Below, piece after piece: positions 1 to 64,000 of a DNA stretch of 64,000 nt. Both the position numbers and the translations under genes were made by a program. Origin of the DNA: Escherichia phage KIT01. Positions within the stretch are counted from its first letter, which is position 1, and each line of letters opens with the position of its first letter. The DNA is taken from the sequence record AP019521.1; one strand, 5' to 3'. The notes below the pieces were generated by a model. That model was not told the origin of the DNA and did not search any database. It worked only from the letters and a program-made list of their open reading frames with translations.

Positions 1-103
1 TTACTGAACGAGTTAGAATAGTGTTACCAGGTTTAAGCATGATACCTGGGTTAATACTGGAGAAGTTTTTCAGAATGTTCAGAGTTTCTTTAGAGAATTT
101 CAT
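1..103 (-). CDS. 45: sliding clamp gp45, N-terminal 34 codons only (gene continues beyond window start)
   Basis: ATG at 101-103 (minus); translation MKFSKETLNILKNFSSINPGIMLKPG resembles the T4 gp45 N-terminus; lies downstream of 46 as in T4. Confidence 0.6.
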   Translation of the reverse strand, partial: MKFSKETLNILKNFSSINPGIMLKPGNTILTRSV

Positions 104-131
104 AATGTTTCCTTATCAAGTCAAAAATTAA

Positions 132-545
132 TTAAGCAATAACGATCATTTGTTTACGAATGGATTCAGGCAGAGATTCAATATACTCTGGAATCTGGGA
201 AGCAACAATAGCACCAGCTTCAAGCAGTTGTTCGTCAAAATCTACGCAATAATCATCTTCGAGACGTTCAGAACCATCACGGTCGATAACCAGTTTAGCA
301 CCTGCGGCCAGTGAATCATTATAGTGGCGACGCATAATTTCTACCCACTTATCGGATACGTCGTTATCAATGATACCGTAGAGCATGAACTTAGTTTCTT
401 GTGGAAGAGACTGCAGACGACGTGCAGAGTTGGTATCAATATTCAGTACCCATGATTTACGGATACGGTTTTGATTATGTGGGTTGGAATCAGTACGAAT
501 GGTTTTAACTTGGATATCTTTAACAGTAATAGCGTTAGCAAACAT
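132..545 (-). CDS. hypothetical protein at the position of T4 rpbA
   Basis: ORF track 132..587 begins at a TTG; internal ATG at 545 preceded by GAGAGAAA chosen as start; synteny only. Confidence 0.4.
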   Translation of the reverse strand: MFANAITVKDIQVKTIRTDSNPHNQNRIRKSWVLNIDTNSARRLQSLPQETKFMLYGIIDNDVSDKWVEIMRRHYNDSLAAGAKLVIDRDGSERLEDDYCVDFDEQLLEAGAIVASQIPEYIESLPESIRKQMIVIA

Positions 546-607
546 AATATTTTCTCTCATTTGGTTGGTAGATGTATTATAAATCAATATTTTAAAGCAC
601 TTAACGT

Positions 608-802
608 TTAATCAAAGTATTCATAAACGAACCAGGCAGGGTTCCTGTTCGACATGATTCTATCATACTCTGACTTAAAAGCATTTCGGAGATAATCTTC
701 AGTAACAAGATGTTCGTCTCCAGAGAAGTTATTAACTAAAACATACCGCTTTAGTTCAGGAACGGCCAACAAATGCTGGCCTGTTATAAAATTGGAAGCC
801 AT
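608..802 (-). CDS. hypothetical small protein (position of T4 45.2)
   Basis: 64-aa ORF on the early strand between rpbA-like ORF and gene 46. Confidence 0.4.
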   Translation of the reverse strand: MASNFITGQHLLAVPELKRYVLVNNFSGDEHLVTEDYLRNAFKSEYDRIMSNRNPAWFVYEYFD

Positions 803-839
803 ATAAATATCTTTATCAGTCGCTGTATCAAATAAGGAT

Positions 840-1562
840 TTGATAATGAATTATAAATCAATATACGAAAAGCTTATTCAACGAGCAGTTAATAGAAATT
901 TAACTACCTATAAAGAACGTCATCACATTATACCACAATGCATGGGTGGGACGGATGACGCTTTAAACTTGGTAGACTTAACACCTGAAGAACATTACTT
1001 GGCTCATCAGTTGTTAGTTAAAATCCATCCAGATAACGCATCGTTAGTCTACGCAGCAAGAATGATGACAGTTAGCTCACCAAAAGCTGATAGGTCTAAA
1101 AATAAATTATTTGGATGGCTTCGTCGTAAGAATTCAGAAGCCCAAAAGGATAAAGAATTCTCTGAAGAAACCAGAAAGAAAATGTCAATTTCTGCTTTAA
1201 AAAAGCCTAGAGTTACCTGTCCACACTGCGGCAAAACTGGATTGGTAGGCAATATGAACAGATGGCATTTCGATAACTGCCCTAAAGGCCCTAATAAAGT
1301 GGACCGCTCTATATCTGAAGAGCAAAAATTAAAAATAAAGAAAGGCCTAGAAAACATGGTCTATAAAATTGTGGAATGTGAATTCTGCGGCCTTTCAGGA
1401 AAATCCTGTGTTATTGCCTCTCATAAAGTTTTTTGTAAGAAAAATCCTAACGGGCGCAAAAAAACAGAAAAGAAGGTAGAATGCCCTCATTGTGGTAAAC
1501 AAGGGAATTCCGGTAATATGAATCGTTGGCATTTCGATAACTGTAAAATGAAGCCTCAATAA
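840..1562 (+). CDS. HNH homing endonuclease (Mob-like) with C-terminal Cys/His zinc-ribbon repeats
   Basis: HHIIPQCMGG...N...EEHYLAHQ HNH motif; two CPHCGK...NRWHFDNC repeats; only plus-strand gene inside a minus-strand early block. Confidence 0.75.
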   Translation: MIMNYKSIYEKLIQRAVNRNLTTYKERHHIIPQCMGGTDDALNLVDLTPEEHYLAHQLLVKIHPDNASLVYAARMMTVSSPKADRSKNKLFGWLRRKNSEAQKDKEFSEETRKKMSISALKKPRVTCPHCGKTGLVGNMNRWHFDNCPKGPNKVDRSISEEQKLKIKKGLENMVYKIVECEFCGLSGKSCVIASHKVFCKKNPNGRKKTEKKVECPHCGKQGNSGNMNRWHFDNCKMKPQ

Positions 1563-1567
1563 GAGGC

Positions 1568-3250
1568 TTATTCCATAATTGTAAATCGACCAACCTTTTT
1601 CATTTGTAAATGCTGACCGTACGCTTGAGGGTCATGGTCCCTGTGGCTGATTATAAAAACATTACTGTCTTCAAGACTATTAAGAATACTTGCAATCGCC
1701 TTAACAGCCTCAGCGTCAACTGCTCCGTCAAAAACTTCATCCAACACTAATGTACTGATGTGGACTCCACTGACTTTTTCAGCAATATCACGCCATGTAA
1801 AAAGTAGTGCGATATCAATACGTGCTTTCTCACCCTGTGAAAATGAAGCATAACTAAAGTCTTCACGTCCACGTGATTTAATCGTCTCATTGAATTCTTC
1901 GTCTAGGGTAAAGACGTAGTCGGCTTCCATAATCTTCAAATAAGAATTTATCTGCTTATTAAAGATAGGAATGTATTTCTTAATAATGGAACCTTTAATA
2001 CCGGTATCCTTCAACATTTCTGTTAGAATTCCACGATGATATTTTTCCATTACCAATGTGGATTTGGTAGAGACGATTTTATCAAGTTCTGCTTGAAGCG
2101 CTGCAATCTCTTCGGCGTTACTTACGAACTCAGCAGCGGCCTGGTCAATTAATACTTTAACCTTTTTAGCTTTCTCTACGGCAGTAATGGCTTGTTGCTT
2201 ATGAGTAGCTATCTGGGATTTAATAGCCAGAGCTTTATTACGTTGTTCGGTTACTTGGTCCTTAATGAGCTTGAGTTCTTGATACTGCTCATTAATCTTA
2301 TCCAAAGATTTTTGAAGCTCAAAGTTCTTATCCTTAATTTTAGTAAGGATATTTCCGTGCTCTTCCAATCCTTGCATACACGTAGGACAGCTGCCGCCAG
2401 TTTCGTATAATTTCACGACCTTAGTAAAGGTTGCCATATCATTCTTGATTGCAAACCCTTTATTGCTCAGGTCACTCATGGAGTTGCTAGGGTCATCATC
2501 GACGATAACATTGAGTAATTCATCAGTTAGTTTTTCTATATTGCCCTTCGCAGTCCTGGCTTCTTTAACGAGCTCGTCATACATTACTTGTAGACGTGCT
2601 GCGTTCTCGCCAGATAATTTACGTTGACGTTCTTCGTTGTCATTATAAATTTTAATCTGTTGGGTAATAGAATCCTGTTTAACGTCGATTACTTGGATTT
2701 GGCTATTAGTCTCACGAATCAAAGATTTGTTCAACTTATCCATATCCGCTAATACAGAAACCTCTAAGAGGTCTTCGACGAGTTTTCTTCTTGCAGGAGT
2801 GGATAGGCCCATAAAAGGGGTATATCCAGCTGTCCCGAGTACGACAATCTGTTTGAAGCTTGTGTAGGACATTCCGATAAGCTGTTCAAATTCTGCTTGG
2901 AAGTCCTTACTGCTGGCAGATTCATCAAGACGTTCACCGCCACAAGAGATTTCAAAAACGTTGGGTTTTTGCCCACGTTTGATGTAGTATTCTTTGCCAT
3001 CATATTCCATCCACAGTTCGACCAAAAGGTCTTTCTTATTACTTGAGTTAATCAACTGCCCTTTCTTAACATCACGAAAAGGCTTACCAAACAGAGCAAA
3101 TGTAACAGCTTCAAGGAACGTAGATTTCCCAGCGCCATTTTTACCGGTGACTAAGGTCTTTTGGACCTTATCAAGTTGGATTGTAATAGGTTGCTGGCCT
3201 ACCGACATAATATTTTTATACGTTACTTTCTTTAACTTAAAAGTCTTCAT
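1568..3250 (-). CDS. 46: recombination endonuclease subunit gp46 (Rad50/SbcC-like ATPase)
   Basis: MKTFKLKKVTYKNIMSVGQ...GKNGAGKST Walker A and overall match to T4 gp46; ATG at 3250 chosen (track start 3262). Confidence 0.9.
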   Translation of the reverse strand: MKTFKLKKVTYKNIMSVGQQPITIQLDKVQKTLVTGKNGAGKSTFLEAVTFALFGKPFRDVKKGQLINSSNKKDLLVELWMEYDGKEYYIKRGQKPNVFEISCGGERLDESASSKDFQAEFEQLIGMSYTSFKQIVVLGTAGYTPFMGLSTPARRKLVEDLLEVSVLADMDKLNKSLIRETNSQIQVIDVKQDSITQQIKIYNDNEERQRKLSGENAARLQVMYDELVKEARTAKGNIEKLTDELLNVIVDDDPSNSMSDLSNKGFAIKNDMATFTKVVKLYETGGSCPTCMQGLEEHGNILTKIKDKNFELQKSLDKINEQYQELKLIKDQVTEQRNKALAIKSQIATHKQQAITAVEKAKKVKVLIDQAAAEFVSNAEEIAALQAELDKIVSTKSTLVMEKYHRGILTEMLKDTGIKGSIIKKYIPIFNKQINSYLKIMEADYVFTLDEEFNETIKSRGREDFSYASFSQGEKARIDIALLFTWRDIAEKVSGVHISTLVLDEVFDGAVDAEAVKAIASILNSLEDSNVFIISHRDHDPQAYGQHLQMKKVGRFTIME

Positions 3251-3500
3251 CGTTATAAGCATCCTTGATGCATGATTCAGCCATATGAATTAATGTTTCT
3301 GGAGTATCATCTACCATTACATTAAAGCTAAATTCCACAGCCCAATCGGTAGCAACATAAACTTTAATAAGCTCGTTGGTATCGCGAGTGCTCACGGCTT
3401 CAAACCAGAACTTAATTGTATTAGGTTGTCCGTCGTCATCAATAACGATACAGTCGTGTTCTAGTTCAAGGCCTGATTTTTTGAATTCATCTAAAGTCAT
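3237..3500 (-). CDS. hypothetical protein (46.1-like)
   Basis: 87-aa ORF coupled between 47 and 46 with ATGA overlap to gp47 stop. Confidence 0.5.
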   Translation of the reverse strand: MTLDEFKKSGLELEHDCIVIDDDGQPNTIKFWFEAVSTRDTNELIKVYVATDWAVEFSFNVMVDDTPETLIHMAESCIKDAYNDEDF

Positions 3501-4519
3501 CGTGTAACCTCATTATAAAGTTGCGCGGCCATAGTCTTAAGGGCTTTAACATCATCTTCAGTGTGGCCGTCAGGAAGGGCATCGATATAATCATACATCA
3601 TATCCAAGAGGGACTTAACTTCATCTTCCTCTTCAGAATCATCGATATCAACACTGTTATCTACCTTAGACACAATACGTAAAGAATGGACAACCTTTTC
3701 AAGCTCTGATTCGAACTTAGTAAGTCCATCATCGATTTTATCGACTATAACACGAACTGCGATATTTGTAAAATCTTTGTAATCGATAGTCGCATTTGGA
3801 TAATGAATCTTACGGTGCCAACAGGTTTCATTGATGATGAAATCCATCTTATGAGTTTCTGTATCGAAAATCCAGAAGCCGCGAGGGTCATTCTCATCAC
3901 CTGCAGTTAGGGTCCAGGGCGTACCAATATACTTAACGTTTGCTGCATCAGAAATAGTGTGGAAGTGGCCTGACCAAACCTGCTTATATCTCTTAAGGAA
4001 ATCAGGTTCTAAACCATGGGATTTCATTCCTTTATAGAAATAGAAACCATTTAATTCCCAGTGACCTATACAGAAATCTGCCGTGGTATTTTTGATATGG
4101 TCCATGATATCAGTCGTGTTTTCTTCACACATCCATGGAATCAAATCAATTTCGGTGCCATCAAAATTAACAGTAGTAGGTTTCTCGTAAACAGTAAAAT
4201 TTTCATACTGAGTAAGAAGTTCAGAAACTGCATTAGGAGTTATGCTATTTTTAAACGTTGCATCATGGTTACCAATTATAACATGGACTTTAATACCTGC
4301 ATCGCTGATAATTTCCACCAGACCACGATTAAATTCCATACATTTATGGGTGATAGCCTTGCGTACATCGAACCAATCACCATATTGAATCCATGTATCA
4401 ATATTGTTTGCTTTAGAATATTCTACAGCCTGTTTAATACCGTTAAGCTGGATTTTCTGAATCCAAGGGTCATCGGCTTTTACTCCGATATGCAAATCAC
4501 CTATATTCAAAATTTTCAT
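3497..4519 (-). CDS. 47: recombination endonuclease subunit gp47 (Mre11/SbcD-like phosphoesterase)
   Basis: MKILNIGDLHIG...GNHD metallophosphatase motifs; upstream partner of gp46. Confidence 0.9.
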   Translation of the reverse strand: MKILNIGDLHIGVKADDPWIQKIQLNGIKQAVEYSKANNIDTWIQYGDWFDVRKAITHKCMEFNRGLVEIISDAGIKVHVIIGNHDATFKNSITPNAVSELLTQYENFTVYEKPTTVNFDGTEIDLIPWMCEENTTDIMDHIKNTTADFCIGHWELNGFYFYKGMKSHGLEPDFLKRYKQVWSGHFHTISDAANVKYIGTPWTLTAGDENDPRGFWIFDTETHKMDFIINETCWHRKIHYPNATIDYKDFTNIAVRVIVDKIDDGLTKFESELEKVVHSLRIVSKVDNSVDIDDSEEEDEVKSLLDMMYDYIDALPDGHTEDDVKALKTMAAQLYNEVTR

Positions 4520-5370
4520 AATCTACCTTTATAATGTATTTCACTATTAAATTCTATCTCAGAAATCATAAAGCTTTTTATGCCGTCATTAGCCCAGATT
4601 TTCTTAGGTCTAGTAATTGTAACTGTAGGCTTAAAAATTTTATAAACCAAATTGTGATAATTACCATCCATAAAACCTTTAGCTAAAGCTATTTCTCTAA
4701 ATTTATACGGTGGCAAAAATCCAGTAGAAATCCAAAGCTCTTTTAATTCTTTTTGAATATCAGGGTCATATATCCCATCGGTCTTTTTCAAGTTTTTCTT
4801 ATGTTCATCGGTTAGAAAACTGCCAAGGACCCAAGATTCAGGTTGTTTTCCTTCTACAAATAATCCTTTATCAACGCCATTGTTATACCACTTCTTACCC
4901 TTATTATGACTAGATGCTTTATAATTAGGAGAACGACCTTCTACGTATCCTTCGGGGACTGTAGGTGCAAAGGTTTGTTCTAATGTAACAGGATTATAGG
5001 AATGAATATATCCTTTGGCATTATGAGAGCCATAAAGAGGGTGTTGCTCTTTAGGTAGCGAAAGCCCAAAGAATCCTTTAGGAGCGGCGACAGCCCTATT
5101 AAAGAATAGAGGATTTTGGGCTGCGTCAGTTCTTAACTGGTACATTCTTTCAGCTTCTAAAGCCTCTTCTCTTGTAGGGTGTTCGCTTACAATACACGAG
5201 TCGAATAATTCAGGATGCTCTAAAAGCTCATTTTTATATATTTCTTTATATGCTTTAGAAAGGACACTCCCGTGATACCCTTTCAAATGCTTCTCCAAAG
5301 TGGTAGACCCTATATAAAACGGTGGAAGCTTAGTCCCGGAATATATTGTCAGGTATGTGATGTATTTCAT
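4516..5370 (-). CDS. putative GIY-YIG-like endonuclease (Seg-like)
   Basis: N-terminal YLTIYSGTKLPPFYIGST...LEKHLKGYH resembles a degenerate GIY-(10)-YIG module; occupies the position of T4 a-gt; weak RBS. Confidence 0.4.
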   Translation of the reverse strand: MKYITYLTIYSGTKLPPFYIGSTTLEKHLKGYHGSVLSKAYKEIYKNELLEHPELFDSCIVSEHPTREEALEAERMYQLRTDAAQNPLFFNRAVAAPKGFFGLSLPKEQHPLYGSHNAKGYIHSYNPVTLEQTFAPTVPEGYVEGRSPNYKASSHNKGKKWYNNGVDKGLFVEGKQPESWVLGSFLTDEHKKNLKKTDGIYDPDIQKELKELWISTGFLPPYKFREIALAKGFMDGNYHNLVYKIFKPTVTITRPKKIWANDGIKSFMISEIEFNSEIHYKGRL

Positions 5371-5396
5371 AGATTTATTTTATCATCCATTCAGAA

Positions 5397-5421
5397 AGCA
5401 AAAAAGGAGCCTAAGCTCCTT
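5397..5421 (-). terminator. rho-independent terminator (hairpin AAGGAGC-CTAA-GCTCCTT plus T-run on minus strand)
   Basis: perfect 7-bp stem at 5404-5421 followed on the minus strand by TTTTGC. Confidence 0.5.
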
Positions 5422-5584
5422 TACCAACTAATACACCATACAGAGGTTCATGAGAAGACCTGAACTTGATTTTCTTATAGGTAATAGTACCTTCGTTTTC
5501 TGCTTTAATACGAGCGGCTTCAAATTGAAGAATCATCTCGTTTTTGTCAGATTTAATCTTATCAAAATCCATCGAATTCGTCAT
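5411..5584 (-). CDS. hypothetical small protein (57 aa)
   Basis: ATG at 5584 preceded by AAGAGG; below ORF-track size cut-off; stop inside terminator hairpin. Confidence 0.35.
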   Translation of the reverse strand: MTNSMDFDKIKSDKNEMILQFEAARIKAENEGTITYKKIKFRSSHEPLYGVLVGKGA

Positions 5585-5642
5585 TCATACGACCTCTTAA
5601 ACTTTTTCGTATTCGTCTTTCATTAGCCACCTGTCCACGTTA

Positions 5643-5843
5643 TCATCGTTGCCACCATTTCTTAAGTTGATGAGAATCTACCCAAACCTTGGCTACGGGC
5701 TCAATCTTAAAAATACCATCAGAATATTGGCCCATCATTTTGTATTCGGTTTCGGACTGCTTAATACAGATATTACCGTATGAGCGAAGTCTAAAGGCGG
5801 CTCCAATAAGAAGCCGTTTAAAGGGTTTATTTACTAGAGCCAT
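5643..5843 (-). CDS. hypothetical protein
   Basis: 66-aa ORF on early strand. Confidence 0.35.
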   Translation of the reverse strand: MALVNKPFKRLLIGAAFRLRSYGNICIKQSETEYKMMGQYSDGIFKIEPVAKVWVDSHQLKKWWQR

Positions 5844-6138
5844 TGACGATTTCCCAAATTTGTTTGCGGGTAGATTCCCACATCAATTGAACAAGTTCAT
5901 CAGTAACAGGTTGACGGTAAATACCACGTAATTTAATTAAAGCGTACTTATATGCTTCAAAGTTGTTTTCAAGTACAGCGCCTTGGGCATGGAGATTTAA
6001 ACGACGGATTTCACGAGCGTTCTTCTTAAGAATCTTAGCCGCTTGCGAATTAGCTTCTTTAATATTGTGCTCTTCTAAACGTTGCTGGGCTTCTTCAATT
6101 TGCTCATCAGTCAATTGAGAAATGACATGGCTTTGCAT
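5827..6138 (-). CDS. hypothetical protein
   Basis: 103-aa ORF; AAGGA 8 nt upstream of ATG at 6138. Confidence 0.45.
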   Translation of the reverse strand: MQSHVISQLTDEQIEEAQQRLEEHNIKEANSQAAKILKKNAREIRRLNLHAQGAVLENNFEAYKYALIKLRGIYRQPVTDELVQLMWESTRKQIWEIVNGSSK

Positions 6139-6139
6139 A

Positions 6140-6370
6140 TTAATCCTTTGGAGTCAATTCAATAGTGAAGTAGAAATTAGCGTTCTCAACATGATAACGA
6201 TAATCTACGTTATTGTCAGGAGAAGTGAATTCAATATTCCTGACGTTAAGTGGGTCAATATCAATAGGAAGGCCTTTAACATCCCGTAATATCAATTTAA
6301 TAAAATAAGGGAGTGCTTCGAAGTCTTCCATTCCATCTAAAAGTGGAGTGATATTAATCTGATGTTCCAT
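6140..6370 (-). CDS. hypothetical small protein
   Basis: ORF track 6140..6406 starts at GTG and overlaps gene 55; ATG at 6370 used; no clear RBS. Confidence 0.3.
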
Positions 6371-6911
6371 ATAAAAAATCCAGTTCACCAACTTTAGGTT
6401 CGGCACTCTTATCAGACCCTGGTGCTTTAGTTAAAGAGGTTTCATACTGAGTCATTTTGTCGTAGATATCTTGGATAAAGGTTTCATCTGCAATACCTAC
6501 CATGTCGTCATCATTACTGTCATAGACATTATGGACGAAGTAGCTATATTTCTTTGCCATTTCTTTACGTTCTTTTTTGATACGCTGAACGAAGGCATTA
6601 AAACAAGCCATAGTGATATATGCATGTGGGTTGTCGTATTTTGTTTCGTCGAAGTTGTGAAGACCTTTAATCGAAGCTTCGATTCCATCAGCAATCATTT
6701 CTTGCTTCCAAGATTGGGTATATCCTGAGAAGTTGAAACGTTTACTTAGTCCTTCAGCAATGAGCATAATAGCCAAGCCAATAACGTCGTTCTGGCGAAC
6801 TATTTTATTAGGATCGGTATTTTCTCTGAGCTCTGTTTTCCATTGGGTGATAGCTTTCAGAAGCTCCTTATTATTTACATAGTTATTTTTAGTCAGTTTA
6901 ATTTCGGTCAT
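6354..6911 (-). CDS. 55: late-transcription sigma factor gp55
   Basis: 185 aa; NYVNNKELL...[41 protein letters not shown] matches T4 gp55 closely. Confidence 0.9.
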
Positions 6912-6977
6912 TGTTACCTCGGATAACTCAAATCATAGGTCTATTATATCATGGTATTTGAAGACCCTTTTAAAGCA

Positions 6978-7241
6978 TCAACGGAGTAAGCAATAAGCCT
7001 GAAATACTGTTTCAAGGATTTGTGTGAACTCGGAATAAGAAATTGTATCAGTACATCCATGTTCAGACATATATCCACAAAATTCTTTAAAAAGACCTGG
7101 ATATTCACGATGGTTGTATTTGGAAATATGAGACTTCCATACTAAAGAAGTCTCACCACAAACAAACTCAACATCCATACGGTTATCTATTAAGAAAAAT
7201 CCGAGACCTTCGTAGGCGAGGGTGGTGGATATGGGTTTCAT
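6978..7241 (-). CDS. hypothetical protein
   Basis: 87-aa ORF, coupled to neighbours. Confidence 0.4.
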   Translation of the reverse strand: MKPISTTLAYEGLGFFLIDNRMDVEFVCGETSLVWKSHISKYNHREYPGLFKEFCGYMSEHGCTDTISYSEFTQILETVFQAYCLLR

Positions 7242-7504
7242 TGTAGGAATCGGGCTCCTTCCAAGGCATCATCTAGGTTATCGAACTCGTCGACATAATC
7301 AACACCGCCAACTTCGTCCTTCGCATAAAGCCAATACTGTTTAAATTCATATTCAATAATAAAGTGGTCGCCTTCAATTTGAAGAGCCCCATCACCATTA
7401 AATTGAACTGCATAACCTGTAAAGCGGACATCATTCAAGAGTTCTTCTTTCATAGCAATCATTTCCAAGTTTTTATCGTAATTAGAGAGTTTTATTTTAA
7501 TCAT
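7238..7504 (-). CDS. hypothetical protein
   Basis: 88-aa ORF, ATGA overlap with downstream gene. Confidence 0.45.
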   Translation of the reverse strand: MIKIKLSNYDKNLEMIAMKEELLNDVRFTGYAVQFNGDGALQIEGDHFIIEYEFKQYWLYAKDEVGGVDYVDEFDNLDDALEGARFLQ

Positions 7505-7830
7505 TTCGCTGCCTTAACAATTTTCAGGTCAACGAATTTTTTCTTACGTTGGTTTTTCATACGACGGATAGTTTTATCCGTGATTTCACCAGGGGCCCAA
7601 GCTTTAGATTCAACACCAAATGCAGCGACATCGAATTCATCAAGGATATATTGAACCAGGATTTCACGAATACCGTTCTTACCAATTTTCTGGTCTTTAG
7701 AGTGCATGATTGGTAATAGTTCAGCAACCCATTGGTCAAGAACCTGAGGAGTTACAAAACCGGTTTTCATCAGTTCGTTTACTTTATCGAAAGCGAAAGA
7801 GTTCAGTACGTTTTTAATAGCTTGTGACAT
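7501..7830 (-). CDS. hypothetical protein
   Basis: ATG at 7830 preceded by GAGGAAA; track ORF 7501..7926 has an N-terminal extension. Confidence 0.5.
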   Translation of the reverse strand: MSQAIKNVLNSFAFDKVNELMKTGFVTPQVLDQWVAELLPIMHSKDQKIGKNGIREILVQYILDEFDVAAFGVESKAWAPGEITDKTIRRMKNQRKKKFVDLKIVKAAK

Positions 7831-7864
7831 AATAATTTCCTCAGTTTTAAAGTTATAATCCGTA

Positions 7865-7899
7865 GGACCATTATACTCTGGTCCCAAGAGTTTGTAAAC
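7865..7899 (-). promoter_or_regulatory. early sigma70-type promoter with inverted repeat flanking the -10 (PeSL-like)
   Basis: minus strand GTTTAC(7894-7899)-17 nt-GTATAA(7871-7876); GGACCA/TGGTCC arms. Confidence 0.5.
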
Positions 7900-8099
7900 T
7901 ATTTTTGTGCTTTGGCGCCTTTCCAACCTTCATACATCATTCCGGCGGAAATTAACAAAGCACCCGAGCAACTTGAATACTTGTGATTCCAAAACCAGTT
8001 TAGAAAAACTTCGTCATCAATACCTTGAGCTATCATATTTTCAAAGAACTGACGACGAGCTTCAGCAATTCGCTGTGATAATTTAGATTCAGGATTCAT
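7899..8099 (-). CDS. hypothetical protein
   Basis: 66-aa ORF. Confidence 0.4.
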   Translation of the reverse strand: MNPESKLSQRIAEARRQFFENMIAQGIDDEVFLNWFWNHKYSSCSGALLISAGMMYEGWKGAKAQK

Positions 8100-8231
8100 T
8101 TAAATTTTCCAATTGCCATTTTCATCAATGAATTTAACCCAGTCATTTACTGACCACTTGGTTGTATCGCCTTTTGGACTAACATTTAAAGTGTATAGTC
8201 CTTGCTTAAAAAGCATTCGTTTGATATTCAT
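8100..8231 (-). CDS. hypothetical small protein
   Basis: ATG at 8231 preceded by GAGGAAAA; track ORF 8100..8324 overlaps neighbour out of frame. Confidence 0.3.
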   Translation of the reverse strand: MNIKRMLFKQGLYTLNVSPKGDTTKWSVNDWVKFIDENGNWKI

Positions 8232-8238
8232 ATTTTCC

Positions 8239-8532
8239 TCAGCTGTAACGATAACACTCGTTTGATTTACGTTTTGCAACTTGATGAGAAGTATTGTAAT
8301 CAGGTTCATCGTCGTTGTAAACATCTTTTTTCAGCTTTCTCACTTCTTTACGAAGTTGGCGATTCATTTCATTCTTAACTTCAGAGTCAACGCCTCTCAT
8401 ACGTTTCCACTTGTCGGAACGGAAGATATTTTCTTCAACCAAATCCTGACTTACGCCGACCGGTGCTTTACGACGTCCGGAATAATAAAAATCTTTTACA
8501 GACAATTCTTTACGACGAATAGTTTTACCCAT
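8239..8532 (-). CDS. hypothetical basic protein
   Basis: 97-aa Lys/Arg-rich ORF. Confidence 0.45.
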   Translation of the reverse strand: MGKTIRRKELSVKDFYYSGRRKAPVGVSQDLVEENIFRSDKWKRMRGVDSEVKNEMNRQLRKEVRKLKKDVYNDDEPDYNTSHQVAKRKSNECYRYS

Positions 8533-8534
8533 AG

Positions 8535-8789
8535 TTACCTCAGCAGTTTGTATCCAATAAGATTTTTAATGTATTGGACATCTTTGACATCCAAATCTAA
8601 CTTAATATCTTTCAGGCGTTCAGCCAGAGTAAGAAATGTTACACGTTTCCAATTCTTAACAGGGCAGCAATAAGTTTTCGGGCCGTTAGCGATTTCAATA
8701 TTTTTATCAGTGATGGTGAGAAAAATCAGGCGCTCATCATCCAGATTAAGTGTGACGATATTTTTCATTGAATGTAATTTCAGGCTCAT
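8535..8789 (-). CDS. hypothetical protein
   Basis: 84-aa ORF. Confidence 0.45.
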   Translation of the reverse strand: MSLKLHSMKNIVTLNLDDERLIFLTITDKNIEIANGPKTYCCPVKNWKRVTFLTLAERLKDIKLDLDVKDVQYIKNLIGYKLLR

Positions 8790-8968
8790 AATTTGATTTC
8801 CTTAGCTATTGAACAAAACACGCTACGGTCACATACCATCATTGGAATATTTCTATGGTCTAGTACACGATACCATACGTCTGAATCGCTAGCAGCAATT
8901 ACACGAACCGCACGCCCATTTACCAAATAATACTGGTCGGCTTTAATTTCTTTATCTTGGATAGTCAT
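8786..8968 (-). CDS. hypothetical protein
   Basis: 60-aa ORF with GAGGAGAA RBS; first gene after a PeSL-like promoter. Confidence 0.45.
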   Translation of the reverse strand: MTIQDKEIKADQYYLVNGRAVRVIAASDSDVWYRVLDHRNIPMMVCDRSVFCSIAKEIKL

Positions 8969-8974
8969 AATGTT

Positions 8975-9026
8975 CTCCTCATGTGTTGGTAGGATAGACT
9001 ATAACACGTGAGGAGAGGAAGTAAAC
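8975..9026 (-). promoter_or_regulatory. early promoter with SD-pairing inverted repeat (PeSL-like)
   Basis: GTTTAC(9021-9026)-17 nt-TATAGT(8998-9003); arms CTCCTCATGTG(8975-8985)/CACGTGAGGAG(9005-9015). Confidence 0.5.
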
Positions 9027-9027
9027 A

Positions 9028-9345
9028 CTAATCTTCAATTAAATCTCGGTCATAACCAAGTTCAATCAAAAGTGATTTGAAGGTAGGAATATTTTCTATT
9101 TTCTTATTATCGACAAATATGACAGGATAGCGTATCGCTAAGCTCTTGAAGCCGGCACGTTTGGCCAATGATACTATAAGAGGCTTGTCATATACTGCGC
9201 CTGACGGCGTCTGGTTAATCACGGGATAGAAAGTATGTGGGATAGAAAGGGAATTTAGGAGCGATAGAACTGCAATGCACCCTGGACAGCGCATGACTGT
9301 CTCAGGGATGCCGTAGATTTCGATTTTAGTTAACTTTTGGTCCAC
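9028..9345 (-). CDS. thioredoxin-fold protein (glutaredoxin/NrdH-like)
   Basis: IEIYG...RCPGC active-site-like CxxC and YPVIFVDNKKI motif typical of glutaredoxins. Confidence 0.5.
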   Translation of the reverse strand: MDQKLTKIEIYGIPETVMRCPGCIAVLSLLNSLSIPHTFYPVINQTPSGAVYDKPLIVSLAKRAGFKSLAIRYPVIFVDNKKIENIPTFKSLLIELGYDRDLIED

Positions 9346-9622
9346 AGGAAATAACTCCTTGGTAGTCCCATGTTTTTAGAACTTCGTCTTCATTAGTTCC
9401 GTATGGGACGTAAACCTGTACAAGAAAACCTGTGTCATCGAAAGAGAAATAAACTGTCGGTTTGATTCCGTGAATCTCTGATAGAGCATAGATGTCTTTA
9501 AGGTCTTCTTCCTTACCGACAAAGAATTCCGGGTTCAGGTCACAGTCATGGAAGTACCAATCATCACCGAACTTGTCCCATGCGGTCCAATTCAAAGCTA
9601 CATATTCTTCAAAACGTTTCAT
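9326..9622 (-). CDS. hypothetical protein
   Basis: 98-aa ORF. Confidence 0.45.
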   Translation of the reverse strand: MKRFEEYVALNWTAWDKFGDDWYFHDCDLNPEFFVGKEEDLKDIYALSEIHGIKPTVYFSFDDTGFLVQVYVPYGTNEDEVLKTWDYQGVISCGPKVN

Positions 9623-9846
9623 TCTTTCACCTTCATCATTTTAGAAATAACACTATGAACAGACTGGATTCGTTTTTCGAACTCAGACGCTTCAAGACCT
9701 TTTTCAGTACTCAGGGCGCCAATAATCACAAACAGCAATCCAAATGGGATGACCAGGATTAAAAGGCACACGATAAACAGGACAAATGTAATATTGGCCA
9801 GGATATCAGAAACAGCATTACGAAATTTGTTCATTAAAGAACCCAC
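9619..9846 (-). CDS. small membrane protein
   Basis: 75 aa with hydrophobic stretch FVLFIVCLLILVIPFGLLFVIIGAL. Confidence 0.45.
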   Translation of the reverse strand: MGSLMNKFRNAVSDILANITFVLFIVCLLILVIPFGLLFVIIGALSTEKGLEASEFEKRIQSVHSVISKMMKVKE

Positions 9847-9955
9847 ATGTTAGTTACAACAAATAACCATTGAGCAGGATACTCAACACCCATAATACGT
9901 ACCACATCGTTCAGAGATTCGGCTAAAGCATAAAATGTGTAGCCATAAAAATTAA

Positions 9956-10429
9956 TCATTTAAGCGATTTCCTCAGTTGTTTTTTGAATGAATCCACCAT
10001 TTGTTTCTTAGTGGCAGATTCATTATAAGTCATTCCATGTGAAAGCATTTCAGCAATCATTTCTTCCTTACCCAACCTGCTGAACTCTTTGGTTTTATCA
10101 GGAACGAAATTAGGATGAATATTGTTTTCAGTATAATCAGCTTTCAGATAGACCAGCAAATTCTCTAACCATTCGAGGTAGTCAACGTTTTGACCTTTAA
10201 GACCAGAACGGTTGAACTTATGCTTCATTTGTCCTTCTGCAGCATTGCACAGGTTACATAGTAAACCACGAACCTTACCGGCTTTTGGCCCGTTCAATTC
10301 ATGGTCGTGGTCAAGGTGGTTACTTTGAACATCAGGGTTTAATTCACGTTTACAAATCAAACACTTACCACATTGTACATCATAAAGTTTTTGTTTTTCT
10401 TCTTTGTATAATTTGCCGGTCAACAACAT
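9956..10429 (-). CDS. 49: endonuclease VII (Holliday junction resolvase) gp49
   Basis: 157 aa; MLLTGKLYKEEKQK...HLDHDHELNGPKAGKVRGLLCNLCN nearly identical in pattern to T4 endo VII. Confidence 0.9.
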   Translation of the reverse strand: MLLTGKLYKEEKQKLYDVQCGKCLICKRELNPDVQSNHLDHDHELNGPKAGKVRGLLCNLCNAAEGQMKHKFNRSGLKGQNVDYLEWLENLLVYLKADYTENNIHPNFVPDKTKEFSRLGKEEMIAEMLSHGMTYNESATKKQMVDSFKKQLRKSLK

Positions 10430-10464
10430 AATAAACCCTTACCATTATTAGATAAGGGTATTTA

Positions 10465-10650
10465 TTATTTTTCAAATGTACTATAAAACGAGCGATGCAA
10501 CCGTTTAAATTGACGAATCATCTTTTTAGTAGGACGGGTGTATAATCCTACACAAGTGGCCATAAACTGGTCAGTTGGACTTCCTTTGATAAGAAGTTTC
10601 CAGACCTTGTCACCGTTTAACTTTTCGGTATAGACTAATACAGTTTTCAT
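10465..10650 (-). CDS. hypothetical protein
   Basis: 61-aa ORF. Confidence 0.35.
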   Translation of the reverse strand: MKTVLVYTEKLNGDKVWKLLIKGSPTDQFMATCVGLYTRPTKKMIRQFKRLHRSFYSTFEK

Positions 10651-10949
10651 GCGACCTCAAATTCATTATCATCGTTAGTCCAAAAACACCAGAATGCAGA
10701 TTTGGTGCCTTCATACATTTCTTTGGTGTATTCATATACCTTACCATTGAACTCAATAGCAGTCACACCAATGATTTCAGGATTACCCCAGGGAGAAATC
10801 TCCACCTTCAAGATTTTAACTTCAGCACCTTCACAGAGCTTACCGGATTCAAAGCCGCGATTGCCGTTTAATTCAGGCCAGTCAACATAATGGTCAACGG
10901 TTTCTTCAGTAATACGAACAGTTTTACCTTCAAATTCAAATAAATTCAT
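10647..10949 (-). CDS. hypothetical protein
   Basis: 100-aa ORF. Confidence 0.45.
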   Translation of the reverse strand: MNLFEFEGKTVRITEETVDHYVDWPELNGNRGFESGKLCEGAEVKILKVEISPWGNPEIIGVTAIEFNGKVYEYTKEMYEGTKSAFWCFWTNDDNEFEVA

Positions 10950-11238
10950 CAGAATACCTCATCAGAAAAGCGAAGTTGAGCTTCAAGCCAATGGATATAG
11001 TCAGCGGCAGCTTTAATCAAATCGGATTCTAGGTCAGGTAAAGAACCTGAATCCGACAACTCGTAAAGCGAATGTTCAATCAGACGGCCCTTATGACGGC
11101 CAACTTCAATTTTGGTACTCATATCCAAACTCCATATCGATTAAATCATTGTTTGAAGGTTCATTATACTCTATTTCGGAATCATTGTAAACCGGTTCCT
11201 CTGGCTCGGTAGTTTCCCACCGAGCGACATACCATGGC

Positions 11239-11547
11239 TTAACGGTCACACCACCAACTCGATACTTCAAAATCGGGTTCGCCGTGTTCCCAGTACCAAG
11301 GGCCGACTGGGTGCCAATCACCGTGTTCATCTTCTTCAAATTCTTCGGATTCAAGCCCAACGTATTGCCATTGAACTTCATAAGCGGTGCCACCTATTAC
11401 AACGGTGTTCTCGCCATATGGGTGAGCTACAGCAAAGTCTATACCTTCTGCTTTAGCCAGCCAAACCATATATTCATATAGTTTATATTCCAGGTCATCT
11501 TCGGTACCATCACCTAGAAAAATGGTTTGTTCGTTTAATTCAATCAT
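11239..11547 (-). CDS. hypothetical acidic protein
   Basis: 102 aa; ATG at 11547 preceded by GGTGGAG; ATGA coupling to upstream gene. Confidence 0.45.
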   Translation of the reverse strand: MIELNEQTIFLGDGTEDDLEYKLYEYMVWLAKAEGIDFAVAHPYGENTVVIGGTAYEVQWQYVGLESEEFEEDEHGDWHPVGPWYWEHGEPDFEVSSWWCDR

Positions 11548-11732
11548 AACTCCACCATAAATTCAAATAGCTGGTCACGTACACAGGTATCAGTCCAACC
11601 CCATTCGTTGGCTTCTTCTTTTAACCAATCAGGGAGACTTGCCAATACGGTTTCTTTACTAGGGGCAGGAGTATAAAACTCACTTGCAAAATCTCTTGCG
11701 CAGGTTTCATAAGCCGTATCAAATTCAGTCAT
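11544..11732 (-). CDS. hypothetical protein
   Basis: 62-aa ORF. Confidence 0.45.
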   Translation of the reverse strand: MTEFDTAYETCARDFASEFYTPAPSKETVLASLPDWLKEEANEWGWTDTCVRDQLFEFMVEL

Positions 11733-11892
11733 TTAAAGTTCCAGAATGAAGCACCAACCAGAAATAAAGGCCAACAAATCATAGACGTCAGCCACCAACA
11801 AAAGTCACCTATACCAGAATCATCTAATTTAGCTAGGGTCTTAGCATAACCAATACCGATGATAAGATACAAAATACCCAACAATAATTCAA

Positions 11893-12156
11893 TCATTTGA
11901 AGTATGCTCGCAGTTGGTCAAAGCCGCCAATATGACTTCCATCCGGAGCAAATACTTGAGGCATAGTCAAACCCACCTGAGATTCACGTCCAAGGGCAGC
12001 CAGGAGTTCGGCAATCTTCTCATCATCAAATACACCTTTTTCCGGCATCACGTTAATGAATTCGTAAGGTTGTTTCTTAACATCAAGCAGACGTTTGGCA
12101 TTATCACAGAAAACACAACGGTGAATATTTGAATCATAACCATAAACTTTAAACAT
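11893..12156 (-). CDS. nrdC: thioredoxin/glutaredoxin NrdC
   Basis: 87 aa; MFKVYGYDSNIHRCVFCDNAKRLL...GLTMPQVFAPDGSHIGGFDQL matches T4 NrdC. Confidence 0.85.
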   Translation of the reverse strand: MFKVYGYDSNIHRCVFCDNAKRLLDVKKQPYEFINVMPEKGVFDDEKIAELLAALGRESQVGLTMPQVFAPDGSHIGGFDQLRAYFK

Positions 12157-12157
12157 T

Positions 12158-12394
12158 TTAAATTCCTAATATTTGTTTGAATGCTTCAGAACGGTCGAGT
12201 TCTGTTCCATATTTTTCCATGTGCTCATATTTTAAATTATACACATCAGATAGTATATTATTATACGAACGAGTTAAAGCAGATTTTAAAACTGAATAAC
12301 TGTCTGGGAATTTACCATGCTCTTTATAATAAGCTAGGGTAAGTTCGCGGACTGCCTTATCGGCAGCCTCTACATATTCTTTACGCTTTGCCAT
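12158..12394 (-). CDS. hypothetical protein
   Basis: ATG at 12394 (MAKRKEY...); track ORF 12158..12508 overlaps upstream gene. Confidence 0.4.
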
Positions 12395-12689
12395 TTTCGT
12401 CTCGCTCAAATCGGTGTTTGCAATGGCGGCATTTGTAACGAAGATTACTAGTCTGCCAATGGACCAATTGGACCTGTTCTGTACCGCACTCAGGACAGTT
12501 AGGAACATTCTTAGAAGATTGTTCTCGTCGTGCGACCATAGCCATTACGGCATCCCAATTAACAGGGCTATAATCATCACAGCCATGAATCTTACCAACC
12601 AATTCAGCTTCAACATCCTCGGCTTTAATAAATTTCAATAAACCGGTATTAGATGCCGAAGCAATATCTTCAGCTAAACGTTGTTTCAT
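12381..12689 (-). CDS. zinc-ribbon protein
   Basis: 102 aa with CPECG...CRHCKH Cys pairs. Confidence 0.45.
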
Positions 12690-13696
12690 TTCAGCAGCTC
12701 CAGAGCCTGTTCAAGACGGTCTAAACGATTGGTAGACTCTTCCCAAAGTTTCTTGGCAGCAGTATATTGCCCGGTCAGTTTTTTGTTGATAGCAAGGGCA
12801 TCTTTATACGCTTTTTCTAAGGCAACGACTTCTGGTAACTTGGATTTAGTAATTGGTGTAGGGGCCATGATAGGGCTGTTCAAGTCGTTAATCAAGTCTT
12901 CTAATGTAGCAGGCTCTTTATCAGTGTTCACAATTTCCTCACATTTTTCTTGGTAAATTTCAGCATCAGTTTTTGGAACGGTATATTTGATTTCACGGAC
13001 TGTTACTAAAACTTCATATCCTTTCCAGCCTAAGTGGTGTTTAACTTCTTGGGTCTCATATTTCTCTACGGTATCCATCAGAGCTAAAGCTTGTTCGATA
13101 GTATTCAAGGTATCGTAAGCAATATCTTGATACTTTACAACTTCCGCATCATCTTTAGGTTTCCTATTAGGTGACCAAATAACAGAAATAATAGCTTTTC
13201 CTTTATAACTATTTGTTTTAATCATGCAATTAGCCAGCGGGTGAATAGTACGACAATCACCGGAAACTATAGTTTTAGAGGCCGCTTTGAGAATTAATGC
13301 AGAGTTAGCCTTGAATTCGCTAACCCAACGTTGCGGAAATAAACTACTAGGGTCCATACCTTTAATTTTGACATAATCTTTTATGGTATCACCAAACCAT
13401 TTGTAGCTAACAACATGGCTAGAACCCGGATATTTCTCTTTACCGAACTCAGAAAGGATGTCCTTATTGACCAGACGCGAAAGAAGTCGAGAACCTTTAA
13501 ATGTATCTACGATATCAGAAATAAACAAACGGCCTGCGATCTTTTCGATTTCAGCTTTGAAACAGCGCGATAATGCATCATCAATTTGGTCGACCCATTT
13601 ATTGATATTAGAAACTATTACCACATATGGGGTTAATGGAGGGGTGTTGGCAGTGATATACGTAGTAAAGGCATTGATGTATTCAGTACGAGTCAT
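12686..13696 (-). CDS. hypothetical protein with C-terminal coiled coil
   Basis: 336 aa; GAGGAGAA RBS; C-terminal [13 protein letters not shown]. Confidence 0.55.
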   Translation of the reverse strand: MTRTEYINAFTTYITANTPPLTPYVVIVSNINKWVDQIDDALSRCFKAEIEKIAGRLFISDIVDTFKGSRLLSRLVNKDILSEFGKEKYPGSSHVVSYKWFGDTIKDYVKIKGMDPSSLFPQRWVSEFKANSALILKAASKTIVSGDCRTIHPLANCMIKTNSYKGKAIISVIWSPNRKPKDDAEVVKYQDIAYDTLNTIEQALALMDTVEKYETQEVKHHLGWKGYEVLVTVREIKYTVPKTDAEIYQEKCEEIVNTDKEPATLEDLINDLNSPIMAPTPITKSKLPEVVALEKAYKDALAINKKLTGQYTAAKKLWEESTNRLDRLEQALELLK

Positions 13697-13723
13697 GATA
13701 TTCTCCTCAAGTTGATAGAAAGA

Positions 13724-13752
13724 TTATACTCCATCCATCCTTGGATGTAAAC
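13724..13752 (-). promoter_or_regulatory. early sigma70-type promoter
   Basis: GTTTAC(13747-13752)-17 nt-GTATAA(13724-13729) upstream of 12686..13696. Confidence 0.5.
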
Positions 13753-13753
13753 A

Positions 13754-14659
13754 TTATTTTAGAGCTAATACTGCCGCGCGGAGCTTGTCACGCTGGAGTT
13801 CCATGTTCTTGATGCGAATCAATACGTCTTGGATACTCTTTTTCTCATCTTCGATTTGACCGTTTAAACGGTGGATTGATTCCTGGAGGTGGTCCTCATG
13901 ATACTTCTCGATAGGTTTCATCGTAGGGTTAGTAACAACCAAAGAATTATCAGGTTTAATTTTCCAATGATACGGTTCGGAATTGAATGGGCTTGGTACA
14001 GCCGTGGTTTTGAATTTGTCATAGGCTGCATACTGGCCTACGCTATCACATGATACGGCAGAGGTAGAGATAGATATACGACGTTCCATTTGTGCGTCCT
14101 TTTGTTGGGATTGATAAGGGGCATAAGACAAAAGATATTCACTAGTTAGTTTAACGTTGATATACACTGCATCAGCCCGTCCAGAACAATCAGCGTATTC
14201 ATCGGTTGTAACTTTATATGATTCTACAGCCTTAATACGGGTCATTGCTTCCCTGAATAAGGTTTCAAATGCTTCACGAAGAGCCTTATTACCTTTTGAG
14301 GTAGGACGGAAACGAACTTGAATGCCGTCATTCAGAATATTAATGACTAGGTTACGAGCCGTAAAATTAATATTTTTGATATTGACAGGAACCGTAGAAA
14401 TACGTCCTGCGGTAGCCAAGAGGTCTTTGATATTAGCTCGCAATGTTGCACCGAACAGGTGGGCCGGGCAACGGCAATAATCGTTCAAAGAACCAATATA
14501 AGTTCCTTTACGGCCTACACCATAAGTATAATTACCATTACAAATATGGCCAAAGTCTGCCAGCCGATCGATAGCGATACGACGAGTCGTGTCATGGTCA
14601 TAGATGGAATATTCTTTACGTGTTTTAATGTTCATATCAGAGTCCAAATAATTTTTCAT
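13754..14659 (-). CDS. hypothetical protein with C-terminal coiled coil
   Basis: 301 aa; C-terminal LQRDKLRAAVLALK; start uncertain (ATG 14659 or 14635). Confidence 0.5.
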   Translation of the reverse strand: MKNYLDSDMNIKTRKEYSIYDHDTTRRIAIDRLADFGHICNGNYTYGVGRKGTYIGSLNDYCRCPAHLFGATLRANIKDLLATAGRISTVPVNIKNINFTARNLVINILNDGIQVRFRPTSKGNKALREAFETLFREAMTRIKAVESYKVTTDEYADCSGRADAVYINVKLTSEYLLSYAPYQSQQKDAQMERRISISTSAVSCDSVGQYAAYDKFKTTAVPSPFNSEPYHWKIKPDNSLVVTNPTMKPIEKYHEDHLQESIHRLNGQIEDEKKSIQDVLIRIKNMELQRDKLRAAVLALK

Positions 14660-14852
14660 AGAATTTAGCGATAGGCCACAGAATTAGCATACATAACCAA
14701 GCAAAGCAAAATACTGGCCATACAAATGTAATGAATACTGCATCATAGCTTGATTCAATTTTAACCGGGTTCCATGCGCCTGTTTTATGCGCAATCAAAG
14801 CAGTAATAAATCCTATCACAAGATATCCAAGAATAAAACTAATAATTTCCAT
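14637..14852 (-). CDS. small membrane protein
   Basis: 71 aa, two hydrophobic helices. Confidence 0.45.
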   Translation of the reverse strand: MEIISFILGYLVIGFITALIAHKTGAWNPVKIESSYDAVFITFVWPVFCFAWLCMLILWPIAKFYEKLFGL

Positions 14853-14854
14853 GA

Positions 14855-15697
14855 TTAATCCTTAAGAAGATTTAGGATATCGATATATTTTTGTCGTTCA
14901 GCCTTAGCTTTAGCGTTCAGACTAGAGAGTCGGAAAATCTCATCATCTTGTTGCTGAATTGTAACATTCAAGCAAGTAAGCAAATTGCTAAAATACTCGA
15001 TTTGAGATTGATGCTTCTCATTGCTGCGCACTGGTACAGGTTCCGGTTTAGGAGCTTCTGGGTGCTCTTCAGCCAGGTCTTTAATTTTATAAAGTTTAAT
15101 ACGCTGACCCGCGCCAGTTTCGGCATCACCAAAACTAAGAACACCGTGCTGTTCTAATTCAGACAAGGCCAGTCGGAGATGGAACTTCCAGTTGTCGTAT
15201 TGACAACCACTGTAATGGGAAATGGTATACTCATTTTCATTTCTGGGGTGGTTAACAATACTAAAGATAATCCAATCACCTGAACCATTGGTCTTAAAGG
15301 TCATTTGTTTATCAAGACCTTTTGCAAGGCGAGCGCCAAGAGCCAGTAGACGTCGTTGGTTGGCATGAAGGTCTTGAACAACTTCGTCAAATGACATCGC
15401 CGGGATTAAACGACCATAAAGGTCGTAGCCTTTGTTATAATTTTTAAGAATAATTTTGGCATTAGCACGAGACAACATACCTGTTTTACGAAGAGTTTTC
15501 ATGACCCGGTCTTCTAAGGTAAAAGACCCTTTGGTCTTGTCAAAGATTTTAGTGAAGTCATCTTTAACAGTACAAACATTGAACTTGTCCCACATCATAT
15601 ATAGAACCTTTTCAACCACTTCTTTAGTACTCGGAATACGACCAAATTTAATAACTTTTTTAACTTCAGAACGAATTTGATTAATTGCCTGTGACAT
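14855..15697 (-). CDS. hypothetical protein with C-terminal coiled coil
   Basis: 280 aa; C-terminal RQKYIDILNLLKD. Confidence 0.5.
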   Translation of the reverse strand: MSQAINQIRSEVKKVIKFGRIPSTKEVVEKVLYMMWDKFNVCTVKDDFTKIFDKTKGSFTLEDRVMKTLRKTGMLSRANAKIILKNYNKGYDLYGRLIPAMSFDEVVQDLHANQRRLLALGARLAKGLDKQMTFKTNGSGDWIIFSIVNHPRNENEYTISHYSGCQYDNWKFHLRLALSELEQHGVLSFGDAETGAGQRIKLYKIKDLAEEHPEAPKPEPVPVRSNEKHQSQIEYFSNLLTCLNVTIQQQDDEIFRLSSLNAKAKAERQKYIDILNLLKD

Positions 15698-15763
15698 AAT
15701 AATAATTTCCTCAGTAAGTAATTAAGAACCTAGAACCATTATACCATCCTTGGTATAAAGCGT

Positions 15764-16288
15764 TTATGCGAGAACCGTCTTTAAACGCTCTTCAAATTTC
15801 TGAAGCAGAGCTTGGCGTTCAGCTCGTTGTGATTTGTACTGCTCGATACGACCTGAAGTGAGGGCGTACTGTTCGTTTACTGATTCCCGCATGAATTCAG
15901 GAATCTCTTTACAAGCTTTGATTTCGTCAAACTTATCAATAACAGCTTGTTGTTCAGCAATCAGATTATCGAAATAAGCGATATCAGATTTAACGTTTGC
16001 CAGGTCGGATTCGGTAGGCATTAAACGTTTGTTACGTTCAGCTTGATAAGCCTGATTGGTTTCACGACTCCAGTGAAGAGTACGTTTTTTGTTAGTGTTT
16101 TTATAGAGCTCTACAATACCAACTGAATCGATGACTGCAATCCAGTTCCAACGGCTTTTGTAAATCTCTCCTCCGGATACGGTAATCTCATTACCACAAG
16201 CAACATCGTTAAAGAACTTGCTTTGTTTTTCAGATTTGAAATTACCGTTGTTGAAATTAATCAGTGAAAAAATATCTTTAGCGTTCAT
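15764..16288 (-). CDS. hypothetical protein with C-terminal coiled coil
   Basis: 174 aa; GGAGG RBS; C-terminal RQALLQKFEERLKTVLA. Confidence 0.5.
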   Translation of the reverse strand: MNAKDIFSLINFNNGNFKSEKQSKFFNDVACGNEITVSGGEIYKSRWNWIAVIDSVGIVELYKNTNKKRTLHWSRETNQAYQAERNKRLMPTESDLANVKSDIAYFDNLIAEQQAVIDKFDEIKACKEIPEFMRESVNEQYALTSGRIEQYKSQRAERQALLQKFEERLKTVLA

Positions 16289-16294
16289 GATAAC

Positions 16295-16343
16295 CTCCAG
16301 TAGTTGATAGGTCTATAGTATCATTTCTACTGGAGATGTAAAC
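16295..16343 (-). promoter_or_regulatory. early promoter with SD-pairing inverted repeat (PeSL-like)
   Basis: GTTTAC(16338-16343)-17 nt-TACTAT(16315-16320); arms CTCCAGTAG(16295-16303)/CTACTGGAG(16327-16335). Confidence 0.55.
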
Positions 16344-16345
16344 AA

Positions 16346-16687
16346 CTAATAGAAACTTTTTTCACCTGATTGTCCACTAAACCATGCGGATTGGGTATTC
16401 TCTTTCCGTTGGTGTTCGATACGAATGCGATATTCATTCCTGATGGCGCAGAGTTCACCTCGGAAGTCGCCTACCAACTTTACCTGCTTATGGTCTAGAT
16501 TTATTAAGGCTTGGGTCTTCGCTGCCAAGAGCAGTCTCCTGTAGTCTCCTTCTTCACAATCAGTTTTATAAACTCTATTAGTATATCCGTCGACAACTTC
16601 TTTATCATAGTCCTCGACAGACTGTTTCATGGCTTTAGAAAAAGTCTGACCTGCGTTAAAAAGATTGTAAATAAATTGTTCAAACAT
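16346..16687 (-). CDS. hypothetical protein
   Basis: 113-aa ORF. Confidence 0.45.
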   Translation of the reverse strand: MFEQFIYNLFNAGQTFSKAMKQSVEDYDKEVVDGYTNRVYKTDCEEGDYRRLLLAAKTQALINLDHKQVKLVGDFRGELCAIRNEYRIRIEHQRKENTQSAWFSGQSGEKSFY

Positions 16688-16696
16688 AATTCACCT

Positions 16697-17677
16697 TTAT
16701 TTCAGAAGGGTAACTTCAGCGATTTCGCTCCAGTCATTTTTATCGGTGGCAATGAAGTCCGCCAGATAAAGAGCTGTACGTAATGATACGTTACGAAGAC
16801 GAGATACATTAGCCTTCATCCATGCTAAAGCTTGATAAGTCTCAGCATCAGTCAGACCTCGATTTTGCATCATATCAGTGGACAGGATAACGTCTTCAAC
16901 ACGAACCATAATCTCTTCGTTAGAGTGAACTCCGAGGTCTAAGTAAACTGAACGAGATACTAAAGCCTGGAGGTGTGGAGCAAGTTTAGTTCCACGCTCT
17001 AATTCACGGTCGATATCAACGTTGGTGATGAACACGATGGTGCCTTCGTATTCAAATTCTTTATCGATATTTTTATCATCGAGGTAAGAACTTGAAGTGC
17101 TCCAGCACACCTTACGTTTTTCACCTGTATCCAATGCCGCTTTTAACAGGTTCAGGATATCCATATCAGAGAATACATCAACATCATCAATAAGAAGAAC
17201 ACTATTAGGGCCGCGGTTATTCCAAAGCTGCTCGTAAAGACCGATTCCACTAATCTTTCCGTTGATTGATTTATATTCGATAGTTTCATTTTCGTGGGCA
17301 TTTTGTAATGCTTTATCCAAAGAATACGTTTTACCAATACCTGCGGCACCAGAGATGATAAGGGAACGAATTTTACCATCGATGATTCCGTTGGTCATCA
17401 TGTTCATTACTTTAAAACGTTTGTTAATGCGATGTTTCATTTCTTCAGCGGATTCAGTAACCATTGCAGGAGCTTCAGCACCTTCCATTTCAACGTCACA
17501 TTTGAACACCCATACACCACGTTCAACACCATCAATCTGTACGAATACCTTGCCATCACCGAGGTGAGCTTCGGATTCATGAATTTTGTTAGGGAACCAG
17601 GTTTTACCTGAACTCATGAACGTACCAGAGATTTCATTACCGCGATAGATGCCTTTGTTGATTTTGATAGTTAACAT
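16697..17677 (-). CDS. AAA+ ATPase of unknown function
   Basis: Walker A ISGAAGIGKTYSL, Walker B VLLIDDVD, sensor FITNVD; ATG at 17677 after GGAGAA (track ORF starts further upstream). Confidence 0.65.
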   Translation of the reverse strand: MLTIKINKGIYRGNEISGTFMSSGKTWFPNKIHESEAHLGDGKVFVQIDGVERGVWVFKCDVEMEGAEAPAMVTESAEEMKHRINKRFKVMNMMTNGIIDGKIRSLIISGAAGIGKTYSLDKALQNAHENETIEYKSINGKISGIGLYEQLWNNRGPNSVLLIDDVDVFSDMDILNLLKAALDTGEKRKVCWSTSSSYLDDKNIDKEFEYEGTIVFITNVDIDRELERGTKLAPHLQALVSRSVYLDLGVHSNEEIMVRVEDVILSTDMMQNRGLTDAETYQALAWMKANVSRLRNVSLRTALYLADFIATDKNDWSEIAEVTLLK

Positions 17678-17714
17678 TATATTCTCCATTTCACTCAGTA
17701 GATTTGATAGGTCC

Positions 17715-17743
17715 ATAATAACATGCTCTACGAGAGTGTAAAC
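17715..17743 (-). promoter_or_regulatory. early sigma70-type promoter
   Basis: GTTTAC(17738-17743)-17 nt-TATTAT(17715-17720) upstream of the AAA+ ATPase gene. Confidence 0.5.
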
Positions 17744-17762
17744 TCTTTTTTGCACTAAACCC

Positions 17763-17784
17763 AAAAAGGCCCGAAGGCCTTTTA
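17763..17784 (-). terminator. rho-independent terminator (structurally bidirectional)
   Basis: AAAGGCC-CGAA-GGCCTTT hairpin flanked by A/T runs immediately after the nucleotidyltransferase stop. Confidence 0.55.
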
Positions 17785-18795
17785 TCATTTATAATACGAG
17801 TTGTGGTTGTCGAGGTATACCTCTTCAACGAACTTGTCCCAGAACTTCATGTCTACCTTCTCAGGCATACCGTTCTTAGCGGCCCAGATAGCATTAGTTT
17901 CGACTTCATCAACGATGGCTTCAAGTTCGGCCTGCACATCTTTAAAAGCATGAAGCCCTTGTTTGATTTCAAGGATAAACGGTGCCGTACGTAAAGGATA
18001 TTGGAGGTCACCTGTTTGATAGATTTCCTTCAACTGATAACCAGCACGATAAGCATGGCTCAGAGCTTTCCAGTCAATACCTTCGTTAGCTTCAGCCTTA
18101 CGAGCACGTTCACCATATTCCGCATCGAGCTTATTCAGAGATTGCTTGAGCTCGATTAATGACAGGGTGGTTTGGTATTTACGCCCGAGAACAGTATAGA
18201 ACGTTTGAGGGCCTGTTTTCTCATGGTTATGGAATACCCATTCACAGAATTCGTTTTCAGGGAGTCGATGTTTGATATCTTCTACCTTAGTACGACGTTG
18301 CTTAGTCGAACCATCTTCTTGATAATCGACCCACTGTTCAGGAATCTGGTTAACAATAGCCAGTACACCACGCAGAGCAGCCAGTCGAGAACCCTTAACA
18401 CCATATTTAGAAGCTTGCTTACGGACATACCCTAAATAGGCTTTCATGTTAGTTGTATAGAACCGAGAACGGTTATCTTGGATAAATTTCCATACATCAG
18501 GTAAATCAGATTTAACCACCAGTTCAGGTGGGGTGTGGAGCATATCCAGAGCAACGGTTTCGCCTTCAGCCGCTAGTTTAAAGAAATATTTCAGGCTGTA
18601 AAGCTCATGGTCAACATCATCTTTAGTGTTTTTGGAAGCAGTGTTATTCGTATTCAGGTTGGTATGGTTCATAGCCGTACCTAACAGAATATCACGCGGA
18701 TGTGGAACAAAGATTTCTTTAAAATCGACATCAGATTCCGGAGTACTTGTTCCATAAAGGTGGCTACCGAAGTAGCCTTTCATAACTGTTCTCAT
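17785..18795 (-). CDS. Pol-beta-superfamily nucleotidyltransferase of unknown specificity
   Basis: N-terminal GSHLYGTSTPESDVDF (GS-x9-DxD) motif; ATG at 18795 overlaps upstream stop (ATGA); track ORF begins at GTG 18825. Confidence 0.6.
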   Translation of the reverse strand: MRTVMKGYFGSHLYGTSTPESDVDFKEIFVPHPRDILLGTAMNHTNLNTNNTASKNTKDDVDHELYSLKYFFKLAAEGETVALDMLHTPPELVVKSDLPDVWKFIQDNRSRFYTTNMKAYLGYVRKQASKYGVKGSRLAALRGVLAIVNQIPEQWVDYQEDGSTKQRRTKVEDIKHRLPENEFCEWVFHNHEKTGPQTFYTVLGRKYQTTLSLIELKQSLNKLDAEYGERARKAEANEGIDWKALSHAYRAGYQLKEIYQTGDLQYPLRTAPFILEIKQGLHAFKDVQAELEAIVDEVETNAIWAAKNGMPEKVDMKFWDKFVEEVYLDNHNSYYK

Positions 18796-19244
18796 TCTTT
18801 GTTCTCGAAGTGGATTACAGGACACATCTTAGATTTACGAGCTTTAATGTATTGAATAACGATATTTTCTTTAGTTTCTCGGCCTTCACGCTCAGCTTGA
18901 ATACGTTGCCATTCCTTTTCTTCTCTACGGGCATCATACCATGCGTGTAAATTCATCGCACCGAATGCCAAACCAATGGATAGCGCAATAATAAGAGCTA
19001 TTGCAACCAACCCTAAAACAAACCCAAGGCTCAACAGAACAGGAGTACTTAATACAAAGAAATGCTCTAATACGCCAGCGCCCGCGACAGTTAATCCAAA
19101 AAGCGTACTACCTGCAACAACAGCACAAGCAAAACAAGCCCAAATCATTTTCCAGAAATAAGCGCACAGAGAGTGTGGTCGAGAATGACGGTCGTAAAAA
19201 CGGTCATGTAGTTTAACGTGCCAAGAGTTCGCATTGATAATCAT
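18792..19244 (-). CDS. membrane protein
   Basis: 150 aa; AAGGAAA RBS; two long hydrophobic helices. Confidence 0.5.
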   Translation of the reverse strand: MIINANSWHVKLHDRFYDRHSRPHSLCAYFWKMIWACFACAVVAGSTLFGLTVAGAGVLEHFFVLSTPVLLSLGFVLGLVAIALIIALSIGLAFGAMNLHAWYDARREEKEWQRIQAEREGRETKENIVIQYIKARKSKMCPVIHFENKE

Positions 19245-19254
19245 AATATTTTCC

Positions 19255-19815
19255 TTAAGAGTTCATAGTTGGGATAACAGAGTTCAGATAAGAGACTAAA
19301 ACTTTTAGCTCGTCTTTAGTAAATACCACTTCATTTTCACCGTCGTGTCTTTGGGTCAAGGATAGTAAATCACGGCCCTGATATTGATACACGGTTAATT
19401 CGGTATCATAATCCAGTTCTTCTTCATCACCTTCAAATGTTTCACTAGAACGAATCACCGCATCTTGACCTGGGACTTTCCATTCAACTTCCGGATGGCA
19501 TTCTTCCTGGAACAGTTTAAAAATACATTTAAAGAAATTAGCAGAATCACTAATGCTTAGGCATTCTTTGTCAGTTTCGATATTAAACCCAACTTCATGT
19601 TTATAAATTTTGGCCCATACATCGCTGTTAATATCAATCGAGGCACTATGGCGTCCATCAAGATAATCCTGTTTGTCCAAAACCTTTAAATCGTAAAGTG
19701 GTTTGATATCTTGGATAGTCAGTACGATTTTATCGTCTTCTTGTGAAAGCACAATTGCATTATCAACTACTTCAGCGGTCAGTTCGCCAAACAATTCAGT
19801 TGTTTCAATAATCAT
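19255..19815 (-). CDS. hypothetical acidic protein
   Basis: 186-aa ORF. Confidence 0.5.
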   Translation of the reverse strand: MIIETTELFGELTAEVVDNAIVLSQEDDKIVLTIQDIKPLYDLKVLDKQDYLDGRHSASIDINSDVWAKIYKHEVGFNIETDKECLSISDSANFFKCIFKLFQEECHPEVEWKVPGQDAVIRSSETFEGDEEELDYDTELTVYQYQGRDLLSLTQRHDGENEVVFTKDELKVLVSYLNSVIPTMNS

Positions 19816-19825
19816 TTTCTGTTCC

Positions 19826-20098
19826 TCAACGGTTATGTTTTAAAATACTATAAAGCTCTTCAACTTGGCTTGCGTTCAGACAAATCATATCATTTTCTTG
19901 TTGGAGCGTAATTCCACCTTTTTCTTCCCAATCTTTAACAAAGACATCATCGTCAGATTCTTCAACATCTGCCAAAAGGACAATAATACCATCTTCAGAA
20001 TTACCACTCGGATCATATAACATTACAGTTTCCTCGCTAACCGTGAAAAGAATAAACCAATTAAAACAGGCCCTACAACCATTGTTAACCAAGCCCAA
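19826..20098 (-). CDS. hypothetical protein
   Basis: 90-aa ORF. Confidence 0.4.
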   Translation of the reverse strand: MGLVNNGCRACFNWFILFTVSEETVMLYDPSGNSEDGIIVLLADVEESDDDVFVKDWEEKGGITLQQENDMICLNASQVEELYSILKHNR

Positions 20099-20143
20099 GG
20101 TTCAAGATAGTAAATCATCTTCAGGCTCCTGTGCCATCAGCCA

Positions 20144-20326
20144 TTATGCTTTCAACTCATTAAGATACTCAACCAAGGCCGCTTTAGAGTTAGCCAAATC
20201 TCGTTTACACTGCTCTATTCCGGAATATGAATAACCTTCGCAATATTCAACAGCCAGGTCATTGGATGCGTTTTCAATGTGCCGGGCGAGTTTGATAATT
20301 TTCTCAATCTGTTCAGTAGTTAACAT
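20144..20326 (-). CDS. hypothetical protein
   Basis: 60-aa ORF. Confidence 0.35.
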   Translation of the reverse strand: MLTTEQIEKIIKLARHIENASNDLAVEYCEGYSYSGIEQCKRDLANSKAALVEYLNELKA

Positions 20327-20330
20327 AATA

Positions 20331-20567
20331 TCACCAGTATTTGTTGATAGTAGAAATTAATTCTTGGGCTTGGGTAGTCTTCAGTTTACATCCACAACCC
20401 TTTAATGTGTCTTTAAGGAGCCACGGTTCCTTGAGCTCGTCCTTTTCTAGACGAATTCTGTATCCTCGATAATCGGCGAAGATACTTCGGTCGTCGAATA
20501 TCTTAATCTCAAGGATACGGCCATTGATTTCGTATTCTAATGAAACCGTAGTACTCGTAAGTTTCAT
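20331..20567 (-). CDS. hypothetical protein
   Basis: 78 aa; GAGGAGAA RBS; first gene after PeSL-like promoter. Confidence 0.45.
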   Translation of the reverse strand: MKLTSTTVSLEYEINGRILEIKIFDDRSIFADYRGYRIRLEKDELKEPWLLKDTLKGCGCKLKTTQAQELISTINKYW

Positions 20568-20595
20568 ATTGTTCTCCTCATTAGTTGATAGGTCT

Positions 20596-20624
20596 ATAGT
20601 ATCATGTTCCTAGAGGATGTAAAC
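20596..20624 (-). promoter_or_regulatory. early promoter (PeSL-like)
   Basis: GTTTAC(20619-20624)-17 nt-TACTAT(20596-20601); TCCTC/GAGGA arms pairing SD region. Confidence 0.5.
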
Positions 20625-20664
20625 ACCTAAACGAAAAAAGGTCCCACCGAAGTGAGACCTTTGA

Positions 20665-21048
20665 TTATTCTAACGTTAGCAAATACTTAGTCTGGTAAAA
20701 GACACCAGTGATATCGTCCAAAGTCGACTGGATGGCCTTAGGAAGGGTATCATAGATTTTATCAGATGCTTTAAGAAGCTCGTCAAGAAAATCTACCGGG
20801 TCCTTAGGCAAGTCTGAAGCAGACGGTAATGATGCTTTATATTCTTTGCCACTGAATCCAAGATATTGCTCACTAAATTGGTCCAGAGGTCCTTGAACTT
20901 CTACATAATAGAAGTCATACGCTTTGTGTCTTGCATAGCTTTTGGTTTCTAAATGGGCTGACTTAAAATAGGCTAAAGAAACCAGTAGCCAACCAATATA
21001 AGAATCCACTTCAGACCCTCGACCGGGTACGAAATCATTGAACTTCAT
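20665..21048 (-). CDS. hypothetical protein
   Basis: 127-aa ORF. Confidence 0.45.
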   Translation of the reverse strand: MKFNDFVPGRGSEVDSYIGWLLVSLAYFKSAHLETKSYARHKAYDFYYVEVQGPLDQFSEQYLGFSGKEYKASLPSASDLPKDPVDFLDELLKASDKIYDTLPKAIQSTLDDITGVFYQTKYLLTLE

Positions 21049-21328
21049 CTTCCACCTTCATTAGTTTTACATAACGCTCTCCGATGGCACGACCTTCAAT
21101 TGAGCATGTTTCTACAGTCTGACAACTTGAAATCTTCCAGGAAGCCGTAACATAAGCCCAATAGTCTTCGGAGGCCTTTACGCTAGGTCTACTCATTTGC
21201 GCATAAACAGGCATCGCACTACTAGCAAATGCATCCATCAATTTACCATTGGTATCATTTGCTAGTGAAACTGTAGGGCTTAAACATCCCGCCATAAGGA
21301 TACAAGCCGCTGTACGGAAAATATCCAT
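21035..21328 (-). CDS. secreted/periplasmic protein (rI-region family)
   Basis: 97 aa with signal-peptide-like N-terminus and Cys pairs; position just below tk. Confidence 0.4.
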   Translation of the reverse strand: MDIFRTAACILMAGCLSPTVSLANDTNGKLMDAFASSAMPVYAQMSRPSVKASEDYWAYVTASWKISSCQTVETCSIEGRAIGERYVKLMKVEDEVQ

Positions 21329-21352
21329 ACAAAAGTCCTTTGTTGTTTTATA

Positions 21353-21700
21353 CTATTTGCCTTTCGGCCTTAACCGATAGCGATTACCAAAAGCTAAAGC
21401 TCTACGGTTAGTATTATTATTTATAGCTTTTTTAAGCTTACGACAATAAGAATAGAACACGTCGTTAAAATTATGCTCAACCCAATTCCTCTGTATAGGC
21501 GAGGTAATGGAAAGCATATAATGCGCTTTAATTAAATCCATCCCATTTTTATTAGGACATTCTTTATTATTAGCATTATATGTCGCTGCTACAACCTCTA
21601 TCTCTCTTTTGTAAGCCACATCATCCATGATAGGCGAAAGAACAATATAAGAAATGGCCACAGCGAACGCTAGAATTAAAATCTTTGAATTTAGGTCCAT
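21353..21700 (-). CDS. putative lysis-inhibition regulator rI-like membrane-anchored protein
   Basis: N-terminal anchor ILILAFAVAISYIVLSPIM and position adjacent to tk resemble T4 rI; from memory only. Confidence 0.35.
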   Translation of the reverse strand: MDLNSKILILAFAVAISYIVLSPIMDDVAYKREIEVVAATYNANNKECPNKNGMDLIKAHYMLSITSPIQRNWVEHNFNDVFYSYCRKLKKAINNNTNRRALAFGNRYRLRPKGK

Positions 21701-21707
21701 AGTACCC

Positions 21708-22280
21708 TCAACTCGTTATTTCTATCCAGTGCTTCCTGCACAATGACACGTAAGAATCGTTGCCACCTATAGAAACTTGGGCGCCGTCCTTAATTGCGAT
21801 ACCATCCTGGACCCTAGCAGTCATAGTAGCTTTACGGCCACAATGGCACACACCTTTGTACTCAACGAGTTTATCTGCTGTAGCGAGTAATTCAGCAGAG
21901 CCAGGAAACAGTTTACCCTGAAAATCAGTTCTTAGCCCGTAGCACATAACCGGGACATTATAATTGTCTACTATCTTTGCCAGTTGTTTTATCTGTGCAG
22001 GTTCTAAGAACTGTGCTTCATCCACAAATACACAGTGGATATCTTTTTGAGATTCAGCCCAACGATAGAACTCGTATAGGTCCATATCCGGAGTCACGGC
22101 ATTAGCCTCTTGACTAATCCCTATACGAGACGAAATGGTATGGCTTGATTCTCTATTGTCTATCGCAGGCTTTAAAAGGAGTACGCCCATACCGCGTTCT
22201 TTGTAGTTATGAGCGGCCGTTAGCAATGAAGCAGTTTTCCCGGAATTCATTGCCGCATAGTGAAAATAAAGTTGAGCCAT
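21708..22280 (-). CDS. tk: thymidine kinase
   Basis: 190 aa; P-loop AAMNSGKTASLL and C-terminal Cys cluster characteristic of type II thymidine kinase. Confidence 0.85.
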   Translation of the reverse strand: MAQLYFHYAAMNSGKTASLLTAAHNYKERGMGVLLLKPAIDNRESSHTISSRIGISQEANAVTPDMDLYEFYRWAESQKDIHCVFVDEAQFLEPAQIKQLAKIVDNYNVPVMCYGLRTDFQGKLFPGSAELLATADKLVEYKGVCHCGRKATMTARVQDGIAIKDGAQVSIGGNDSYVSLCRKHWIEITS

Positions 22281-22289
22281 ATTACCTTC

Positions 22290-22496
22290 TTAAAGACTAT
22301 TTACATAAGCAATTAATTCGTTTTCTTTCTCATCAAATCGATTAGCAAATTCTTCCAAATGGTCGGCATCTATCGGGCCATATTCATCATAAAAGGCATT
22401 TGCTTCCGTATGCTCATCCAAAAGCTCATGGATAAGCTCAAACAATTTATCTTTCTGTTCTTTACTCAGACTCATAACCATTGTACCTTTAAGCAA
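22290..22496 (-). CDS. hypothetical protein
   Basis: 68-aa ORF. Confidence 0.4.
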   Translation of the reverse strand: MLKGTMVMSLSKEQKDKLFELIHELLDEHTEANAFYDEYGPIDADHLEEFANRFDEKENELIAYVNSL

Positions 22497-22684
22497 TATT
22501 CTTCTACGTGCTGTTTACGTTTATTTTTATCTATAAAAGTATATTCAACATATTCGCCAATATACCATTTATCGGTGTTGTGTTGACTTTTTATAGGACA
22601 TTTAGTTACTCGAGTTTCGGTCCAGCGTCGAATAATTTCCGCTTTGTTTTTAGGGTCAAACGGATGTGGGTAATGGGCTTTCAT
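22472..22684 (-). CDS. hypothetical protein
   Basis: 70-aa ORF. Confidence 0.4.
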   Translation of the reverse strand: MKAHYPHPFDPKNKAEIIRRWTETRVTKCPIKSQHNTDKWYIGEYVEYTFIDKNKRKQHVEEYCLKVQWL

Positions 22685-23123
22685 AATCTACCACCACTAA
22701 ATTAATATCAGGAGTAAACAAATTAATCAATTGGTAAACCTTGTCCCAATCACCACCAGCAATACCACAACCAATGCGAGGGATATAAATTCTTGGTTTA
22801 AACAAAAGACCTTTTGCTTGTTGATTTAATTCTATCATACAGTTTACTAAAGCGCCGTAATCAAGATTAGGGCCTGGTTCGTATTGGGTATATAAATTAT
22901 AGCAAATTTGGCCATTATTACCTGTAGCTTGAGTAAACGTGCCAAGTTTTGCCAAATTACCTAAATAAGTAGTTTTATCGATAGCGAGAATAGGCGGATA
23001 AGCCTTAGCCAATTGCCCAGCTACACCTGAACCCATCGTGTGGAAACAGTTACACCCGTGTGCAACATTATTACCTTGAAGAAACAGGGCGACGATATCG
23101 CCCTTAATATAATCAATAATCAT
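22656..23123 (-). CDS. Macro-domain protein (ADP-ribose binding/processing)
   Basis: YIKGDI...NNVAHGCNCFHTMGSGVAGQ and IGCGIAGGDW resemble the Macro-domain diphosphate-binding loops (compare E. coli YmdB). Confidence 0.55.
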   Translation of the reverse strand: MIIDYIKGDIVALFLQGNNVAHGCNCFHTMGSGVAGQLAKAYPPILAIDKTTYLGNLAKLGTFTQATGNNGQICYNLYTQYEPGPNLDYGALVNCMIELNQQAKGLLFKPRIYIPRIGCGIAGGDWDKVYQLINLFTPDINLVVVDYESPLPTSV

Positions 23124-23476
23124 TTAGAGTTTAATCCTCGATTGTATGAGTCAACGAGTCTGTCTACCATAGACGCGCACATTTCTTTGTACTTTTTATC
23201 AGATGGAATACATTCAGTAACGTTTAGACGTTGCTCGTATCTTTTAGAAAGGGTTTTCTCTTTCATTCGGCGATGCTCTACGTCGTTCTGGCCATCTTTA
23301 AAAGCAGCTGTGATTTTTGAACTGAATTCGATAATGCATTCAGTATTACTCGGATGACAATAATCTTTTGCTGTACGGGTAGCATACTCGACAATTGAAT
23401 TATTACTATCATCAACTTGTGACGCTAATACTCCCGGAGCAATCAACATAAGCGCTATAGTCATCTGCTTAATCAT
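23120..23476 (-). CDS. secreted hypothetical protein
   Basis: 118 aa with N-terminal signal peptide MIKQMTIALMLIAPGVLAS. Confidence 0.45.
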   Translation of the reverse strand: MIKQMTIALMLIAPGVLASQVDDSNNSIVEYATRTAKDYCHPSNTECIIEFSSKITAAFKDGQNDVEHRRMKEKTLSKRYEQRLNVTECIPSDKKYKEMCASMVDRLVDSYNRGLNSK

Positions 23477-24016
23477 TTAATACACCGCCTCAAACATCTT
23501 TTTAGATTTTAGGTAATTGGCCTTTTCTAGAACTTCAGAAGCATATTTACTGCCTGCTTTGACGTTCCAGCCTGCATTATAAGAAGCAATCGCTTTTCTC
23601 AGGTCACCTTTGTGAACATCAATCCAATAAGACAGTTCAATGTAGGCCCAAGAGGCACTGTTCTGTCGTTTTTGGACCATACGAATTATTTCTTTGTCTG
23701 ACATCTTCCAACCTACCTGTTGAACACGACTTCTTAACGTAGGCAAGTAATTTTGGAACATGCCATAAGCATGGTGCTTATCTTTATTTAAACCCTGATT
23801 AATTCCGGCGGATGATTCCTGCCATAGTAATCCGGCCATAATATATCCTAATCCTTTTTGATTAGGGTTTTCTTTGAACTTTCCCGACTTTTGGTATTGT
23901 TCACCGAAAGCATACGCATAATGTAAATTATCGAGTTGTTCATTACTGAAAGTAGGCTCTACGCTATAGGCAGACATACTAACTGTCAATAGTAAAGTGG
24001 CTAATACTTTTTTCAT
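23477..24016 (-). CDS. periplasmic lytic transglycosylase-like protein (SLT domain)
   Basis: signal peptide; LLWQESSAGIN...AYGMFQ...ASYNAG resemble SLT catalytic motifs. Confidence 0.55.
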   Translation of the reverse strand: MKKVLATLLLTVSMSAYSVEPTFSNEQLDNLHYAYAFGEQYQKSGKFKENPNQKGLGYIMAGLLWQESSAGINQGLNKDKHHAYGMFQNYLPTLRSRVQQVGWKMSDKEIIRMVQKRQNSASWAYIELSYWIDVHKGDLRKAIASYNAGWNVKAGSKYASEVLEKANYLKSKKMFEAVY

Positions 24017-24028
24017 GAGACCTCATTA

Positions 24029-24487
24029 TTAAAGATAGATTACTTTCGTGCTGGTTTTACCTTCTAAACGTTTAGAGTTAACAAATGCCATACGACATTT
24101 AAGGGAATATCCTTTATCAGGATGTTTACGGTCTACGGTCATACCCAACCATAAGGTTTTATCGGTAATTTCGAGACGCAACGGGCGATACACTTTACCA
24201 GGGACAATTTCGGATTCAACATCAGGCAGAGGTTCCTGGATTAAGAATTCATGAATTTCTTTAACATGGATATGGAGTTGCTTGAATAAAGCAAAAACGT
24301 ATTTTTCGTCGATTTCACGTTGGATAGCACGGTCCAACAAGTGATTAGAGTACTTAATAAAGAAGGCTGGGACTCCGCTCTTAATGGCGGCTTTTTTGAT
24401 GGACGCATTCAGTTCACGGAATTCGGTTTCGAACTGACGACGTAATTTGTTGCGGCGGATGAATACTTCTGAATTAATTTCTGACAT
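24029..24487 (-). CDS. regB: site-specific endoribonuclease RegB
   Basis: 152 aa; EVFIRRNKLRR...KYSNHLLDRAIQREIDEKYVF...LRLEITD matches T4 RegB. Confidence 0.85.
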   Translation of the reverse strand: MSEINSEVFIRRNKLRRQFETEFRELNASIKKAAIKSGVPAFFIKYSNHLLDRAIQREIDEKYVFALFKQLHIHVKEIHEFLIQEPLPDVESEIVPGKVYRPLRLEITDKTLWLGMTVDRKHPDKGYSLKCRMAFVNSKRLEGKTSTKVIYL

Positions 24488-24494
24488 TTTGTAA

Positions 24495-24544
24495 TCTCCT
24501 GTAGATGATAGGTCTATAGTACCACGTCTACAGGAGATGTAAAC
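24495..24544 (-). promoter_or_regulatory. early promoter with 11-bp perfect inverted repeat pairing the regB SD (PeSL-like)
   Basis: GTTTAC(24539-24544)-17 nt-TACTAT(24516-24521); arms TCTCCTGTAGA(24495-24505)/TCTACAGGAGA(24527-24537). Confidence 0.6.
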
Positions 24545-24550
24545 TGCTTT

Positions 24551-24832
24551 TTAGTATTTCTCTTCAGGTCGGAAAACACCGCGACAAGCCCACATAGAAG
24601 CTTCTTTCAAACGGTCTTTGGCCTTAGACAGACAATCAGATGCAAAGAGTACCGGGTCCAACTCTTCTTCTGGGGTGGAAGAGCTGTTGGCTAGTCGATT
24701 ATATTCTTCGATAATCTCGTCTTCAAGCGCTTTAAAGATTAAACCCAATCGAACTTCAGCGTCTTTGATAGCATTCACTTTACTGATTTTATCGTCGGTA
24801 TGTGGTTTATAACCCTTGATATCTTCAATCAT
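24551..24832 (-). CDS. hypothetical protein (vs.3/vs.4 region)
   Basis: 93-aa ORF between regB and denV. Confidence 0.45.
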   Translation of the reverse strand: MIEDIKGYKPHTDDKISKVNAIKDAEVRLGLIFKALEDEIIEEYNRLANSSSTPEEELDPVLFASDCLSKAKDRLKEASMWACRGVFRPEEKY

Positions 24833-25047
24833 TTCACTTCCTCATCAGATGCAATATCATATTCAACTAAATGAAGCCCATCATATCCACCACGAACAGA
24901 GATATATGTGTTTGGATAAACGGTTTCTTTACCATTCCATTGACCACTGTCCCAGCATTCCAGAAAGTCTTGTTCACCTTGGCCATGGAACCAATCAACA
25001 AACACCTTCAAAGCCTCATCAGAACCTTCAATAGTCAATTTAGACAT
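24829..25047 (-). CDS. hypothetical protein
   Basis: 72-aa acidic ORF. Confidence 0.4.
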   Translation of the reverse strand: MSKLTIEGSDEALKVFVDWFHGQGEQDFLECWDSGQWNGKETVYPNTYISVRGGYDGLHLVEYDIASDEEVK

Positions 25048-25336
25048 ATTTTTTCCAGTCAGAAATCATATGAATCTCTTGGTCATAAGTCAAGAGACTG
25101 CGAGTAATAATACCCTTACAAGGCCCTGAGATGAACTCGAGGGTGAAGTAAGGAACCTGTTTCATTAATCGGATGCTTGGGGCATGGCATCTAAAACGAG
25201 AGCCCTTAAAGGGTCCTGTCATGAACACGTATTCTAGTGGATAGAAATAAGCATATTCGAAATTTTTAGTAAGGTCCTCTCTTCGAACCTTACGTGAGAA
25301 ATAACAGAACTCAAAAAGTTCTTCATCAGTCATCAT
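25040..25336 (-). CDS. hypothetical protein
   Basis: start moved to MMTDEELFE (ATG 25336) to remove overlap. Confidence 0.4.
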   Translation of the reverse strand: MMTDEELFEFCYFSRKVRREDLTKNFEYAYFYPLEYVFMTGPFKGSRFRCHAPSIRLMKQVPYFTLEFISGPCKGIITRSLLTYDQEIHMISDWKKYV

Positions 25337-25860
25337 TGCATTCCTATCACAAAGAACAGAGGCAAAGGCTTGTCGCCTTGGCACATAAATTTATTAATCA
25401 TTATCTGGTAAGCTTCGTAGAACTTATCCATCGCTGGAAGGCGCATCGGCTCTTCGATAATAATCAATAATCTAGTAACAGATAGTCCACGATACTTATG
25501 GAAATTGTCTTCATCAAGGAAACTGCGCACAGTATCATAGACAACAAAACCGGGACCTTCGACTTGGAGATGTGGGTGTGCCTTAGAAACCTGTTTTATT
25601 ATATTACAAATTTCTCGCGAGCGATGCGAACTACTTGACATAACAATCACATCATTACCTTTGGAAACCCAATCGGCTGCGAACTGAGCAAGGGCACTTG
25701 TTTTACCTGTTTGTCGACCACCATCAAGACGAAGAGTACCAAACTCTTGCATTCTTGAAGCAGGTTCATACCAGGTATATTGGTCTGAGTCTAAACGTTC
25801 AATGGCGCGTTCAGCGAAGGCGTGCATTAAGGTTAGATAAATAGGGGTTAAAAATTTCAT
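25333..25860 (-). CDS. P-loop NTPase-like protein
   Basis: 175 aa with GGRQTGKTSA Walker A-like motif. Confidence 0.45.
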   Translation of the reverse strand: MKFLTPIYLTLMHAFAERAIERLDSDQYTWYEPASRMQEFGTLRLDGGRQTGKTSALAQFAADWVSKGNDVIVMSSSSHRSREICNIIKQVSKAHPHLQVEGPGFVVYDTVRSFLDEDNFHKYRGLSVTRLLIIIEEPMRLPAMDKFYEAYQIMINKFMCQGDKPLPLFFVIGMQ

Positions 25861-26021
25861 AGGTGTCTCTTAGTTGGTGGGGCCGTTCCTTGGCACATAA
25901 TTCATCCATGTATCCGTATGTAAACCCTTTACCGCACTTGGGCTCGACCTTATTACAGGTAGGGAAAGGTCCATCACTCAGAGGACGCGACGTTCATGAG
26001 GAGAGGGCCGGCTTGCCTTTA

Positions 26022-26321
26022 TTAGAAAGAACCAGAACCTTTAATTGTGTTCTGACGACCTTTATTTTCCAATTCGGAGTGGTCGATTTCATATGCTTGT
26101 GCTACGCCAAAGGCCTTTTTAACTTTAGCTAAAGAACCTTTAGATGTAACAATATTAAAAGTATTACCTTTGGTAAAATCAACCAAATCCACTTGTACAC
26201 CCTGCTTGCCGAGGCTTGCTACAATAGCATCAACATATTGTTGGTCTAAAGTACCTTGGACGCCAATTTGAAATGCTTTAGGAGCTTTGGCTTCTGTAAT
26301 AAATTCTTGATAAGTTTTCAT
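26022..26321 (-). CDS. capsid-targeted internal protein (CTS leader)
   Basis: N-terminus MKTYQEFITE matches the T4 internal-protein capsid-targeting leader ending at Glu10. Confidence 0.55.
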   Translation of the reverse strand: MKTYQEFITEAKAPKAFQIGVQGTLDQQYVDAIVASLGKQGVQVDLVDFTKGNTFNIVTSKGSLAKVKKAFGVAQAYEIDHSELENKGRQNTIKGSGSF

Positions 26322-26329
26322 ATTAAGCC

Positions 26330-26689
26330 TTAAAGATGGTCTAGTGCTGGGTTATGAGGTTTTTCTGCTTTAGTAGTGTTTTTATGCCAATCTGATTTAG
26401 AAACACGGATGGCATCAGCGCCATAAGAACTCTTAAGGAGACCTTTTTTATTGTACACGCTTATTGAAGTAAGAGAATCACCATTCCATGTAGCATGAAT
26501 GAAGTTAGATTTAGATTTAAGTTCTTTAGCCAAGCTCTGGTTAGTGGCCATGGAAGCAAAGTCTTTACCTGTAACTTTAAAAACTTCAGATGGGTTCAGC
26601 CCTTCTTTAGCCTTAGCCAATTGTTCAGGAGACATAGCTTCGTTAATGCGCTGAGTAGATTCAGTAATAAATTGTTGGTAAGTTTTCAT
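26330..26689 (-). CDS. capsid-targeted internal protein (CTS leader)
   Basis: N-terminus MKTYQQFITE; AAGGAA RBS; cotranscribed with the next CTS gene. Confidence 0.55.
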   Translation of the reverse strand: MKTYQQFITESTQRINEAMSPEQLAKAKEGLNPSEVFKVTGKDFASMATNQSLAKELKSKSNFIHATWNGDSLTSISVYNKKGLLKSSYGADAIRVSKSDWHKNTTKAEKPHNPALDHL

Positions 26690-26731
26690 ATTATTCCTTA
26701 AGTTGATAGAAGTATTCTATCACGGATTTAA

Positions 26732-27148
26732 TTAAGCGTAAATAGCCTTGCCGTAATGTTTGTACCAGGTAGGACGCTGTGCAATTTTTTCGTCCAAACG
26801 GGCTTGTGAAATGGCGATAGAAGCTTCGTGTGGAGTATAATCACCACGGAATTCCTGAGGAATATCACTAATGTCCTGGACCGTAGTATCCTTGATATTA
26901 AAACCACGTTTTAAACATTCCGCTATAAGCTCGATTTGACGTTTACGTAAAAACTCAAGCTTATCATAAAAGAAAGTAACATGGCCTGTACCAAGGATAA
27001 AAGTAGAGCTAATTTTAAAATCACGAACACGTTTACCATTAGCAACATGCTTACGAACTGCACCGAAAACACGTGGCAATTCACGATATTCAGCCATTAA
27101 GTGTTGGTCAGCCAATTCAGATACTAAGGTAAGGTTGATACGAGTCAT
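26732..27148 (-). CDS. denV: endonuclease V (pyrimidine-dimer DNA glycosylase) DenV
   Basis: [29 protein letters not shown]... matches T4 DenV; ATG 27148 after GGAG. Confidence 0.85.
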
Positions 27149-27177
27149 TTTAGTGTTCTCCATGTTTGTATGAGAAC

Positions 27178-27206
27178 ACTATATCACAGCTATTGTAAAA
27201 GTAAAC
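27178..27206 (-). promoter_or_regulatory. early promoter upstream of denV
   Basis: GTTTAC(27201-27206)-17 nt-TATAGT(27178-27183); GTGTTCTC/GAGAACAC inverted repeat in leader. Confidence 0.5.
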
Positions 27207-27208
27207 TG

Positions 27209-27511
27209 TTATTTAGCTTTAATTGCTTTAGCTGCTTCGGTAGCCGCTTGCTGAAGGTCATCCATAGACATACCGAACTTAGAAGCAAAGTTATCAATTT
27301 TCTTTTCGACAGAATTCAAAGGCTTGGCCTGTTTACCTTCATTAGCGCCCGGGAGAGCGAGAATACGCTCTTTGTCAATATAAAGGCTTACAAGTTTCTT
27401 ACGGTCTTTATCCGACAAATCATGAAATGAATGGGCCTTTTTATTTACAGCGGCTTCTAATTTACCTGCGGTTACGCGGGCTTCAGTGATAAATTCTTGA
27501 TAGGTTTTCAT
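27209..27511 (-). CDS. ipII: internal protein II-like (CTS leader)
   Basis: 100 aa; MKTYQEFITEARVTAGKLEAAVNKKAHSFHDL... resembles T4 IPII; position between denV and e. Confidence 0.6.
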   Translation of the reverse strand: MKTYQEFITEARVTAGKLEAAVNKKAHSFHDLSDKDRKKLVSLYIDKERILALPGANEGKQAKPLNSVEKKIDNFASKFGMSMDDLQQAATEAAKAIKAK

Positions 27512-27563
27512 ATGTTTCCTTAAAGGTAAATATTTTAATTGGTATGTTCAAGTAACTGTAGAT

Positions 27564-27592
27564 ATACTATCACAATTCTAGGAGATGTAAAC
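27564..27592 (-). promoter_or_regulatory. early promoter upstream of ipII-like gene
   Basis: GTTTAC(27587-27592)-17 nt-TAGTAT(27564-27569). Confidence 0.45.
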
Positions 27593-27991
27593 TTATTTGT
27601 AGGTTTTCATCCAATTCTTGAACAAAGCCGCGACGTCTTTCTCTTTAACGTTCAGTTTAACGTCCAACATTTTACCACCCGCTGCTCTCGTTTGGCGAAT
27701 CTTAGCAGTACCGGTTTCACCATTCCACTCAACATAATACTGTCCAGTGTTCATTGCAATACCATCACCATAGTCTTCATTTTTAGAAGTGGTGAATGCC
27801 AGCTTCATAGTCTTAGATACACGAGCCTGCATGCCTGTCTGAAGGGCATTACGAACTCGAATAACCTGAGGAGTGGCCTGGGTCAGGTTCTCATTCAGTT
27901 CTTCAGTGAACTCTTCGGATTCGAACATCGCCAAAAGTTCTTTAGATGCAGGAATTACATTCTCTGCGATAAATTCATTATAAGTTTTCAT
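27593..27991 (-). CDS. capsid-targeted internal protein (CTS leader; IPIII position)
   Basis: 132 aa; N-terminus [10 protein letters not shown]; directly downstream of e. Confidence 0.55.
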
Positions 27992-28472
27992 ATGCTTTCC
28001 AAGTACCTGTTTTAAATGTAGAAATCACGCGCTTAGCACGATTAGGAGTTTGTTTATACCAACGGGATTGAGCCAGGTTAACTGCCGCATCGTTCCAACG
28101 TTTCTGTCGGAGCATACGTAAAGAGTTAGTGAACCCTGCTACACCTGCTTCACCCATTTGGAAGACCATGTTAATTAAAGCACAACGACGAACTTCGTCC
28201 AATACATCGTAAACAGGTTTCAATTTAGGATTACGCAGAATAGCTCTACGAGCATTTTCAACCGATCGGTTAAAGAGTTGTTCAGCTTCAGCCATAGTAA
28301 TACGTCCATTGCAAACTCGACCCATAAGCTTATCAAGTTCAGCCCGAGCAACATCTTTAGAAGGATTCTTAGTAATCAATTGGCCAATACCAATAGTCCA
28401 ATAACCTTCGGTGTCTTTATAAAGATTTAAATCAAGACCTTCGTCTTGACGTAACATATCAAAAATATCCAT
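27978..28472 (-). CDS. e: lysozyme (endolysin) gp e
   Basis: 164 aa; [35 protein letters not shown]... matches T4 lysozyme. Confidence 0.9.
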
Positions 28473-28474
28473 AA

Positions 28475-28502
28475 TACCTCCTGAGTATAGGAGGTATTTA
28501 TA
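28475..28502 (-). promoter_or_regulatory. SD-sequestering hairpin plus late promoter TATAAATA for gene e
   Basis: palindrome TACCTCCT-GAGTAT-AGGAGGTA (28475-28496) contains the e RBS; minus-strand TATAAATA at 28495-28502. Confidence 0.55.
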
Positions 28503-28952
28503 TCAAAAGAGCGAATCTAAAACCTTAAACATCGACGGGCCCATGACATATTCCCATTGCGGACGTTTAATCAAAGCAAAAGCATCGAATTCAGGAATCG
28601 TGCGACCATCAGGGAACGTATGGTAAGCTGTACATTTGCAATCCTTGAACTGCTCGTGTTCCACAGGCACCGTATATAAGAACAGGTGTAGATTCTTATT
28701 GCTTGAATATTTGAACTCACCTAGGTCTTTCAGGAACGCAGGATCGTATGCTGTGAATCCAATCTCTTCTTCGGTTTCACGCATTGCCGCTTGAATAGGC
28801 TCTTCGCCTGGTTCGACATGACCTTTAGGAATGTCCCATTTATGACGCATATTCTCTGGATTACGAGAGCCTGTTACACGACCCATAACTAGTTCTTTAT
28901 CAACGGTCATGAACAAAATACCTGCCGATAATTCCTTAGCTTTCTTACTCAT
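28503..28952 (-). CDS. nudE: Nudix hydrolase NudE (e.1)
   Basis: 149 aa; Nudix box GHVEPGEEPIQAAMRETEEEIG. Confidence 0.75.
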   Translation of the reverse strand: MSKKAKELSAGILFMTVDKELVMGRVTGSRNPENMRHKWDIPKGHVEPGEEPIQAAMRETEEEIGFTAYDPAFLKDLGEFKYSSNKNLHLFLYTVPVEHEQFKDCKCTAYHTFPDGRTIPEFDAFALIKRPQWEYVMGPSMFKVLDSLF

Positions 28953-28972
28953 CGTCTCGTTCCCATGATTGT

Positions 28973-29182
28973 TTAAAAAATATCTCGTATAATAATTTCA
29001 ACACATGTTTCTGTTGACGGACTTTCACTATCAGATATTTGGACCATATAATCAGAAATAGGTCGGAACATATCCAAGTCGCTTTCTAAATCTTCTTTGA
29101 TTTTCTCTTCTGATGTTCCGGTATCATAGGAATACAGGTAAGAATCACATGACTCAGATTTAATATAAATTGCAATACTCAT
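28973..29182 (-). CDS. hypothetical acidic protein
   Basis: 69-aa ORF. Confidence 0.4.
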   Translation of the reverse strand: MSIAIYIKSESCDSYLYSYDTGTSEEKIKEDLESDLDMFRPISDYMVQISDSESPSTETCVEIIIRDIF

Positions 29183-29766
29183 TTACGGCATTCCTTAATA
29201 AAAGAGTTTAATGTATTTTTCTTGGTGATATCATCATATACCTTTTTAACTTTAGAAATACGAAAAGGTACTTCAATAACGGAGGTCCATAAAAATGATG
29301 CGATAAGACCTAAGATAGCAGCAGACATCGCTGAAGCGAATACACAAATAGGCAGGTCATTATCTGTTGTCAGGAAAAACCCTAGGAGTAGGAAAAATAA
29401 TATACCCATCCAAACATAGAATCTAGAACTCACCAATTTGTCGTATTCATCACTCCAGGCACGGAAGCCGTATTTTTTGCTATAACAAATCAATGGGTCT
29501 GGAGTCTGTTCTTTATGTGGTTCTGGTTGCCAGCCGTTTACGATATAGCCCATTTTATATTCCTCAATTAAAAGCCGTTTCATTTCGGCAGTACAACCTG
29601 ACCAATCTATTGTACTGGCTGAAATTCCTTCATCACCGTCATCGATATTTCGCCAGGACTTTTTAATAATCATAGTCTCACCACTTGGGATAATAATTCC
29701 GGCATTTTCCGACCGACGGATGAAGTTTGCATCAATACCCATACACCCAGGTTCATAAAGGGCCAT
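29179..29766 (-). CDS. membrane protein
   Basis: 195 aa; two C-terminal hydrophobic helices. Confidence 0.5.
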   Translation of the reverse strand: MALYEPGCMGIDANFIRRSENAGIIIPSGETMIIKKSWRNIDDGDEGISASTIDWSGCTAEMKRLLIEEYKMGYIVNGWQPEPHKEQTPDPLICYSKKYGFRAWSDEYDKLVSSRFYVWMGILFFLLLGFFLTTDNDLPICVFASAMSAAILGLIASFLWTSVIEVPFRISKVKKVYDDITKKNTLNSFIKECRK

Positions 29767-30455
29767 TACCAGCCCTCCATAGGGAATTCCAGATATACTT
29801 GAGCATTAACACGGATTTCATTAGTAATCTTTTTAACACGGTCTGTATTACGAGACACACGACCAAACCAGCGCCAACCGTTACTTACTGCACGAGAACC
29901 TGTATGCCATGTCTGCCAATCAAACTGGAGCAACGTGCGGTCAGGAGCATCCCACTTGGTTAATTCATTGGACTCAATTTTTTCCAGAACTTCTTTATGC
30001 CACTGGCGATAGATAAGTTCGCCTTCAGGAATCTGACTGAACTGTGCAGTTCCGGTTGCAAAATGAGTAGGACACACATCAGCGTTAACAAGACCAAGAA
30101 TATGTTCAGAATGGTATCGAGGATTATCATAATCAGGTTGCCCTGCGGTAATAAAGTGTTGACCAACCGGAATATCCGGACGTGGTACATCATCATGGTG
30201 GAAGCCTGGAATTGCAGGGTACCAGCCAGGCATTAACATGTGTACACGGGAATCAAATACAATATCAGGGCCACATTGCCAATCTTCAGGCAGGTTTTCA
30301 ATAAAGCTACGAGTAATAGGACCACCGTGTTTATGAGCAAAATAAGCATCGCAATTAAAGAACATAGGCTCATTTTTAATCATACCATTACTGATATCTT
30401 GAGCAAAATTACCTACTATAGAAGCTTTAGAATTAAAAGTTTTCGGACCGTTCAT
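29766..30455 (-). CDS. 2OG-Fe(II) oxygenase superfamily-like protein (PhyH-like)
   Basis: HxD-like FHHDD and distal WHTGSRAVSNGWRWFGRVS resembling the H-x-G-x-x-N-x-S...R 2-oxoglutarate-binding motif. Confidence 0.4.
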   Translation of the reverse strand: MNGPKTFNSKASIVGNFAQDISNGMIKNEPMFFNCDAYFAHKHGGPITRSFIENLPEDWQCGPDIVFDSRVHMLMPGWYPAIPGFHHDDVPRPDIPVGQHFITAGQPDYDNPRYHSEHILGLVNADVCPTHFATGTAQFSQIPEGELIYRQWHKEVLEKIESNELTKWDAPDRTLLQFDWQTWHTGSRAVSNGWRWFGRVSRNTDRVKKITNEIRVNAQVYLEFPMEGW

Positions 30456-30469
30456 AATATTTTCCTCAC

Positions 30470-30682
30470 TTACTTTTTGTTGAAAAAGTACATTTTACCT
30501 TTAGGAGATAAGGATACACGAAGTGCGTTACCAATACCAACTGAACATTTAACCAGGTCAGCAGATTTCAATTCACCAAATGCTTGACGAAGGTCACCAT
30601 CACGAGTGTTAACCATCAGGCATTTAGCACCAGCTGCACGAACTTCGTTTAACATGTTGATTGCTTGGTTAGAAAGTTTCAT
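30470..30682 (-). CDS. hypothetical protein
   Basis: ATG 30682 (MKLSNQ...) after GGAGAATAAA; the upstream in-frame ATG is part of the SD. Confidence 0.45.
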   Translation of the reverse strand: MKLSNQAINMLNEVRAAGAKCLMVNTRDGDLRQAFGELKSADLVKCSVGIGNALRVSLSPKGKMYFFNKK

Positions 30683-30713
30683 TTTATTCTCCATTTCACT
30701 CTGTTGTTTTGAT

Positions 30714-30748
30714 AGGTCTATAGTATCACACCTATAGACCTTGTACAC
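30714..30748 (-). promoter_or_regulatory. early promoter with 10-bp perfect inverted repeat (PeSL-like)
   Basis: GTGTAC(30743-30748)-17 nt-TACTAT(30720-30725); arms AGGTCTATAG(30714-30723)/CTATAGACCT(30732-30741). Confidence 0.5.
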
Positions 30749-30760
30749 TGTTTTGTGCAA

Positions 30761-31720
30761 TTATTTTTCGAAAGGACGAATTAAATGATGGTTATCTTGG
30801 AAACGCTTGATGTAGTCGTTTTCACCTAAAGTCTTGTACATATTAACCACAGCTTGGTAGTTTTCCCAGGCGTACTCACGGAACCAACCTGAAGTGATTG
30901 AGGTACACACTTTCTCAAGGGCCATATAGAAACTTAATGATGGTGAAATATTGAAGTCATTAGGAACCTGTGAACGTTCTAGGGCAAGGACACAAGTTTC
31001 TTCATACACGCCAGCCAATTTAATAGCTTCAGGCAAAGCCTCGAACTTCTCACGAGAGGTCATGACTTCAGAACCTTCCTTCATATAAAAGGTATATGCA
31101 GGGCGCCCTGCCAATGCTACTGCTTCATGAATAGAGTCATGGTCCAGCGTATAAATGGTATCATTAAAGAATGATGATTTGTTTACGTCCAATTTAGGGT
31201 GGGAATAGCTCAACGTTTCTTTTTGACGCTGCAGCATAATTTCCTGGAGTTCTTCGTTCAGGGTGATACCTTTATTACGAAGGTATTTGATGTGGGACAT
31301 AGTTTTCAGGAAGAACGGAGTATTCTTCAGGAAACGATGAGAGGTTTTGATAGCCAGACAGATATCAGGCGTAGCCCAATAGAAACCTGTAAGACGGTCC
31401 TTTTTAATATGATTTTCGGCATATTTCAAAAGACGATAACTTGAGGTGAAATCTTCGTCTTGAAGCTCACCGGTGATTTCGCGTACATTAGTCAGAGCAC
31501 GAACGATATAAGCTTCAAAATAGGTTTCTTTACCATTATGCATACATTTGAAAGCCTGGACATCAGGATTGTCAACGTGTACATGGGCACCGAACATCCG
31601 AGCTTTAAAGTGATTCCATGAGCCTTGGTCGGCAATGAAATCCCAATCAGAATTTTCGATTTGCTTACTTTCAATCAGGCCAGCGTGGTGCAGTGCACGA
31701 GAACCAATAACTAACATCAT
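30761..31720 (-). CDS. hypothetical protein (319 aa)
   Basis: ATG 31720 after GAGGAAAA; N-terminal VIGSRALHHAGL...NSDWDFIA could be a divergent nucleotidyltransferase-like motif (uncertain). Confidence 0.5.
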   Translation of the reverse strand: MMLVIGSRALHHAGLIESKQIENSDWDFIADQGSWNHFKARMFGAHVHVDNPDVQAFKCMHNGKETYFEAYIVRALTNVREITGELQDEDFTSSYRLLKYAENHIKKDRLTGFYWATPDICLAIKTSHRFLKNTPFFLKTMSHIKYLRNKGITLNEELQEIMLQRQKETLSYSHPKLDVNKSSFFNDTIYTLDHDSIHEAVALAGRPAYTFYMKEGSEVMTSREKFEALPEAIKLAGVYEETCVLALERSQVPNDFNISPSLSFYMALEKVCTSITSGWFREYAWENYQAVVNMYKTLGENDYIKRFQDNHHLIRPFEK

Positions 31721-31739
31721 AATATTTTCCTCATTAAAC

Positions 31740-31979
31740 TTAAATTTCAGCAACGTAATCGTTATGCAATTCCCACATATCATCAGAATTATTCTTAATG
31801 ATAGGAATTATCTCATTAGAGATTTCTTCTGCATAAGGGTCATTGATACAGTGAGCATCTTCAAAACGAACACCGTAATCAGACTTCTTATAGGCAAAGC
31901 CATAAATCTTTTTAAACTTGGCACGGGTAATGCGTACCGGTTCATTAGACTTATCAGACAACGGAGAGTAATACCACAT
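31740..31979 (-). CDS. hypothetical protein
   Basis: 79-aa ORF. Confidence 0.4.
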   Translation of the reverse strand: MWYYSPLSDKSNEPVRITRAKFKKIYGFAYKKSDYGVRFEDAHCINDPYAEEISNEIIPIIKNNSDDMWELHNDYVAEI

Positions 31980-32022
31980 ATGTTCTCCTCATGTTTGTGT
32001 ATGGTAATAGTAACACGATTTT

Positions 32023-32352
32023 CTAGAGTTGTACATCACTTCTGCAATATTCTAAAAATAATTTATCATTGTCTACAGTATCCCAACGACGCCAAGATGG
32101 ATTCCAGACCAGAGCGTTGTCACCACAATCATTGAGCTTAAAATGGTCGTAGTACATAGCTATATGTCTAGTTTCGTCACCAGAGAACCCTAGTATAGGC
32201 TCACCGTGGGTGTGATACATATGATGGTGCATTGAGAGGTCGCATTTGTAAAACATCTCACGTTTACCACGAACGAACAAGAAAGCTTGCCCATTCATAT
32301 AGAATTCTTTATCTGTTTTCAAAAGATATTTGAATACTGAATCTTTGTGCAT
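32023..32352 (-). CDS. His-rich hypothetical protein (possible metal-binding)
   Basis: ATG 32352 after AGGAGG; contains MHHHMYHTHGE cluster. Confidence 0.45.
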   Translation of the reverse strand: MHKDSVFKYLLKTDKEFYMNGQAFLFVRGKREMFYKCDLSMHHHMYHTHGEPILGFSGDETRHIAMYYDHFKLNDCGDNALVWNPSWRRWDTVDNDKLFLEYCRSDVQL

Positions 32353-32382
32353 AAGTCCTCCTACCACATCCGTGTGGTTAAA

Positions 32383-32610
32383 TTATTTTCCTAACGAAAC
32401 ACGAGTAGGTTTTTTACCAAAATAGTCTTCATAAGAACCATCTAAACGTCCCGCTTTAGACCGACAATATGAATCGTACTTTTTATAATAAGTCATCTCA
32501 GTATTATAACGTGGGTGTCTATCAGCCATAATAATACTTAGTGGCCAACCTTTGGCATAATCGCGAAGACCATTTATTTTACGAATGTATCGTTTTTTCA
32601 ATTTTAGCAT
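32383..32610 (-). CDS. hypothetical basic protein
   Basis: 75-aa ORF. Confidence 0.4.
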   Translation of the reverse strand: MLKLKKRYIRKINGLRDYAKGWPLSIIMADRHPRYNTEMTYYKKYDSYCRSKAGRLDGSYEDYFGKKPTRVSLGK

Positions 32611-32828
32611 GAGCTTGGGTACCAGATTTTACCATCGGCCTGAGCAACGAAGGTGCGACCAGCTTCTTCACCATAACAAGAGCTATTCAGCCAATCTTCG
32701 AGACGAACTTCACCGTCATAATCGTCTAGCTCAACACCAAAATCCTGAGCAGAAGCCATATCTTTTACTTTCTTATACAGTGCGGCCAGTTCAAGTGCCG
32801 CTTTTTCTAATTCATTAATATCAGACAT
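32604..32828 (-). CDS. W-x-SS-C-tail paralog family member D
   Basis: 74 aa; helical N-terminus, C-terminus KIWYPSSC. Confidence 0.5.
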   Translation of the reverse strand: MSDINELEKAALELAALYKKVKDMASAQDFGVELDDYDGEVRLEDWLNSSCYGEEAGRTFVAQADGKIWYPSSC

Positions 32829-32839
32829 TTTTTATCACC

Positions 32840-33049
32840 TTAGCAAGACATAGAGGAGCTAAACCAGAAACCTTCACCTTCAGGAATACCGTAGTCATCA
32901 CGGGCCCATTCATAATCATCATATTCCGGACTAGAAGCTGGAATATATTCTTCGCCACCAGCGTGGAAGTGCTGACCTGTTTCGTCAGCCACGGCCTGGC
33001 CTTTACGTACTAATTCGCGGATTTGTTTTTCAATTTCATCAATAGTCAT
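32840..33049 (-). CDS. W-x-SSS-x-x-C-tail paralog family member C
   Basis: 69 aa; C-terminus FWFSSSMSC. Confidence 0.5.
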   Translation of the reverse strand: MTIDEIEKQIRELVRKGQAVADETGQHFHAGGEEYIPASSPEYDDYEWARDDYGIPEGEGFWFSSSMSC

Positions 33050-33058
33050 TTTATTTCC

Positions 33059-33340
33059 TTAGCATTCAGAAGAAGAGGACACCCAACCACCATTTTCTAG
33101 GCTGGTAGTGTAATCATGCTGGTTTACAATAGCGTACTGAGCTTCACCGTATTCTTCCCAGTGGGCAAGGTCGGCTTTCAGGGCGCCAGGAGAATAATAG
33201 TCACCGCCCATACCGCGAGCAGGGTATATATTAAAATGAGTCTCATATTTGTTTGCAATTTCCTCGGCACGACGAATAGCTTTATGGATATCATTTACTG
33301 CATCAGCCAGTTCTTTATTTTTACGGTAATCATTCATCAT
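33059..33340 (-). CDS. W-x-SSS-x-x-C-tail paralog family member B
   Basis: 93 aa; C-terminus GWVSSSSEC. Confidence 0.5.
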   Translation of the reverse strand: MMNDYRKNKELADAVNDIHKAIRRAEEIANKYETHFNIYPARGMGGDYYSPGALKADLAHWEEYGEAQYAIVNQHDYTTSLENGGWVSSSSEC

Positions 33341-33349
33341 AGCGTTTCC

Positions 33350-33640
33350 TTAGCACAATGCCGAAGAGGAGACCCAAGCACCAACGGTAACGACACCGTT
33401 TTCAACTTCACCACCGTTGTTTTCAATTTCATCTTTAAACCACTGGGAGCATTCGTAACCGACAGGATAATATGTACGACCCGAACCATAATCACCAGTG
33501 CCGAATTCAATACCATACTTATCGGCAATAGCTTCACATTCATGTTCGATGGTATTCACTTTATTCAGAAGAGCATAGATAGCCTTTTCTGCAGATTTCT
33601 CGTCGTTGTGTTCCGGGATTTCGATTTCAATTTTATTCAT
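33350..33640 (-). CDS. W-x-SSS-x-x-C-tail paralog family member A
   Basis: 96 aa; C-terminus AWVSSSALC; ATG overlaps upstream stop. Confidence 0.5.
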   Translation of the reverse strand: MNKIEIEIPEHNDEKSAEKAIYALLNKVNTIEHECEAIADKYGIEFGTGDYGSGRTYYPVGYECSQWFKDEIENNGGEVENGVVTVGAWVSSSALC

Positions 33641-33987
33641 GATTTACATTCCTTAATAAAGGTTTCAAGGTCATTACGTTTAGTTTGTTTTACATACTCA
33701 TTATAATTAGCCATCTCTAAAGCATATCTCTTTTTGCTTGGCTTGTTTATCCTATTGGTGTTGATAATATCCAAGACAAGAGGGATAAAGTATCCTATTA
33801 AAGCTGGAACCCAAATCCAGGCAGGGTTCAATTCAAATAGATTTTGTGTCGTATCATTAACGACTCCGCCAGCAATTAGTCCAACAAGCCCGGCAATCAT
33901 ACCAGTGACAAGTCCAGCGAATAAAGAAATAGCGATATCATAATCTGCTAATGCGTAACCAGGGTCGGTTTTACTAGGCTTATACAT
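33637..33987 (-). CDS. membrane protein
   Basis: ATG 33987 after AAGAGG; hydrophobic GLVTGMIAGLVGLIAGG and a second helix. Confidence 0.45.
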   Translation of the reverse strand: MYKPSKTDPGYALADYDIAISLFAGLVTGMIAGLVGLIAGGVVNDTTQNLFELNPAWIWVPALIGYFIPLVLDIINTNRINKPSKKRYALEMANYNEYVKQTKRNDLETFIKECKS

Positions 33988-34516
33988 TACGAACCTCTTT
34001 AGCGTATTCGCGGCATTCAGCAATAAAACGATTAAGCTTCCGTTGCTGTTTTCGAATCTCTGATGTATACTCATTGGCCAAAATAATAAGCTCATCTTTA
34101 TCGTAATTTTTAATATCAGAGTAAGATGGGCGGCGGTCGACCATACCAAAATGGTCACCATTTTCTAACATCAAATAGCATACTAAATGGTAATCATCGT
34201 CGGCATTAGTAAGCTGTTTATAATCGCTTGGTTCATTTAAAGAGTATACTGAATAGCGTAGCCCAGCGAACTCCACTCGTTGAATATCCAGATTTACGTC
34301 AATAATTTCTAAAGCTTCTGCAAAAGAAAGGTCCTCAGCCAAAGCAAAGATAAAAGGTAATTTGGTAGTATGCCCACGGCTACTTGTTCGACTTAAGAAA
34401 TCATTGGAATAACCTAAGTCTTGGCGAATTCTATAAAGAACTGAATTAGTTTCATGTGAAAGACCACTATGTTTAAACCAATCAATATTTGATATCAGGT
34501 CGTCATATAAACTCAT
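33980..34516 (-). CDS. hypothetical protein
   Basis: 178-aa ORF. Confidence 0.5.
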   Translation of the reverse strand: MSLYDDLISNIDWFKHSGLSHETNSVLYRIRQDLGYSNDFLSRTSSRGHTTKLPFIFALAEDLSFAEALEIIDVNLDIQRVEFAGLRYSVYSLNEPSDYKQLTNADDDYHLVCYLMLENGDHFGMVDRRPSYSDIKNYDKDELIILANEYTSEIRKQQRKLNRFIAECREYAKEVRNV

Positions 34517-34564
34517 AATATTCTCCTCTCCTCCAAATAGGGAGACCGAAGTCTCCCAGTAACA

Positions 34565-35158
34565 TTACTTAAGTGAATTAATGTAGTCGTCGATATCGGC
34601 AGAAGTCGTATCCATTCCAACTTGCGGGCCTTTAAACGTTTCTACACGCAGTAGGGTGTCTTCAATATCAATCTTAGTCAGTGCAGCGATTTCAACAACA
34701 TCATCGGCAGTAGCAATACCAAGGGCAGCCATATTACGAGTTTCACGGATATACTCGAGCTTAACGGCCAGTTCCTGACGAGAGTCATCAAGTTCCTTAA
34801 CCTTCAGTTTAATTTCATTACGCATTTCGATATAATCATCAGCTTTCTTACGAAGCTGAGTAGCTGTACGACGATAAAGGAGGCCAAGTTTAGCATGTAC
34901 CTGGACATCAGCGCCTTCGGCAATCAGTTTACGAATTTCACGTTCTTTAGAAGCAGCGAGCTGGTCCTTTTCATTAGCCAATGCACGAATACGTTTTTCT
35001 TCATTCACGGACTTAACATGAGCAGTCTGGAGTTCAGTAATTTTATCAATCAGGGTAGAAGCAGCTTTGGTGTATTGGTCTTCGATTGACAGGTTCTGAG
35101 TCATCGCGGTGCCCAGTTTAGAACGAATGAATTCAACGATTTTCTTTAAAGTGTTCAT
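34565..35158 (-). CDS. coiled-coil protein (PspA/IM30-like architecture, tentative)
   Basis: 197 aa almost entirely heptad-like charged helix; GAAGGAAA RBS; first gene after a PeSL-like promoter. Confidence 0.45.
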
Positions 35159-35195
35159 AGTATTTCCTTCAGTTGGTTAACGTTTTGTAATCCAT

Positions 35196-35231
35196 GAGGA
35201 CATTATACCCTGTCCTCTGAGGGTTGTAAAC
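35196..35231 (-). promoter_or_regulatory. early promoter (PeSL-like)
   Basis: GTTTAC(35226-35231)-17 nt-GTATAA(35203-35208); GAGGACA/TGTCCTC arms. Confidence 0.5.
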
Positions 35232-35234
35232 ATT

Positions 35235-35636
35235 TTATTTCATTTTTGCTAGGCAGATTTCATTGGCTTCCCATTGAGCTTGCTTAATAATAGCTTTGGA
35301 TACAGGAACCCTTTGGCCATAAATTTTTGACGTTGAGAGAACAATATATTTGTTTGCCTCATTATGCCATCCTACTGATTTTTCGCCATGAGTACCTTTA
35401 ACTACAGCAGACACCTCAACAGAGCAGCCATCAGAACTAATCTTGGTGTCTACAATCCATTCATTTCTCTCGGCAGCTTCAATTTCCGATCTCATTTTTT
35501 CTTCATACATGGCTGCCCAATCAGTTTTCGCCAAGTTGAAAGTAAGAGCTTTCTCTAATTCTTTGGCGGCTTTTTGTTGTTCAGGTGTTAATGAATTATA
35601 CAACTCTTGCATTTCTTTATCTTCGATATTCATCAT
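35235..35636 (-). CDS. hypothetical protein
   Basis: 133 aa; GAGGAGA RBS. Confidence 0.5.
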   Translation of the reverse strand: MMNIEDKEMQELYNSLTPEQQKAAKELEKALTFNLAKTDWAAMYEEKMRSEIEAAERNEWIVDTKISSDGCSVEVSAVVKGTHGEKSVGWHNEANKYIVLSTSKIYGQRVPVSKAIIKQAQWEANEICLAKMK

Positions 35637-35653
35637 GCTCTCCTCAAATTATA

Positions 35654-35689
35654 GGGCTCATAATATCTTAATCATGAGCCCATGTAAAC
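35654..35689 (-). promoter_or_regulatory. early promoter (PeSL-like)
   Basis: GTTTAC(35684-35689), -10 near 35660-35666; GGGCTCAT/ATGAGCCC arms. Confidence 0.45.
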
Positions 35690-35692
35690 ATT

Positions 35693-35956
35693 TTATTTCA
35701 TATTATTGAAATAATCTTCTGCATCAAAATCGTTATCATGATAAACTTTGGTAGACGATTTGGCGTAGCCTTCAGCTGAGAACATATTAATCACAACTTT
35801 AATTGTATACCACTGTCCATCTTCATTACCCATTACTGCATAGGTTTCATACACTGGGTGTTCAGGACCGATAACTTTAATATCGTTAACAGTAGCACCA
35901 AATTCTTCAGGAACGCATTTCATAAAGAAATTAAACAATTCACCATAATTATCCAT
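35693..35956 (-). CDS. hypothetical protein
   Basis: ATG 35956 (MDNYGELF...) after AAGGAGAG; track ORF begins at an upstream GTG. Confidence 0.5.
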   Translation of the reverse strand: MDNYGELFNFFMKCVPEEFGATVNDIKVIGPEHPVYETYAVMGNEDGQWYTIKVVINMFSAEGYAKSSTKVYHDNDFDAEDYFNNMK

Positions 35957-35962
35957 TTTACT

Positions 35963-36020
35963 CTCCTTCACACTGTTGTTTTGATAGGTCTATAGTATCA
36001 TGTTTAAAGGAGGTGTAAAC
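35963..36020 (-). promoter_or_regulatory. early promoter (PeSL-like)
   Basis: GTTTAC(36015-36020)-17 nt-TACTAT(35992-35997); CTCCTT/AAGGAG arms. Confidence 0.5.
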
Positions 36021-36079
36021 AACTTTGTGAAATTATTTTTAGTTTAAACCCCCAAAAAGGAGACCGAAGTCTCCTTTCA

Positions 36080-36688
36080 TTATTTACGAGTCTTTTCGAA
36101 CTGTGCTGCGTCACCTGCAAGGCGGCCCGCTTGGCGAAGTTTGTTATTGATTTCTTCGCGCATAGGCTGGGTATACTTAAGGCCTTCAACCGTCAGATAG
36201 AGACGATACAGGTCTGGGGTATCCAGGTTGTTAATGTGTTGACCATTACGAAGAGCGTTGAATTCACGAACAAGGTGTTTAGTTTCAGATTCGATTTCAG
36301 AAACTAAAGAAGCCAGTTGGTTATATTTTTTAACTATAGTGCTGGTGTCAAACTTGATTTTAGATTTAGGAGCTTCTTTTACAGGTTCTGGTTTAGGCGT
36401 CGGTTTCGGTGTTGCAACTTTGGGCTGAGCCGCAGGTTTAGCAACAGGAGCTTTAGCAGGTTTAGCAGCGCCACCAGCTACTATATCTTTAAAAGCTTTG
36501 GAAGCTTTGTAATATTCTTTCTGGCTGCTAGTATCAAAACCATACATATCATAGACGTTTTTAAAGAATTCGGTGGTGGTTTTAGTCCCAGAAATTTTAT
36601 CATAAGCTGCTTGCCACATATCTTTAGTCATGCGGATGCCGGCTTCACTCAGAACGCTTTCGTTCAAAAATTCATTGTAAGTTTTCAT
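36080..36688 (-). CDS. capsid-targeted internal protein with Ala/Pro-rich linker
   Basis: 202 aa; N-terminus MKTYNEFLNE; central AKPAKAPVAKPAAQPKVATPKPTPKPEP; late promoter upstream. Confidence 0.55.
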   Translation of the reverse strand: MKTYNEFLNESVLSEAGIRMTKDMWQAAYDKISGTKTTTEFFKNVYDMYGFDTSSQKEYYKASKAFKDIVAGGAAKPAKAPVAKPAAQPKVATPKPTPKPEPVKEAPKSKIKFDTSTIVKKYNQLASLVSEIESETKHLVREFNALRNGQHINNLDTPDLYRLYLTVEGLKYTQPMREEINNKLRQAGRLAGDAAQFEKTRK

Positions 36689-36716
36689 TGGTATTTCCTA
36701 AGTTAATTAACTTATC

Positions 36717-36752
36717 TATTTATACAAAAAGCCCAACCTTTCGGAAGGGCCG
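36717..36752 (-). promoter_or_regulatory. terminator hairpin fused to late promoter TATAAATA (module copy 1)
   Basis: minus strand: hairpin (36726-36752) then T-run overlapping TATAAATA (36717-36724), 29 nt upstream of ATG 36688. Confidence 0.55.
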
Positions 36753-36756
36753 TGAA

Positions 36757-37311
36757 TCAATTCTTATAGAATCGGAACGGGTTTACGTGGAAGGCTAACA
36801 TAGCCTTAGGGATTTTACGAGACAAAAGACTCTTAAGTTTCCAACCGCAGTATACTCGTAGGTAAAAGGTAATCCCACCAACCTTAAGATATGGAACCGA
36901 AGCAAAGACTCCCCAGGCGTCGTCATTCCACATCCATAGCCACCCATGATGAGCTTTATCAGGAGAACCTGATTCCACATCGGGATTACCACGATAATGG
37001 AATTCTGAGCTACAATCACGGCCGAGTTTATGGTAAGCAAAGTTATAAGCTTTATTTCGCCACAACCAGGCTACTCGTTGAAGGTATATGCCTAAAGGTA
37101 GTTTTCTTATTTTAGCCCAACGTTTAATGTGACCTTTATCACCGTCAATTGGATTATCGTATGTCATCATCCAATCAAAGCCGTACGGCAATTTACCAGT
37201 CTTTTTATTGTGGAAAGGAACTACAAAAGGTGCAAGGATAACAGCCAGAACCATAGAGATAAAATCTAGTGGGACCAACAGAACCCAACTCAAATATTTT
37301 AAAAGTTTCAT
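36757..37311 (-). CDS. late-expressed membrane-anchored protein of unknown function
   Basis: 184 aa; N-terminal TM MKLLKYLSWVLLVPLDFISMVLAVILAPFVVPF; AGGAAATAAT RBS; flanked by the two module copies. Confidence 0.5.
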   Translation of the reverse strand: MKLLKYLSWVLLVPLDFISMVLAVILAPFVVPFHNKKTGKLPYGFDWMMTYDNPIDGDKGHIKRWAKIRKLPLGIYLQRVAWLWRNKAYNFAYHKLGRDCSSEFHYRGNPDVESGSPDKAHHGWLWMWNDDAWGVFASVPYLKVGGITFYLRVYCGWKLKSLLSRKIPKAMLAFHVNPFRFYKN

Positions 37312-37337
37312 ATTATTTCCTAAGTTAGTTTACTACA

Positions 37338-37376
37338 TATTTATACAAAAAAGGCCCAACCTTTCGGAAGGGCCTT
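37338..37376 (-). promoter_or_regulatory. terminator hairpin fused to late promoter TATAAATA (module copy 2)
   Basis: near-identical to copy 1: hairpin 37351-37376, TATAAATA at 37338-37345. Confidence 0.55.
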
Positions 37377-37383
37377 TAACCTA

Positions 37384-37756
37384 GGGTAACCTTGTCGGGG
37401 TTCCACCTGCTAGGCAAGTGTTTGTACGAAACGCCAGGATTCGAACCCGGTTATTAAGTAGTTGACGCTACTCAATATTTTTAAAAGGCCATATCTCGAC
37501 CATATCCGAACGTTCCGTCAAAAACGCTACTCGGCTTACGGCAAAGATATTTCCTCGAATCGATAATTAGGTGCGCCGTTTCTGCTGTGATGTAAGGGGA
37601 CGTTAACAGATCGTAAAGATTTGTTAATGCCAGTCCTTACTCAGGGAACATCAGTCCGACGACTTACCGGTAGCGACCCGGTTTCTTGTTTGTTGCGCCG
37701 GTGAATGCTGGTAATCAGTCTTCATACGACGGCTTGACTATATAATAGTCTTCATT
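37384..37756 (-). ncRNA. structured non-coding RNA region downstream of the tRNAs (possible small stable RNAs, includes a tRNA-like T-arm)
   Basis: no ORF; GGTTCGAATCC T-loop-like element near 37432-37447 with acceptor-like pairing but no standard anticodon arm; bounded by terminator at 37351-37376. Confidence 0.3.
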
Positions 37757-37831
37757 TGGTATCCCGCCCTGGGATCGAACCAGGACCGCAAACTTAGAAG
37801 GATCGTATGCTATCCATTACACCAGCGGGAC
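37757..37831 (-). tRNA. tRNA-Arg (anticodon UCU)
   Basis: hand-folded cloverleaf: acceptor GTCCCGC/GCGGGAT, T-arm CCTGG-TTCGATC-CCAGG, anticodon loop CTTCTAA, encoded ACCA 3' end. Confidence 0.7.
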
Positions 37832-37836
37832 GTAGT

Positions 37837-37913
37837 TGGTGACCCAGACCAGATTTGAACTGGTAACCTTTCCCTTATGAGGGGACTGCTGCTAACCATT
37901 GAGCTACAGGGCC
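37837..37913 (-). tRNA. tRNA with CAU anticodon (Met, or Ile if lysidine-modified)
   Basis: hand-folded: T-arm ACCAG-TTCAAAT-CTGGT, anticodon loop CTCATAA, encoded CCA; 5 nt from tRNA-Arg. Confidence 0.65.
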
Positions 37914-37918
37914 TTAAA

Positions 37919-38185
37919 TCAAACTACAAATCCAGCAGGAGCATTATCATCTTTAGCCATGTGCTGAATTGTATGATAAGTCATTTCTTCAGGAGCAACC
38001 AGATAAGCCGCAGCGTTAACTAGTGGAATTATTTTTGGTTTAGCGAATGTGCTATCGGCAATTGCCATAAAGGGCTCGCCATCAGTCTCAACTTCGCCAA
38101 ATTGACATTCATATGAAATAGAACAACGTTTGGTAGTTGTTGTCTTGGTTTCTGGGTCGTAAAAAGCTAATTTTAATACTAACAT
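37919..38185 (-). CDS. hypothetical protein
   Basis: ATG 38185 after GAGGTG; immediately upstream of the tRNAs. Confidence 0.45.
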   Translation of the reverse strand: MLVLKLAFYDPETKTTTTKRCSISYECQFGEVETDGEPFMAIADSTFAKPKIIPLVNAAAYLVAPEEMTYHTIQHMAKDDNAPAGFVV

Positions 38186-38297
38186 AAACACCTCAAATAA
38201 AATTAAGTAAAGTAAGTTTGATTAATAGACTTTGTCTATTATGAAAGGTTCTTTGAGGGAAGAACCTTTGGTAATAGAGGGTATTAATGATAGAGTA

Positions 38298-38322
38298 ATA
38301 ATAACACATTACTCTTAAAGCA
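38298..38322 (-). promoter_or_regulatory. candidate MotA-dependent middle promoter
   Basis: minus strand TGCTTTA (38316-38322) 12 nt upstream of TATTAT (38298-38303) in a 170-nt ORF-free region with two hairpins. Confidence 0.3.
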
Positions 38323-38359
38323 TATTACTATTTTTAGGAATAGTCTGGTCAAATTTGAT

Positions 38360-38650
38360 TCATTGTGGCCACATATTAATGTAATCAAGTTTAATAGAAG
38401 CAATCTTCAAAGGATTTTTAAAGATGTCGTATTCGATCAATCCGTTTTCAGTTGCGGTGTAGAAAGTAAAGTTAACAGAATTATAACGGCGACCATTAAC
38501 TTTTAGTTTAACGTCGCTTGAACTACGACCAATATTAACCTGTTGGACATCAAGCACAGCACCTTTGCCAAAGTTGCGAATCAGTAGCTCTGCTGCAACC
38601 TGGTCTGAATTATAGCCATTCTCTGGATTAGTAACCTTAACGTATAGCAT
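38360..38650 (-). CDS. hypothetical protein
   Basis: 96-aa ORF. Confidence 0.45.
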   Translation of the reverse strand: MLYVKVTNPENGYNSDQVAAELLIRNFGKGAVLDVQQVNIGRSSSDVKLKVNGRRYNSVNFTFYTATENGLIEYDIFKNPLKIASIKLDYINMWPQ

Positions 38651-39058
38651 TTAACCCTCGTCTACAATAGTATGGGTATTAGCATTAACAATCTGCCACC
38701 AGTCACAGTCAAAACGATTAGAACCGTAACGAGGCTTTTTCTCATTTTCGTTAATAATATCACGTAGTTCGTCTTCAGAAAATGCTTTAGCGATTAAATC
38801 GGTATAGCCGCCACGTGGATAATAGTTATCACCTGCGAACAGAAGGAAATTTACTTTACCAGAAGGAACATATGCTTCCTTAGAGTACTTGTTTCCTGCA
38901 TGGTCTACCACTTCAATATAACGATAAGGGATATCGGTACTTTCAACCCATTGCCAAGCTGCAGCAGGGGATTCAAAAGCATCTACACCTAAACGGTTAT
39001 CTTCATCTTTAGACGGATTATTTTCATAATCCGCATATACATAATATTCAACGTTCAT
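38651..39058 (-). CDS. hypothetical protein
   Basis: 135-aa ORF. Confidence 0.5.
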   Translation of the reverse strand: MNVEYYVYADYENNPSKDEDNRLGVDAFESPAAAWQWVESTDIPYRYIEVVDHAGNKYSKEAYVPSGKVNFLLFAGDNYYPRGGYTDLIAKAFSEDELRDIINENEKKPRYGSNRFDCDWWQIVNANTHTIVDEG

Positions 39059-39243
39059 TATTCACCTTTAGAGATTTTATCCATAACGAAAGAAATTGAA
39101 CCAATTAAGAATGCCACTACTAAAGAGATTATATTCTCTGAAGTTGAAAGCATATCGAGCATGAATCCTGCAAACATACTAAAGCCAAAAGCAGTAACAG
39201 CGGCCAGTGCAGTAACATTTCTAATTAATTCACAACGTTTCAT
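39058..39243 (-). CDS. small membrane protein
   Basis: ATG 39243 (MKRCELIR...) after GGAGAATAAA; hydrophobic helices. Confidence 0.4.
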   Translation of the reverse strand: MKRCELIRNVTALAAVTAFGFSMFAGFMLDMLSTSENIISLVVAFLIGSISFVMDKISKGE

Positions 39244-39279
39244 TTTATTCTCCAATCACTCATTTGTTTTGATAGGGCT

Positions 39280-39309
39280 ATAGTACCATCACTAAAGCCC
39301 GTTGTAAAC
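39280..39309 (-). promoter_or_regulatory. early promoter (PeSL-like)
   Basis: GTTTAC(39304-39309), -10 near 39280-39286; GGGCT/AGCCC arms. Confidence 0.45.
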
Positions 39310-39311
39310 AA

Positions 39312-39584
39312 TTATTTTAAATAAATTGCATATTTTTTATAACCAGCCGTCTCGTGACGCAGTCCTTTTTCATTAGCAAAACGTTCAATATTGTTAATTT
39401 GATTCTGGTCGAGTTCTGAAGTATCAAAAACAAAAAAGTTTCGCTTATTGCCTAAAGTTACGTGATTAGTCAAATCGATGTTATAGAGATGATTTATATC
39501 ATCAATCATAGTCTTAACAGATTTGTTAATTTTTACTTCTTCATTAAGAAGAGATTCAGCGATAAATTCTTGGTATGATTTCAT
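39312..39584 (-). CDS. capsid-targeted internal protein (IPI position)
   Basis: 90 aa; N-terminus MKSYQEFIAE; adjacent to 57B as T4 ipI. Confidence 0.55.
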   Translation of the reverse strand: MKSYQEFIAESLLNEEVKINKSVKTMIDDINHLYNIDLTNHVTLGNKRNFFVFDTSELDQNQINNIERFANEKGLRHETAGYKKYAIYLK

Positions 39585-39585
39585 T

Positions 39586-39810
39586 TTATTCAGCGCCAGC
39601 GGCTTTCAAAAGTTTTTTAAGGTTGGCTATGCCGCCAGCAGAAAACGTGACCTTGCCACCTTTTTCATTGATAGAGCCAGTCAATTTAGCAAGCTTATCA
39701 CTAGGGACTTTTTTAAAATCAGCCAGTGTGCCATCAAAGGTTTTTGTAACAATTGGCAGTTCATCTTCATGTCTTTTAGCTTCGGTGATAAATTCTTGAT
39801 AAGTTTTCAT
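39586..39810 (-). CDS. capsid-targeted internal protein (CTS leader)
   Basis: ATG 39810 gives MKTYQEFITEAKR...; GGAGAATAAA RBS. Confidence 0.55.
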   Translation of the reverse strand: MKTYQEFITEAKRHEDELPIVTKTFDGTLADFKKVPSDKLAKLTGSINEKGGKVTFSAGGIANLKKLLKAAGAE

Positions 39811-39841
39811 TTTATTCTCCATTTCACTCTGTTGTTTTGAT

Positions 39842-39876
39842 AGGTCTATAGTATCATGCCTATAGACCTTGTAAAC
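39842..39876 (-). promoter_or_regulatory. early promoter with 10-bp perfect inverted repeat (PeSL-like)
   Basis: GTTTAC(39871-39876)-17 nt-TACTAT(39848-39853); arms AGGTCTATAG(39842-39851)/CTATAGACCT(39860-39869). Confidence 0.55.
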
Positions 39877-39888
39877 ACCTTTTTTAAA

Positions 39889-40581
<693 letters not shown>

Positions 40582-40589
<8 letters not shown>

Positions 40590-41343
40590 TTTTATTTCCT
40601 AATAATTTATCAATAGTGGTGTATAGTTCAGAAAGAGTGCCGTTATTTTCAACAACAACGTCACCAGGTAAAATTGGTAGACCCGCTTCAGTGATGTGCG
40701 AGTCTTGTACTTGACCGGTTTCAGCGCGAACTACATGAATAATCGTAGCACCCATCGCTCTGAGCGAATCAATTTCGTGTGTTTGACGAACATCAGGTAC
40801 GACATAGTATTTCGCATCAGAGTATATTTTATCAAAATAGTCTAAAGCGAACAACTTAACCCAATACATCTTATCAAATTGGTTAACAATAATATCAGTC
40901 CCAAGGGTCTGCATGAGACGACGTACTGACCAATTGTTATTTTTATTTATTACTTCAAACAGTTGGTCTTTTGTTTCTTCAGACAGATACTGAACTGGGG
41001 TAAGACCATAATGATATGCGGTACGAACGTCCATTCCTGGAATAGGAAGGATATTATTCAGTTTGACAATAGCATTTTCAAAGATATCAATCACATCATA
41101 TGGTTTTAAAGGAAGGATTTCTTCACGGTCGTAACCTATACCTTCAAAACAGTTGAAATCCAGTTTAGGCATATAACTACGGTCGAATACAGGGTCATCA
41201 GAGATGTATTCATAGGCTTCAGCCAGATACTTTTTAATAGGACCTGCGAGCTGAAATTTTACCGAATCCATATTTTCGATTACATAGTTAGCAACGGTAT
41301 CCTTACCGCTACGTTTGATTCCTACAATTGATATTAGTTTCAT
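40582..41343 (-). CDS. 1: deoxynucleoside monophosphate kinase gp1
   Basis: 253 aa; GIKRSGKDT P-loop and WSVRRLMQTLGTDIIVNQFDKMYWVKLFALDY match T4 gp1. Confidence 0.9.
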
Positions 41344-41933
41344 TATTTTCTCATAGATGGATGCATAGACATACGAGCCACACGTTGTTCGGCATACGAA
41401 TCAATTTGTGGACGACCTGTAACTATTGTACCATCTATTTCTACAGCAAACGATTTGAAGTTGAATGTCGCTGTAGCGATAATCGCCGGGTCAGAATCCT
41501 CTTTATAAGAGTACTGGATTTCCGAGAGGTCGGATGGCCAACCACCGTAGTAATGAATGCTCATTACTATTTTCTGTTTGTTGTTATCAAGGATGTGGAG
41601 GGTGATAGCTTCCGGCTGTCCTTTAGGATGCCAGGCTTCTGAATCATGGGTTACGTAGTTGTTTAATGACAACATCCACTTATAAACGTCAAGCCACGAC
41701 TTCAATTCACGGTCTACAAGAAAGTTCACAATCAATGGGTCGAATTCTACCGTAGAACCTGGCAGCTTAGCACGATGTATGCCCTGGGTCGATCCTGGGA
41801 CGTCTGAGACCGGAATATGGATACCCGGTAGTGTTACATCTTGTACGTTCAATTTGAATGCCTGCGTCATTCCTGCGTCACTAACCTCTAAGATAAAGTT
41901 AGTAGTGTTAGTTTGGTTAAATAAACCGTTCAT
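41343..41933 (-). CDS. 3: tail tube terminator / tail completion protein gp3
   Basis: ATG 41933 after AGGAA; track ORF extends upstream into gene 2; synteny 1-3-2-4. Confidence 0.75.
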   Translation of the reverse strand: MNGLFNQTNTTNFILEVSDAGMTQAFKLNVQDVTLPGIHIPVSDVPGSTQGIHRAKLPGSTVEFDPLIVNFLVDRELKSWLDVYKWMLSLNNYVTHDSEAWHPKGQPEAITLHILDNNKQKIVMSIHYYGGWPSDLSEIQYSYKEDSDPAIIATATFNFKSFAVEIDGTIVTGRPQIDSYAEQRVARMSMHPSMRK

Positions 41934-42015
41934 AGGGTTCCTATATTGCTTAAGTCCCAGCCAGTGTATAATGGTCCTAGGTCTGTTCCATTCAATAACT
42001 GGCCGGGATAATAGA

Positions 42016-42852
42016 TTATGAATTCTTCCATACTTTCTGAGCTGAGTAACGCTTACCTTTAGACATGAACTGTTGGAGCGGCAGCATGACCACATTAGCC
42101 CAATCAGATGGTTTTATCTCTACTAAAGGTCCCTTAATATTTCCAGGGATATAAGCCTTAATCATCACGTCGGCTCCGGCGAATCCTTTTACCTTACTCC
42201 AATCGATTTTTAATTTAGTCGAGTTCGTAATGGTAGGCGTACTCGCATATTGCTTCAGCAATTCTTCCAGAAATTGTTGTCGTGCTTTAGGTGGGATATA
42301 GTGTAAGTTCAGCCCGTACATTAAATTATGCTTACCTAACCCAAGATAAATGATTAAAGGATATTTGTCCCAGTACGGTAGGGTATCCTTATGTTTGGCA
42401 TCATAGATATAAGCATAAAGCTTACCAGGAGATGGTTTAGATACCTGGTGTCCACGAATTCCTTTCTTTAATGTTTCTGTAAACCATTTAGCTGATTTAT
42501 TGTTTACAGCAGCGCCTTCGTTAGCAATCTTATCACGAATACTCTTTCTAAAACTATTCACCAAAATTAATTGTCGTTCGGCTTTGGTTAATTTATTGCC
42601 AGGTTTATTCTGAAGTTTTTCAACCTGTACAGCAGTTTTAATTCGACTCGAGTATCGAGACATTGCAGATGTAAAGCTAGAATACTTGATGCCTTTATCT
42701 TCAGCGAATTTCTTAGCCGAGACACCTTTAGCCTTGGCATTGGCATATTCAACGCCTAAAGCTATCCATTGTTGTTCTGAACGAGTAGGCTTAGAACCTT
42801 TTGTAGTTTCAGTAGCCTCGTTTATGTAAGAAAATATACTCATCCTTTCCAT
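42016..42852 (-). CDS. 2: DNA end-protector protein gp2
   Basis: 278 aa, size and position of T4 gp2. Confidence 0.8.
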
Positions 42853-43289
42853 CCTAATTTTTTCAGTGAGTTTTCGGTAATCAATCTGAAATTAATTCCC
42901 ATTTTATCTGCTGTAGCTTTAGCAGCTTTCCATTTATCTTTATTTACACTCCATGTATAATGTTCGTTGATATATCTCTTTTTAGCAGCTGTAGTCATTT
43001 TAGCAGGTGCCGCTGGAGGATGGGTTTCTTTAAAAGGTTTGACTTCGAAAAAGAATTGTTGACCATTATCGAACTTCACCCAGAAGTCCATAAAATACCG
43101 ACGTTTCTTTCCATCAGCGTTACTAAAATATGGAATCACAACCTCTTCCGAGTTCCACTGGACGACATTAGGGTGGTTGTCAAGCCAACGCATAAGCCAT
43201 GCTTCCCAAGAGGAACGATATTGGATTTTCTTCCAGTCACCTTTATATTTTTGTAAGTTTGTAGGTTTAAATTTCCCTGAGTAGGCCAT
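42840..43289 (-). CDS. 4: head completion protein gp4
   Basis: 149 aa; late promoter 26 nt upstream; divergent from gene 53. Confidence 0.8.
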
Positions 43290-43299
43290 AGTGCCTCCT

Positions 43300-43322
43300 T
43301 ATAAATATTAATATTATTTATA
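43300..43322. promoter_or_regulatory. divergent late promoters for genes 53 (plus) and 4 (minus)
   Basis: TATAAATA at 43300-43307 on plus strand and at 43315-43322 on minus strand. Confidence 0.6.
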
Positions 43323-43334
43323 CTCGGAGGCCCT

Positions 43335-43937
43335 ATGCTCTTCTCATTTTTCGATCCTATCGAATACGAATCAAAAACAGTCAAGCCGGATTCGGGCTCA
43401 TTAACCAATACCGATGTACTGAGCGTGCCGATGACTGATATATTTAGAAATTATAAAGAATATTTTGATAAAGTGGCTAAAAATTATACACTAAAGACTT
43501 ATTACATCAACGGGGCCCCTCGTCCAGAAGAATTGGCCAATCAACTTTATGGCAACGTCCAATTATATTGGGTTTTATTGATGTGTAATAATATATACGA
43601 CCCTTATTACGGGTGGATTACAGGTCAAGAAGTTGCATATCAAGCTGCAATCCAAAGATATTCTACCGCAGGCGGTAATCAAGTTCTTTATCATGTTAAT
43701 GAAAAGGGTGAGAAATTCTGGAATCTAGTAAATACTCCGGAAAATCCTTATACTTGGTATGATAAGGGCGATACCGAAAAACGTTATCCTCAATATGAAG
43801 GTCCTTTGGCTGCAGTAGATATTTACGAGGACGCCATTCGTAAAAATGAATATAAGCGCGAAATAAAGATTATAGACCCTAATGACATCGAGTCCTTTGT
43901 TTCGGCATTAATCCGTGAAATGGAAAAGGCACTCTAA
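43335..43937 (+). CDS. 53: baseplate wedge protein gp53
   Basis: 200 aa, position and size of T4 gp53. Confidence 0.8.
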   Translation: MLFSFFDPIEYESKTVKPDSGSLTNTDVLSVPMTDIFRNYKEYFDKVAKNYTLKTYYINGAPRPEELANQLYGNVQLYWVLLMCNNIYDPYYGWITGQEVAYQAAIQRYSTAGGNQVLYHVNEKGEKFWNLVNTPENPYTWYDKGDTEKRYPQYEGPLAAVDIYEDAIRKNEYKREIKIIDPNDIESFVSALIREMEKAL

Positions 43938-44572
43938 TGTTTTATTATGTATATAAAATAACCAATAATATTAACGGCAAATTTTATATCGGGGCGCATA
44001 GTACATCAAATATGGATGATGGATATATGGGCTCAGGTAAATTAATTAAACGTGCCATACTAAAATATGGCATTGAAAATTTCAAAAAAGAAATATTAAA
44101 ATTTGTTGATTCCAAACAAGAAATGTATGAACTTGAAAAGGAACTTGTTGTTCTTAATGAAAACTCATACAATTTAAAACCAGGCGGCTCCGGTGGATTT
44201 TTAAAACATGATAACTTTAAAGGTCGAAAACATAGCCAGAAAACTAAAGATATTATGAGTGCAAATAACTCAGGTAAAAATAATCCCATGTATGGAAAAA
44301 AGCGAGACCAGCATGGAGTAAATGCACCAAATTATGGCAAAAAATGTTCAGAAGAGAAAAAGAAGATTCTTTCTGATAAGCTTAAAAAGCATTTTGAAAA
44401 TGAGCAGACAATAACTAAGAACATGGGGTTTATACCAACGTCGGTTGAAACCCGTTATGTGTCTCGACATATTAAAAAGTTAGGATTTGATTTTTACCAA
44501 TTCAATCGAAATATATGTGAGCATAATATTTCCATAGTTAAAAATATTTTAAAACAGAGGAAAGCGCTATGA
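43937..44572 (+). CDS. GIY-YIG homing endonuclease (Seg-like) inserted between genes 53 and 5
   Basis: YYVYKITNNINGKFYIGAH GIY-YIG module plus DGYMGSGK motif and Lys-rich C-terminal domain. Confidence 0.75.
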   Translation: MFYYVYKITNNINGKFYIGAHSTSNMDDGYMGSGKLIKRAILKYGIENFKKEILKFVDSKQEMYELEKELVVLNENSYNLKPGGSGGFLKHDNFKGRKHSQKTKDIMSANNSGKNNPMYGKKRDQHGVNAPNYGKKCSEEKKKILSDKLKKHFENEQTITKNMGFIPTSVETRYVSRHIKKLGFDFYQFNRNICEHNISIVKNILKQRKAL

Positions 44573-46311
44573 TTAACATGTCTGATAATGTCAGTTGGTT
44601 CGTCGGCGTAGTTGAAGACCGTATGGACCCACTCAAACAAGGCCGAGTACGCGTGCGAGTATGGGGTATGCATCCATATGAAAAAGTGCAAGGTCCAGTA
44701 AAAGGCCTTCGTACAGAAGATTTACCATGGATGTCCGTATTAATGCCTACATCTTCTGCCTCTGTTTCAGGTATTCAAACCGCTATGACTGGTATGGTTC
44801 CTGGTACTCAGGTTTATGGGCACTTTCTTGATAAGTGGAAATTAAACGGACTTGTCCTTGGTACATACGGTTCCGCTTCAAGACAGAAGGCTAATCCTAA
44901 TGAAGGTTTTAGCGACCCGACAGGTCAATATCCGCTTTATTTAGGTAATGATGCTGCAGCACTAAACCGAGGCGGTGAAGTTGGATATGACGCCACTTCT
45001 AACGTAATACAAGATGCAAACACCGATGTAGGTATTAATCCTGACGGGTTAGATTTAAGTCAAGTCAAGCCTGACGATAATCCTAATTTCACAATAGAAA
45101 ACATGCTTCACCGTGATGAAGGGCTTAGACTGAAGGTATATTGGGACACCGAAGGTTATCCTACTATAGGTATAGGCCACCTTATTACGCCACAACCTAT
45201 TAGAGATATGAATCGAATAAACAAAATATTATCTAATCAGGTAGGACGAGAAGTTAAAGGTAACCCAGGTGCAATATCAATGGACGAGGCTTCTAAATTA
45301 TTCCAAGAAGACCTTAAAAAAGTCCAAAACGATATAGGTCGGCATAGTGTTGTAGGTCCTGTTTACAATAAAGAAAACCGTTCAAGACAAATGGCTCTTG
45401 AAAACATGGCTTTCCAAATGGGATTAGGTGGCTTGGCTAAATTCCGTGGAATGCTTAGTGCAATGTTAATAGGCGATTATAAAAAGGCATTTGAGGAAGC
45501 TCGTAATTCAGTATGGTTTAACCAAACTAAAGGCCGTGCATCAAGGGTATCAATGATTATCCTCACAGGTAACATGGAATCATATGGTATTATGGCCCCT
45601 AAAGAAAGGTCATTTAAAGGGCGTTCGTATAGAATGATTCAAACCTTTGCCGCACCTGCAAATTCAGACCCTGCCGATCCGTGGACCCCAGAAGATACAA
45701 GGATTTTGTTTAAAGAACCTGATTCTAGTTATAAAGGTGAATACCCATATGTCCAGACCATGCAAACTGAAGGTGGACACGTCCAAGAATTTGATAACAC
45801 CCCAGGGCAAGAACGTTATCGTTTAATCCATCCTACAGGTAGTTATGAAGAAGTTGCTCCTGATGGTCGCAAAACTTCTAAGACGGTAGCCGATGGGTAT
45901 TATATGACCCAAGGCGATTCTAATACTTATGTTGGTGGTAATAATAAAGTCAACATAGGTGGCGATGAAACCTATTATAATATGGCAAACGTCCGCCGTC
46001 AAACTGACGGGTCTGAAAGCATCCATATTCGTGGTAATGAAACCAAAACAGTAGAAGGTGATGGGACCCTTATTGTTAAAGGAAACGTCACAGTTCTTGT
46101 TGAGGGTAATGCTGATATAACTGTTAAAGGCGATGCCAAAACATTAGTTGAAGGCAACCATGACTATACAGTAAATGGAAACGTTAAATGGTCTGTAAAT
46201 GGAAACGTTGATATGACTGTTGCAGGTAATTGGTCTGAAACTATGTCGACTATGAGTTCAATTGCATCCGGTCAATATACTATTGATGGTTCGAGGATTG
46301 ACATTGGCTAA
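44569..46311 (+). CDS. 5: baseplate hub and tail lysozyme gp5
   Basis: 580 aa; NWFVGVVEDRMDPLKQGRVRVRVWG N-terminus, central lysozyme domain similar to gene e, C-terminal beta-helix VxGNxxV repeats. Confidence 0.9.
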   Translation: MINMSDNVSWFVGVVEDRMDPLKQGRVRVRVWGMHPYEKVQGPVKGLRTEDLPWMSVLMPTSSASVSGIQTAMTGMVPGTQVYGHFLDKWKLNGLVLGTYGSASRQKANPNEGFSDPTGQYPLYLGNDAAALNRGGEVGYDATSNVIQDANTDVGINPDGLDLSQVKPDDNPNFTIENMLHRDEGLRLKVYWDTEGYPTIGIGHLITPQPIRDMNRINKILSNQVGREVKGNPGAISMDEASKLFQEDLKKVQNDIGRHSVVGPVYNKENRSRQMALENMAFQMGLGGLAKFRGMLSAMLIGDYKKAFEEARNSVWFNQTKGRASRVSMIILTGNMESYGIMAPKERSFKGRSYRMIQTFAAPANSDPADPWTPEDTRILFKEPDSSYKGEYPYVQTMQTEGGHVQEFDNTPGQERYRLIHPTGSYEEVAPDGRKTSKTVADGYYMTQGDSNTYVGGNNKVNIGGDETYYNMANVRRQTDGSESIHIRGNETKTVEGDGTLIVKGNVTVLVEGNADITVKGDAKTLVEGNHDYTVNGNVKWSVNGNVDMTVAGNWSETMSTMSSIASGQYTIDGSRIDIG

Positions 46312-46345
46312 TATTTTACCTATGAGCACAGATTTAGGAGACTCC

Positions 46346-46843
46346 ATGGAAGGGGCCTCAATCGATGTTACGTTTACTGCTCAATTAGAAACAAACGAAA
46401 CATTAGTTGAAATAAATATAACAGAATATGAGCCTACAGAAGGCATTATTGTCGATGGAGCTCATTTATATGGAACCTACGAATCGGTATTTGGATTCTC
46501 TGAAGATGCCTTGAAATATCGATTAAACGATGAATTTAAAACAGCCGGTTCATGGAAAGACCTACCGGCCGACAGTAACACTCAATTATACCTCTGGAAA
46601 GCTCCTAGTAATCTTCAGAAGACGTTTTCTTACACAGTCACATTAACCTATGACTTTCAAGAAGAGTCATCAGGAGGTGATACAGGGAACTCAGGCGGTA
46701 GTAACTCTAGAGCTGGCGCAGAAACCGATCCACCTCCGGCTCCTGTAAGAAAAACCCTTACTAAGGTTTATACCAAGGTTATTGTCGGTAATTGGAGCAA
46801 GTGGGCTTCACAATTAAGAGAATACGTATACGCGAGGTCATAA
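46346..46843 (+). CDS. gp5.1-like protein
   Basis: ATG 46346 after AGGAG; between 5 and 5.4. Confidence 0.55.
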   Translation: MEGASIDVTFTAQLETNETLVEINITEYEPTEGIIVDGAHLYGTYESVFGFSEDALKYRLNDEFKTAGSWKDLPADSNTQLYLWKAPSNLQKTFSYTVTLTYDFQEESSGGDTGNSGGSNSRAGAETDPPPAPVRKTLTKVYTKVIVGNWSKWASQLREYVYARS

Positions 46844-47137
46844 ATGTCAGGCTTAAGTTATAACCAATGTGTAACGGCAGGTCATGAAGCATGGCCTCCT
46901 ACAGTAATAAACGCCACCCAAGGTAAAGTATTTACGGGTGGTATTCCTGTATTAGTAGATGGTGACCCTATTACAGAACATACAGAAATTAAAAAACCAT
47001 ATGAAACCCATGGTGGGGTAACCCAACCTAGAACATCAAAGGTATATGTTACAGGCAAAAAGGCTGTCCAGATGGCAGACCCTATTTCGTGCGGAGATAC
47101 AGTCGCACAAGCCTCATCTAAAGTATTCATAAAATAG
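46844..47137 (+). CDS. 5.4: PAAR-repeat spike tip protein gp5.4
   Basis: 97 aa; [26 protein letters not shown]... matches T4 gp5.4. Confidence 0.85.
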
Positions 47138-47145
47138 GAATTAAA

Positions 47146-49104
47146 ATGGCTACTCCTACGAATTACCAATTAACAAGAACCGTTAACGCTATCCCAAAAG
47201 TATTTGTGGGAGCTACGTTTGAAGAGATTAAAAAGAATATTATCGATTGGCTTTCTAGCCAGGATGAATTTAAGGATTATGATTTCGTAGGTTCGCGAAT
47301 GAATATCCTGATTGACATGTTAGCTTACAATACCCTTTATATGCAGCAGTTTGCTAATACTGCGGTATATGAATCTTTCATCGGCACTGCTAACTTGCGT
47401 TCCTCCGTCGTCCAGGCTGCACAGGATAACGGCTATTTGCCAAGTTCTAAATCAGCAGCCAAAACAAGTATCATGTTGACCTGTACTCAAGCCCTGAATG
47501 AAAAGAATATTCGTATCCCACGTGGTACTAAATTCTTGGCCTATGCCCGTGATACTTCAGCGGACCCGTATGCTTTTGTTACCACGGAAAACGTTATTGC
47601 CGTACGTGATGTCAATAACCAATATCTTCCTATTGTATCTTTAGCACAGGGCCGTATTATTCGTACCGAACTTAAGTATGACCCTAAAACCCCTATTCTT
47701 ATTCGTGACCCGGATATCGATAGACAAGAAGTTAAACTTTATGTCGATGGAGCAGAATGGACTAACTGGACTAATAAATCCATGGTTCACGCTGGTAGCA
47801 CATCTACCATTTATTATATGCGCGAAACCGTAGATGGTAATACCGAATTCTTCTTTGGTGAAGGTGTTGCTGAAAAATCAGTTGCGGGTGGTGTATTAGA
47901 AGCCAATTATATCGGTGGTTTAAAACCTGTTAAAGATGCCACTATTGTTATAGAATATCTTCGTACTGATGGCGAAGTTGCTAACGGGGCGGTGGACTTT
48001 AGTTATGCGGATTCTTTGGCATATATTACGGTTGAAAAAATTACAGAAAACTACGATGAAAACCCGGATTATGTAGGTGCTGACGGTGGTGGTGACCCAG
48101 AAGATATTGAACGTATTCGTGAACTTGCCGTAGTTAAACGTGAAGCCCAGATGCGTGCTGTAACCGGTACAGATTACGATACATTCGTTTCAGAGCGATT
48201 TGGTTCTATTGTACAAGCAGTACAAACCTTTACAGACCCAAATAAACCAGGTTATGCCTTTGTTACCATTAAACCTAAATCAGGATTATATTTAACTGCG
48301 GTTCAACGCGAAGATATCCAAAATTATCTTTCAGAATTTAACTTGGCTCCTATTACTCCTTCGGTTATTTCTCCTGACTACTTGTTCTTGAAGCATAAAA
48401 TTAAGGTTTCATATGCACTGAACAAATTACAGGAATCCGAACAATGGCTAACGGCTCAAATCCTTTCCCAAATAGACCGTTATTATATTAACGAAGTTGA
48501 AATATTCAACCACGGATTTGCCAAGTCTAAAATGTTGACTTATATTGATAATGCGGACCACAGTATCCTTGGCTCTTCGGCTACGGTAACAATGGTTCGC
48601 GAGGTATTAAACTTCTTCAAAACACCTGAAGCAGGTATTAAATACTATAATCAATACACCAACCGTTCTGTAACTTCTAGTGAATTTGAGTTCGTCCCAA
48701 CAAACGTATCGGATGTTGTTAAATCTTACAACGTGCGTATTGTTGCTACAGATAAAGACGAACGAGGCGATGGTAAAATGGTTATAGGTCCTTTCCGACC
48801 TGGCGATGTAATTGAAAACCAATACATCCAACCTTATACCGGAGATGACTTTGATAAAATGGTAGCGCCTGCAGACCAATCAGTCTACTATGTTATTGGC
48901 GAAATTGATTATTACTCAGACTTTATTTTCTGGGATATCGCCGCAATAGGCCTTACTTCCGACCGTTTTGAAGTCCAGTCTATTGAACTTTATGCAGGGC
49001 CAGACCAAGACAACATCTTTACCAAAGACGGTTCTTTAATCGTATTTGAAGATGACCTTCGTCCTCAGTACACAACTATAGAGTTGGAACCAATTACAAT
49101 ATAA
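47146..49104 (+). CDS. 6: baseplate wedge protein gp6
   Basis: 652 aa; NYQLTRTVNAIPKVFVG...DYDFVGSRMN resembles T4 gp6. Confidence 0.85.
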   Translation: MATPTNYQLTRTVNAIPKVFVGATFEEIKKNIIDWLSSQDEFKDYDFVGSRMNILIDMLAYNTLYMQQFANTAVYESFIGTANLRSSVVQAAQDNGYLPSSKSAAKTSIMLTCTQALNEKNIRIPRGTKFLAYARDTSADPYAFVTTENVIAVRDVNNQYLPIVSLAQGRIIRTELKYDPKTPILIRDPDIDRQEVKLYVDGAEWTNWTNKSMVHAGSTSTIYYMRETVDGNTEFFFGEGVAEKSVAGGVLEANYIGGLKPVKDATIVIEYLRTDGEVANGAVDFSYADSLAYITVEKITENYDENPDYVGADGGGDPEDIERIRELAVVKREAQMRAVTGTDYDTFVSERFGSIVQAVQTFTDPNKPGYAFVTIKPKSGLYLTAVQREDIQNYLSEFNLAPITPSVISPDYLFLKHKIKVSYALNKLQESEQWLTAQILSQIDRYYINEVEIFNHGFAKSKMLTYIDNADHSILGSSATVTMVREVLNFFKTPEAGIKYYNQYTNRSVTSSEFEFVPTNVSDVVKSYNVRIVATDKDERGDGKMVIGPFRPGDVIENQYIQPYTGDDFDKMVAPADQSVYYVIGEIDYYSDFIFWDIAAIGLTSDRFEVQSIELYAGPDQDNIFTKDGSLIVFEDDLRPQYTTIELEPITI

Positions 49105-49131
49105 GCCTCTTCGGAGGTTTAAGGAGATTTA

Positions 49132-52100
49132 ATGTCTGTACAAGCGCCTTATGTTACTAGTCTGAGAATTGATAAACTCTCGGCTAACCATGTGAGCATT
49201 CTTTGGGATGACGTAGGCGCCAACTTCTATTATTTCGTAGAACTGGCCCAAACGAAGGATGCGGGTGTAGAAATTCCCGACGATAGATTATTTTGGAGAA
49301 ATTTAGGTTACACCCCTAATAACGAATGGTTTGAAGAGGCATTCATTTCTCCTAATTCATTTTATAAAATGCGAGTTGCGGTGGCCGCCCAGGGGTTTGA
49401 GCAGTCTGAATGGGTTTACACTGAAGAATTTGAAACTTTCTCTACCAACGCATATACATTTGAGCATATGCGCGAATTCGCTTTGTCTAGTAAATTTATT
49501 GAAGAAAAATTCACAAAAAATAATCAGAATTATGTGAACTTTAATACTGATGCCATTATGGCTTCCTTAATGACGGAAGATTTCAACTTTACACCAGCGT
49601 ATTCGCATTTGTCATCTATATCAAATTATGTTTTAAAAGCCGACCGATTCCATGAAATCCAAGGAAGCATTCAAGCAGTTTGTAAAGACCCTAAACGTTC
49701 TATTTTAATGGAACTTGGTGGCGTACTTTACCTTTTAGAAAGATTCCAAAGCACTGCTAAGGTTTCTAATGATAAAGGACAGAACTGGCATTATATCCGT
49801 TTGTTTAATGACCGGGTAGGTAACCCTGTTTCACGTACGGTACATTACCAAACTGAAACGACTACTTATGTTCTAGGTTACGACCAAATATTTTACGGAC
49901 GTAAATCAAGTGATATTCGTTGGTCTGCTGATGATGTTAGATTTAGTTCCCAAGATGTAACTTTTGCTAAAATAGGTAGTGATATCGACCTTCCATTTGA
50001 AATCGAGATATTTGGTTCATACGCAAAGCTTCCTTTACCTATTTCTACTATCGCTGAGGCCATGTGCGCATCTGACGATTTCATTTATGTTGCAGGTAGA
50101 GACCGAGTTTATAAAGCAAAAACATCCGAGGCCCCTATAGACACTGACCCTAGTTCTCCGACTTATGGAGAGAAGATATTTGAAAGCGGATATTCGACTA
50201 TCACAGGGAACCCTAAAGCCGTTTGTTATAAATTAGATTCTATCCAAGGCCATACGTTTGCTTTAATTACAGGCGAAGTTAAAGAAGAAAAAATGGACCC
50301 TACAGTCGAATCTAATGTGGTCGATTCTGAATCCAAAGGTGTTTATTGGTTAGACACTTCAACCGATACATGGACCCGTGTATTTGGAAACACCGAAGAA
50401 GAACGTCGTCGTATAGAGCATGGATATACCAGCATGTCCACCGACGGAGAGGAATTATTTTTCAGTTCAAGCAACTTTAGATATGAAGTAGAGGTTGATT
50501 CTGAACTTCCTTTGGAATATCCTGAAATTGTCACTTCAGCCGTTAAATATGTTAAAGATGAACAATGGATTCATGATAAGCATTATTTGATGATGAGTTT
50601 TAGGTCTAACTCTAAATCTGATTTCAAAGAATTTAAACCTGGTCGTATGGCTTATTATGCCGAACCATTCTTTAGTTGGTCTCGACGTGATGGAACCCGT
50701 TCATGGATTACTACTAGCGACCACGCGATGGTTGTTTATAACGATGCTTTATACCAGAAAATTATCGACCTGAACAGTGGTTCTTCACCTGAACGTATTG
50801 TTCATGAGATTTGGAATAAAGGTTTTTGTAAAGTCACGTCTCCTAATATAGAATTTAATGGCTTTAAGAAATATTCTTCCGGAATGATGATTCACAAATC
50901 TACAGGTGAATTGGTTGGATATTTTGAATTTGACTATCGCGTGCGTGATGAAGTCCGTGTTATTTGGAAGCCTAAAGAAGTTATGTTTACGGCTGAATTG
51001 CAAAACCAAGAACATGAAATACCGTGGAAGCCCAAAGAAGAAGTTGGTGAGCAAGACCCGGACCTCCAACCTTTACTGGTTAAAATGATTCCAGATAGTT
51101 ATTTGCTTCAAGATACCAATTTTGAAAAATTCTGCGAATACTATCTCCAATTTATTAGTGATGGCTCAGGTACACACTATAATAATTTGTTGAATCTTAT
51201 TCGTAACCAATACCCACGTGAAGAAGATTCATGGGAATATTTGTGGTCGGAAATCTATAAGCGTAATATCTATTTGTCGAAAGAAAAACGCGATGAAGTT
51301 GTTCGTTTTTTCCAGGCGCGCCAAACTGATTTTTGGTCTACAAAAGGTACTGAAGCTTCATATAAATTCCTGTTTAAATTGCTTTACAACGAAGATGTCG
51401 AAATTGATATCGAGTCCAAGAACTCTATCGAATATGATATCATCGTAGAATCCGATAATATCAGTGAAGATATCGTAGGCCAAACGATTTATACTCCTAC
51501 GGGTCGTAGTAATGTTACTTATATAGAACGAAATTACAAAGATGGTAAACTGCAATGGCGTTTAACCATTCATAATCTTTTAGGTCGTTTTATAGTCGGA
51601 CAGGAAATTAAATCTGAACGTACTTCGTTCAAGGGTATGATTGTTCAGGGCGTACGCGGTAAAGAGCTTTTGAGTAACAATATCGACTATATCAACCGTA
51701 ACCGTTCTTATTATGTGATGACCATTAAGTCTAATCTCCCTACCTCTCGTTATCGCAACGATGTTTTGAGATTTGTCCATCCGGTAGGTTTCGGCTTTGT
51801 AGGTATAACTTTGCTTTCTATGTTTGTTAACGTAGGTTTAACGCTAAAACATACAGAAACTATTATTAATATCCTTAAGAACTATAAATGGGACTCAGGT
51901 TTGCCATCTGAATGGTATGATAGAGTTGCTGTAATAGGTTTTGATGGTAATATAGAACGAGACCCTAGAACAGGACTTCCGGTTTATAACGTAGGACCTA
52001 AAGCAGGAGAACCGTTTGATATTCCTGCTGATTATGATGCAGAAAATGATTTCTCTGTATTCCAAGGTCAATTACCACACGAACGTATTAAAAAGCATAG

Positions 52101-52227
52101 TCCATTGTTTGACCAAAGTGCTGTGACCTTTGCCAATTGGCGTGCACTGGTTGATAAGCGTCTTAAAGACGATATTGGAAATCCTAGAGACCCTAAAGTT
52201 CCAACTCAGGTAAAAATTAATGATTAA
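49132..52227 (+). CDS. 7: baseplate wedge protein gp7
   Basis: 1031 aa, size and position of T4 gp7. Confidence 0.8.
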   Translation: MSVQAPYVTSLRIDKLSANHVSILWDDVGANFYYFVELAQTKDAGVEIPDDRLFWRNLGYTPNNEWFEEAFISPNSFYKMRVAVAAQGFEQSEWVYTEEFETFSTNAYTFEHMREFALSSKFIEEKFTKNNQNYVNFNTDAIMASLMTEDFNFTPAYSHLSSISNYVLKADRFHEIQGSIQAVCKDPKRSILMELGGVLYLLERFQSTAKVSNDKGQNWHYIRLFNDRVGNPVSRTVHYQTETTTYVLGYDQIFYGRKSSDIRWSADDVRFSSQDVTFAKIGSDIDLPFEIEIFGSYAKLPLPISTIAEAMCASDDFIYVAGRDRVYKAKTSEAPIDTDPSSPTYGEKIFESGYSTITGNPKAVCYKLDSIQGHTFALITGEVKEEKMDPTVESNVVDSESKGVYWLDTSTDTWTRVFGNTEEERRRIEHGYTSMSTDGEELFFSSSNFRYEVEVDSELPLEYPEIVTSAVKYVKDEQWIHDKHYLMMSFRSNSKSDFKEFKPGRMAYYAEPFFSWSRRDGTRSWITTSDHAMVVYNDALYQKIIDLNSGSSPERIVHEIWNKGFCKVTSPNIEFNGFKKYSSGMMIHKSTGELVGYFEFDYRVRDEVRVIWKPKEVMFTAELQNQEHEIPWKPKEEVGEQDPDLQPLLVKMIPDSYLLQDTNFEKFCEYYLQFISDGSGTHYNNLLNLIRNQYPREEDSWEYLWSEIYKRNIYLSKEKRDEVVRFFQARQTDFWSTKGTEASYKFLFKLLYNEDVEIDIESKNSIEYDIIVESDNISEDIVGQTIYTPTGRSNVTYIERNYKDGKLQWRLTIHNLLGRFIVGQEIKSERTSFKGMIVQGVRGKELLSNNIDYINRNRSYYVMTIKSNLPTSRYRNDVLRFVHPVGFGFVGITLLSMFVNVGLTLKHTETIINILKNYKWDSGLPSEWYDRVAVIGFDGNIERDPRTGLPVYNVGPKAGEPFDIPADYDAENDFSVFQGQLPHERIKKHSPLFDQSAVTFANWRALVDKRLKDDIGNPRDPKVPTQVKIND

Positions 52228-53224
52228 TTCTACAGTAGTTTATCGTTCTATTGTTACTTCAAAATTTAGAACGGAAAAAATGTACAACTTTTACAGAACA
52301 ATAGGTGATGGTGAAGACCAGAACACTATGTATGTATCTTTCGGAAGGGCCCGACCATGGGCCGATAACGAAAACGACCCAGGTTTTGCCCCGCCATATC
52401 CTGTAGATGATTCTGAGGGCGTAGAAGACGTCTGGACCAACATGATGGGATGCGTTAAGGTTTATAAGAGCATGTTGGATTGTGTTGTTCCTCGCAAAGA
52501 CTGGGGCGATACCTCTTATCCTAATCCGTTTACTTTCCAGATTGGTGAAATTGTAGTGGCGAACAGCCAGCCGCAAAACCGTACTGATGTCGGTGCCGGG
52601 TGGATGGTTTATCGTTGTGTAGATATCCCAGAATCAGGTACATGTTCTATTTTGTCCCTTGATAATAAAACTGAGTGTATTAAACTTGGTGGTAAATGGA
52701 CCTCAAATGTACAGTCGGTTAAAGCCCCTGCAGGACAAGGCGATACGGAAGGTATGGTTGATACAGGTGATGGATATCTCTGGGAATATTTGTATGAGAT
52801 TCCACCTGATGTAAGTATAAACCGTTGCACTAATGAGTATATTGTGGTTCCATGGCCGGAAGAAATTGCCGAAGACCCGGAACGTTGGGGATACGAGAAT
52901 AACCTTACTTGGCAGCAAGACGATTATGGATTGATTTATCGTATTAAAGGCAATACCATTCGTTTTAAAGCATTCTTAGATTCAGTTTACTTCCCTGAAT
53001 TTAGTCTGCCTGGTAACAAAGGGTTTAGACAGCTTTCGATAATTTCTAACCCGTTAGAAGCTAAAGCTCACCCGTCCGATCCGATCATTAAAGCCGAAAA
53101 AGAGTACTATGATGTTATAGACCTCTCCCGCCATTCAGGTGAAATGATTTATATGGAAAACCGTCCTCCGGTTATTCGTTCCATGGACCAAACAGAAGAA
53201 ATTAACATTATCTTCGAATTCTAA
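52220..53224 (+). CDS. 8: baseplate wedge protein gp8
   Basis: 334 aa, same length as T4 gp8; overlaps gene 7 stop. Confidence 0.8.
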   Translation: MINSTVVYRSIVTSKFRTEKMYNFYRTIGDGEDQNTMYVSFGRARPWADNENDPGFAPPYPVDDSEGVEDVWTNMMGCVKVYKSMLDCVVPRKDWGDTSYPNPFTFQIGEIVVANSQPQNRTDVGAGWMVYRCVDIPESGTCSILSLDNKTECIKLGGKWTSNVQSVKAPAGQGDTEGMVDTGDGYLWEYLYEIPPDVSINRCTNEYIVVPWPEEIAEDPERWGYENNLTWQQDDYGLIYRIKGNTIRFKAFLDSVYFPEFSLPGNKGFRQLSIISNPLEAKAHPSDPIIKAEKEYYDVIDLSRHSGEMIYMENRPPVIRSMDQTEEINIIFEF

Positions 53225-53227
53225 TAA

Positions 53228-53250
53228 GGGCCGCAAGGCCCTTTCGGGTT
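53228..53250 (+). terminator. rho-independent terminator after gene 8
   Basis: GGGCC-GCAA-GGCCC hairpin followed by TTTCGGGTTT. Confidence 0.5.
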
Positions 53251-53285
53251 TAATAAATACAGTATATCAATAATGAGGCATACCT

Positions 53286-54146
53286 ATGATTAAGCAAACT
53301 GGTAAAGAACTAATTGACGTCGGTGAAATTGGTAATGCCAGCACCGGCGACATTCTTTATGATGGTGGTGTTAAACTGAACACTGACTTAAACAACATCT
53401 ATAATACTTTCGGCGACCAACGCAAAACTGCTTTAACTGGCGAATTAACCGGTCAGAAATTACACGCTACAGGTTATTATCAAAAATTTGGTGATATGGA
53501 CCAAGCAAGCTCAGTAGATTTAGGCTCCTTGGTAGATATCGATGCTTCTACCGGTTCTATCGTGTTAACCACTGTAAAAGGTGCGGTCGGTGAAGGTATT
53601 GAAATAATTAACTCTAATGGAAGTATTTCAGCTACCAACTATCTTGAAATCCGTATATTAGATACTTTCGCGAGCCATTCATCTTCGTCTTTGCGTATTG
53701 TGACACCTTATACACGAGTTCTTTTATGGTGTGTATCAGATACAAACGGCATTGCAGTATGGGATTATTCAATTGAAAGTATGTTTGGTGATAAACGAAT
53801 TCCATTAAATAAGACATATAATATATCTTCTGTCGCTCGTGATATTCCGGTGGTTTATTCCGGCCAGTATTCATTGGTCAAACTTTTAGTTACGGCAGTG
53901 AATGCCAACGAAACCATTTACAAAGCTTCAGAATACCTTGTGTTTATCGACAACCAAGCTAGAAAGATTTATTCCACCGAATACGCCGTTATTAAACGTG
54001 GACAAACTTCAGATGATGACGAAATTTATTCCCTAGATTTTAAATTCGATACATCAAACTATATTATCGCGACCGCTTCTTCTGTCAATCCTATGAGGCT
54101 TGCAATTAAGGTCGTAGAAACCCAAACTATTGGAGTTCCAGTATAA
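53286..54146 (+). CDS. 9: baseplate wedge / long-tail-fibre socket protein gp9
   Basis: 286 aa, position and size of T4 gp9. Confidence 0.8.
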   Translation: MIKQTGKELIDVGEIGNASTGDILYDGGVKLNTDLNNIYNTFGDQRKTALTGELTGQKLHATGYYQKFGDMDQASSVDLGSLVDIDASTGSIVLTTVKGAVGEGIEIINSNGSISATNYLEIRILDTFASHSSSSLRIVTPYTRVLLWCVSDTNGIAVWDYSIESMFGDKRIPLNKTYNISSVARDIPVVYSGQYSLVKLLVTAVNANETIYKASEYLVFIDNQARKIYSTEYAVIKRGQTSDDDEIYSLDFKFDTSNYIIATASSVNPMRLAIKVVETQTIGVPV

Positions 54147-55957
54147 TGAAACAAGACTTAAAAGTAGGTTCCGCTGTTGATGACGGGTCCGGTGATTACC
54201 TGCGTGCAGGTGGTCTTAAAATTAATAACAACTTCAATGAGCTTTATTACCAATTAGGTGATGGCAACAACCCACATGCAGCAGGTGCTTGGAAACAGCA
54301 TTCTACTGCAGATGGTGCTTTGTTGAACGCTGTAATGGGTCATAGCTATACCCTTAATACTCAAGGTGGGCGTATTAACGTTCAGCTTCCTAAAGGCTCC
54401 CCTGAAGAATATAACTTTGTTATCCGTGTACGTGACGTGTATTCTTCATGGCAAGCTAACCCGGTAACCCTAATCCCTGCCACAGGTGATACCATTAAGG
54501 GTTCAGCTACTCAAGTAGAAATTGCTCGCAACTTCTCTGACCTTGAATTAGTTTATTGTGCCCCAGGACGTTGGGAATACGTTGAAAATAAGCAAGTAAA
54601 CCGTATTCCAAATAACGACCTCGCTACCGTAGCCACCAAGCAATTTATTGCCACCGAAGGTCAAACAGATTTTTTAGACATTTTCCCAGGGCTTTCTTAT
54701 AACGTGGCGAGTTTAAGCGTTTCACAACGTGGTAACAATTTGTTCTACGGTGTTGATGATATTTTTGACGCTGCTACCGCAGAGTTCGGTTCTCCGGGTG
54801 CTCAACCGGGCGAATTGGTAGCTTTGAATGGTAAGGACATCCGTTTAAAATATCCTTGTGAAGCAGGTGATACTGTTATTATCAAATCATATAATGACGG
54901 ACTTGCCCAATGGCGTAGTTCTTATAACCGCCGTGATATAACAATCCAAAGTTCAGAATTGACTAAAAACGTTTCTGTTCCTGGTTCTTCTTTCGTCGGA
55001 GATTTGAATACTTCGCATGTTATATCAGCCGCTGATTTGAATATTTCTGTTAACAGCCCTATCAACCCAAATGCTTGTCAAGTCATGCTTAATAGCACAT
55101 TACTTCATCAAGCTGGTACAGCTGGACTTCCTTCGTTTTATTGTGAAGGTGCCGATGGTCGTACTGCTACCGAGTGTTTTAATGCTGGCGGCCAATGGAC
55201 CCAATCTAAATCAGACTATATTTTTAATTTGACTCCTGAAGACAAGATTGAATCCATCGAATTTGGACGTAACTTTGAACATGGTGATATTCTTACAGTA
55301 ATTTGGTACAATAATGATATCGGTACCACCATGGAAATTGATGAGATTTTAGATTATACCAACAACATCTATATTTCTAAAGGTCCATCGATTGATATAA
55401 CAGGGCAGGTTCGTATTACTGATGTAGATAATCCTTTTGCACCTAACGTTGAACCTGTTGCCGCGTCCAATATTACAATAGATACAGCAGCAACGTTTTT
55501 TGATTTGGTTTATCCAATAGGAACCATCTATGAGAATACGGTGAACCCTAATAACCCTAAAACATATATGGGCTTTGGTTCATGGAAGCGTTTATCTGAT
55601 GTGTTCTTGGTAGGTTGGTCTCCTGACGCTAGTTCTTTGTTTAATGCAAATAACAACGATCTGGATTCTGCTGGTATTCCGCAGTCAACTGCCGGTGGTA
55701 CTGGTGGCGCTCATGTGGCTAATTTGAAATATGAGAATATCCCTGAACTTAACACCGATGATAAAGTCCTTATTGCTGATAACGATGGCCCTATTTTTGT
55801 AGGTGGATGTTTAGTTGACCCTGATTCACAAGGACCAGCTTATACAAAATATCGTGAAGATAAAGCCAGTATTAATAAGGCTCAAGGAACCACTCCTATC
55901 CCGGTTAATACTCTACCACCATACTTAACTGTTCATCGCTGGATGAGGATTGCATAA
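54146..55957 (+). CDS. 10: baseplate wedge protein gp10
   Basis: 603 aa, position and size of T4 gp10. Confidence 0.8.
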   Translation: MKQDLKVGSAVDDGSGDYLRAGGLKINNNFNELYYQLGDGNNPHAAGAWKQHSTADGALLNAVMGHSYTLNTQGGRINVQLPKGSPEEYNFVIRVRDVYSSWQANPVTLIPATGDTIKGSATQVEIARNFSDLELVYCAPGRWEYVENKQVNRIPNNDLATVATKQFIATEGQTDFLDIFPGLSYNVASLSVSQRGNNLFYGVDDIFDAATAEFGSPGAQPGELVALNGKDIRLKYPCEAGDTVIIKSYNDGLAQWRSSYNRRDITIQSSELTKNVSVPGSSFVGDLNTSHVISAADLNISVNSPINPNACQVMLNSTLLHQAGTAGLPSFYCEGADGRTATECFNAGGQWTQSKSDYIFNLTPEDKIESIEFGRNFEHGDILTVIWYNNDIGTTMEIDEILDYTNNIYISKGPSIDITGQVRITDVDNPFAPNVEPVAASNITIDTAATFFDLVYPIGTIYENTVNPNNPKTYMGFGSWKRLSDVFLVGWSPDASSLFNANNNDLDSAGIPQSTAGGTGGAHVANLKYENIPELNTDDKVLIADNDGPIFVGGCLVDPDSQGPAYTKYREDKASINKAQGTTPIPVNTLPPYLTVHRWMRIA

Positions 55958-56622
55958 TGACTTTAACTGAAATGAAAAGCGGGTTAAAATCCCGCTTAGC
56001 CGATTATTTGGAATTATCTTACACTAGTGACAAGCCTACTGCTGTCGCTGACCAACGTCCTATTGGTGGTCCTTCTGCAAACCAAACCCAGAAGGGTGTT
56101 TATTTTCCTACGGTCCAAAGTGCAATAGATGATATTGCATTTAGAACAGAGCTTCCTGTGAACTCTGTTATTATTACCACAGAAAACAGAGCACCTGGAT
56201 TTATCCAGCAATCTGATAAAATTACATTTACCGGTTCTATTTCTTCAGGCGGTGAACTTGGCGACCCGGTTATTATTAAAGTGTTCGGACTTCCTGTAGA
56301 GGTCTTAGTTGGCGATTCATCTGTATTGGTTGCATCTAAAGTAAATGATGTGTTTTTAGACGCTATTGCTAATAGCTATATTTTGGCCGAAACTGCTATT
56401 GATGCCTTAGACCAATCTACCTTGAATATTAAATACAATGACTATCAGAATCATATTTTTTCACCATATAAACAATCGGGTTGTACAATTTCCCATACTA
56501 TAGTCCAACAGCCAAGGGCTGGATACGGTAAGTGGGAATACTTAGGTAACTCTACCCAATCGTTAGCAGGTGGTACAGTTAACGGCACGATTCCTTTATA
56601 TTACTATAAGAGATTATATTAA
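55957..56622 (+). CDS. 11: baseplate wedge protein gp11
   Basis: 221 aa, position and size of T4 gp11. Confidence 0.8.
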   Translation: MTLTEMKSGLKSRLADYLELSYTSDKPTAVADQRPIGGPSANQTQKGVYFPTVQSAIDDIAFRTELPVNSVIITTENRAPGFIQQSDKITFTGSISSGGELGDPVIIKVFGLPVEVLVGDSSVLVASKVNDVFLDAIANSYILAETAIDALDQSTLNIKYNDYQNHIFSPYKQSGCTISHTIVQQPRAGYGKWEYLGNSTQSLAGGTVNGTIPLYYYKRLY

Positions 56623-58148
56623 TGTCAACAAACACACTAAAACACATTAGTGATAAATCGGAATTCAAATCATTCGACCCTACTGGGTCGAATTTCCCGC
56701 CTGATATTACTAATGTTCAAGAAGCATTGGCAACTATTTCATTAATCGGCGTCACAGGTAATGTTCCTTCAGCCACAGAAACGTCCCAAGGCATTATTCG
56801 TCTTGCCACTACACAAGAAGTAATGGATGGATTGGATGCTTATAGTGCAGTGACACCAGCAACTTTAAAAGCTCGTTTAGATATTCCTACTCAGGCAACA
56901 GAAACTTATGTAGGTATCACCCGTTATGCTACTAACGCTGAAGCCATAGCAGGCACAGAGCCCCAGGCAGCAATCGTAGCAACTTCTTTGAAAGCGGTAA
57001 TGGATTATACATTTGAGAACCGTTTATCAACAGAGAACGCTACAGGCGTTATCAAGATTTCAACTACACCTGCTGCATTAGCTGGTACCGATGATACCAC
57101 AGCAATGACCCCACTTAAAGTATCTCAGGCAATTGGTGCAGCGACGGCCGCGTTACCGGTTTATTCTACAGCAACGACTACAAATGAAGGTTTAGTTCGT
57201 TTAGCGACCAATGCCGAGGTTGGTAATGGAAATCTTTCTGTAGGTATCGCTATTTCTCCGGCAGGATTAGCCACATTAACTTCCACCGAAGCCAGAAGTG
57301 GTATTATTAAACTCGCTGGTTGGGATATGGTATCTAATGGTACCGACCATACCGCCGCAGTTACACCGGCTTCTTTGTTAGCTCGTACAGGTAATACTGG
57401 ACGTATTGGGTTGGTTCGTTTATCTACTACTGTAGGCCAAGGCGATGGTAATACGGCACTGGCTTATAATGCTAACGTTATTTCTACTTCAGGCGGCGAA
57501 ATATGGGGTACTTTAAACGTTAATGGCGCATTACGTCGTAATGGTGTTGATGTTGTTACCCATGACCAATTATCAGATAGCGTTCCGGTAGGTACTATTT
57601 GCATGTGGGGTGGCCATGAAGGTAATATACCTGGTAAATGGCGTGCTTGTGTAGGTGGGACTTACACTGGTGGTGCATATTTAAATGCCGTTGGTGGGCG
57701 TTGGGGATGGTGGGGTGCTATTCCAGATTTCCGTGGATTATATCCTCGCGGCGCTAATATGGTTGGTGGATATTCTGAAGGTGAAGTTAACCCACATATT
57801 GCCGGTAACCGAGGACAAGACGGTAAAGGTAAGGCCCGTTTAGGCAACGGTGTTGGTTCGTTCCCGCAATCTTCCGTTCAAGCCCAAGCATTACGTTATC
57901 ATAAACATGCTGGTGGTTTTGGTGAACATGATAACTATGGCGCTTTTGGTAACACCGCTAACTCCGGATATGTTGGTACTCGTAAAGGACTTGACTGGGA
58001 TAACCGTAGTTATTATACCAACGAAGGTTTTGAGACCACCGATCCTTGGAACCGTGATGGACATACCACATTGAATAGTGAAGGTCTTATTGCCAACGAA
58101 ACACGTCCATGGACAATGTCCGTTCTTTTTATTATTAAAGTAGAATAA
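56622..58148 (+). CDS. 12: short tail fibre protein gp12
   Basis: 508 aa with repetitive (V/I)RLAT...E(A/V)xxG segments typical of gp12. Confidence 0.8.
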   Translation: MSTNTLKHISDKSEFKSFDPTGSNFPPDITNVQEALATISLIGVTGNVPSATETSQGIIRLATTQEVMDGLDAYSAVTPATLKARLDIPTQATETYVGITRYATNAEAIAGTEPQAAIVATSLKAVMDYTFENRLSTENATGVIKISTTPAALAGTDDTTAMTPLKVSQAIGAATAALPVYSTATTTNEGLVRLATNAEVGNGNLSVGIAISPAGLATLTSTEARSGIIKLAGWDMVSNGTDHTAAVTPASLLARTGNTGRIGLVRLSTTVGQGDGNTALAYNANVISTSGGEIWGTLNVNGALRRNGVDVVTHDQLSDSVPVGTICMWGGHEGNIPGKWRACVGGTYTGGAYLNAVGGRWGWWGAIPDFRGLYPRGANMVGGYSEGEVNPHIAGNRGQDGKGKARLGNGVGSFPQSSVQAQALRYHKHAGGFGEHDNYGAFGNTANSGYVGTRKGLDWDNRSYYTNEGFETTDPWNRDGHTTLNSEGLIANETRPWTMSVLFIIKVE

Positions 58149-58157
58149 GGGTAAAAA

Positions 58158-59747
58158 ATGATTAACAAATTGGAACTTAGTGAGTTACCATTTGTTGACG
58201 GCGTACCTGATGCTCCTCAAAAGCGTATCCAATGGATACGCGAGGGTGATTGTATGTCTGCAGCAAAAACAAAATACGGCAATGAAGGTAATTTGAACGC
58301 TGCTGCTTTAGGAGTTCAGAAAAACGTTGAAGCTCTTGATGCGAATGATTTGAAAACCGCAGATAAAGTTAACGAACTGGTAGAAAACGTTAATAATATC
58401 AATGATGCCTTAGAAATGGCTACGGATATTTCCGTCATCCAACAAATTGAGAAAAACCGTGTTGATATCGTAGAGCTTAAGAGAGTAGAAGGCGAAACCA
58501 CTACTGGGCTAAACAATTTAACCATAAATTTAGACCACCTAAAAGAAGACGTTGGTTACCATGACCCTTTACAAGATGGCCCATATTTAACTGTACGTGA
58601 AAATATTGTTCTTCTTAAAACCGAAATAGGTCATTATGAAAACCAGGATATAAATGGCAATCCATTGCCTCCTGGTGAAACCAGCGAAGCCACCGGTATG
58701 AAACGTCGCATCATTGATAATACCACTCAATTGGTCGACCATCGTCTTCGCATTGATACCCTTGAAAGGAATTATGAAGATTCTGACGTCGGGCAACTAG
58801 GTATTAAATTAAATGAAATTCGTGCTGAACTTGGGCCTCATTCTGATACTGTAGGTAAACAACCGGCTTATACCCGAATTTCTGTATTAGAAACGGCTGC
58901 AATTAATTTTAATACATCTATTGACGAAATTAAGGCTGATATTGATTTCTCTGGTATGCCTATAAAGGACCGAGTAACTACTTTAGAAAGCAAAACTCTT
59001 ACCCTAGAAAATTCAGTCAACGTTGATTTAAGCCCTCGTGTAACATCAATTGAAACCCAAATAGGTTCTGAATCAACTCCTACTTCTATTAATGGACGTT
59101 TAAGCGGTCTTCGTACTGATGTAAATGACCTTAAAACCATAGTGGGTGTTAGTTCAAGTGATGGCTTACGTTTCCAAGTTACTGATATCAACCGCCGTTT
59201 AGGTAGTGAAGTATCTCCGGCAGCTGGGACCATTAATAAGCGTTTAAATGACGTTATTATCCAAGCAAACCAATCTACTTCATCTATCCAGGATATTCAA
59301 GTAGAAATTGGAAATAACCAATCCGGTATTAAGGGTACTTTACTTAAACTCACCAATAAGGTTGATGGGACAAACCCTAACGGTGCTACTGTAGAAGAAC
59401 GTGGTCTTATTAACGCGGTTACTTCTTTAGAAACCCAGATGTTAGGTAAGTTGAATGATGCCCCTTCCGATGGTAAGCTTTATGCTCGTCGTAATGCTAC
59501 ATGGACCGAAGTTCCTAACGTTTCTACTGAAATAGGGACCGTTAAAGCTGATTTAGTTGTTACCGATGGTAATGTGGCAGCTTTAACTTCTAGAGTTACT
59601 GCAGCAGAAGATAAAATCACTGCATTAGAAACTGAACTTGCTAAACGTCCACCGGTGGCTCCAGTTGCTGATGGACTTCCGTATGTTCTTGTTGATAATG
59701 CATGGGTGTTATTGTCAGATTTTGTGACTTTAAACCCAGCACCATAA
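58158..59747 (+). CDS. wac: fibritin (whisker antigen control) Wac
   Basis: 529-aa coiled coil ending in a foldon-like DGLPYVLVDNAWVLLSDFV. Confidence 0.85.
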   Translation: MINKLELSELPFVDGVPDAPQKRIQWIREGDCMSAAKTKYGNEGNLNAAALGVQKNVEALDANDLKTADKVNELVENVNNINDALEMATDISVIQQIEKNRVDIVELKRVEGETTTGLNNLTINLDHLKEDVGYHDPLQDGPYLTVRENIVLLKTEIGHYENQDINGNPLPPGETSEATGMKRRIIDNTTQLVDHRLRIDTLERNYEDSDVGQLGIKLNEIRAELGPHSDTVGKQPAYTRISVLETAAINFNTSIDEIKADIDFSGMPIKDRVTTLESKTLTLENSVNVDLSPRVTSIETQIGSESTPTSINGRLSGLRTDVNDLKTIVGVSSSDGLRFQVTDINRRLGSEVSPAAGTINKRLNDVIIQANQSTSSIQDIQVEIGNNQSGIKGTLLKLTNKVDGTNPNGATVEERGLINAVTSLETQMLGKLNDAPSDGKLYARRNATWTEVPNVSTEIGTVKADLVVTDGNVAALTSRVTAAEDKITALETELAKRPPVAPVADGLPYVLVDNAWVLLSDFVTLNPAP

Positions 59748-59750
59748 TAA

Positions 59751-59770
59751 AAGGGCTTCGGCCCTTTTTT
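59751..59770 (+). terminator. rho-independent terminator after wac
   Basis: AAGGGC-TTCG-GCCCTT hairpin followed by TTTTTT. Confidence 0.6.
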
Positions 59771-59772
59771 GC

Positions 59773-59780
59773 TATAAATA
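59773..59780 (+). promoter_or_regulatory. late promoter TATAAATA for gene 13
   Basis: exact TATAAATA 22 nt upstream of the gene 13 ATG. Confidence 0.6.
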
Positions 59781-59801
59781 CGGTTATTAGAGGAATAAAC
59801 C

Positions 59802-60737
59802 ATGGCAAGTGAATCATATAACCCTAAGCAACTCAAGGACGCAATCCTGCGCCGCCTGGGTGCACCGATTACGAATATTGAAGTAACTACAGACCAAGTA
59901 TACGATTGCATCCAGCGCGCCCTGGAGCTCTACGGTGAGTATCATTATAACGGCTATAACAAAGGTTATCAGGCTTTTTATATAGGTCATGATGACGAAG
60001 AAAAATTCCGTAACGGCGTATTTGACCTTAAAGGCCGTAATATATTTGCGGTAACACAAATTTTAAGAACTAATGTAGGTTCTTTAACATCTATGGATGG
60101 CCAAGCGACTTATCCATGGTTTACTGATTTTGTATTAGGCCTAGCTGGTATTAATGGTGGTCTTGGAACTTCTTGTAACAGCTTTGGGCCTAATGCCTTC
60201 GGTGCCGACCTTGGGTATTTTACACAATTAATGCAATATCGTTCTATGATGCAAGACCTTTTGGTTCCATTGCCTGATTATTGGTATAACGATGCCACCG
60301 AACAATTGAAGGTAATGGGTAACTTTGTTAAAGGCGATTTTATTGTAATTGAAGTTTATACTCGCTCTTTTAATGGGGTTGATTCTATGGTAGGAAATAC
60401 CGCAGGATATGGATATGCCTCTGGTGGGTGCGACGAAAATGAATGGAGCCCTGGAGCTATTTGGGATAACCCGGCTCGTCGTATTTCAGGTATGAGGGCA
60501 GGTGAAGACCTTGGTTTGCAAGATGGTTCATATAATAACCGCTGGGTCAAAGATTATGCCACGGCATTGGTTAAAGAAGTCAATGGTAATATTTTGGCCA
60601 AACACCAAGGCATGCAACTTGCAGGTGGAACCACCGTAGATGGTATTCGATTGATTGAAGAAGCTCGTTTAGAAAAAGAACGTCTTCGCGAAGAATTAGA
60701 TTTACTCGACCCACCAACACCTATTTTAATTGGATAA
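59802..60737 (+). CDS. 13: neck protein gp13
   Basis: 311 aa, position and size of T4 gp13. Confidence 0.8.
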
Positions 60738-60739
60738 TT

Positions 60740-61513
60740 ATGGCTACTTTCGATTCGAGTTTATTTGCCAAGCTGGAAAATAACACTGGTTATGCTAACA
60801 CGAACGAAACTGAAATAATGAATCCGTTCGTCAACTTCTACAAGCACGAGAATACCCAAACATTGGCTGATGCTTTAGTTGCTGAGTCTATTCAAATGCG
60901 TGGTATTGAGCTTTATTATATACCACGTGAATACGTTAATCCAGACCAGCTATTTGGCGAAGACCTTCAGAACAAATTTACTAAAGCCTGGAAATTTGCA
61001 GGTTATTTGGATTCCTTTGAAGGTTATTCCGGTGACAATACTTATTTCAGTAAGTTCGGTATGATGGTTAATGATGAAGTAACAATCACAATTAACCCTA
61101 ACCTTTTTAAACATCAATGCAATGGCACTGAACCTGTTTCAGGTGATTTGATTTATTTCCCAATGGACAACAGCCTATTCGAAATTAACTGGGTACAACC
61201 TTACGACCCGTTCTATCAAGTAGGAGCTAACGTCCAGCGTCGCATCACCGCTACCAAGTTCATTTACAATGGTGAAGAGCTTCGTCCTGAATTACAGAGA
61301 AATGAAGGTATTAATATTCCTGAGTTTAGTGAGCTTGATTTAATGCCTGTTAAGAATATCGACGGATTGGCTGATATCTCCGACATTCAATATGAAGAGG
61401 TCAATGAGATTAATGCTGAAGCGGCTGAATTCGTACATCCATATGTTGTAATTAATGGGCGAGGAGAGGATGCTCCTCCTACAGCATTTGATGATGCTTT
61501 TTTAGATGATTAA
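60740..61513 (+). CDS. 14: neck protein gp14
   Basis: 257 aa, position and size of T4 gp14. Confidence 0.8.
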
Positions 61514-61522
61514 ATAACTTCT

Positions 61523-62110
61523 ATGATAGAAGAAAAAGTAGGATTATGGCTTGGGGATTTGACAGATGAATATCTGGCGGTGGTCTCCAAGCCACCTAAA
61601 ACAGAATACACCGAAAAACATCATATTCTCCCTAGGTCTTTATTTCCAGAATACGAAAACACGCCGGAAAATATAGTTTCTATAGATGTTTTAGACCATC
61701 TAGAAGCGCATGCAATCTTAGCAAAAACAAAAGACCCTAAAATGATTTTAGCCTTTTGGATTATGTTTAGTAGTTCTGAACGTAGAAATTTAAATTTATC
61801 TGAAGAAGAATTAAAAATAAAATACGAAGAAGCCCGTATAGAAATGAAGAGGGTTAAATCAGCCTGGGGCAAAACTCGTATAGGTGAATTGAATCCATTT
61901 TTTGGTAAACACCACGGAGAGTATGCCAAAAAGAGAGCCAGTGAAACCCACAAAGGCAAAAAGCTTTCAGCAGAACATACCATATCCTTTGGACAAGCCC
62001 AAACAGGTGTACCAAAGAGAAAAGTAGAGTGTCCACATTGCCACAAGATGATAGGATACCATCTTATAAATCGTTGGCATAATGATAATTGTAAAATGAG
62101 AGGTGAGTAA
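61523..62110 (+). CDS. HNH homing endonuclease (Mob-like) inserted between genes 14 and 15
   Basis: EKHHILPRSLF...N...LDHLEAHAIL HNH motif; C-terminal CPHCHK...NRWHNDNC ribbon paralogous to the HNH at 840..1562. Confidence 0.75.
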   Translation: MIEEKVGLWLGDLTDEYLAVVSKPPKTEYTEKHHILPRSLFPEYENTPENIVSIDVLDHLEAHAILAKTKDPKMILAFWIMFSSSERRNLNLSEEELKIKYEEARIEMKRVKSAWGKTRIGELNPFFGKHHGEYAKKRASETHKGKKLSAEHTISFGQAQTGVPKRKVECPHCHKMIGYHLINRWHNDNCKMRGE

Positions 62111-62972
62111 TGTTCGGTCACTTTTATAATAGTTCGCTACGTCGCTATATTGTTTTGATGGGTGATTTATTTTCCCATGTTCAAGTAGCACGTCAAAGAG
62201 AAGATACAGGGCTTAAATTTATTAAGGTTCCTATTACGTATGCTTCTAAAGAAAGATTTATGGCAAATTTAGGTAAATGGACGGCAGTACAGAATATTCC
62301 AAACCCTAATATGTCTCCTAAAGAACGAGCTGAACAAAAGGCTAAAGTGGAAACAGTTCTTCCACGTATGAACCTTCAAATGGTTGATATGCTTTATAAC
62401 TCACAATACAAAACGGCTCTTCAGAACAGAACACAAATTCAATTTGAGAACGGTGACCCGAGAAAACGAGTTAGCCAATATTCTCCTACTCCAGTAAAAA
62501 TGATTTTCGAACTGGGTATTTACACTAGAACCCAAGATGATATGTTCCAAATTGTGGAACAGATTATGCCTTATTTCCAACCTCACTTTAATACAACAAT
62601 CACTGAACTCTATACAAACGAGATTAAATTTGACCGTGATATTCGTATTGTGTTCCAGTCTATTGCAATGGACGAACAATTAGAAGGTGATACCACTTCA
62701 CGTCGTCGCTTAGAATGGTCTATGATGTTTGAGGTTAACGGATGGTTATATCCTCCTGTGAAGGAAATGGAAGGCGAAATTAAAACCATTTATCTTGATT
62801 TCTTTGCTAACTCAAAGGAACTCGCTCCCGAAGGTAATTTTGAATCGGTTGATAGCGAAGTGGTTCCTAGAGGTGTAGAAGAAAAAGAATGGGATGGAAG
62901 TTCCGTTCAAACATATTCACAAGATATTCCAGTGCCTGTCGAGCCAGCGCCTCCAGCACCAAGGAGAAACCC

Positions 62973-62976
<4 letters not shown>
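62110..62976 (+). CDS. 15: tail sheath terminator / tail completion protein gp15
   Basis: 288 aa, synteny 14-15-16-17. Confidence 0.8.

Positions 62977-64000
<1,024 letters not shown>

Follow-up and report, generated by a model that had tools for sequence, protein, structure and literature searches.

The window, that is, the whole 64,000-nucleotide stretch of DNA analysed here, belongs to a Dhakavirus (JS98-like, T4-type), a genus of virulent T4-type phages. It encodes a homologue of the late sigma factor gp55 (6357-6911; 79% identity to T4), and its lysozyme gene e retains the T4-type late-promoter box TATAAATA just upstream, as T4 does. Between the stable-RNA block and gene e.8 we find the following features, given in the order of the minus strand.

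37837-37913, minus strand: tRNA-Met(CAT), head of the stable-RNA block
37757-37831, minus strand: tRNA-Arg(TCT), head of the stable-RNA block
37570-37686, minus strand: rnaD homologue (species 2 RNA), 88% identity to T4 rnaD
37425-37563, minus strand: rnaC homologue (species 1 RNA), 139 nt, 98.6% identity to T4 rnaC
37306-37374, minus strand: module copy A, 69 nt, hairpin through ATGAAA
37353-37374, minus strand: hairpin GGCCCTTCCGAAAGGTTGGGCC of copy A, followed by a T6 run at 37347-37352
37338-37345, minus strand: late-promoter box of copy A, exact match to TATAAATA
37314-37327, minus strand: leader TAACTTAGGAAATA of copy A; start codon of the DUF7338 gene at 37309-37311
36757-37311, minus strand: gene for a DUF7338 protein, 184 aa (PF24027, phrog_2143)
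36683-36751, minus strand: module copy B, 69 nt, hairpin through ATGAAA
36731-36751, minus strand: hairpin GGCCCTTCCGAAAGGTTGGGC of copy B, followed by a T5 run at 36726-36730
36717-36724, minus strand: late-promoter box of copy B, exact match to TATAAATA
36692-36705, minus strand: leader TAACTTAGGAAATA of copy B; start codon of the internal-protein gene at 36686-36688
36080-36688, minus strand: gene for a putative internal head protein, 202 aa, capsid-targeting leader MKTYNEFLNE (phrog_2280)
36056-36077, minus strand: third putative terminator, UUCG-tetraloop hairpin AAAGGAGACTTCGGTCTCCTTT and T-run, -13.9 kcal/mol
35992-36019, minus strand: early sigma-70-type promoter of e.8 (TTTACA, 16 nt, TACTAT)

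The rnaC and rnaD homologues were found by alignment to T4, as Rfam at a permissive threshold yielded just the two tRNAs. The rnaC homologue, whose transcription unit is closed by hairpin A, marks the conserved left-hand edge of a variable locus, and the early promoter of e.8, which is located directly 3′ of the hairpin in FB, PSD9, MX01, WG01, and PSD2002 as well, marks the conserved right-hand edge. In the vicinity, true early promoter/stem-loop motifs precede e.8 and the internal-protein genes at 39312-39822.

The first of the two genes matches the Pfam family DUF7338 over residues 1-183 (214 bits, gathering cut-off 27) and phrog_2143 with an E-value of 4e-79. Its product contains a single N-terminal hydrophobic helix, indicated by a Kyte-Doolittle peak of 2.44 over residues 3-35 and by a helix at residues 2-33 of the predicted structure, which is predicted to span the membrane. 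In line with a preliminary description of the locus, the gene has no counterpart in T4: tblastn against the whole T4 genome gave a best E-value of 0.26, and the family profile did not match any T4 six-frame open reading frame. Members of the family occur in unrelated phages, comprising Felixounavirus, RB43-like and jumbo phages and one prophage, and DUF7338 can be described as a widespread phage protein, predicted to reside in the membrane, without structural relatives. In five virulent enterobacterial phage genera the gene lies in or beside tRNA clusters. A functional tie to these clusters is weakened, given that it is not so placed in Mosigvirus, RB43, and five distant homologues. The G+C content of the gene (0.409) is typical of the window (0.392 +/- 0.026, s.d.), and the search for a foreign origin by composition was thus negative.

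The second gene, likewise anticipated in the preliminary description, follows copy B directly. The T4 internal head proteins, which are packaged into the capsid and lose their leader to the gp21 protease, are marked by this leader at the N-terminus, some 10 residues long, of the MKTYQEFIAE type and ending in Glu. The sequence MKTYNEFLNE of the 202-aa reading frame conforms to it, pointing to an internal head protein. Similarity of the protein to T4 is confined to the ipIII and ipII capsid-targeting leaders; beyond the leader no similarity to any T4 internal protein was detected. The gene is absent in PSD9, MX01, JS10, and FB, and in WG01 a 154-aa gene with the same leader takes its place. The internal-protein gene is hence an optional cassette in its own right, closed by the third hairpin AAAGGAGACTTCGGTCTCCTTT.

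The repeated module

Two near-identical elements on the minus strand, each consisting of a hairpin and TATAAATA, had been reported here before. Both are present where they had been placed and extend further than claimed, over 69 nt each. In either copy a GAAA-tetraloop hairpin is followed by a T-run, TATAAATA, the leader TAACTTAGGAAATA, and ATGAAA, the T-run and the box being joined as TTTTT(T)G and then TATAAATA. Copies A and B are identical at 61 of 71 aligned positions, compared with about 49% in the neighbouring 70 nt on each side, and they lie 623 bp apart around the dispensable DUF7338 gene.

The 21-nt hairpin core GGCCCTTCCGAAAGGTTGGGC occurs at exactly two sites in the 64-kb window, 36731-36751 and 37354-37374, and the leader TAACTTAGGAAATA is found without mismatch solely at the two module sites throughout the window. 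The TATAAATA octamer itself is not enriched in the window (8 observed, 8.2 expected). As this count equals chance, enrichment is unusable as an argument, and the significance rests on the repeat and its position. A likeness of two independent terminators by chance or convergence might be considered, since GAAA- and UUCG-tetraloop terminators preceding late promoters are common in T4-type genomes. However, an exact 21-nt match has an expectation of 0 in 100 shuffles even with 3 mismatches, the likeness spans 69 nt including the unique leader, and the paired arrangement recurs in three genera. This reading is exceedingly improbable and effectively refuted. Moreover, the hairpin is ruled out as a dispersed repeat, with one copy in T4 and solely the two module sites in the window. 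A scan of viral contigs for the hairpin together with TATAAATA returned 11 stretches and added little.

Putative terminators, late promoters, and leaders

Both hairpins folded into G+C stems interrupted by a 2x2 U.U internal loop and capped by a C(GAAA)G tetraloop. Hairpin A (-17.9 kcal/mol, z -3.0) is followed by 6 U and hairpin B (-12.8 kcal/mol, z -2.1) by 5 U. Such a G+C-rich stem-loop directly before a U-run is the arrangement of an intrinsic terminator, and both hairpins probably act as such. A simple terminator scan detected neither of them because of the internal loop, so folding was needed. The outer stem covaries, with GGCCC/GGGCC in Dhakavirus versus GCCCC/GGGGC in Tequatro-, Mosig-, and Gaprivervirus. 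Hairpin A is homologous to the rnaC terminator of T4, the T4 spacer aligning to 37343-37424 with 83.5% identity. The T4 hairpin is likewise located directly after rnaC, and it is labelled 'terminator' in several Tequatrovirus records. It is conserved across the Tevenvirinae and is present as a single copy, without a gene behind it, in T4 and FB.

T4-type late promoters (gp55/gp33/gp45-dependent) consist of TATAAATA at about -10 and have no -35 element. Both modules contain an exact TATAAATA without a -35 element in a phage that encodes gp55, consistent with late promoters, and a scan for sigma-70 promoters found none at either module. The box accompanies every hairpin with a gene behind it (window, JS98, AnYang, IME08, WG01, RB68, NHEP10, LF82-5) and is missing where there is no such gene (T4, FB, ATK47, and hairpin B of PSD9, MX01, JS10, and WG01). 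The DUF7338 gene of WG01 lacks a TATAAATA of its own. Dhakavirus and Mosigvirus share a homologous box and leader ahead of DUF7338 (TATAAATA..GTAAACTAA..GGA.ATA..ATGAAA.TTTTAAAATAT), which indicates that the promoter travels with the gene. From these features we infer late initiation at TATAAATA and termination at the hairpins. A terminator directly before a late promoter is ordinary in T4-type genomes; another one is located at +59773 in the window, and the T4 genes 9 and 36 are preceded by similar junctions.

RNA that reads through module A could pair the leader sequence UAACUUAGG with CCUAGGUUA, which is located upstream of the hairpin; a transcript starting at TATAAATA of copy A is devoid of this upstream arm. 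Support for the pairing is weak (z -1.9), and copy B lacks it; the single change found, in PSD9, strengthens it. Masking of the ribosome-binding site in read-through RNA, limited to copy A and not significant, is suggested as a lead rather than a finding. The sequence CCTAGGTTA is likewise located upstream of hairpin A.

Locus configurations in related phages

Comparison of the locus across related phages, as had been proposed, revealed a presence/absence polymorphism, the DUF7338 gene being absent from T4 and from some close relatives. Within Dhakavirus we observed at least six configurations. The site is empty in FB, and IME08-type phages carry one chimeric module, with the left flank of A and the right flank of B, and no DUF7338. 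In PSD9, MX01, and JS10, DUF7338 is present and the internal-protein gene absent, and in PSD2002 DUF7338 is a pseudogene.

The chimeric junction is evident from the flanks. The 200 nt upstream in IME08 are identical to JS98 copy A at 196 positions, as opposed to 42 for copy B, whereas the 200 nt downstream of TATAAATA match copy B at 192 positions and copy A at 58. The exchange point lies inside GTATAAATA. In the database, about 11 records have the chimeric and 11 the two-copy junction. Likewise, FB corresponds to PSD9 copy 1 upstream (144/151) and to copy 2 downstream (136/153). For T4 and RB68 (Tequatrovirus) the values are 194/200 and 139/150, and here the cargo differs, being a 157-aa internal-protein gene. 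For ATK47 and LF82-5 (Mosigvirus), 148/150 and 143/150, the cargo is DUF7338 at another locus, after rI. At this rI locus, 23 records are occupied, and most of the remaining 170 matching records, about 22 of the 40 sampled among them, correspond to a form shorter by 623 bp. In each of these four empty/occupied pairs (IME08/JS98, FB/PSD9, T4/RB68, ATK47/LF82-5) the empty site keeps exactly one chimeric hairpin copy, flanked on the left by the sequence that flanks copy 1 there and on the right by that which flanks copy 2, and the boundaries of the indel coincide with the repeats in four of four. Given this coincidence and the six or more configurations, homologous recombination, with the repeats as its substrates or its footprints, is the reading that fits best. 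Each event can be read either as an insertion or as a deletion.

Several observations delimit this reading. The hairpin loop in Mosigvirus is TTAT at the empty site versus GAAA in both copies of occupied genomes, which one crossover with such a recipient would not give; the change calls for gene conversion, a double exchange, or a recipient with another allele. Where TATAAATA is absent, the repeat of hairpin and T-run offers just 27-30 nt of homology. In Gaprivervirus RZ an unrelated terminator follows the DUF7338 gene, so that bracketing by the same hairpin is not universal. Finally, the step from the window type to the PSD9 type, in which the internal-protein cassette is lost, shows no obvious long flanking repeat but only T-run/G junctions.

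The preliminary description had regarded the DUF7338 gene as an insulated, moron-like cassette placed after the tRNA and non-coding RNA block. It does adjoin the tRNAs, rnaD, and rnaC, is optional, and has its own late box and a hairpin on each side. Yet hairpin A is the resident rnaC terminator, which occurs once in T4 and FB, and was not imported. Morons are typically expressed from prophages outside the lytic programme and are often of atypical base composition. Neither applies to the DUF7338 cassette, and the term 'moron-like' fits poorly, as the promoter type depends on the late sigma factor of the phage, the phage is virulent, and the G+C content is typical (0.409 versus 0.392). One could still envisage a self-contained cassette of outside origin that brought both modules purely as insulation, the repeat having no role in mobility. 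DUF7338 is indeed optional, absent in T4, present in unrelated phage groups, and has promoter and terminator signals on both sides. However, the hairpin of copy A resides in T4 and FB without any cassette, empty sites keep one copy, whose flanks correspond to those of copy 1 on the left and of copy 2 on the right, and the hairpin variant tracks the host genus and not DUF7338. Moreover, the gene is not atypical in G+C, and its putative promoter, unlike those of classical morons, requires gp55 of the phage itself. Entry from outside would be favoured by DUF7338 with a Dhakavirus-type hairpin pair in genomes without a resident hairpin; the opposite has been seen so far. We regard such an origin as unlikely.

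Alternatively, the genes might have been exchanged by co-conversion with a homing endonuclease or by illegitimate recombination in a hot region, the modules being bystanders that are alike by shared function. The adjacent tRNA block contains seg-type genes in T4 (segB), AnYang, and IME341, and the pseudogene deletion in PSD2002 and the loss of the internal-protein cassette proceeded without long flanking repeats. However, endonuclease conversion spreads alleles and does not create direct repeats exactly at cassette borders, and at the Mosigvirus rI locus the bracketing is the same with no endonuclease gene annotated in the 6 kb of this locus. In addition, the identity of the modules reaches positions free of functional constraint, both in the leader and in the U.U internal loop, as well as the exact junction of T-run and G. 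This explanation strikes us as improbable.

A candidate shuffling mechanism and its counterparts

Taken together, we consider it likely that the module is both a composite regulatory element and a recombination substrate that shuffles late accessory genes between rnaC and e.8. Within about 69 nt, the module would unite a hairpin acting as intrinsic terminator with a late promoter of the T4 type and a leader for translation. Hairpin and U-run would stop transcripts arriving from upstream, at copy A those of the early/middle tRNA-rnaD-rnaC unit and at copy B the DUF7338 message, where the weaker stem may permit partial read-through. At TATAAATA, 1 nt past the U-run, RNA polymerase carrying the late sigma factor gp55 would restart, so that each cargo gene would be expressed late and as a separate unit. 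At the same time, the repeated module would provide tens of bases of portable homology for the recombination system of the phage, a role supported by the comparison above, since the relatives display every state that recombination at the repeats should yield. A crossover between the copies would excise the gene between them and leave a single chimeric module; the reverse reaction, or unequal crossing-over of co-infecting genomes, would insert a cassette beside any hairpin copy already resident and duplicate the latter. In the upstream copy we see the ancestral rnaC terminator, and as the mobile part behave the TATAAATA box, the leader, the gene, and the second hairpin. The outcome is a variable rnaC-e.8 locus with accessory genes, probably expressed late, for the DUF7338 membrane protein and internal head proteins. 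By analogy with the PeSL elements discussed below, circular intermediates may be involved.

A wider version is conceivable, although we hold it only tentatively and think it rather doubtful. The rnaC-type hairpin family (stem, UU.UU internal loop, CC-tetraloop-GG) might serve as a landing pad, and cassettes composed of TATAAATA, leader, gene, and hairpin might circularise and re-integrate at any resident copy, including other loci, such as the Mosigvirus rI terminator, and other genera. If true, T4-type phages would possess a second, late-phase shuffling system alongside the PeSLs, devoted to envelope proteins such as DUF7338 and to internal proteins delivered with the virion.

The closest counterparts are the PeSLs (promoter-early stem-loops), cassettes of mobile regulatory signals known from T4-type phages (Arbiol et al. 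2010, PMC2839356; Comeau et al. 2014, PMC4122927). Like these, both copies described here are short intergenic elements with a stem-loop terminator and a promoter motif, they flank non-essential reading frames in a variable region where relatives have one chimeric motif instead, and the indels are attributed, as a proposal, to recombination of adjacent copies. The published PeSL accounts concern early promoters and make no mention of late ones (PMC2839356, PMC4122927). The PeSL promoter is strong and sigma-70-like, with -35 and -10 elements, whereas a late box TATAAATA without a -35 element is found here, and the cargo is probably expressed late. Furthermore, the repeat described here spans the translation leader, and one copy is the conserved terminator of a stable RNA. 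PeSL mini-circles were seen by inverse PCR, described for RB49 and phi1 only (PMC2839356, PMC4122927). The locus is a late-promoter analogue of the PeSL shuffling cassettes.

The junctions before the T4 genes 9 and 36, which resemble each other, similarly comprise a G+C hairpin and a T-run with TATAAATA a few bases on; unlike the modules, they are located far apart between essential structural genes and are not known to bracket optional genes. With morons, defined as an extra gene with its own promoter and terminator that is present or absent in relatives (Hendrix et al. 2000, in the account given in PMC2839356), DUF7338 shares that it is an extra gene with both signals in some relatives only. 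It differs in residing in a virulent phage, in its putative dependence on the late sigma factor, in showing no compositional anomaly and the same orientation as its neighbours, and in being inserted at a homologous repeat and not at an arbitrary site. In T4, the late promoters of e, soc, 49, and I-TevI are each embedded in an RNA structure by which longer, early transcripts hide the ribosome-binding site (PMC3014915). RNA that reads through module A could likewise pair its upstream arm with the leader, the late transcript being free of the arm, but this pairing is weakly supported and absent from copy B. Finally, the 202-aa and 154/157-aa cargo genes share the MKTY(N/Q)EF-type leader with ipI, ipII, and ipIII of T4 and, as at the ip loci, vary among close relatives. 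At the rnaC locus, however, a late promoter precedes the internal-protein genes, whereas the promoters of the T4 ip genes are of the early type and contain stem-loops.

Internal head proteins enter the host by injection and counter its defences, and late-made membrane proteins can change the envelope of the infected cell. To our knowledge, the rapid swapping of accessory genes in T4-type phages is just partly understood, the known mechanism, PeSL, being concerned with early genes. The locus provides a natural allele series, with empty, single, double, and replaced cargo and a chimeric junction, that recurs in three genera, and flags DUF7338 as a mobile accessory gene worth study. It suggests that a module of terminator and late promoter can do for late genes what PeSLs do for early ones. 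Likewise, the rnaC-e.8 site would represent a natural insulated slot for late expression, which could hold engineered payloads in therapeutic T4-like phages.

The repeated module and its surroundings

The 2.4 kb around the modules matched genomes of the genus Dhakavirus (T4-type E. coli phages, JS98-like), with AnYang as the top match (96%). The minus strand carries every gene at the locus.

Features of the locus, listed in the direction of transcription
orf90, minus strand: head of the listed order
37837-37913, minus strand: tRNA-Met
37757-37831, minus strand: tRNA-Arg
37570-37686, minus strand: homologue of the T4 small stable RNA rnaD (88% identity to T4)
37425-37563, minus strand: homologue of the T4 small stable RNA rnaC (98.6% identity to T4)
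37306-37374, minus strand: module A
36757-37311, minus strand: 184-aa ORF (DUF7338)
36683-36751, minus strand: module B
36080-36688, minus strand: 202-aa internal-protein ORF (IP202)
36056-36077, minus strand: UUCG-loop terminator
35992-36019, minus strand: early sigma-70-type promoter
e.8, orf133 and e.6, minus strand: downstream end of the listed order

Both elements were found where the preliminary description had placed them. Their near-identity was borne out; however, the repeat is longer than the ~40 bp proposed, each copy comprising 69 nt, beginning with the hairpin and reaching ATGAAA. Of 71 aligned positions, 61 are identical between copy A (37306-37374) and copy B (36683-36751), and the 70 nt on either side show ~49% identity, the background level. 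The 64 kb contain exactly two occurrences of the 21-nt core GGCCCTTCCGAAAGGTTGGGC, against none expected by chance even when three mismatches are allowed; downstream of each come a run of five or six T, one G and the T4-type late-promoter box TATAAATA. Folding gave both hairpins an outer stem of G+C pairs and a C(GAAA)G tetraloop with a 2x2 U.U internal loop between them, at energies of -17.9 and -12.8 kcal/mol and z-scores of -3.0 and -2.1. Within the window, the 14-nt leader TAACTTAGGAAATA is found without mismatch at copies A and B only. The octamer TATAAATA itself is not enriched in the window (8 observed versus 8.2 expected), so that the case for the module is built on the repetition and on where the copies lie.

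The leader of copy B (36692-36705) is the same as that of copy A in the window and in AnYang, and has diverged to TAACACAGGAAACA in JS98 (locus L002) and IME08 (L007); the identical leaders possibly reflect gene conversion between the modules in the window's lineage. In a read-through RNA (37285-37400, minus strand), CCUAGGUUA just 5′ of hairpin A can pair with the leader segment UAACUUAGG, which takes in the start of the Shine-Dalgarno sequence. With this pairing, the terminator stem would be lengthened to enclose the late promoter; transcripts initiated at TATAAATA would be missing the 5′ arm, an arrangement recalling T4 genes e, soc and 49. In PSD9, a U>C change in the leader gives full complementarity; significance was not reached for the fold (z -1.9), which copy B does not show.

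At 98.6% identity, the rnaC homologue is far closer to T4 than its neighbours are (88% for rnaD, 50-80% for proteins). JS10 lacks it, as apparently do JS98 and IME08, in which the end of rnaD is joined to the pre-hairpin segment. This pattern suggests that the RNA was recently exchanged laterally or is very strongly constrained. Some Dhakavirus genomes contain a homing-endonuclease gene within the tRNA/small-RNA block (AnYang, locus L001, 3291-3956; IME341, locus L013, 2074-2733), which could aid the spread of neighbouring alleles during mixed infections; the window lacks it, and ~70 nt between tRNA-Arg and rnaD (37687-37756) are unassigned.

Hairpin A and the locus in related phages

In T4, the homologous hairpin (GCCCCGACCGAAAGGTTGGGGC followed by TTTTT) lies ~50 nt downstream of rnaC and is the sole member of this hairpin family in the genome; neither TATAAATA nor a gene is present between it and the e.8 promoter. 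Several Tequatrovirus records label it as a terminator, and it is matched at 80-90% identity in ~475 database records. Covariation of the outer stem between genera (GGCCC/GGGCC in Dhakavirus versus GCCCC/GGGGC in Tequatro-, Mosig- and Gaprivervirus) argues that the hairpin structure is under selection. The T4 hairpin after rnaC, the terminator annotations and the covarying stem indicate that copy A is the resident terminator of the tRNA/rnaD/rnaC unit and not cassette-borne. Import of both modules by an inserted cassette is accordingly not supported.

The comparison across related phages that had been suggested as a check drew on 13 phages; in each homologous locus, annotation used the window's proteins as reference and the hairpins were located. 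It revealed at least six Dhakavirus configurations between rnaC and the e.8 promoter.

Configurations of the locus in Dhakavirus
Configuration 1: FB; hairpin alone, with the e.8 early promoter directly after it
Configuration 2: window, AnYang, JS98 and, by junction search, IME281, NC-G, UP19, MN04, B-01; A-DUF7338-B-IP202-UUCG terminator
Configuration 3: IME08 and, by junction search, SHP1, vB_EcoM_005, dhaeg, dhabil, CLB_P2, C6; single module, then IP202
Configuration 4: PSD9, MX01, JS10 (the last also without e.8); A-DUF7338-hairpin without TATAAATA, then early promoter
Configuration 5: WG01; A, another gene (154 aa) sharing the capsid-targeting leader, an unrelated terminator, DUF7338 lacking a TATAAATA of its own, hairpin
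Configuration 6: PSD2002, IME341; WG01-like, with DUF7338 cut to its first five codons joined to its last sixteen

The DUF7338 pseudogene (PSD2002, locus L009, 1681-1745; IME341, L013, 3594-3641) retains the downstream hairpin; it shows that the phage can do without DUF7338 and that loss need not proceed through exchange between the repeats. Junction searches found the two-copy junction in 11 database records and the single chimeric junction in ~11.

Flank identities between paired loci
IME08 (single module) versus JS98 (occupied): upstream 196/200 to copy A, 42/200 to copy B; downstream 192/200 to copy B, 58/200 to copy A
FB (empty) versus PSD9 (occupied): upstream 144/151 to copy 1; downstream 136/153 to copy 2
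T4 (empty) versus RB68 (occupied, Tequatrovirus): upstream 194/200 to copy 1; downstream 139/150 to copy 2
ATK47 (empty) versus LF82-5 (occupied, Mosigvirus): upstream 148/150 to copy 1; downstream 143/150 to copy 2

In these alignments, all four pairs have the junctions that exchange at the repeats would produce, and the repeat coincides with indel boundaries in three genera. The IME08 module is chimeric, combining the six-T run of copy A with the GATAAG of copy B, which confines the exchange to GTATAAATA. Two losses sit less easily with this reading, as long repeats are absent at the borders of the IP202-cassette loss and of the PSD2002 internal deletion. Each event may have been an insertion or a deletion.

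RB68 has, after the rnaC hairpin, TATAAATA, an internal-protein gene of 157 aa, a second hairpin copy and then T4-like sequence. Mosigvirus LF82-5 carries the DUF7338 gene with TATAAATA at a different locus, downstream of the lysis-inhibition gene rI, with a leader homologous to that of Dhakavirus and with identical hairpins on both sides, spaced by 623 bp. This occupied form is present in 23 Mosigvirus records; of the other 170 matching records, most (~22 of the 40 sampled rows among them) represent a form shorter by 623 bp, which in ATK47 has one hairpin of the same family. At this empty site (L016, ~750-775) the rI terminator has a TTAT loop and shares the stem and U.U internal loop, whereas both hairpins flanking DUF7338 in occupied genomes (LF82-5, L012, 3002 and 3625) have GAAA. 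A single crossover into the TTAT allele would leave one TTAT copy, so that the observed loops would call for conversion, a different allele in the recipient or a double exchange.

Other loci fit the bracketing less neatly: Gaprivervirus RZ shows hairpin-TATAAATC-DUF7338 and then an unrelated terminator, Karamvirus PG7 another hairpin plus ATAAATA upstream of the gene, RB43 a UUCG hairpin with the late box absent, and Felixounavirus Alf5 a bare DUF7338 gene within the tRNA cluster. TATAAATA was found in every case with a gene after the hairpin and was missing in every case without one; judged by this distribution, it behaves as part of the cargo.

Cargo proteins

The 184-aa protein has no recognisable counterpart in T4, as had been noted: against the whole genome, put together from five fetched pieces, the lowest tblastn E-value was 0.26, and nothing in the six-frame ORFs was matched by a profile of 29 family members. 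Over its full length the protein belongs to Pfam DUF7338 (214 bits versus a cut-off of 27), and it is also a member of phrog_2143, both without assigned function. The predicted membrane anchor was likewise recovered as one N-terminal hydrophobic helix (Kyte-Doolittle peak 2.44); in the predicted model (mean pLDDT 95.5) a helix at residues 2-33 precedes a small helical region and an antiparallel sheet. Invariant motifs of the family include T-x-D-N-P-I-D-G-D-x-G-H, W-L-W-R-N-K-A-Y-N and G-W-K.

The surroundings of DUF7338 genes were compared at several loci (window 36757-37311; PG7, L018, 701-1258; Alf5, L020, 701-1258; STP4-a, L019, 695-1255; L040, 3001-3525; L038, 3001-3579). The genes lie in or just after tRNA clusters in five virulent enterobacterial phage genera, namely Dhaka-, Gapriver-, Gelderland- and Karamvirus and the unrelated Felixounavirus. 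In a Chitinivorax prophage and a metagenomic contig the gene is directly 3′ of tail-fibre or fibre-chaperone genes, the usual place of envelope-modifying cargo. Some records label it 'holin' or 'structural protein', on a basis not visible there.

The 202-aa ORF carries the capsid-targeting sequence ascribed to it: its N-terminus is MKTYNEFLNE, and similarity to T4 is confined to the capsid-targeting leaders of ipIII and ipII. In T4, this MKTY-type leader is the established defining mark of internal proteins. The protein also contains an Ala/Pro/Lys-rich low-complexity linker (AAKPAKAPVAKPAAQPKVATPKPTPKPEPVKEAPK, within 36340-36470); the helical segment after it matches the COMP coiled-coil family weakly, below threshold (E 0.018).

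Proposed working and relation to known systems

On the model of T4 biology, the hairpin and U-run would terminate incoming transcription, at copy A from the stable-RNA unit and at copy B from DUF7338, and gp55-containing polymerase would restart at TATAAATA late in infection. The window's gp55 homologue shows 79% identity, and lysozyme gene e retains TATAAATA, as in T4. Phage homologous recombination would use the tens of repeated bases to delete, insert or exchange cassettes: exchange within one genome would yield a circle and a chimeric module; alternatively, unequal exchange may occur between co-infecting genomes.

The nearest described system is the PeSL, the promoter-early stem-loop shuffling cassette of T4-type phages. 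For the PeSL motifs of RB49 and phi1, this recombination mechanism was demonstrated and mini-circles were detected by inverse PCR, the argument being two motifs around an ORF in one phage and a single chimeric motif in the other (PMC2839356, PMC4122927). Our module shares this architecture and comparative pattern, here known from sequence comparison. However, the promoter scan found no early sigma-70 promoter, the defining element of PeSLs, at either module. Late promoters are unmentioned in PMC2839356 and PMC4122927; exchange at conserved regulatory sequences near internal-protein genes may already have been voiced by Repoila et al. 1994.

A terminator followed by a late promoter is in itself ordinary. 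Another composite lies in the window at +59773 (59720-59830, plus strand: GGGCTTCGGCCC, TTTTTTGC and TATAAATA, ~25 nt before ATG), and the T4 composites before genes 9 and 36 (87187 and 155837) are alike despite being 68 kb apart.

At the T4 ipI position, the window has two small genes (39312-39822, minus strand) with the leaders MKTYQEFITE (78 aa) and MKSYQEFIAE (90 aa), behind an early-type promoter (GTTTAC..TACTAT) with no late box and followed by a further early promoter; this matches the PeSL-like organisation of the classical internal-protein locus. The T4 internal-protein genes likewise stand behind early-type promoter/stem-loop motifs, whereas those at the rnaC locus stand behind a late promoter and so form a distinct arrangement.

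Taken together, the observation of the preliminary description is confirmed, and its interpretation is partly supported and refined. 'Moron-like' suits an optional gene with its own signals but otherwise fits poorly, as the phage is virulent, the promoter needs the phage's own late sigma factor and the composition is typical. In our view, the module belongs to a known kind of modular shuffling element, as a variant with a late promoter; the rnaC terminator is its anchor, and the alleles found in nature form a clear series that documents it. The finding, for which late transcription and intermediates are predicted, overturns nothing; it would extend a known shuffling principle to late genes, and the locus offers a testable mechanism and a natural insertion slot.

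Follow-up and report, generated by a model that had tools for sequence, protein, structure and literature searches.

The ORF-free stretch that follows the two tRNA genes of Escherichia phage KIT01 is, with a probability of about 85%, the Dhakavirus copy of the 'subcluster II' RNA module of phage T4. The DNA that we analysed, referred to here as the window, is 64,000 nucleotides long (sequence record AP019521.1); Megablast places it within the Dhakavirus wg01 group, with QL01 and WG01 being 99.2% identical. All features of the module lie on the minus strand. In the order of transcription, they are tRNA-Ile(CAU), tRNA-Arg(UCU), an extra module, rnaD, rnaC, a trailer hairpin, and a terminator. 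The region at 37756..37385 contains no minus-strand ORF of 25 or more amino acids, in agreement with an earlier sequence-only reading of this DNA, which had described it as free of ORFs; two short plus-strand ORFs (34 and 27 amino acids) overlap it. Relative to dinucleotide shuffles, the folding z-scores are -3.0 for the insert, -2.95 for rnaD, -4.5 for rnaC, and -2.35 for the trailer and terminator. Judged by the similarity to T4, the stretch consists of orthologues of rnaD and rnaC plus a lineage-specific hairpin module of 66 nt, and the identity of the RNAs is clear and ordinary.

Species 1 and species 2 RNAs have been known in phage T4 since the 1970s. In the T4 records X03016 and HM137666, the homologous stretch carries the annotations tRNA-Ile, segB, tRNA-Arg, species 2 RNA (rnaD), species 1 RNA (rnaC), and terminator, and the window is colinear with both records in the alignment. 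The identity between T4 and the window is 100% for the tRNAs and 91% for the rnaD-rnaC-trailer block, compared with only 70-78% for the flanking coding genes; rnaC is identical at 136/138 and rnaD at 104/119 positions. Given the T4 annotation, the colinear alignment, and these identities, the earlier suggestion of small stable RNAs like T4 species 1 and 2 was correct. About 66 of the 373 nt are an insert that is absent from T4. RNAs of this kind are already known; what the analysis adds, the lineage-specific insert and a comparative structure, is modest. In T4, RNAC and RNAD are late RNAs, as confirmed by Northern blot (PMC9697503), and their roles are unknown (PMC3014915). Besides selection, recombination or gene conversion associated with homing could partly contribute to the high identity across genera.

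When the ~370-nt stretch was compared with Rfam at gathering and permissive thresholds, no family was found, and the only matches were noise (for example, tRNA-Sec with 14.3 bits and E = 9, and isrK). Neither rnaC nor rnaD has an Rfam family. A host origin was rejected, as a search of 5,426 E. coli genomes returned no match to the module.

In the 64-kb window, ARAGORN predicts two tRNAs and no others; both are encoded on the minus strand. The tRNA(CAU) gene at 37837..37913 is the orthologue of T4 tRNA-Ile (Rfam score of 53.9 bits; 100% identity with the T4 gene over 76 nt), and tRNA-Arg(UCU) at 37757..37831 (48.8 bits) has zero differences from the T4 copy in the alignment. Both scores were judged against the RF00005 gathering score of 29. 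CCA is encoded in both genes, which are separated by the 5-nt spacer ACUAC (37832..37836). An 86-nt BLAST piece comprising tRNA-Arg and flanking bases is 98.8% identical to T4. The earlier count of only two tRNAs (Arg-UCU and CAU, 5 nt apart, against eight in T4) was confirmed by ARAGORN and Rfam, and these tRNA predictors, which had been proposed as a check, detected no further canonical tRNA in the interval.

ARAGORN labels the CAU tRNA as Met from the anticodon alone, whereas the T4 records annotate tRNA-Ile. On the evidence of its sequence, it is a T4-type tRNA-Ile (a presumed AUA reader) and not a tRNA-Met. T4 tRNA-Ile(CAU) reads AUA once C34 is modified; by analogy, the CAU tRNA of the window would be expected to undergo C34 modification and to be charged with isoleucine. 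AUA and AGA, the codons of the two tRNAs, are rare in E. coli, and we attribute the retention of tRNA-Ile and tRNA-Arg to this rarity. In the 56 long ORFs of the window, AUA and AGA are used at frequencies of 10.6 and 6.5 per 1000 codons, respectively.

The arrangement of the cluster differs among relatives. In T4, ~710 nt, including the homing-endonuclease gene segB, lie between tRNA-Ile and tRNA-Arg, whereas the window has the 5-nt spacer and no segB. The homologous region of T4 encodes eight tRNAs; the six that are lost from the window map upstream of tRNA-Ile, and a 90-aa ORF of unassigned function occupies their place in the window. RB69 (Mosigvirus) shows the same reduction: it keeps tRNA(CAU) and tRNA-Arg(UCU), and rnaD, rnaC, and a terminator come after them. 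The site between tRNA-Arg and rnaD is occupied by a CDS, ORF150c, in RB69 and by the 66-nt non-coding insert in the window.

The T4 species 1 RNA orthologue, rnaC, is a tRNA-shaped RNA of 138 nt at 37425..37562, preceded by an AAUUAU spacer (37563..37568). As in T4, tRNA-Arg and rnaD precede it, and the conserved trailer and terminator follow. Our rnaC covariance model, R1, matches it with 158 bits and has no other match in the window. Homologues of rnaC were collected from GenBank phages and IMG/VR; alignment A4 contains 18 distinct sequences, representing seven genera (Tequatrovirus, Dhakavirus, Gaprivervirus, Tegunavirus, Moonvirus, Karamvirus, and Kanagawavirus); the rnaC of RB69, from an eighth genus, Mosigvirus, was recovered later with the model (156 bits). 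In the fold of A4, 95.5% of the cells are paired and 18 pairs are changed on both sides. None of 500 shuffles reached the observed values, and slid controls were ~40% paired. RNAalifold independently produced an identical fold from the rnaC alignment.

The ends of rnaC pair in an acceptor-like stem (37562-37556 with 37433-37427, the 3' strand being CGUUUCG), which is perfect in phiR1-RT, whereas the coliphage copies contain two U-U mismatches at its centre; covariation is seen at pairs 2 and 3. Arm I (37555-37487) is a compound arm of 71 nt with a nearly invariant core hairpin at 37527-37510. Both the paired and the unpaired bases of this core are invariant across genera, whereas the other arms drift by compensation. 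The invariance points to sequence-specific recognition, with the core as the likely recognition surface. Arm II (37477-37452) has 10 bp and the conserved loop CGUCAA, and ends 1 nt before the canonical T arm, CCGGG-UUCGAAU-CCUGG, at 37450-37434. The T arm directly adjoins the acceptor strand at 37433-37427, so that the sequence-only reading was right in recognising a tRNA-like T arm and acceptor pairing without an anticodon arm. In the Kanagawavirus copies, the T loop is UGCAUGC, which is non-canonical. Compared with T4 rnaC, the window copy contains two substitutions, one of which creates a G-U wobble within the T stem.

The apical loop of arm I and the loop of arm II are complementary (UGAC at 37520-37517 with GUCA at 37466-37463) in 18/18 sequences, with one covariation event, from C-G to U-A, in the phiR1-RT clade. 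This complementarity makes a loop-loop kiss in rnaC a tentative candidate. As an alternative to pairing of the 5' and 3' ends, an internal acceptor fold, ACGGAACG/CGUUUCGU, was considered. We rejected it because it shows zero compensatory changes and breaks in phiR1-RT.

The acceptor stem and T arm of true tRNAs give matches of 7-21 bits to the rnaC model, and arm II of rnaC is aligned with the variable arm of tRNA-Ser. On this basis, rnaC resembles a class II tRNA with a long arm substituted for the D and anticodon region. Like class II tRNAs such as tRNA-Ser, it has an acceptor stem of seven positions and a canonical 5-bp T stem with a UUCGAAU loop, adjoining the acceptor strand on the 3' side; at the site of the variable arm, a long hairpin is separated from the T arm by 1 nt. 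Unlike class II tRNAs, rnaC has no D arm and no anticodon arm, the 71-nt arm taking their place; it also has the two acceptor U-U mismatches and no encoded CCA (U-ACA follows), and is undetected by ARAGORN and the Rfam tRNA models. A canonical tRNA anywhere in 37756-37385 was rejected, as no cloverleaf with D and anticodon arms is present, ARAGORN finds none, and RF00005 gives no match even at E up to 10. There is also a likeness to the tRNA-like domain of tmRNA, in which the ends likewise pair as an acceptor stem beside a T arm and a large insertion replaces the anticodon region. However, rnaC lacks G3-U70 (pair 3-70 is A-U or G-C), a conserved tag reading frame, and the series of pseudoknots, and has no ARAGORN tmRNA or Rfam match. 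In distant genera (PG7, CW742, Moon, phiR1-RT), rnaC is located between genuine tRNA genes, with spacers of 5-6 nt. This 'slot' among tRNA genes fits processing of rnaC as a tRNA.

The T4 species 2 RNA orthologue, rnaD, is a 118-nt rod at 37569..37686, and is 87% identical to T4; except for the first and last bases, all differences from T4 are in the apical hairpin. It begins with a 5' hairpin of 5 bp and a 7-nt loop, ACCGG-GUCGCUA-CCGGU (37682-37666), followed by an invariant closing stem in which GUCGUCG (37663-37657) pairs with CGGCG-C-AC (37578-37571). The consensus structure from alignment A5, which has 17 distinct sequences, is 97% paired, and 6 pairs are changed on both sides; the first pair of the inner helix shows a U-A to A-U switch in 16/17 sequences. 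The internal-loop sequences GGACUGA and GAAAC are invariant, whereas the apical domain occurs as three sequence alleles that are unrelated to each other and yet all fold into one rod shape. These three alleles circulate in close relatives.

The 5' hairpin, closing stem, and internal loops of rnaD are the same in T4, but the distance to the preceding gene differs: rnaD begins 1 nt after the CCA of tRNA-Arg in T4, and 70 nt after it in the window, which has the extra module at this site. Because a module of 66-70 nt precedes rnaD, its mature 5' end or length may differ from T4. The site varies among relatives, so the 1-nt start after tRNA-Arg is a detail of T4 and does not define the family. The 3' end of rnaD is ACCU in the window, ACCG or ACAG in most relatives, and ACCA in T4 only. 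The ACCA of T4 rnaD is not conserved in the family, and is probably not a tRNA-like CCA end. We also considered intermolecular pairing between rnaD and rnaC (loop CGCUAC with GUAGCG). This candidate was rejected, as 34/300 shuffles were as good and each RNA occurs without the other.

The lineage-specific segment between tRNA-Arg and rnaD occupies 37687..37756, of which 37752-37687 (66 nt) are an insert relative to T4. The insert starts with the hairpin GACUAU-UAU-AUAGUC (37750-37736) and has a stem in which GCCGUCG (37733-37727) pairs with CCGGCGC (37701-37695). It is absent from T4, VR5, SP18, and RB69. The tRNA-Arg/rnaD junction is variable, with 1 nt in T4 and a CDS in SP18, P896, and RB69. 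The layout of the insert parallels that of rnaD, a hairpin being followed by AAGUCGUCG ... CGGCGCA, and there is a modest colinear similarity to the ends of rnaD (32/2000 and 26/3000 shuffles score as well). We give roughly even odds to the insert being a miniature rnaD paralogue. Three other candidates were rejected. The insert is not a repeat or mobile element, as it has a single copy in the window and is found in only 26 phage records, all Dhakavirus wg01-like, with at least 98.8% identity and in one fixed context. It is not a tRNA remnant, as no tRNA model of ARAGORN or Rfam matches, and it is not a promoter, as it contains neither a sigma-70-like site nor the motif TATAAATA.

Downstream of rnaC, the conserved trailer (37382..37424) contains the hairpin CACUUGC-CUA-GCAGGUG at 37420-37404. 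The trailer is an invariant block in alignment A3, VR5 and P896 included, and is kept even where rnaC is missing; the hairpin is probably a processing or stability element. It is followed by an intrinsic terminator (37347..37374) consisting of the stem-loop GGCCCUUCC-GAAA-GGUUGGGCC at 37374-37353 and a U6 tract at 37352-37347. The terminator is homologous to the 'pot. terminator' annotated in T4, and the differences preserve the base pairs. Its internal UU/UU mismatch caused a simple scanner to overlook it. It is located just outside the start of the interval given by the sequence-only reading. The end of the RNA module is marked by a T4-type late-promoter motif, TATAAATA (37338..37345), for the next gene, which starts at 37311.

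Both gain and loss of these RNAs are seen among relatives. In VR5 and four IMG/VR contigs, rnaC is precisely absent, and rnaD is joined straight to the trailer. P896 and L025 have ~500 nt with a CDS in place of rnaC, at the same junctions. Cronus (Roskildevirus) has no rnaC despite 16 tRNAs. In bacterial genomes, a loose pattern scan returned 120 loci, 100 of which were tested with the rnaC model; all were chance matches. The natural loss of rnaC in some relatives implies that any function of rnaC is conditional.

By analogy with T4, we infer that the RNAs are co-transcribed with the tRNAs, excised by tRNA enzymes, and accumulate as stable late RNAs. One minus-strand transcript would span the region from tRNA-Ile through the terminator and be cut by the tRNA-processing machinery of the host. 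The minihelix of acceptor stem and T arm in rnaC would be the element recognised by RNase P, with AAUUAU (37563..37568) as the 5' leader to be removed. Cleavage at its 5' end would free rnaC, and rnaD would then be trimmed back to its closing stem. In the older literature, RNase P reportedly makes the 5' end of T4 species 1 RNA, a stable RNA of about 140 nt, and RNase III is said to have a role in making its 3' end.

As to function, we favour, tentatively and at well below even odds, that rnaC and rnaD are dispensable accessory RNAs acting in trans, which bind host or phage proteins and tune infection on particular hosts. In such a role, rnaC would bind proteins recognising tRNA-like shapes and rnaD would act through its specific apical hairpin; neither would have a role in decoding. 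We prefer a trans-acting, protein-binding role because of the invariance of the arm I core, the alleles of the rnaD apical domain, their cassette-like gains and losses, and the hyperplastic nature of the region. A SNP in rnaD alters host-specific virulence on one E. coli strain, and the shared rnaD SNP may be standing variation (PMC12685909). In combination with this virulence SNP, a role in host interaction is the obvious hypothesis.

A more specific version, which we regard as a long shot, is that rnaD, and perhaps the mini-rnaD insert, is a modular host-range or counter-defence RNA with a swappable apical hairpin on an invariant scaffold, and that rnaC is a tRNA-mimicking decoy for a host enzyme or nuclease that recognises tRNA. 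The apical hairpin would then set which host factor or defence system is engaged. If true, this would provide a function for two RNAs that have lacked one for 50 years. With the comparative data, the role of T4 species 1 and 2 RNAs could become a more testable question. The material includes an rnaC structure backed by covariation, with a candidate kissing loop and an invariant arm I core; three natural alleles of the rnaD apical domain; phages that are naturally rnaC-null or have rnaC replaced; and the lineage-specific module.

It is also possible, though unlikely in our view, that the RNAs have no function in trans, being structured spacers that aid maturation or shield the tRNA transcript from exonucleases on its 3' side, and persisting as stable by-products. 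This explanation agrees with their co-transcription with the tRNAs and their 3'-terminal location in the T4-like arrangement. It is also in line with the dispensability of rnaC, which has been deleted naturally in relatives, and with the persistence of trailer hairpin and terminator without rnaC. To our knowledge, no phenotype has been reported for T4 deletions of these RNAs, which counts in the same direction. However, rnaC sits in the middle of the array, among tRNAs, in Karamvirus, Moonvirus, and Tegunavirus, and it is the identity of the bases in the arm I core, beyond their pairing, that is invariant across genera. Moreover, a protective hairpin needs neither 138 nt nor four helices nor the shape of a tRNA, and an rnaD SNP alters host-specific virulence (PMC12685909).

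Somewhat less probable still is that rnaC and rnaD are small regulatory RNAs that base-pair with host or phage mRNAs. They are abundant, late, and small (PMC9697503), and the invariant internal loops of rnaD, GGACUGA and GAAAC, would suit such a role. Against it, rnaC has no long conserved single-stranded seed, and its conserved loops are complementary to each other; the RNAs have no significant similarity to E. coli genomes; and the rnaD-rnaC duplex is no better than those of shuffled sequences. T4 itself is without any characterised trans-acting sRNA (PMC3014915). The protein-binding role remains our preferred reading.

The sequence-only reading had offered a degenerate tRNA as its alternative to stable RNAs, and decaying tRNA pseudogenes might indeed be left behind by a reduction of the cluster from eight genes to two. 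A T arm and acceptor pairing without an anticodon arm are what such a remnant could look like, and a 95-nt tRNA-Met is called in the 3' part of the PG7 homologue, by ARAGORN as well as in the PG7 record. This call uses the internal acceptor fold rejected above, which lacks compensatory changes and breaks in phiR1-RT. Moreover, T4 carries both RNAs with all eight of its tRNAs present, and the lost T4 tRNAs map elsewhere, upstream of tRNA-Ile. Decay of a pseudogene is also hard to reconcile with the 98.6% identity of rnaC to T4 and with its conservation in seven genera, where 18 pairs show compensatory changes. We consider this origin very improbable.

The weakest explanation, with a next to negligible chance, is that the stretch encodes small proteins or a tmRNA-like tag: several phage records annotate a 'hypothetical protein' beneath the match and rnaC contains AUG GUC GAG AUA UGG ... 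UAG (11 codons), but the stretch has no minus-strand ORF of at least 25 amino acids, the phiR1-RT clade has AUU instead of the AUG, genera differ in the position and frame of the stop, the substitutions in rnaC track base-pairing and not codon structure, and a tmRNA is opposed by the negative ARAGORN tmRNA search and the acceptor stem without G3-U70.

In the records of this phage group, rnaC and rnaD are unannotated. Annotation pipelines miss them because neither RNA has an Rfam family, and many phage records leave rnaC and rnaD blank or carry spurious 'hypothetical proteins' in their place.

The gene for rnaC, the orthologue of T4 species 1 RNA, behaves as a cassette when the loci of related phages are compared. 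It is precisely deleted in L009 (phage VR5) and in the IMG/VR contigs L026 and L028-L030, and in L008 (phage P896) and L025 its place is taken by approximately 500 nt containing a 127-aa CDS. The deletion and the replacement share identical junctions, namely the 3' end of rnaD (the orthologue of T4 species 2 RNA) and the trailer AACACUUGCC. The apical domain of rnaD (37640..37590; approximately columns 47-100 in our alignment of 17 distinct rnaD sequences, A5) occurs in close relatives as three alleles unrelated in sequence, each of which has the same rod-shaped fold.

In the Kanagawavirus-like rnaC (L004, L010, L022, L023), the T loop is the non-canonical UGCAUGC, as opposed to UUCGAAU, and arm I contains a 1-nt insertion with retention of the invariant core. 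The 9-mer GAGUAGCGU is present twice in rnaC, in arm I (37532..37524, minus strand) and in arm II (37473..37465, minus strand). Its GUAGCG portion and the hairpin loop of rnaD, CGCUAC, are complementary; the duplex energy calculated for the whole rnaD and rnaC molecules showed no improvement over shuffled sequences.

T4 contains six additional tRNA genes, which in the window are replaced by a 90-aa ORF (phrog_14864; 38191..37919, minus strand). Window positions 38328-38237 still match the promoter-bearing region upstream of T4 tRNA-Gln at 76%. The CCA end of tRNA-Ile is encoded in the window (GGGUCACCA; 37845..37837, minus strand), whereas the otherwise identical T4 tRNA-Ile has no encoded CCA (GGGTCA|TA). 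Given that the T4 sequence diverges from the window exactly at the 3' end of tRNA-Ile, on the side of the GIY-YIG homing endonuclease gene segB, the comparison suggests that this 3' end is the boundary of the segB cassette. No seg gene is present between the two tRNAs of the window. Away from the tRNA pair, window positions 43937-44109 (plus strand) match the 5' portion of T4 segB with 75% nucleotide identity.

The terminator and late promoter (TATAAATA) located 3' of the RNA cluster (37374..37314, minus strand) recur as a second copy downstream of the next gene (36751..36692, minus strand), with 88.7% identity over 62 nt. This module resembles a reusable intergenic cassette.

Among deposited phage genomes matching the stretch, few (T4T, RB3, RB9, RB55, RB59) have rnaC and rnaD annotated as RNAs, and many have 'hypothetical protein' CDSs over this interval (for example, RB51ncORF141c, AR1 ar1_138/139 and SP18_gp149). 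In the rnaC homologue of Enterobacter phage PG7, the 3'-terminal two-thirds (L005 754-848) is assigned to a 95-nt tRNA-Met(CAU) in the GenBank record and also by ARAGORN. This assignment is almost certainly erroneous, the result of an alternative internal acceptor pairing in the homologue.
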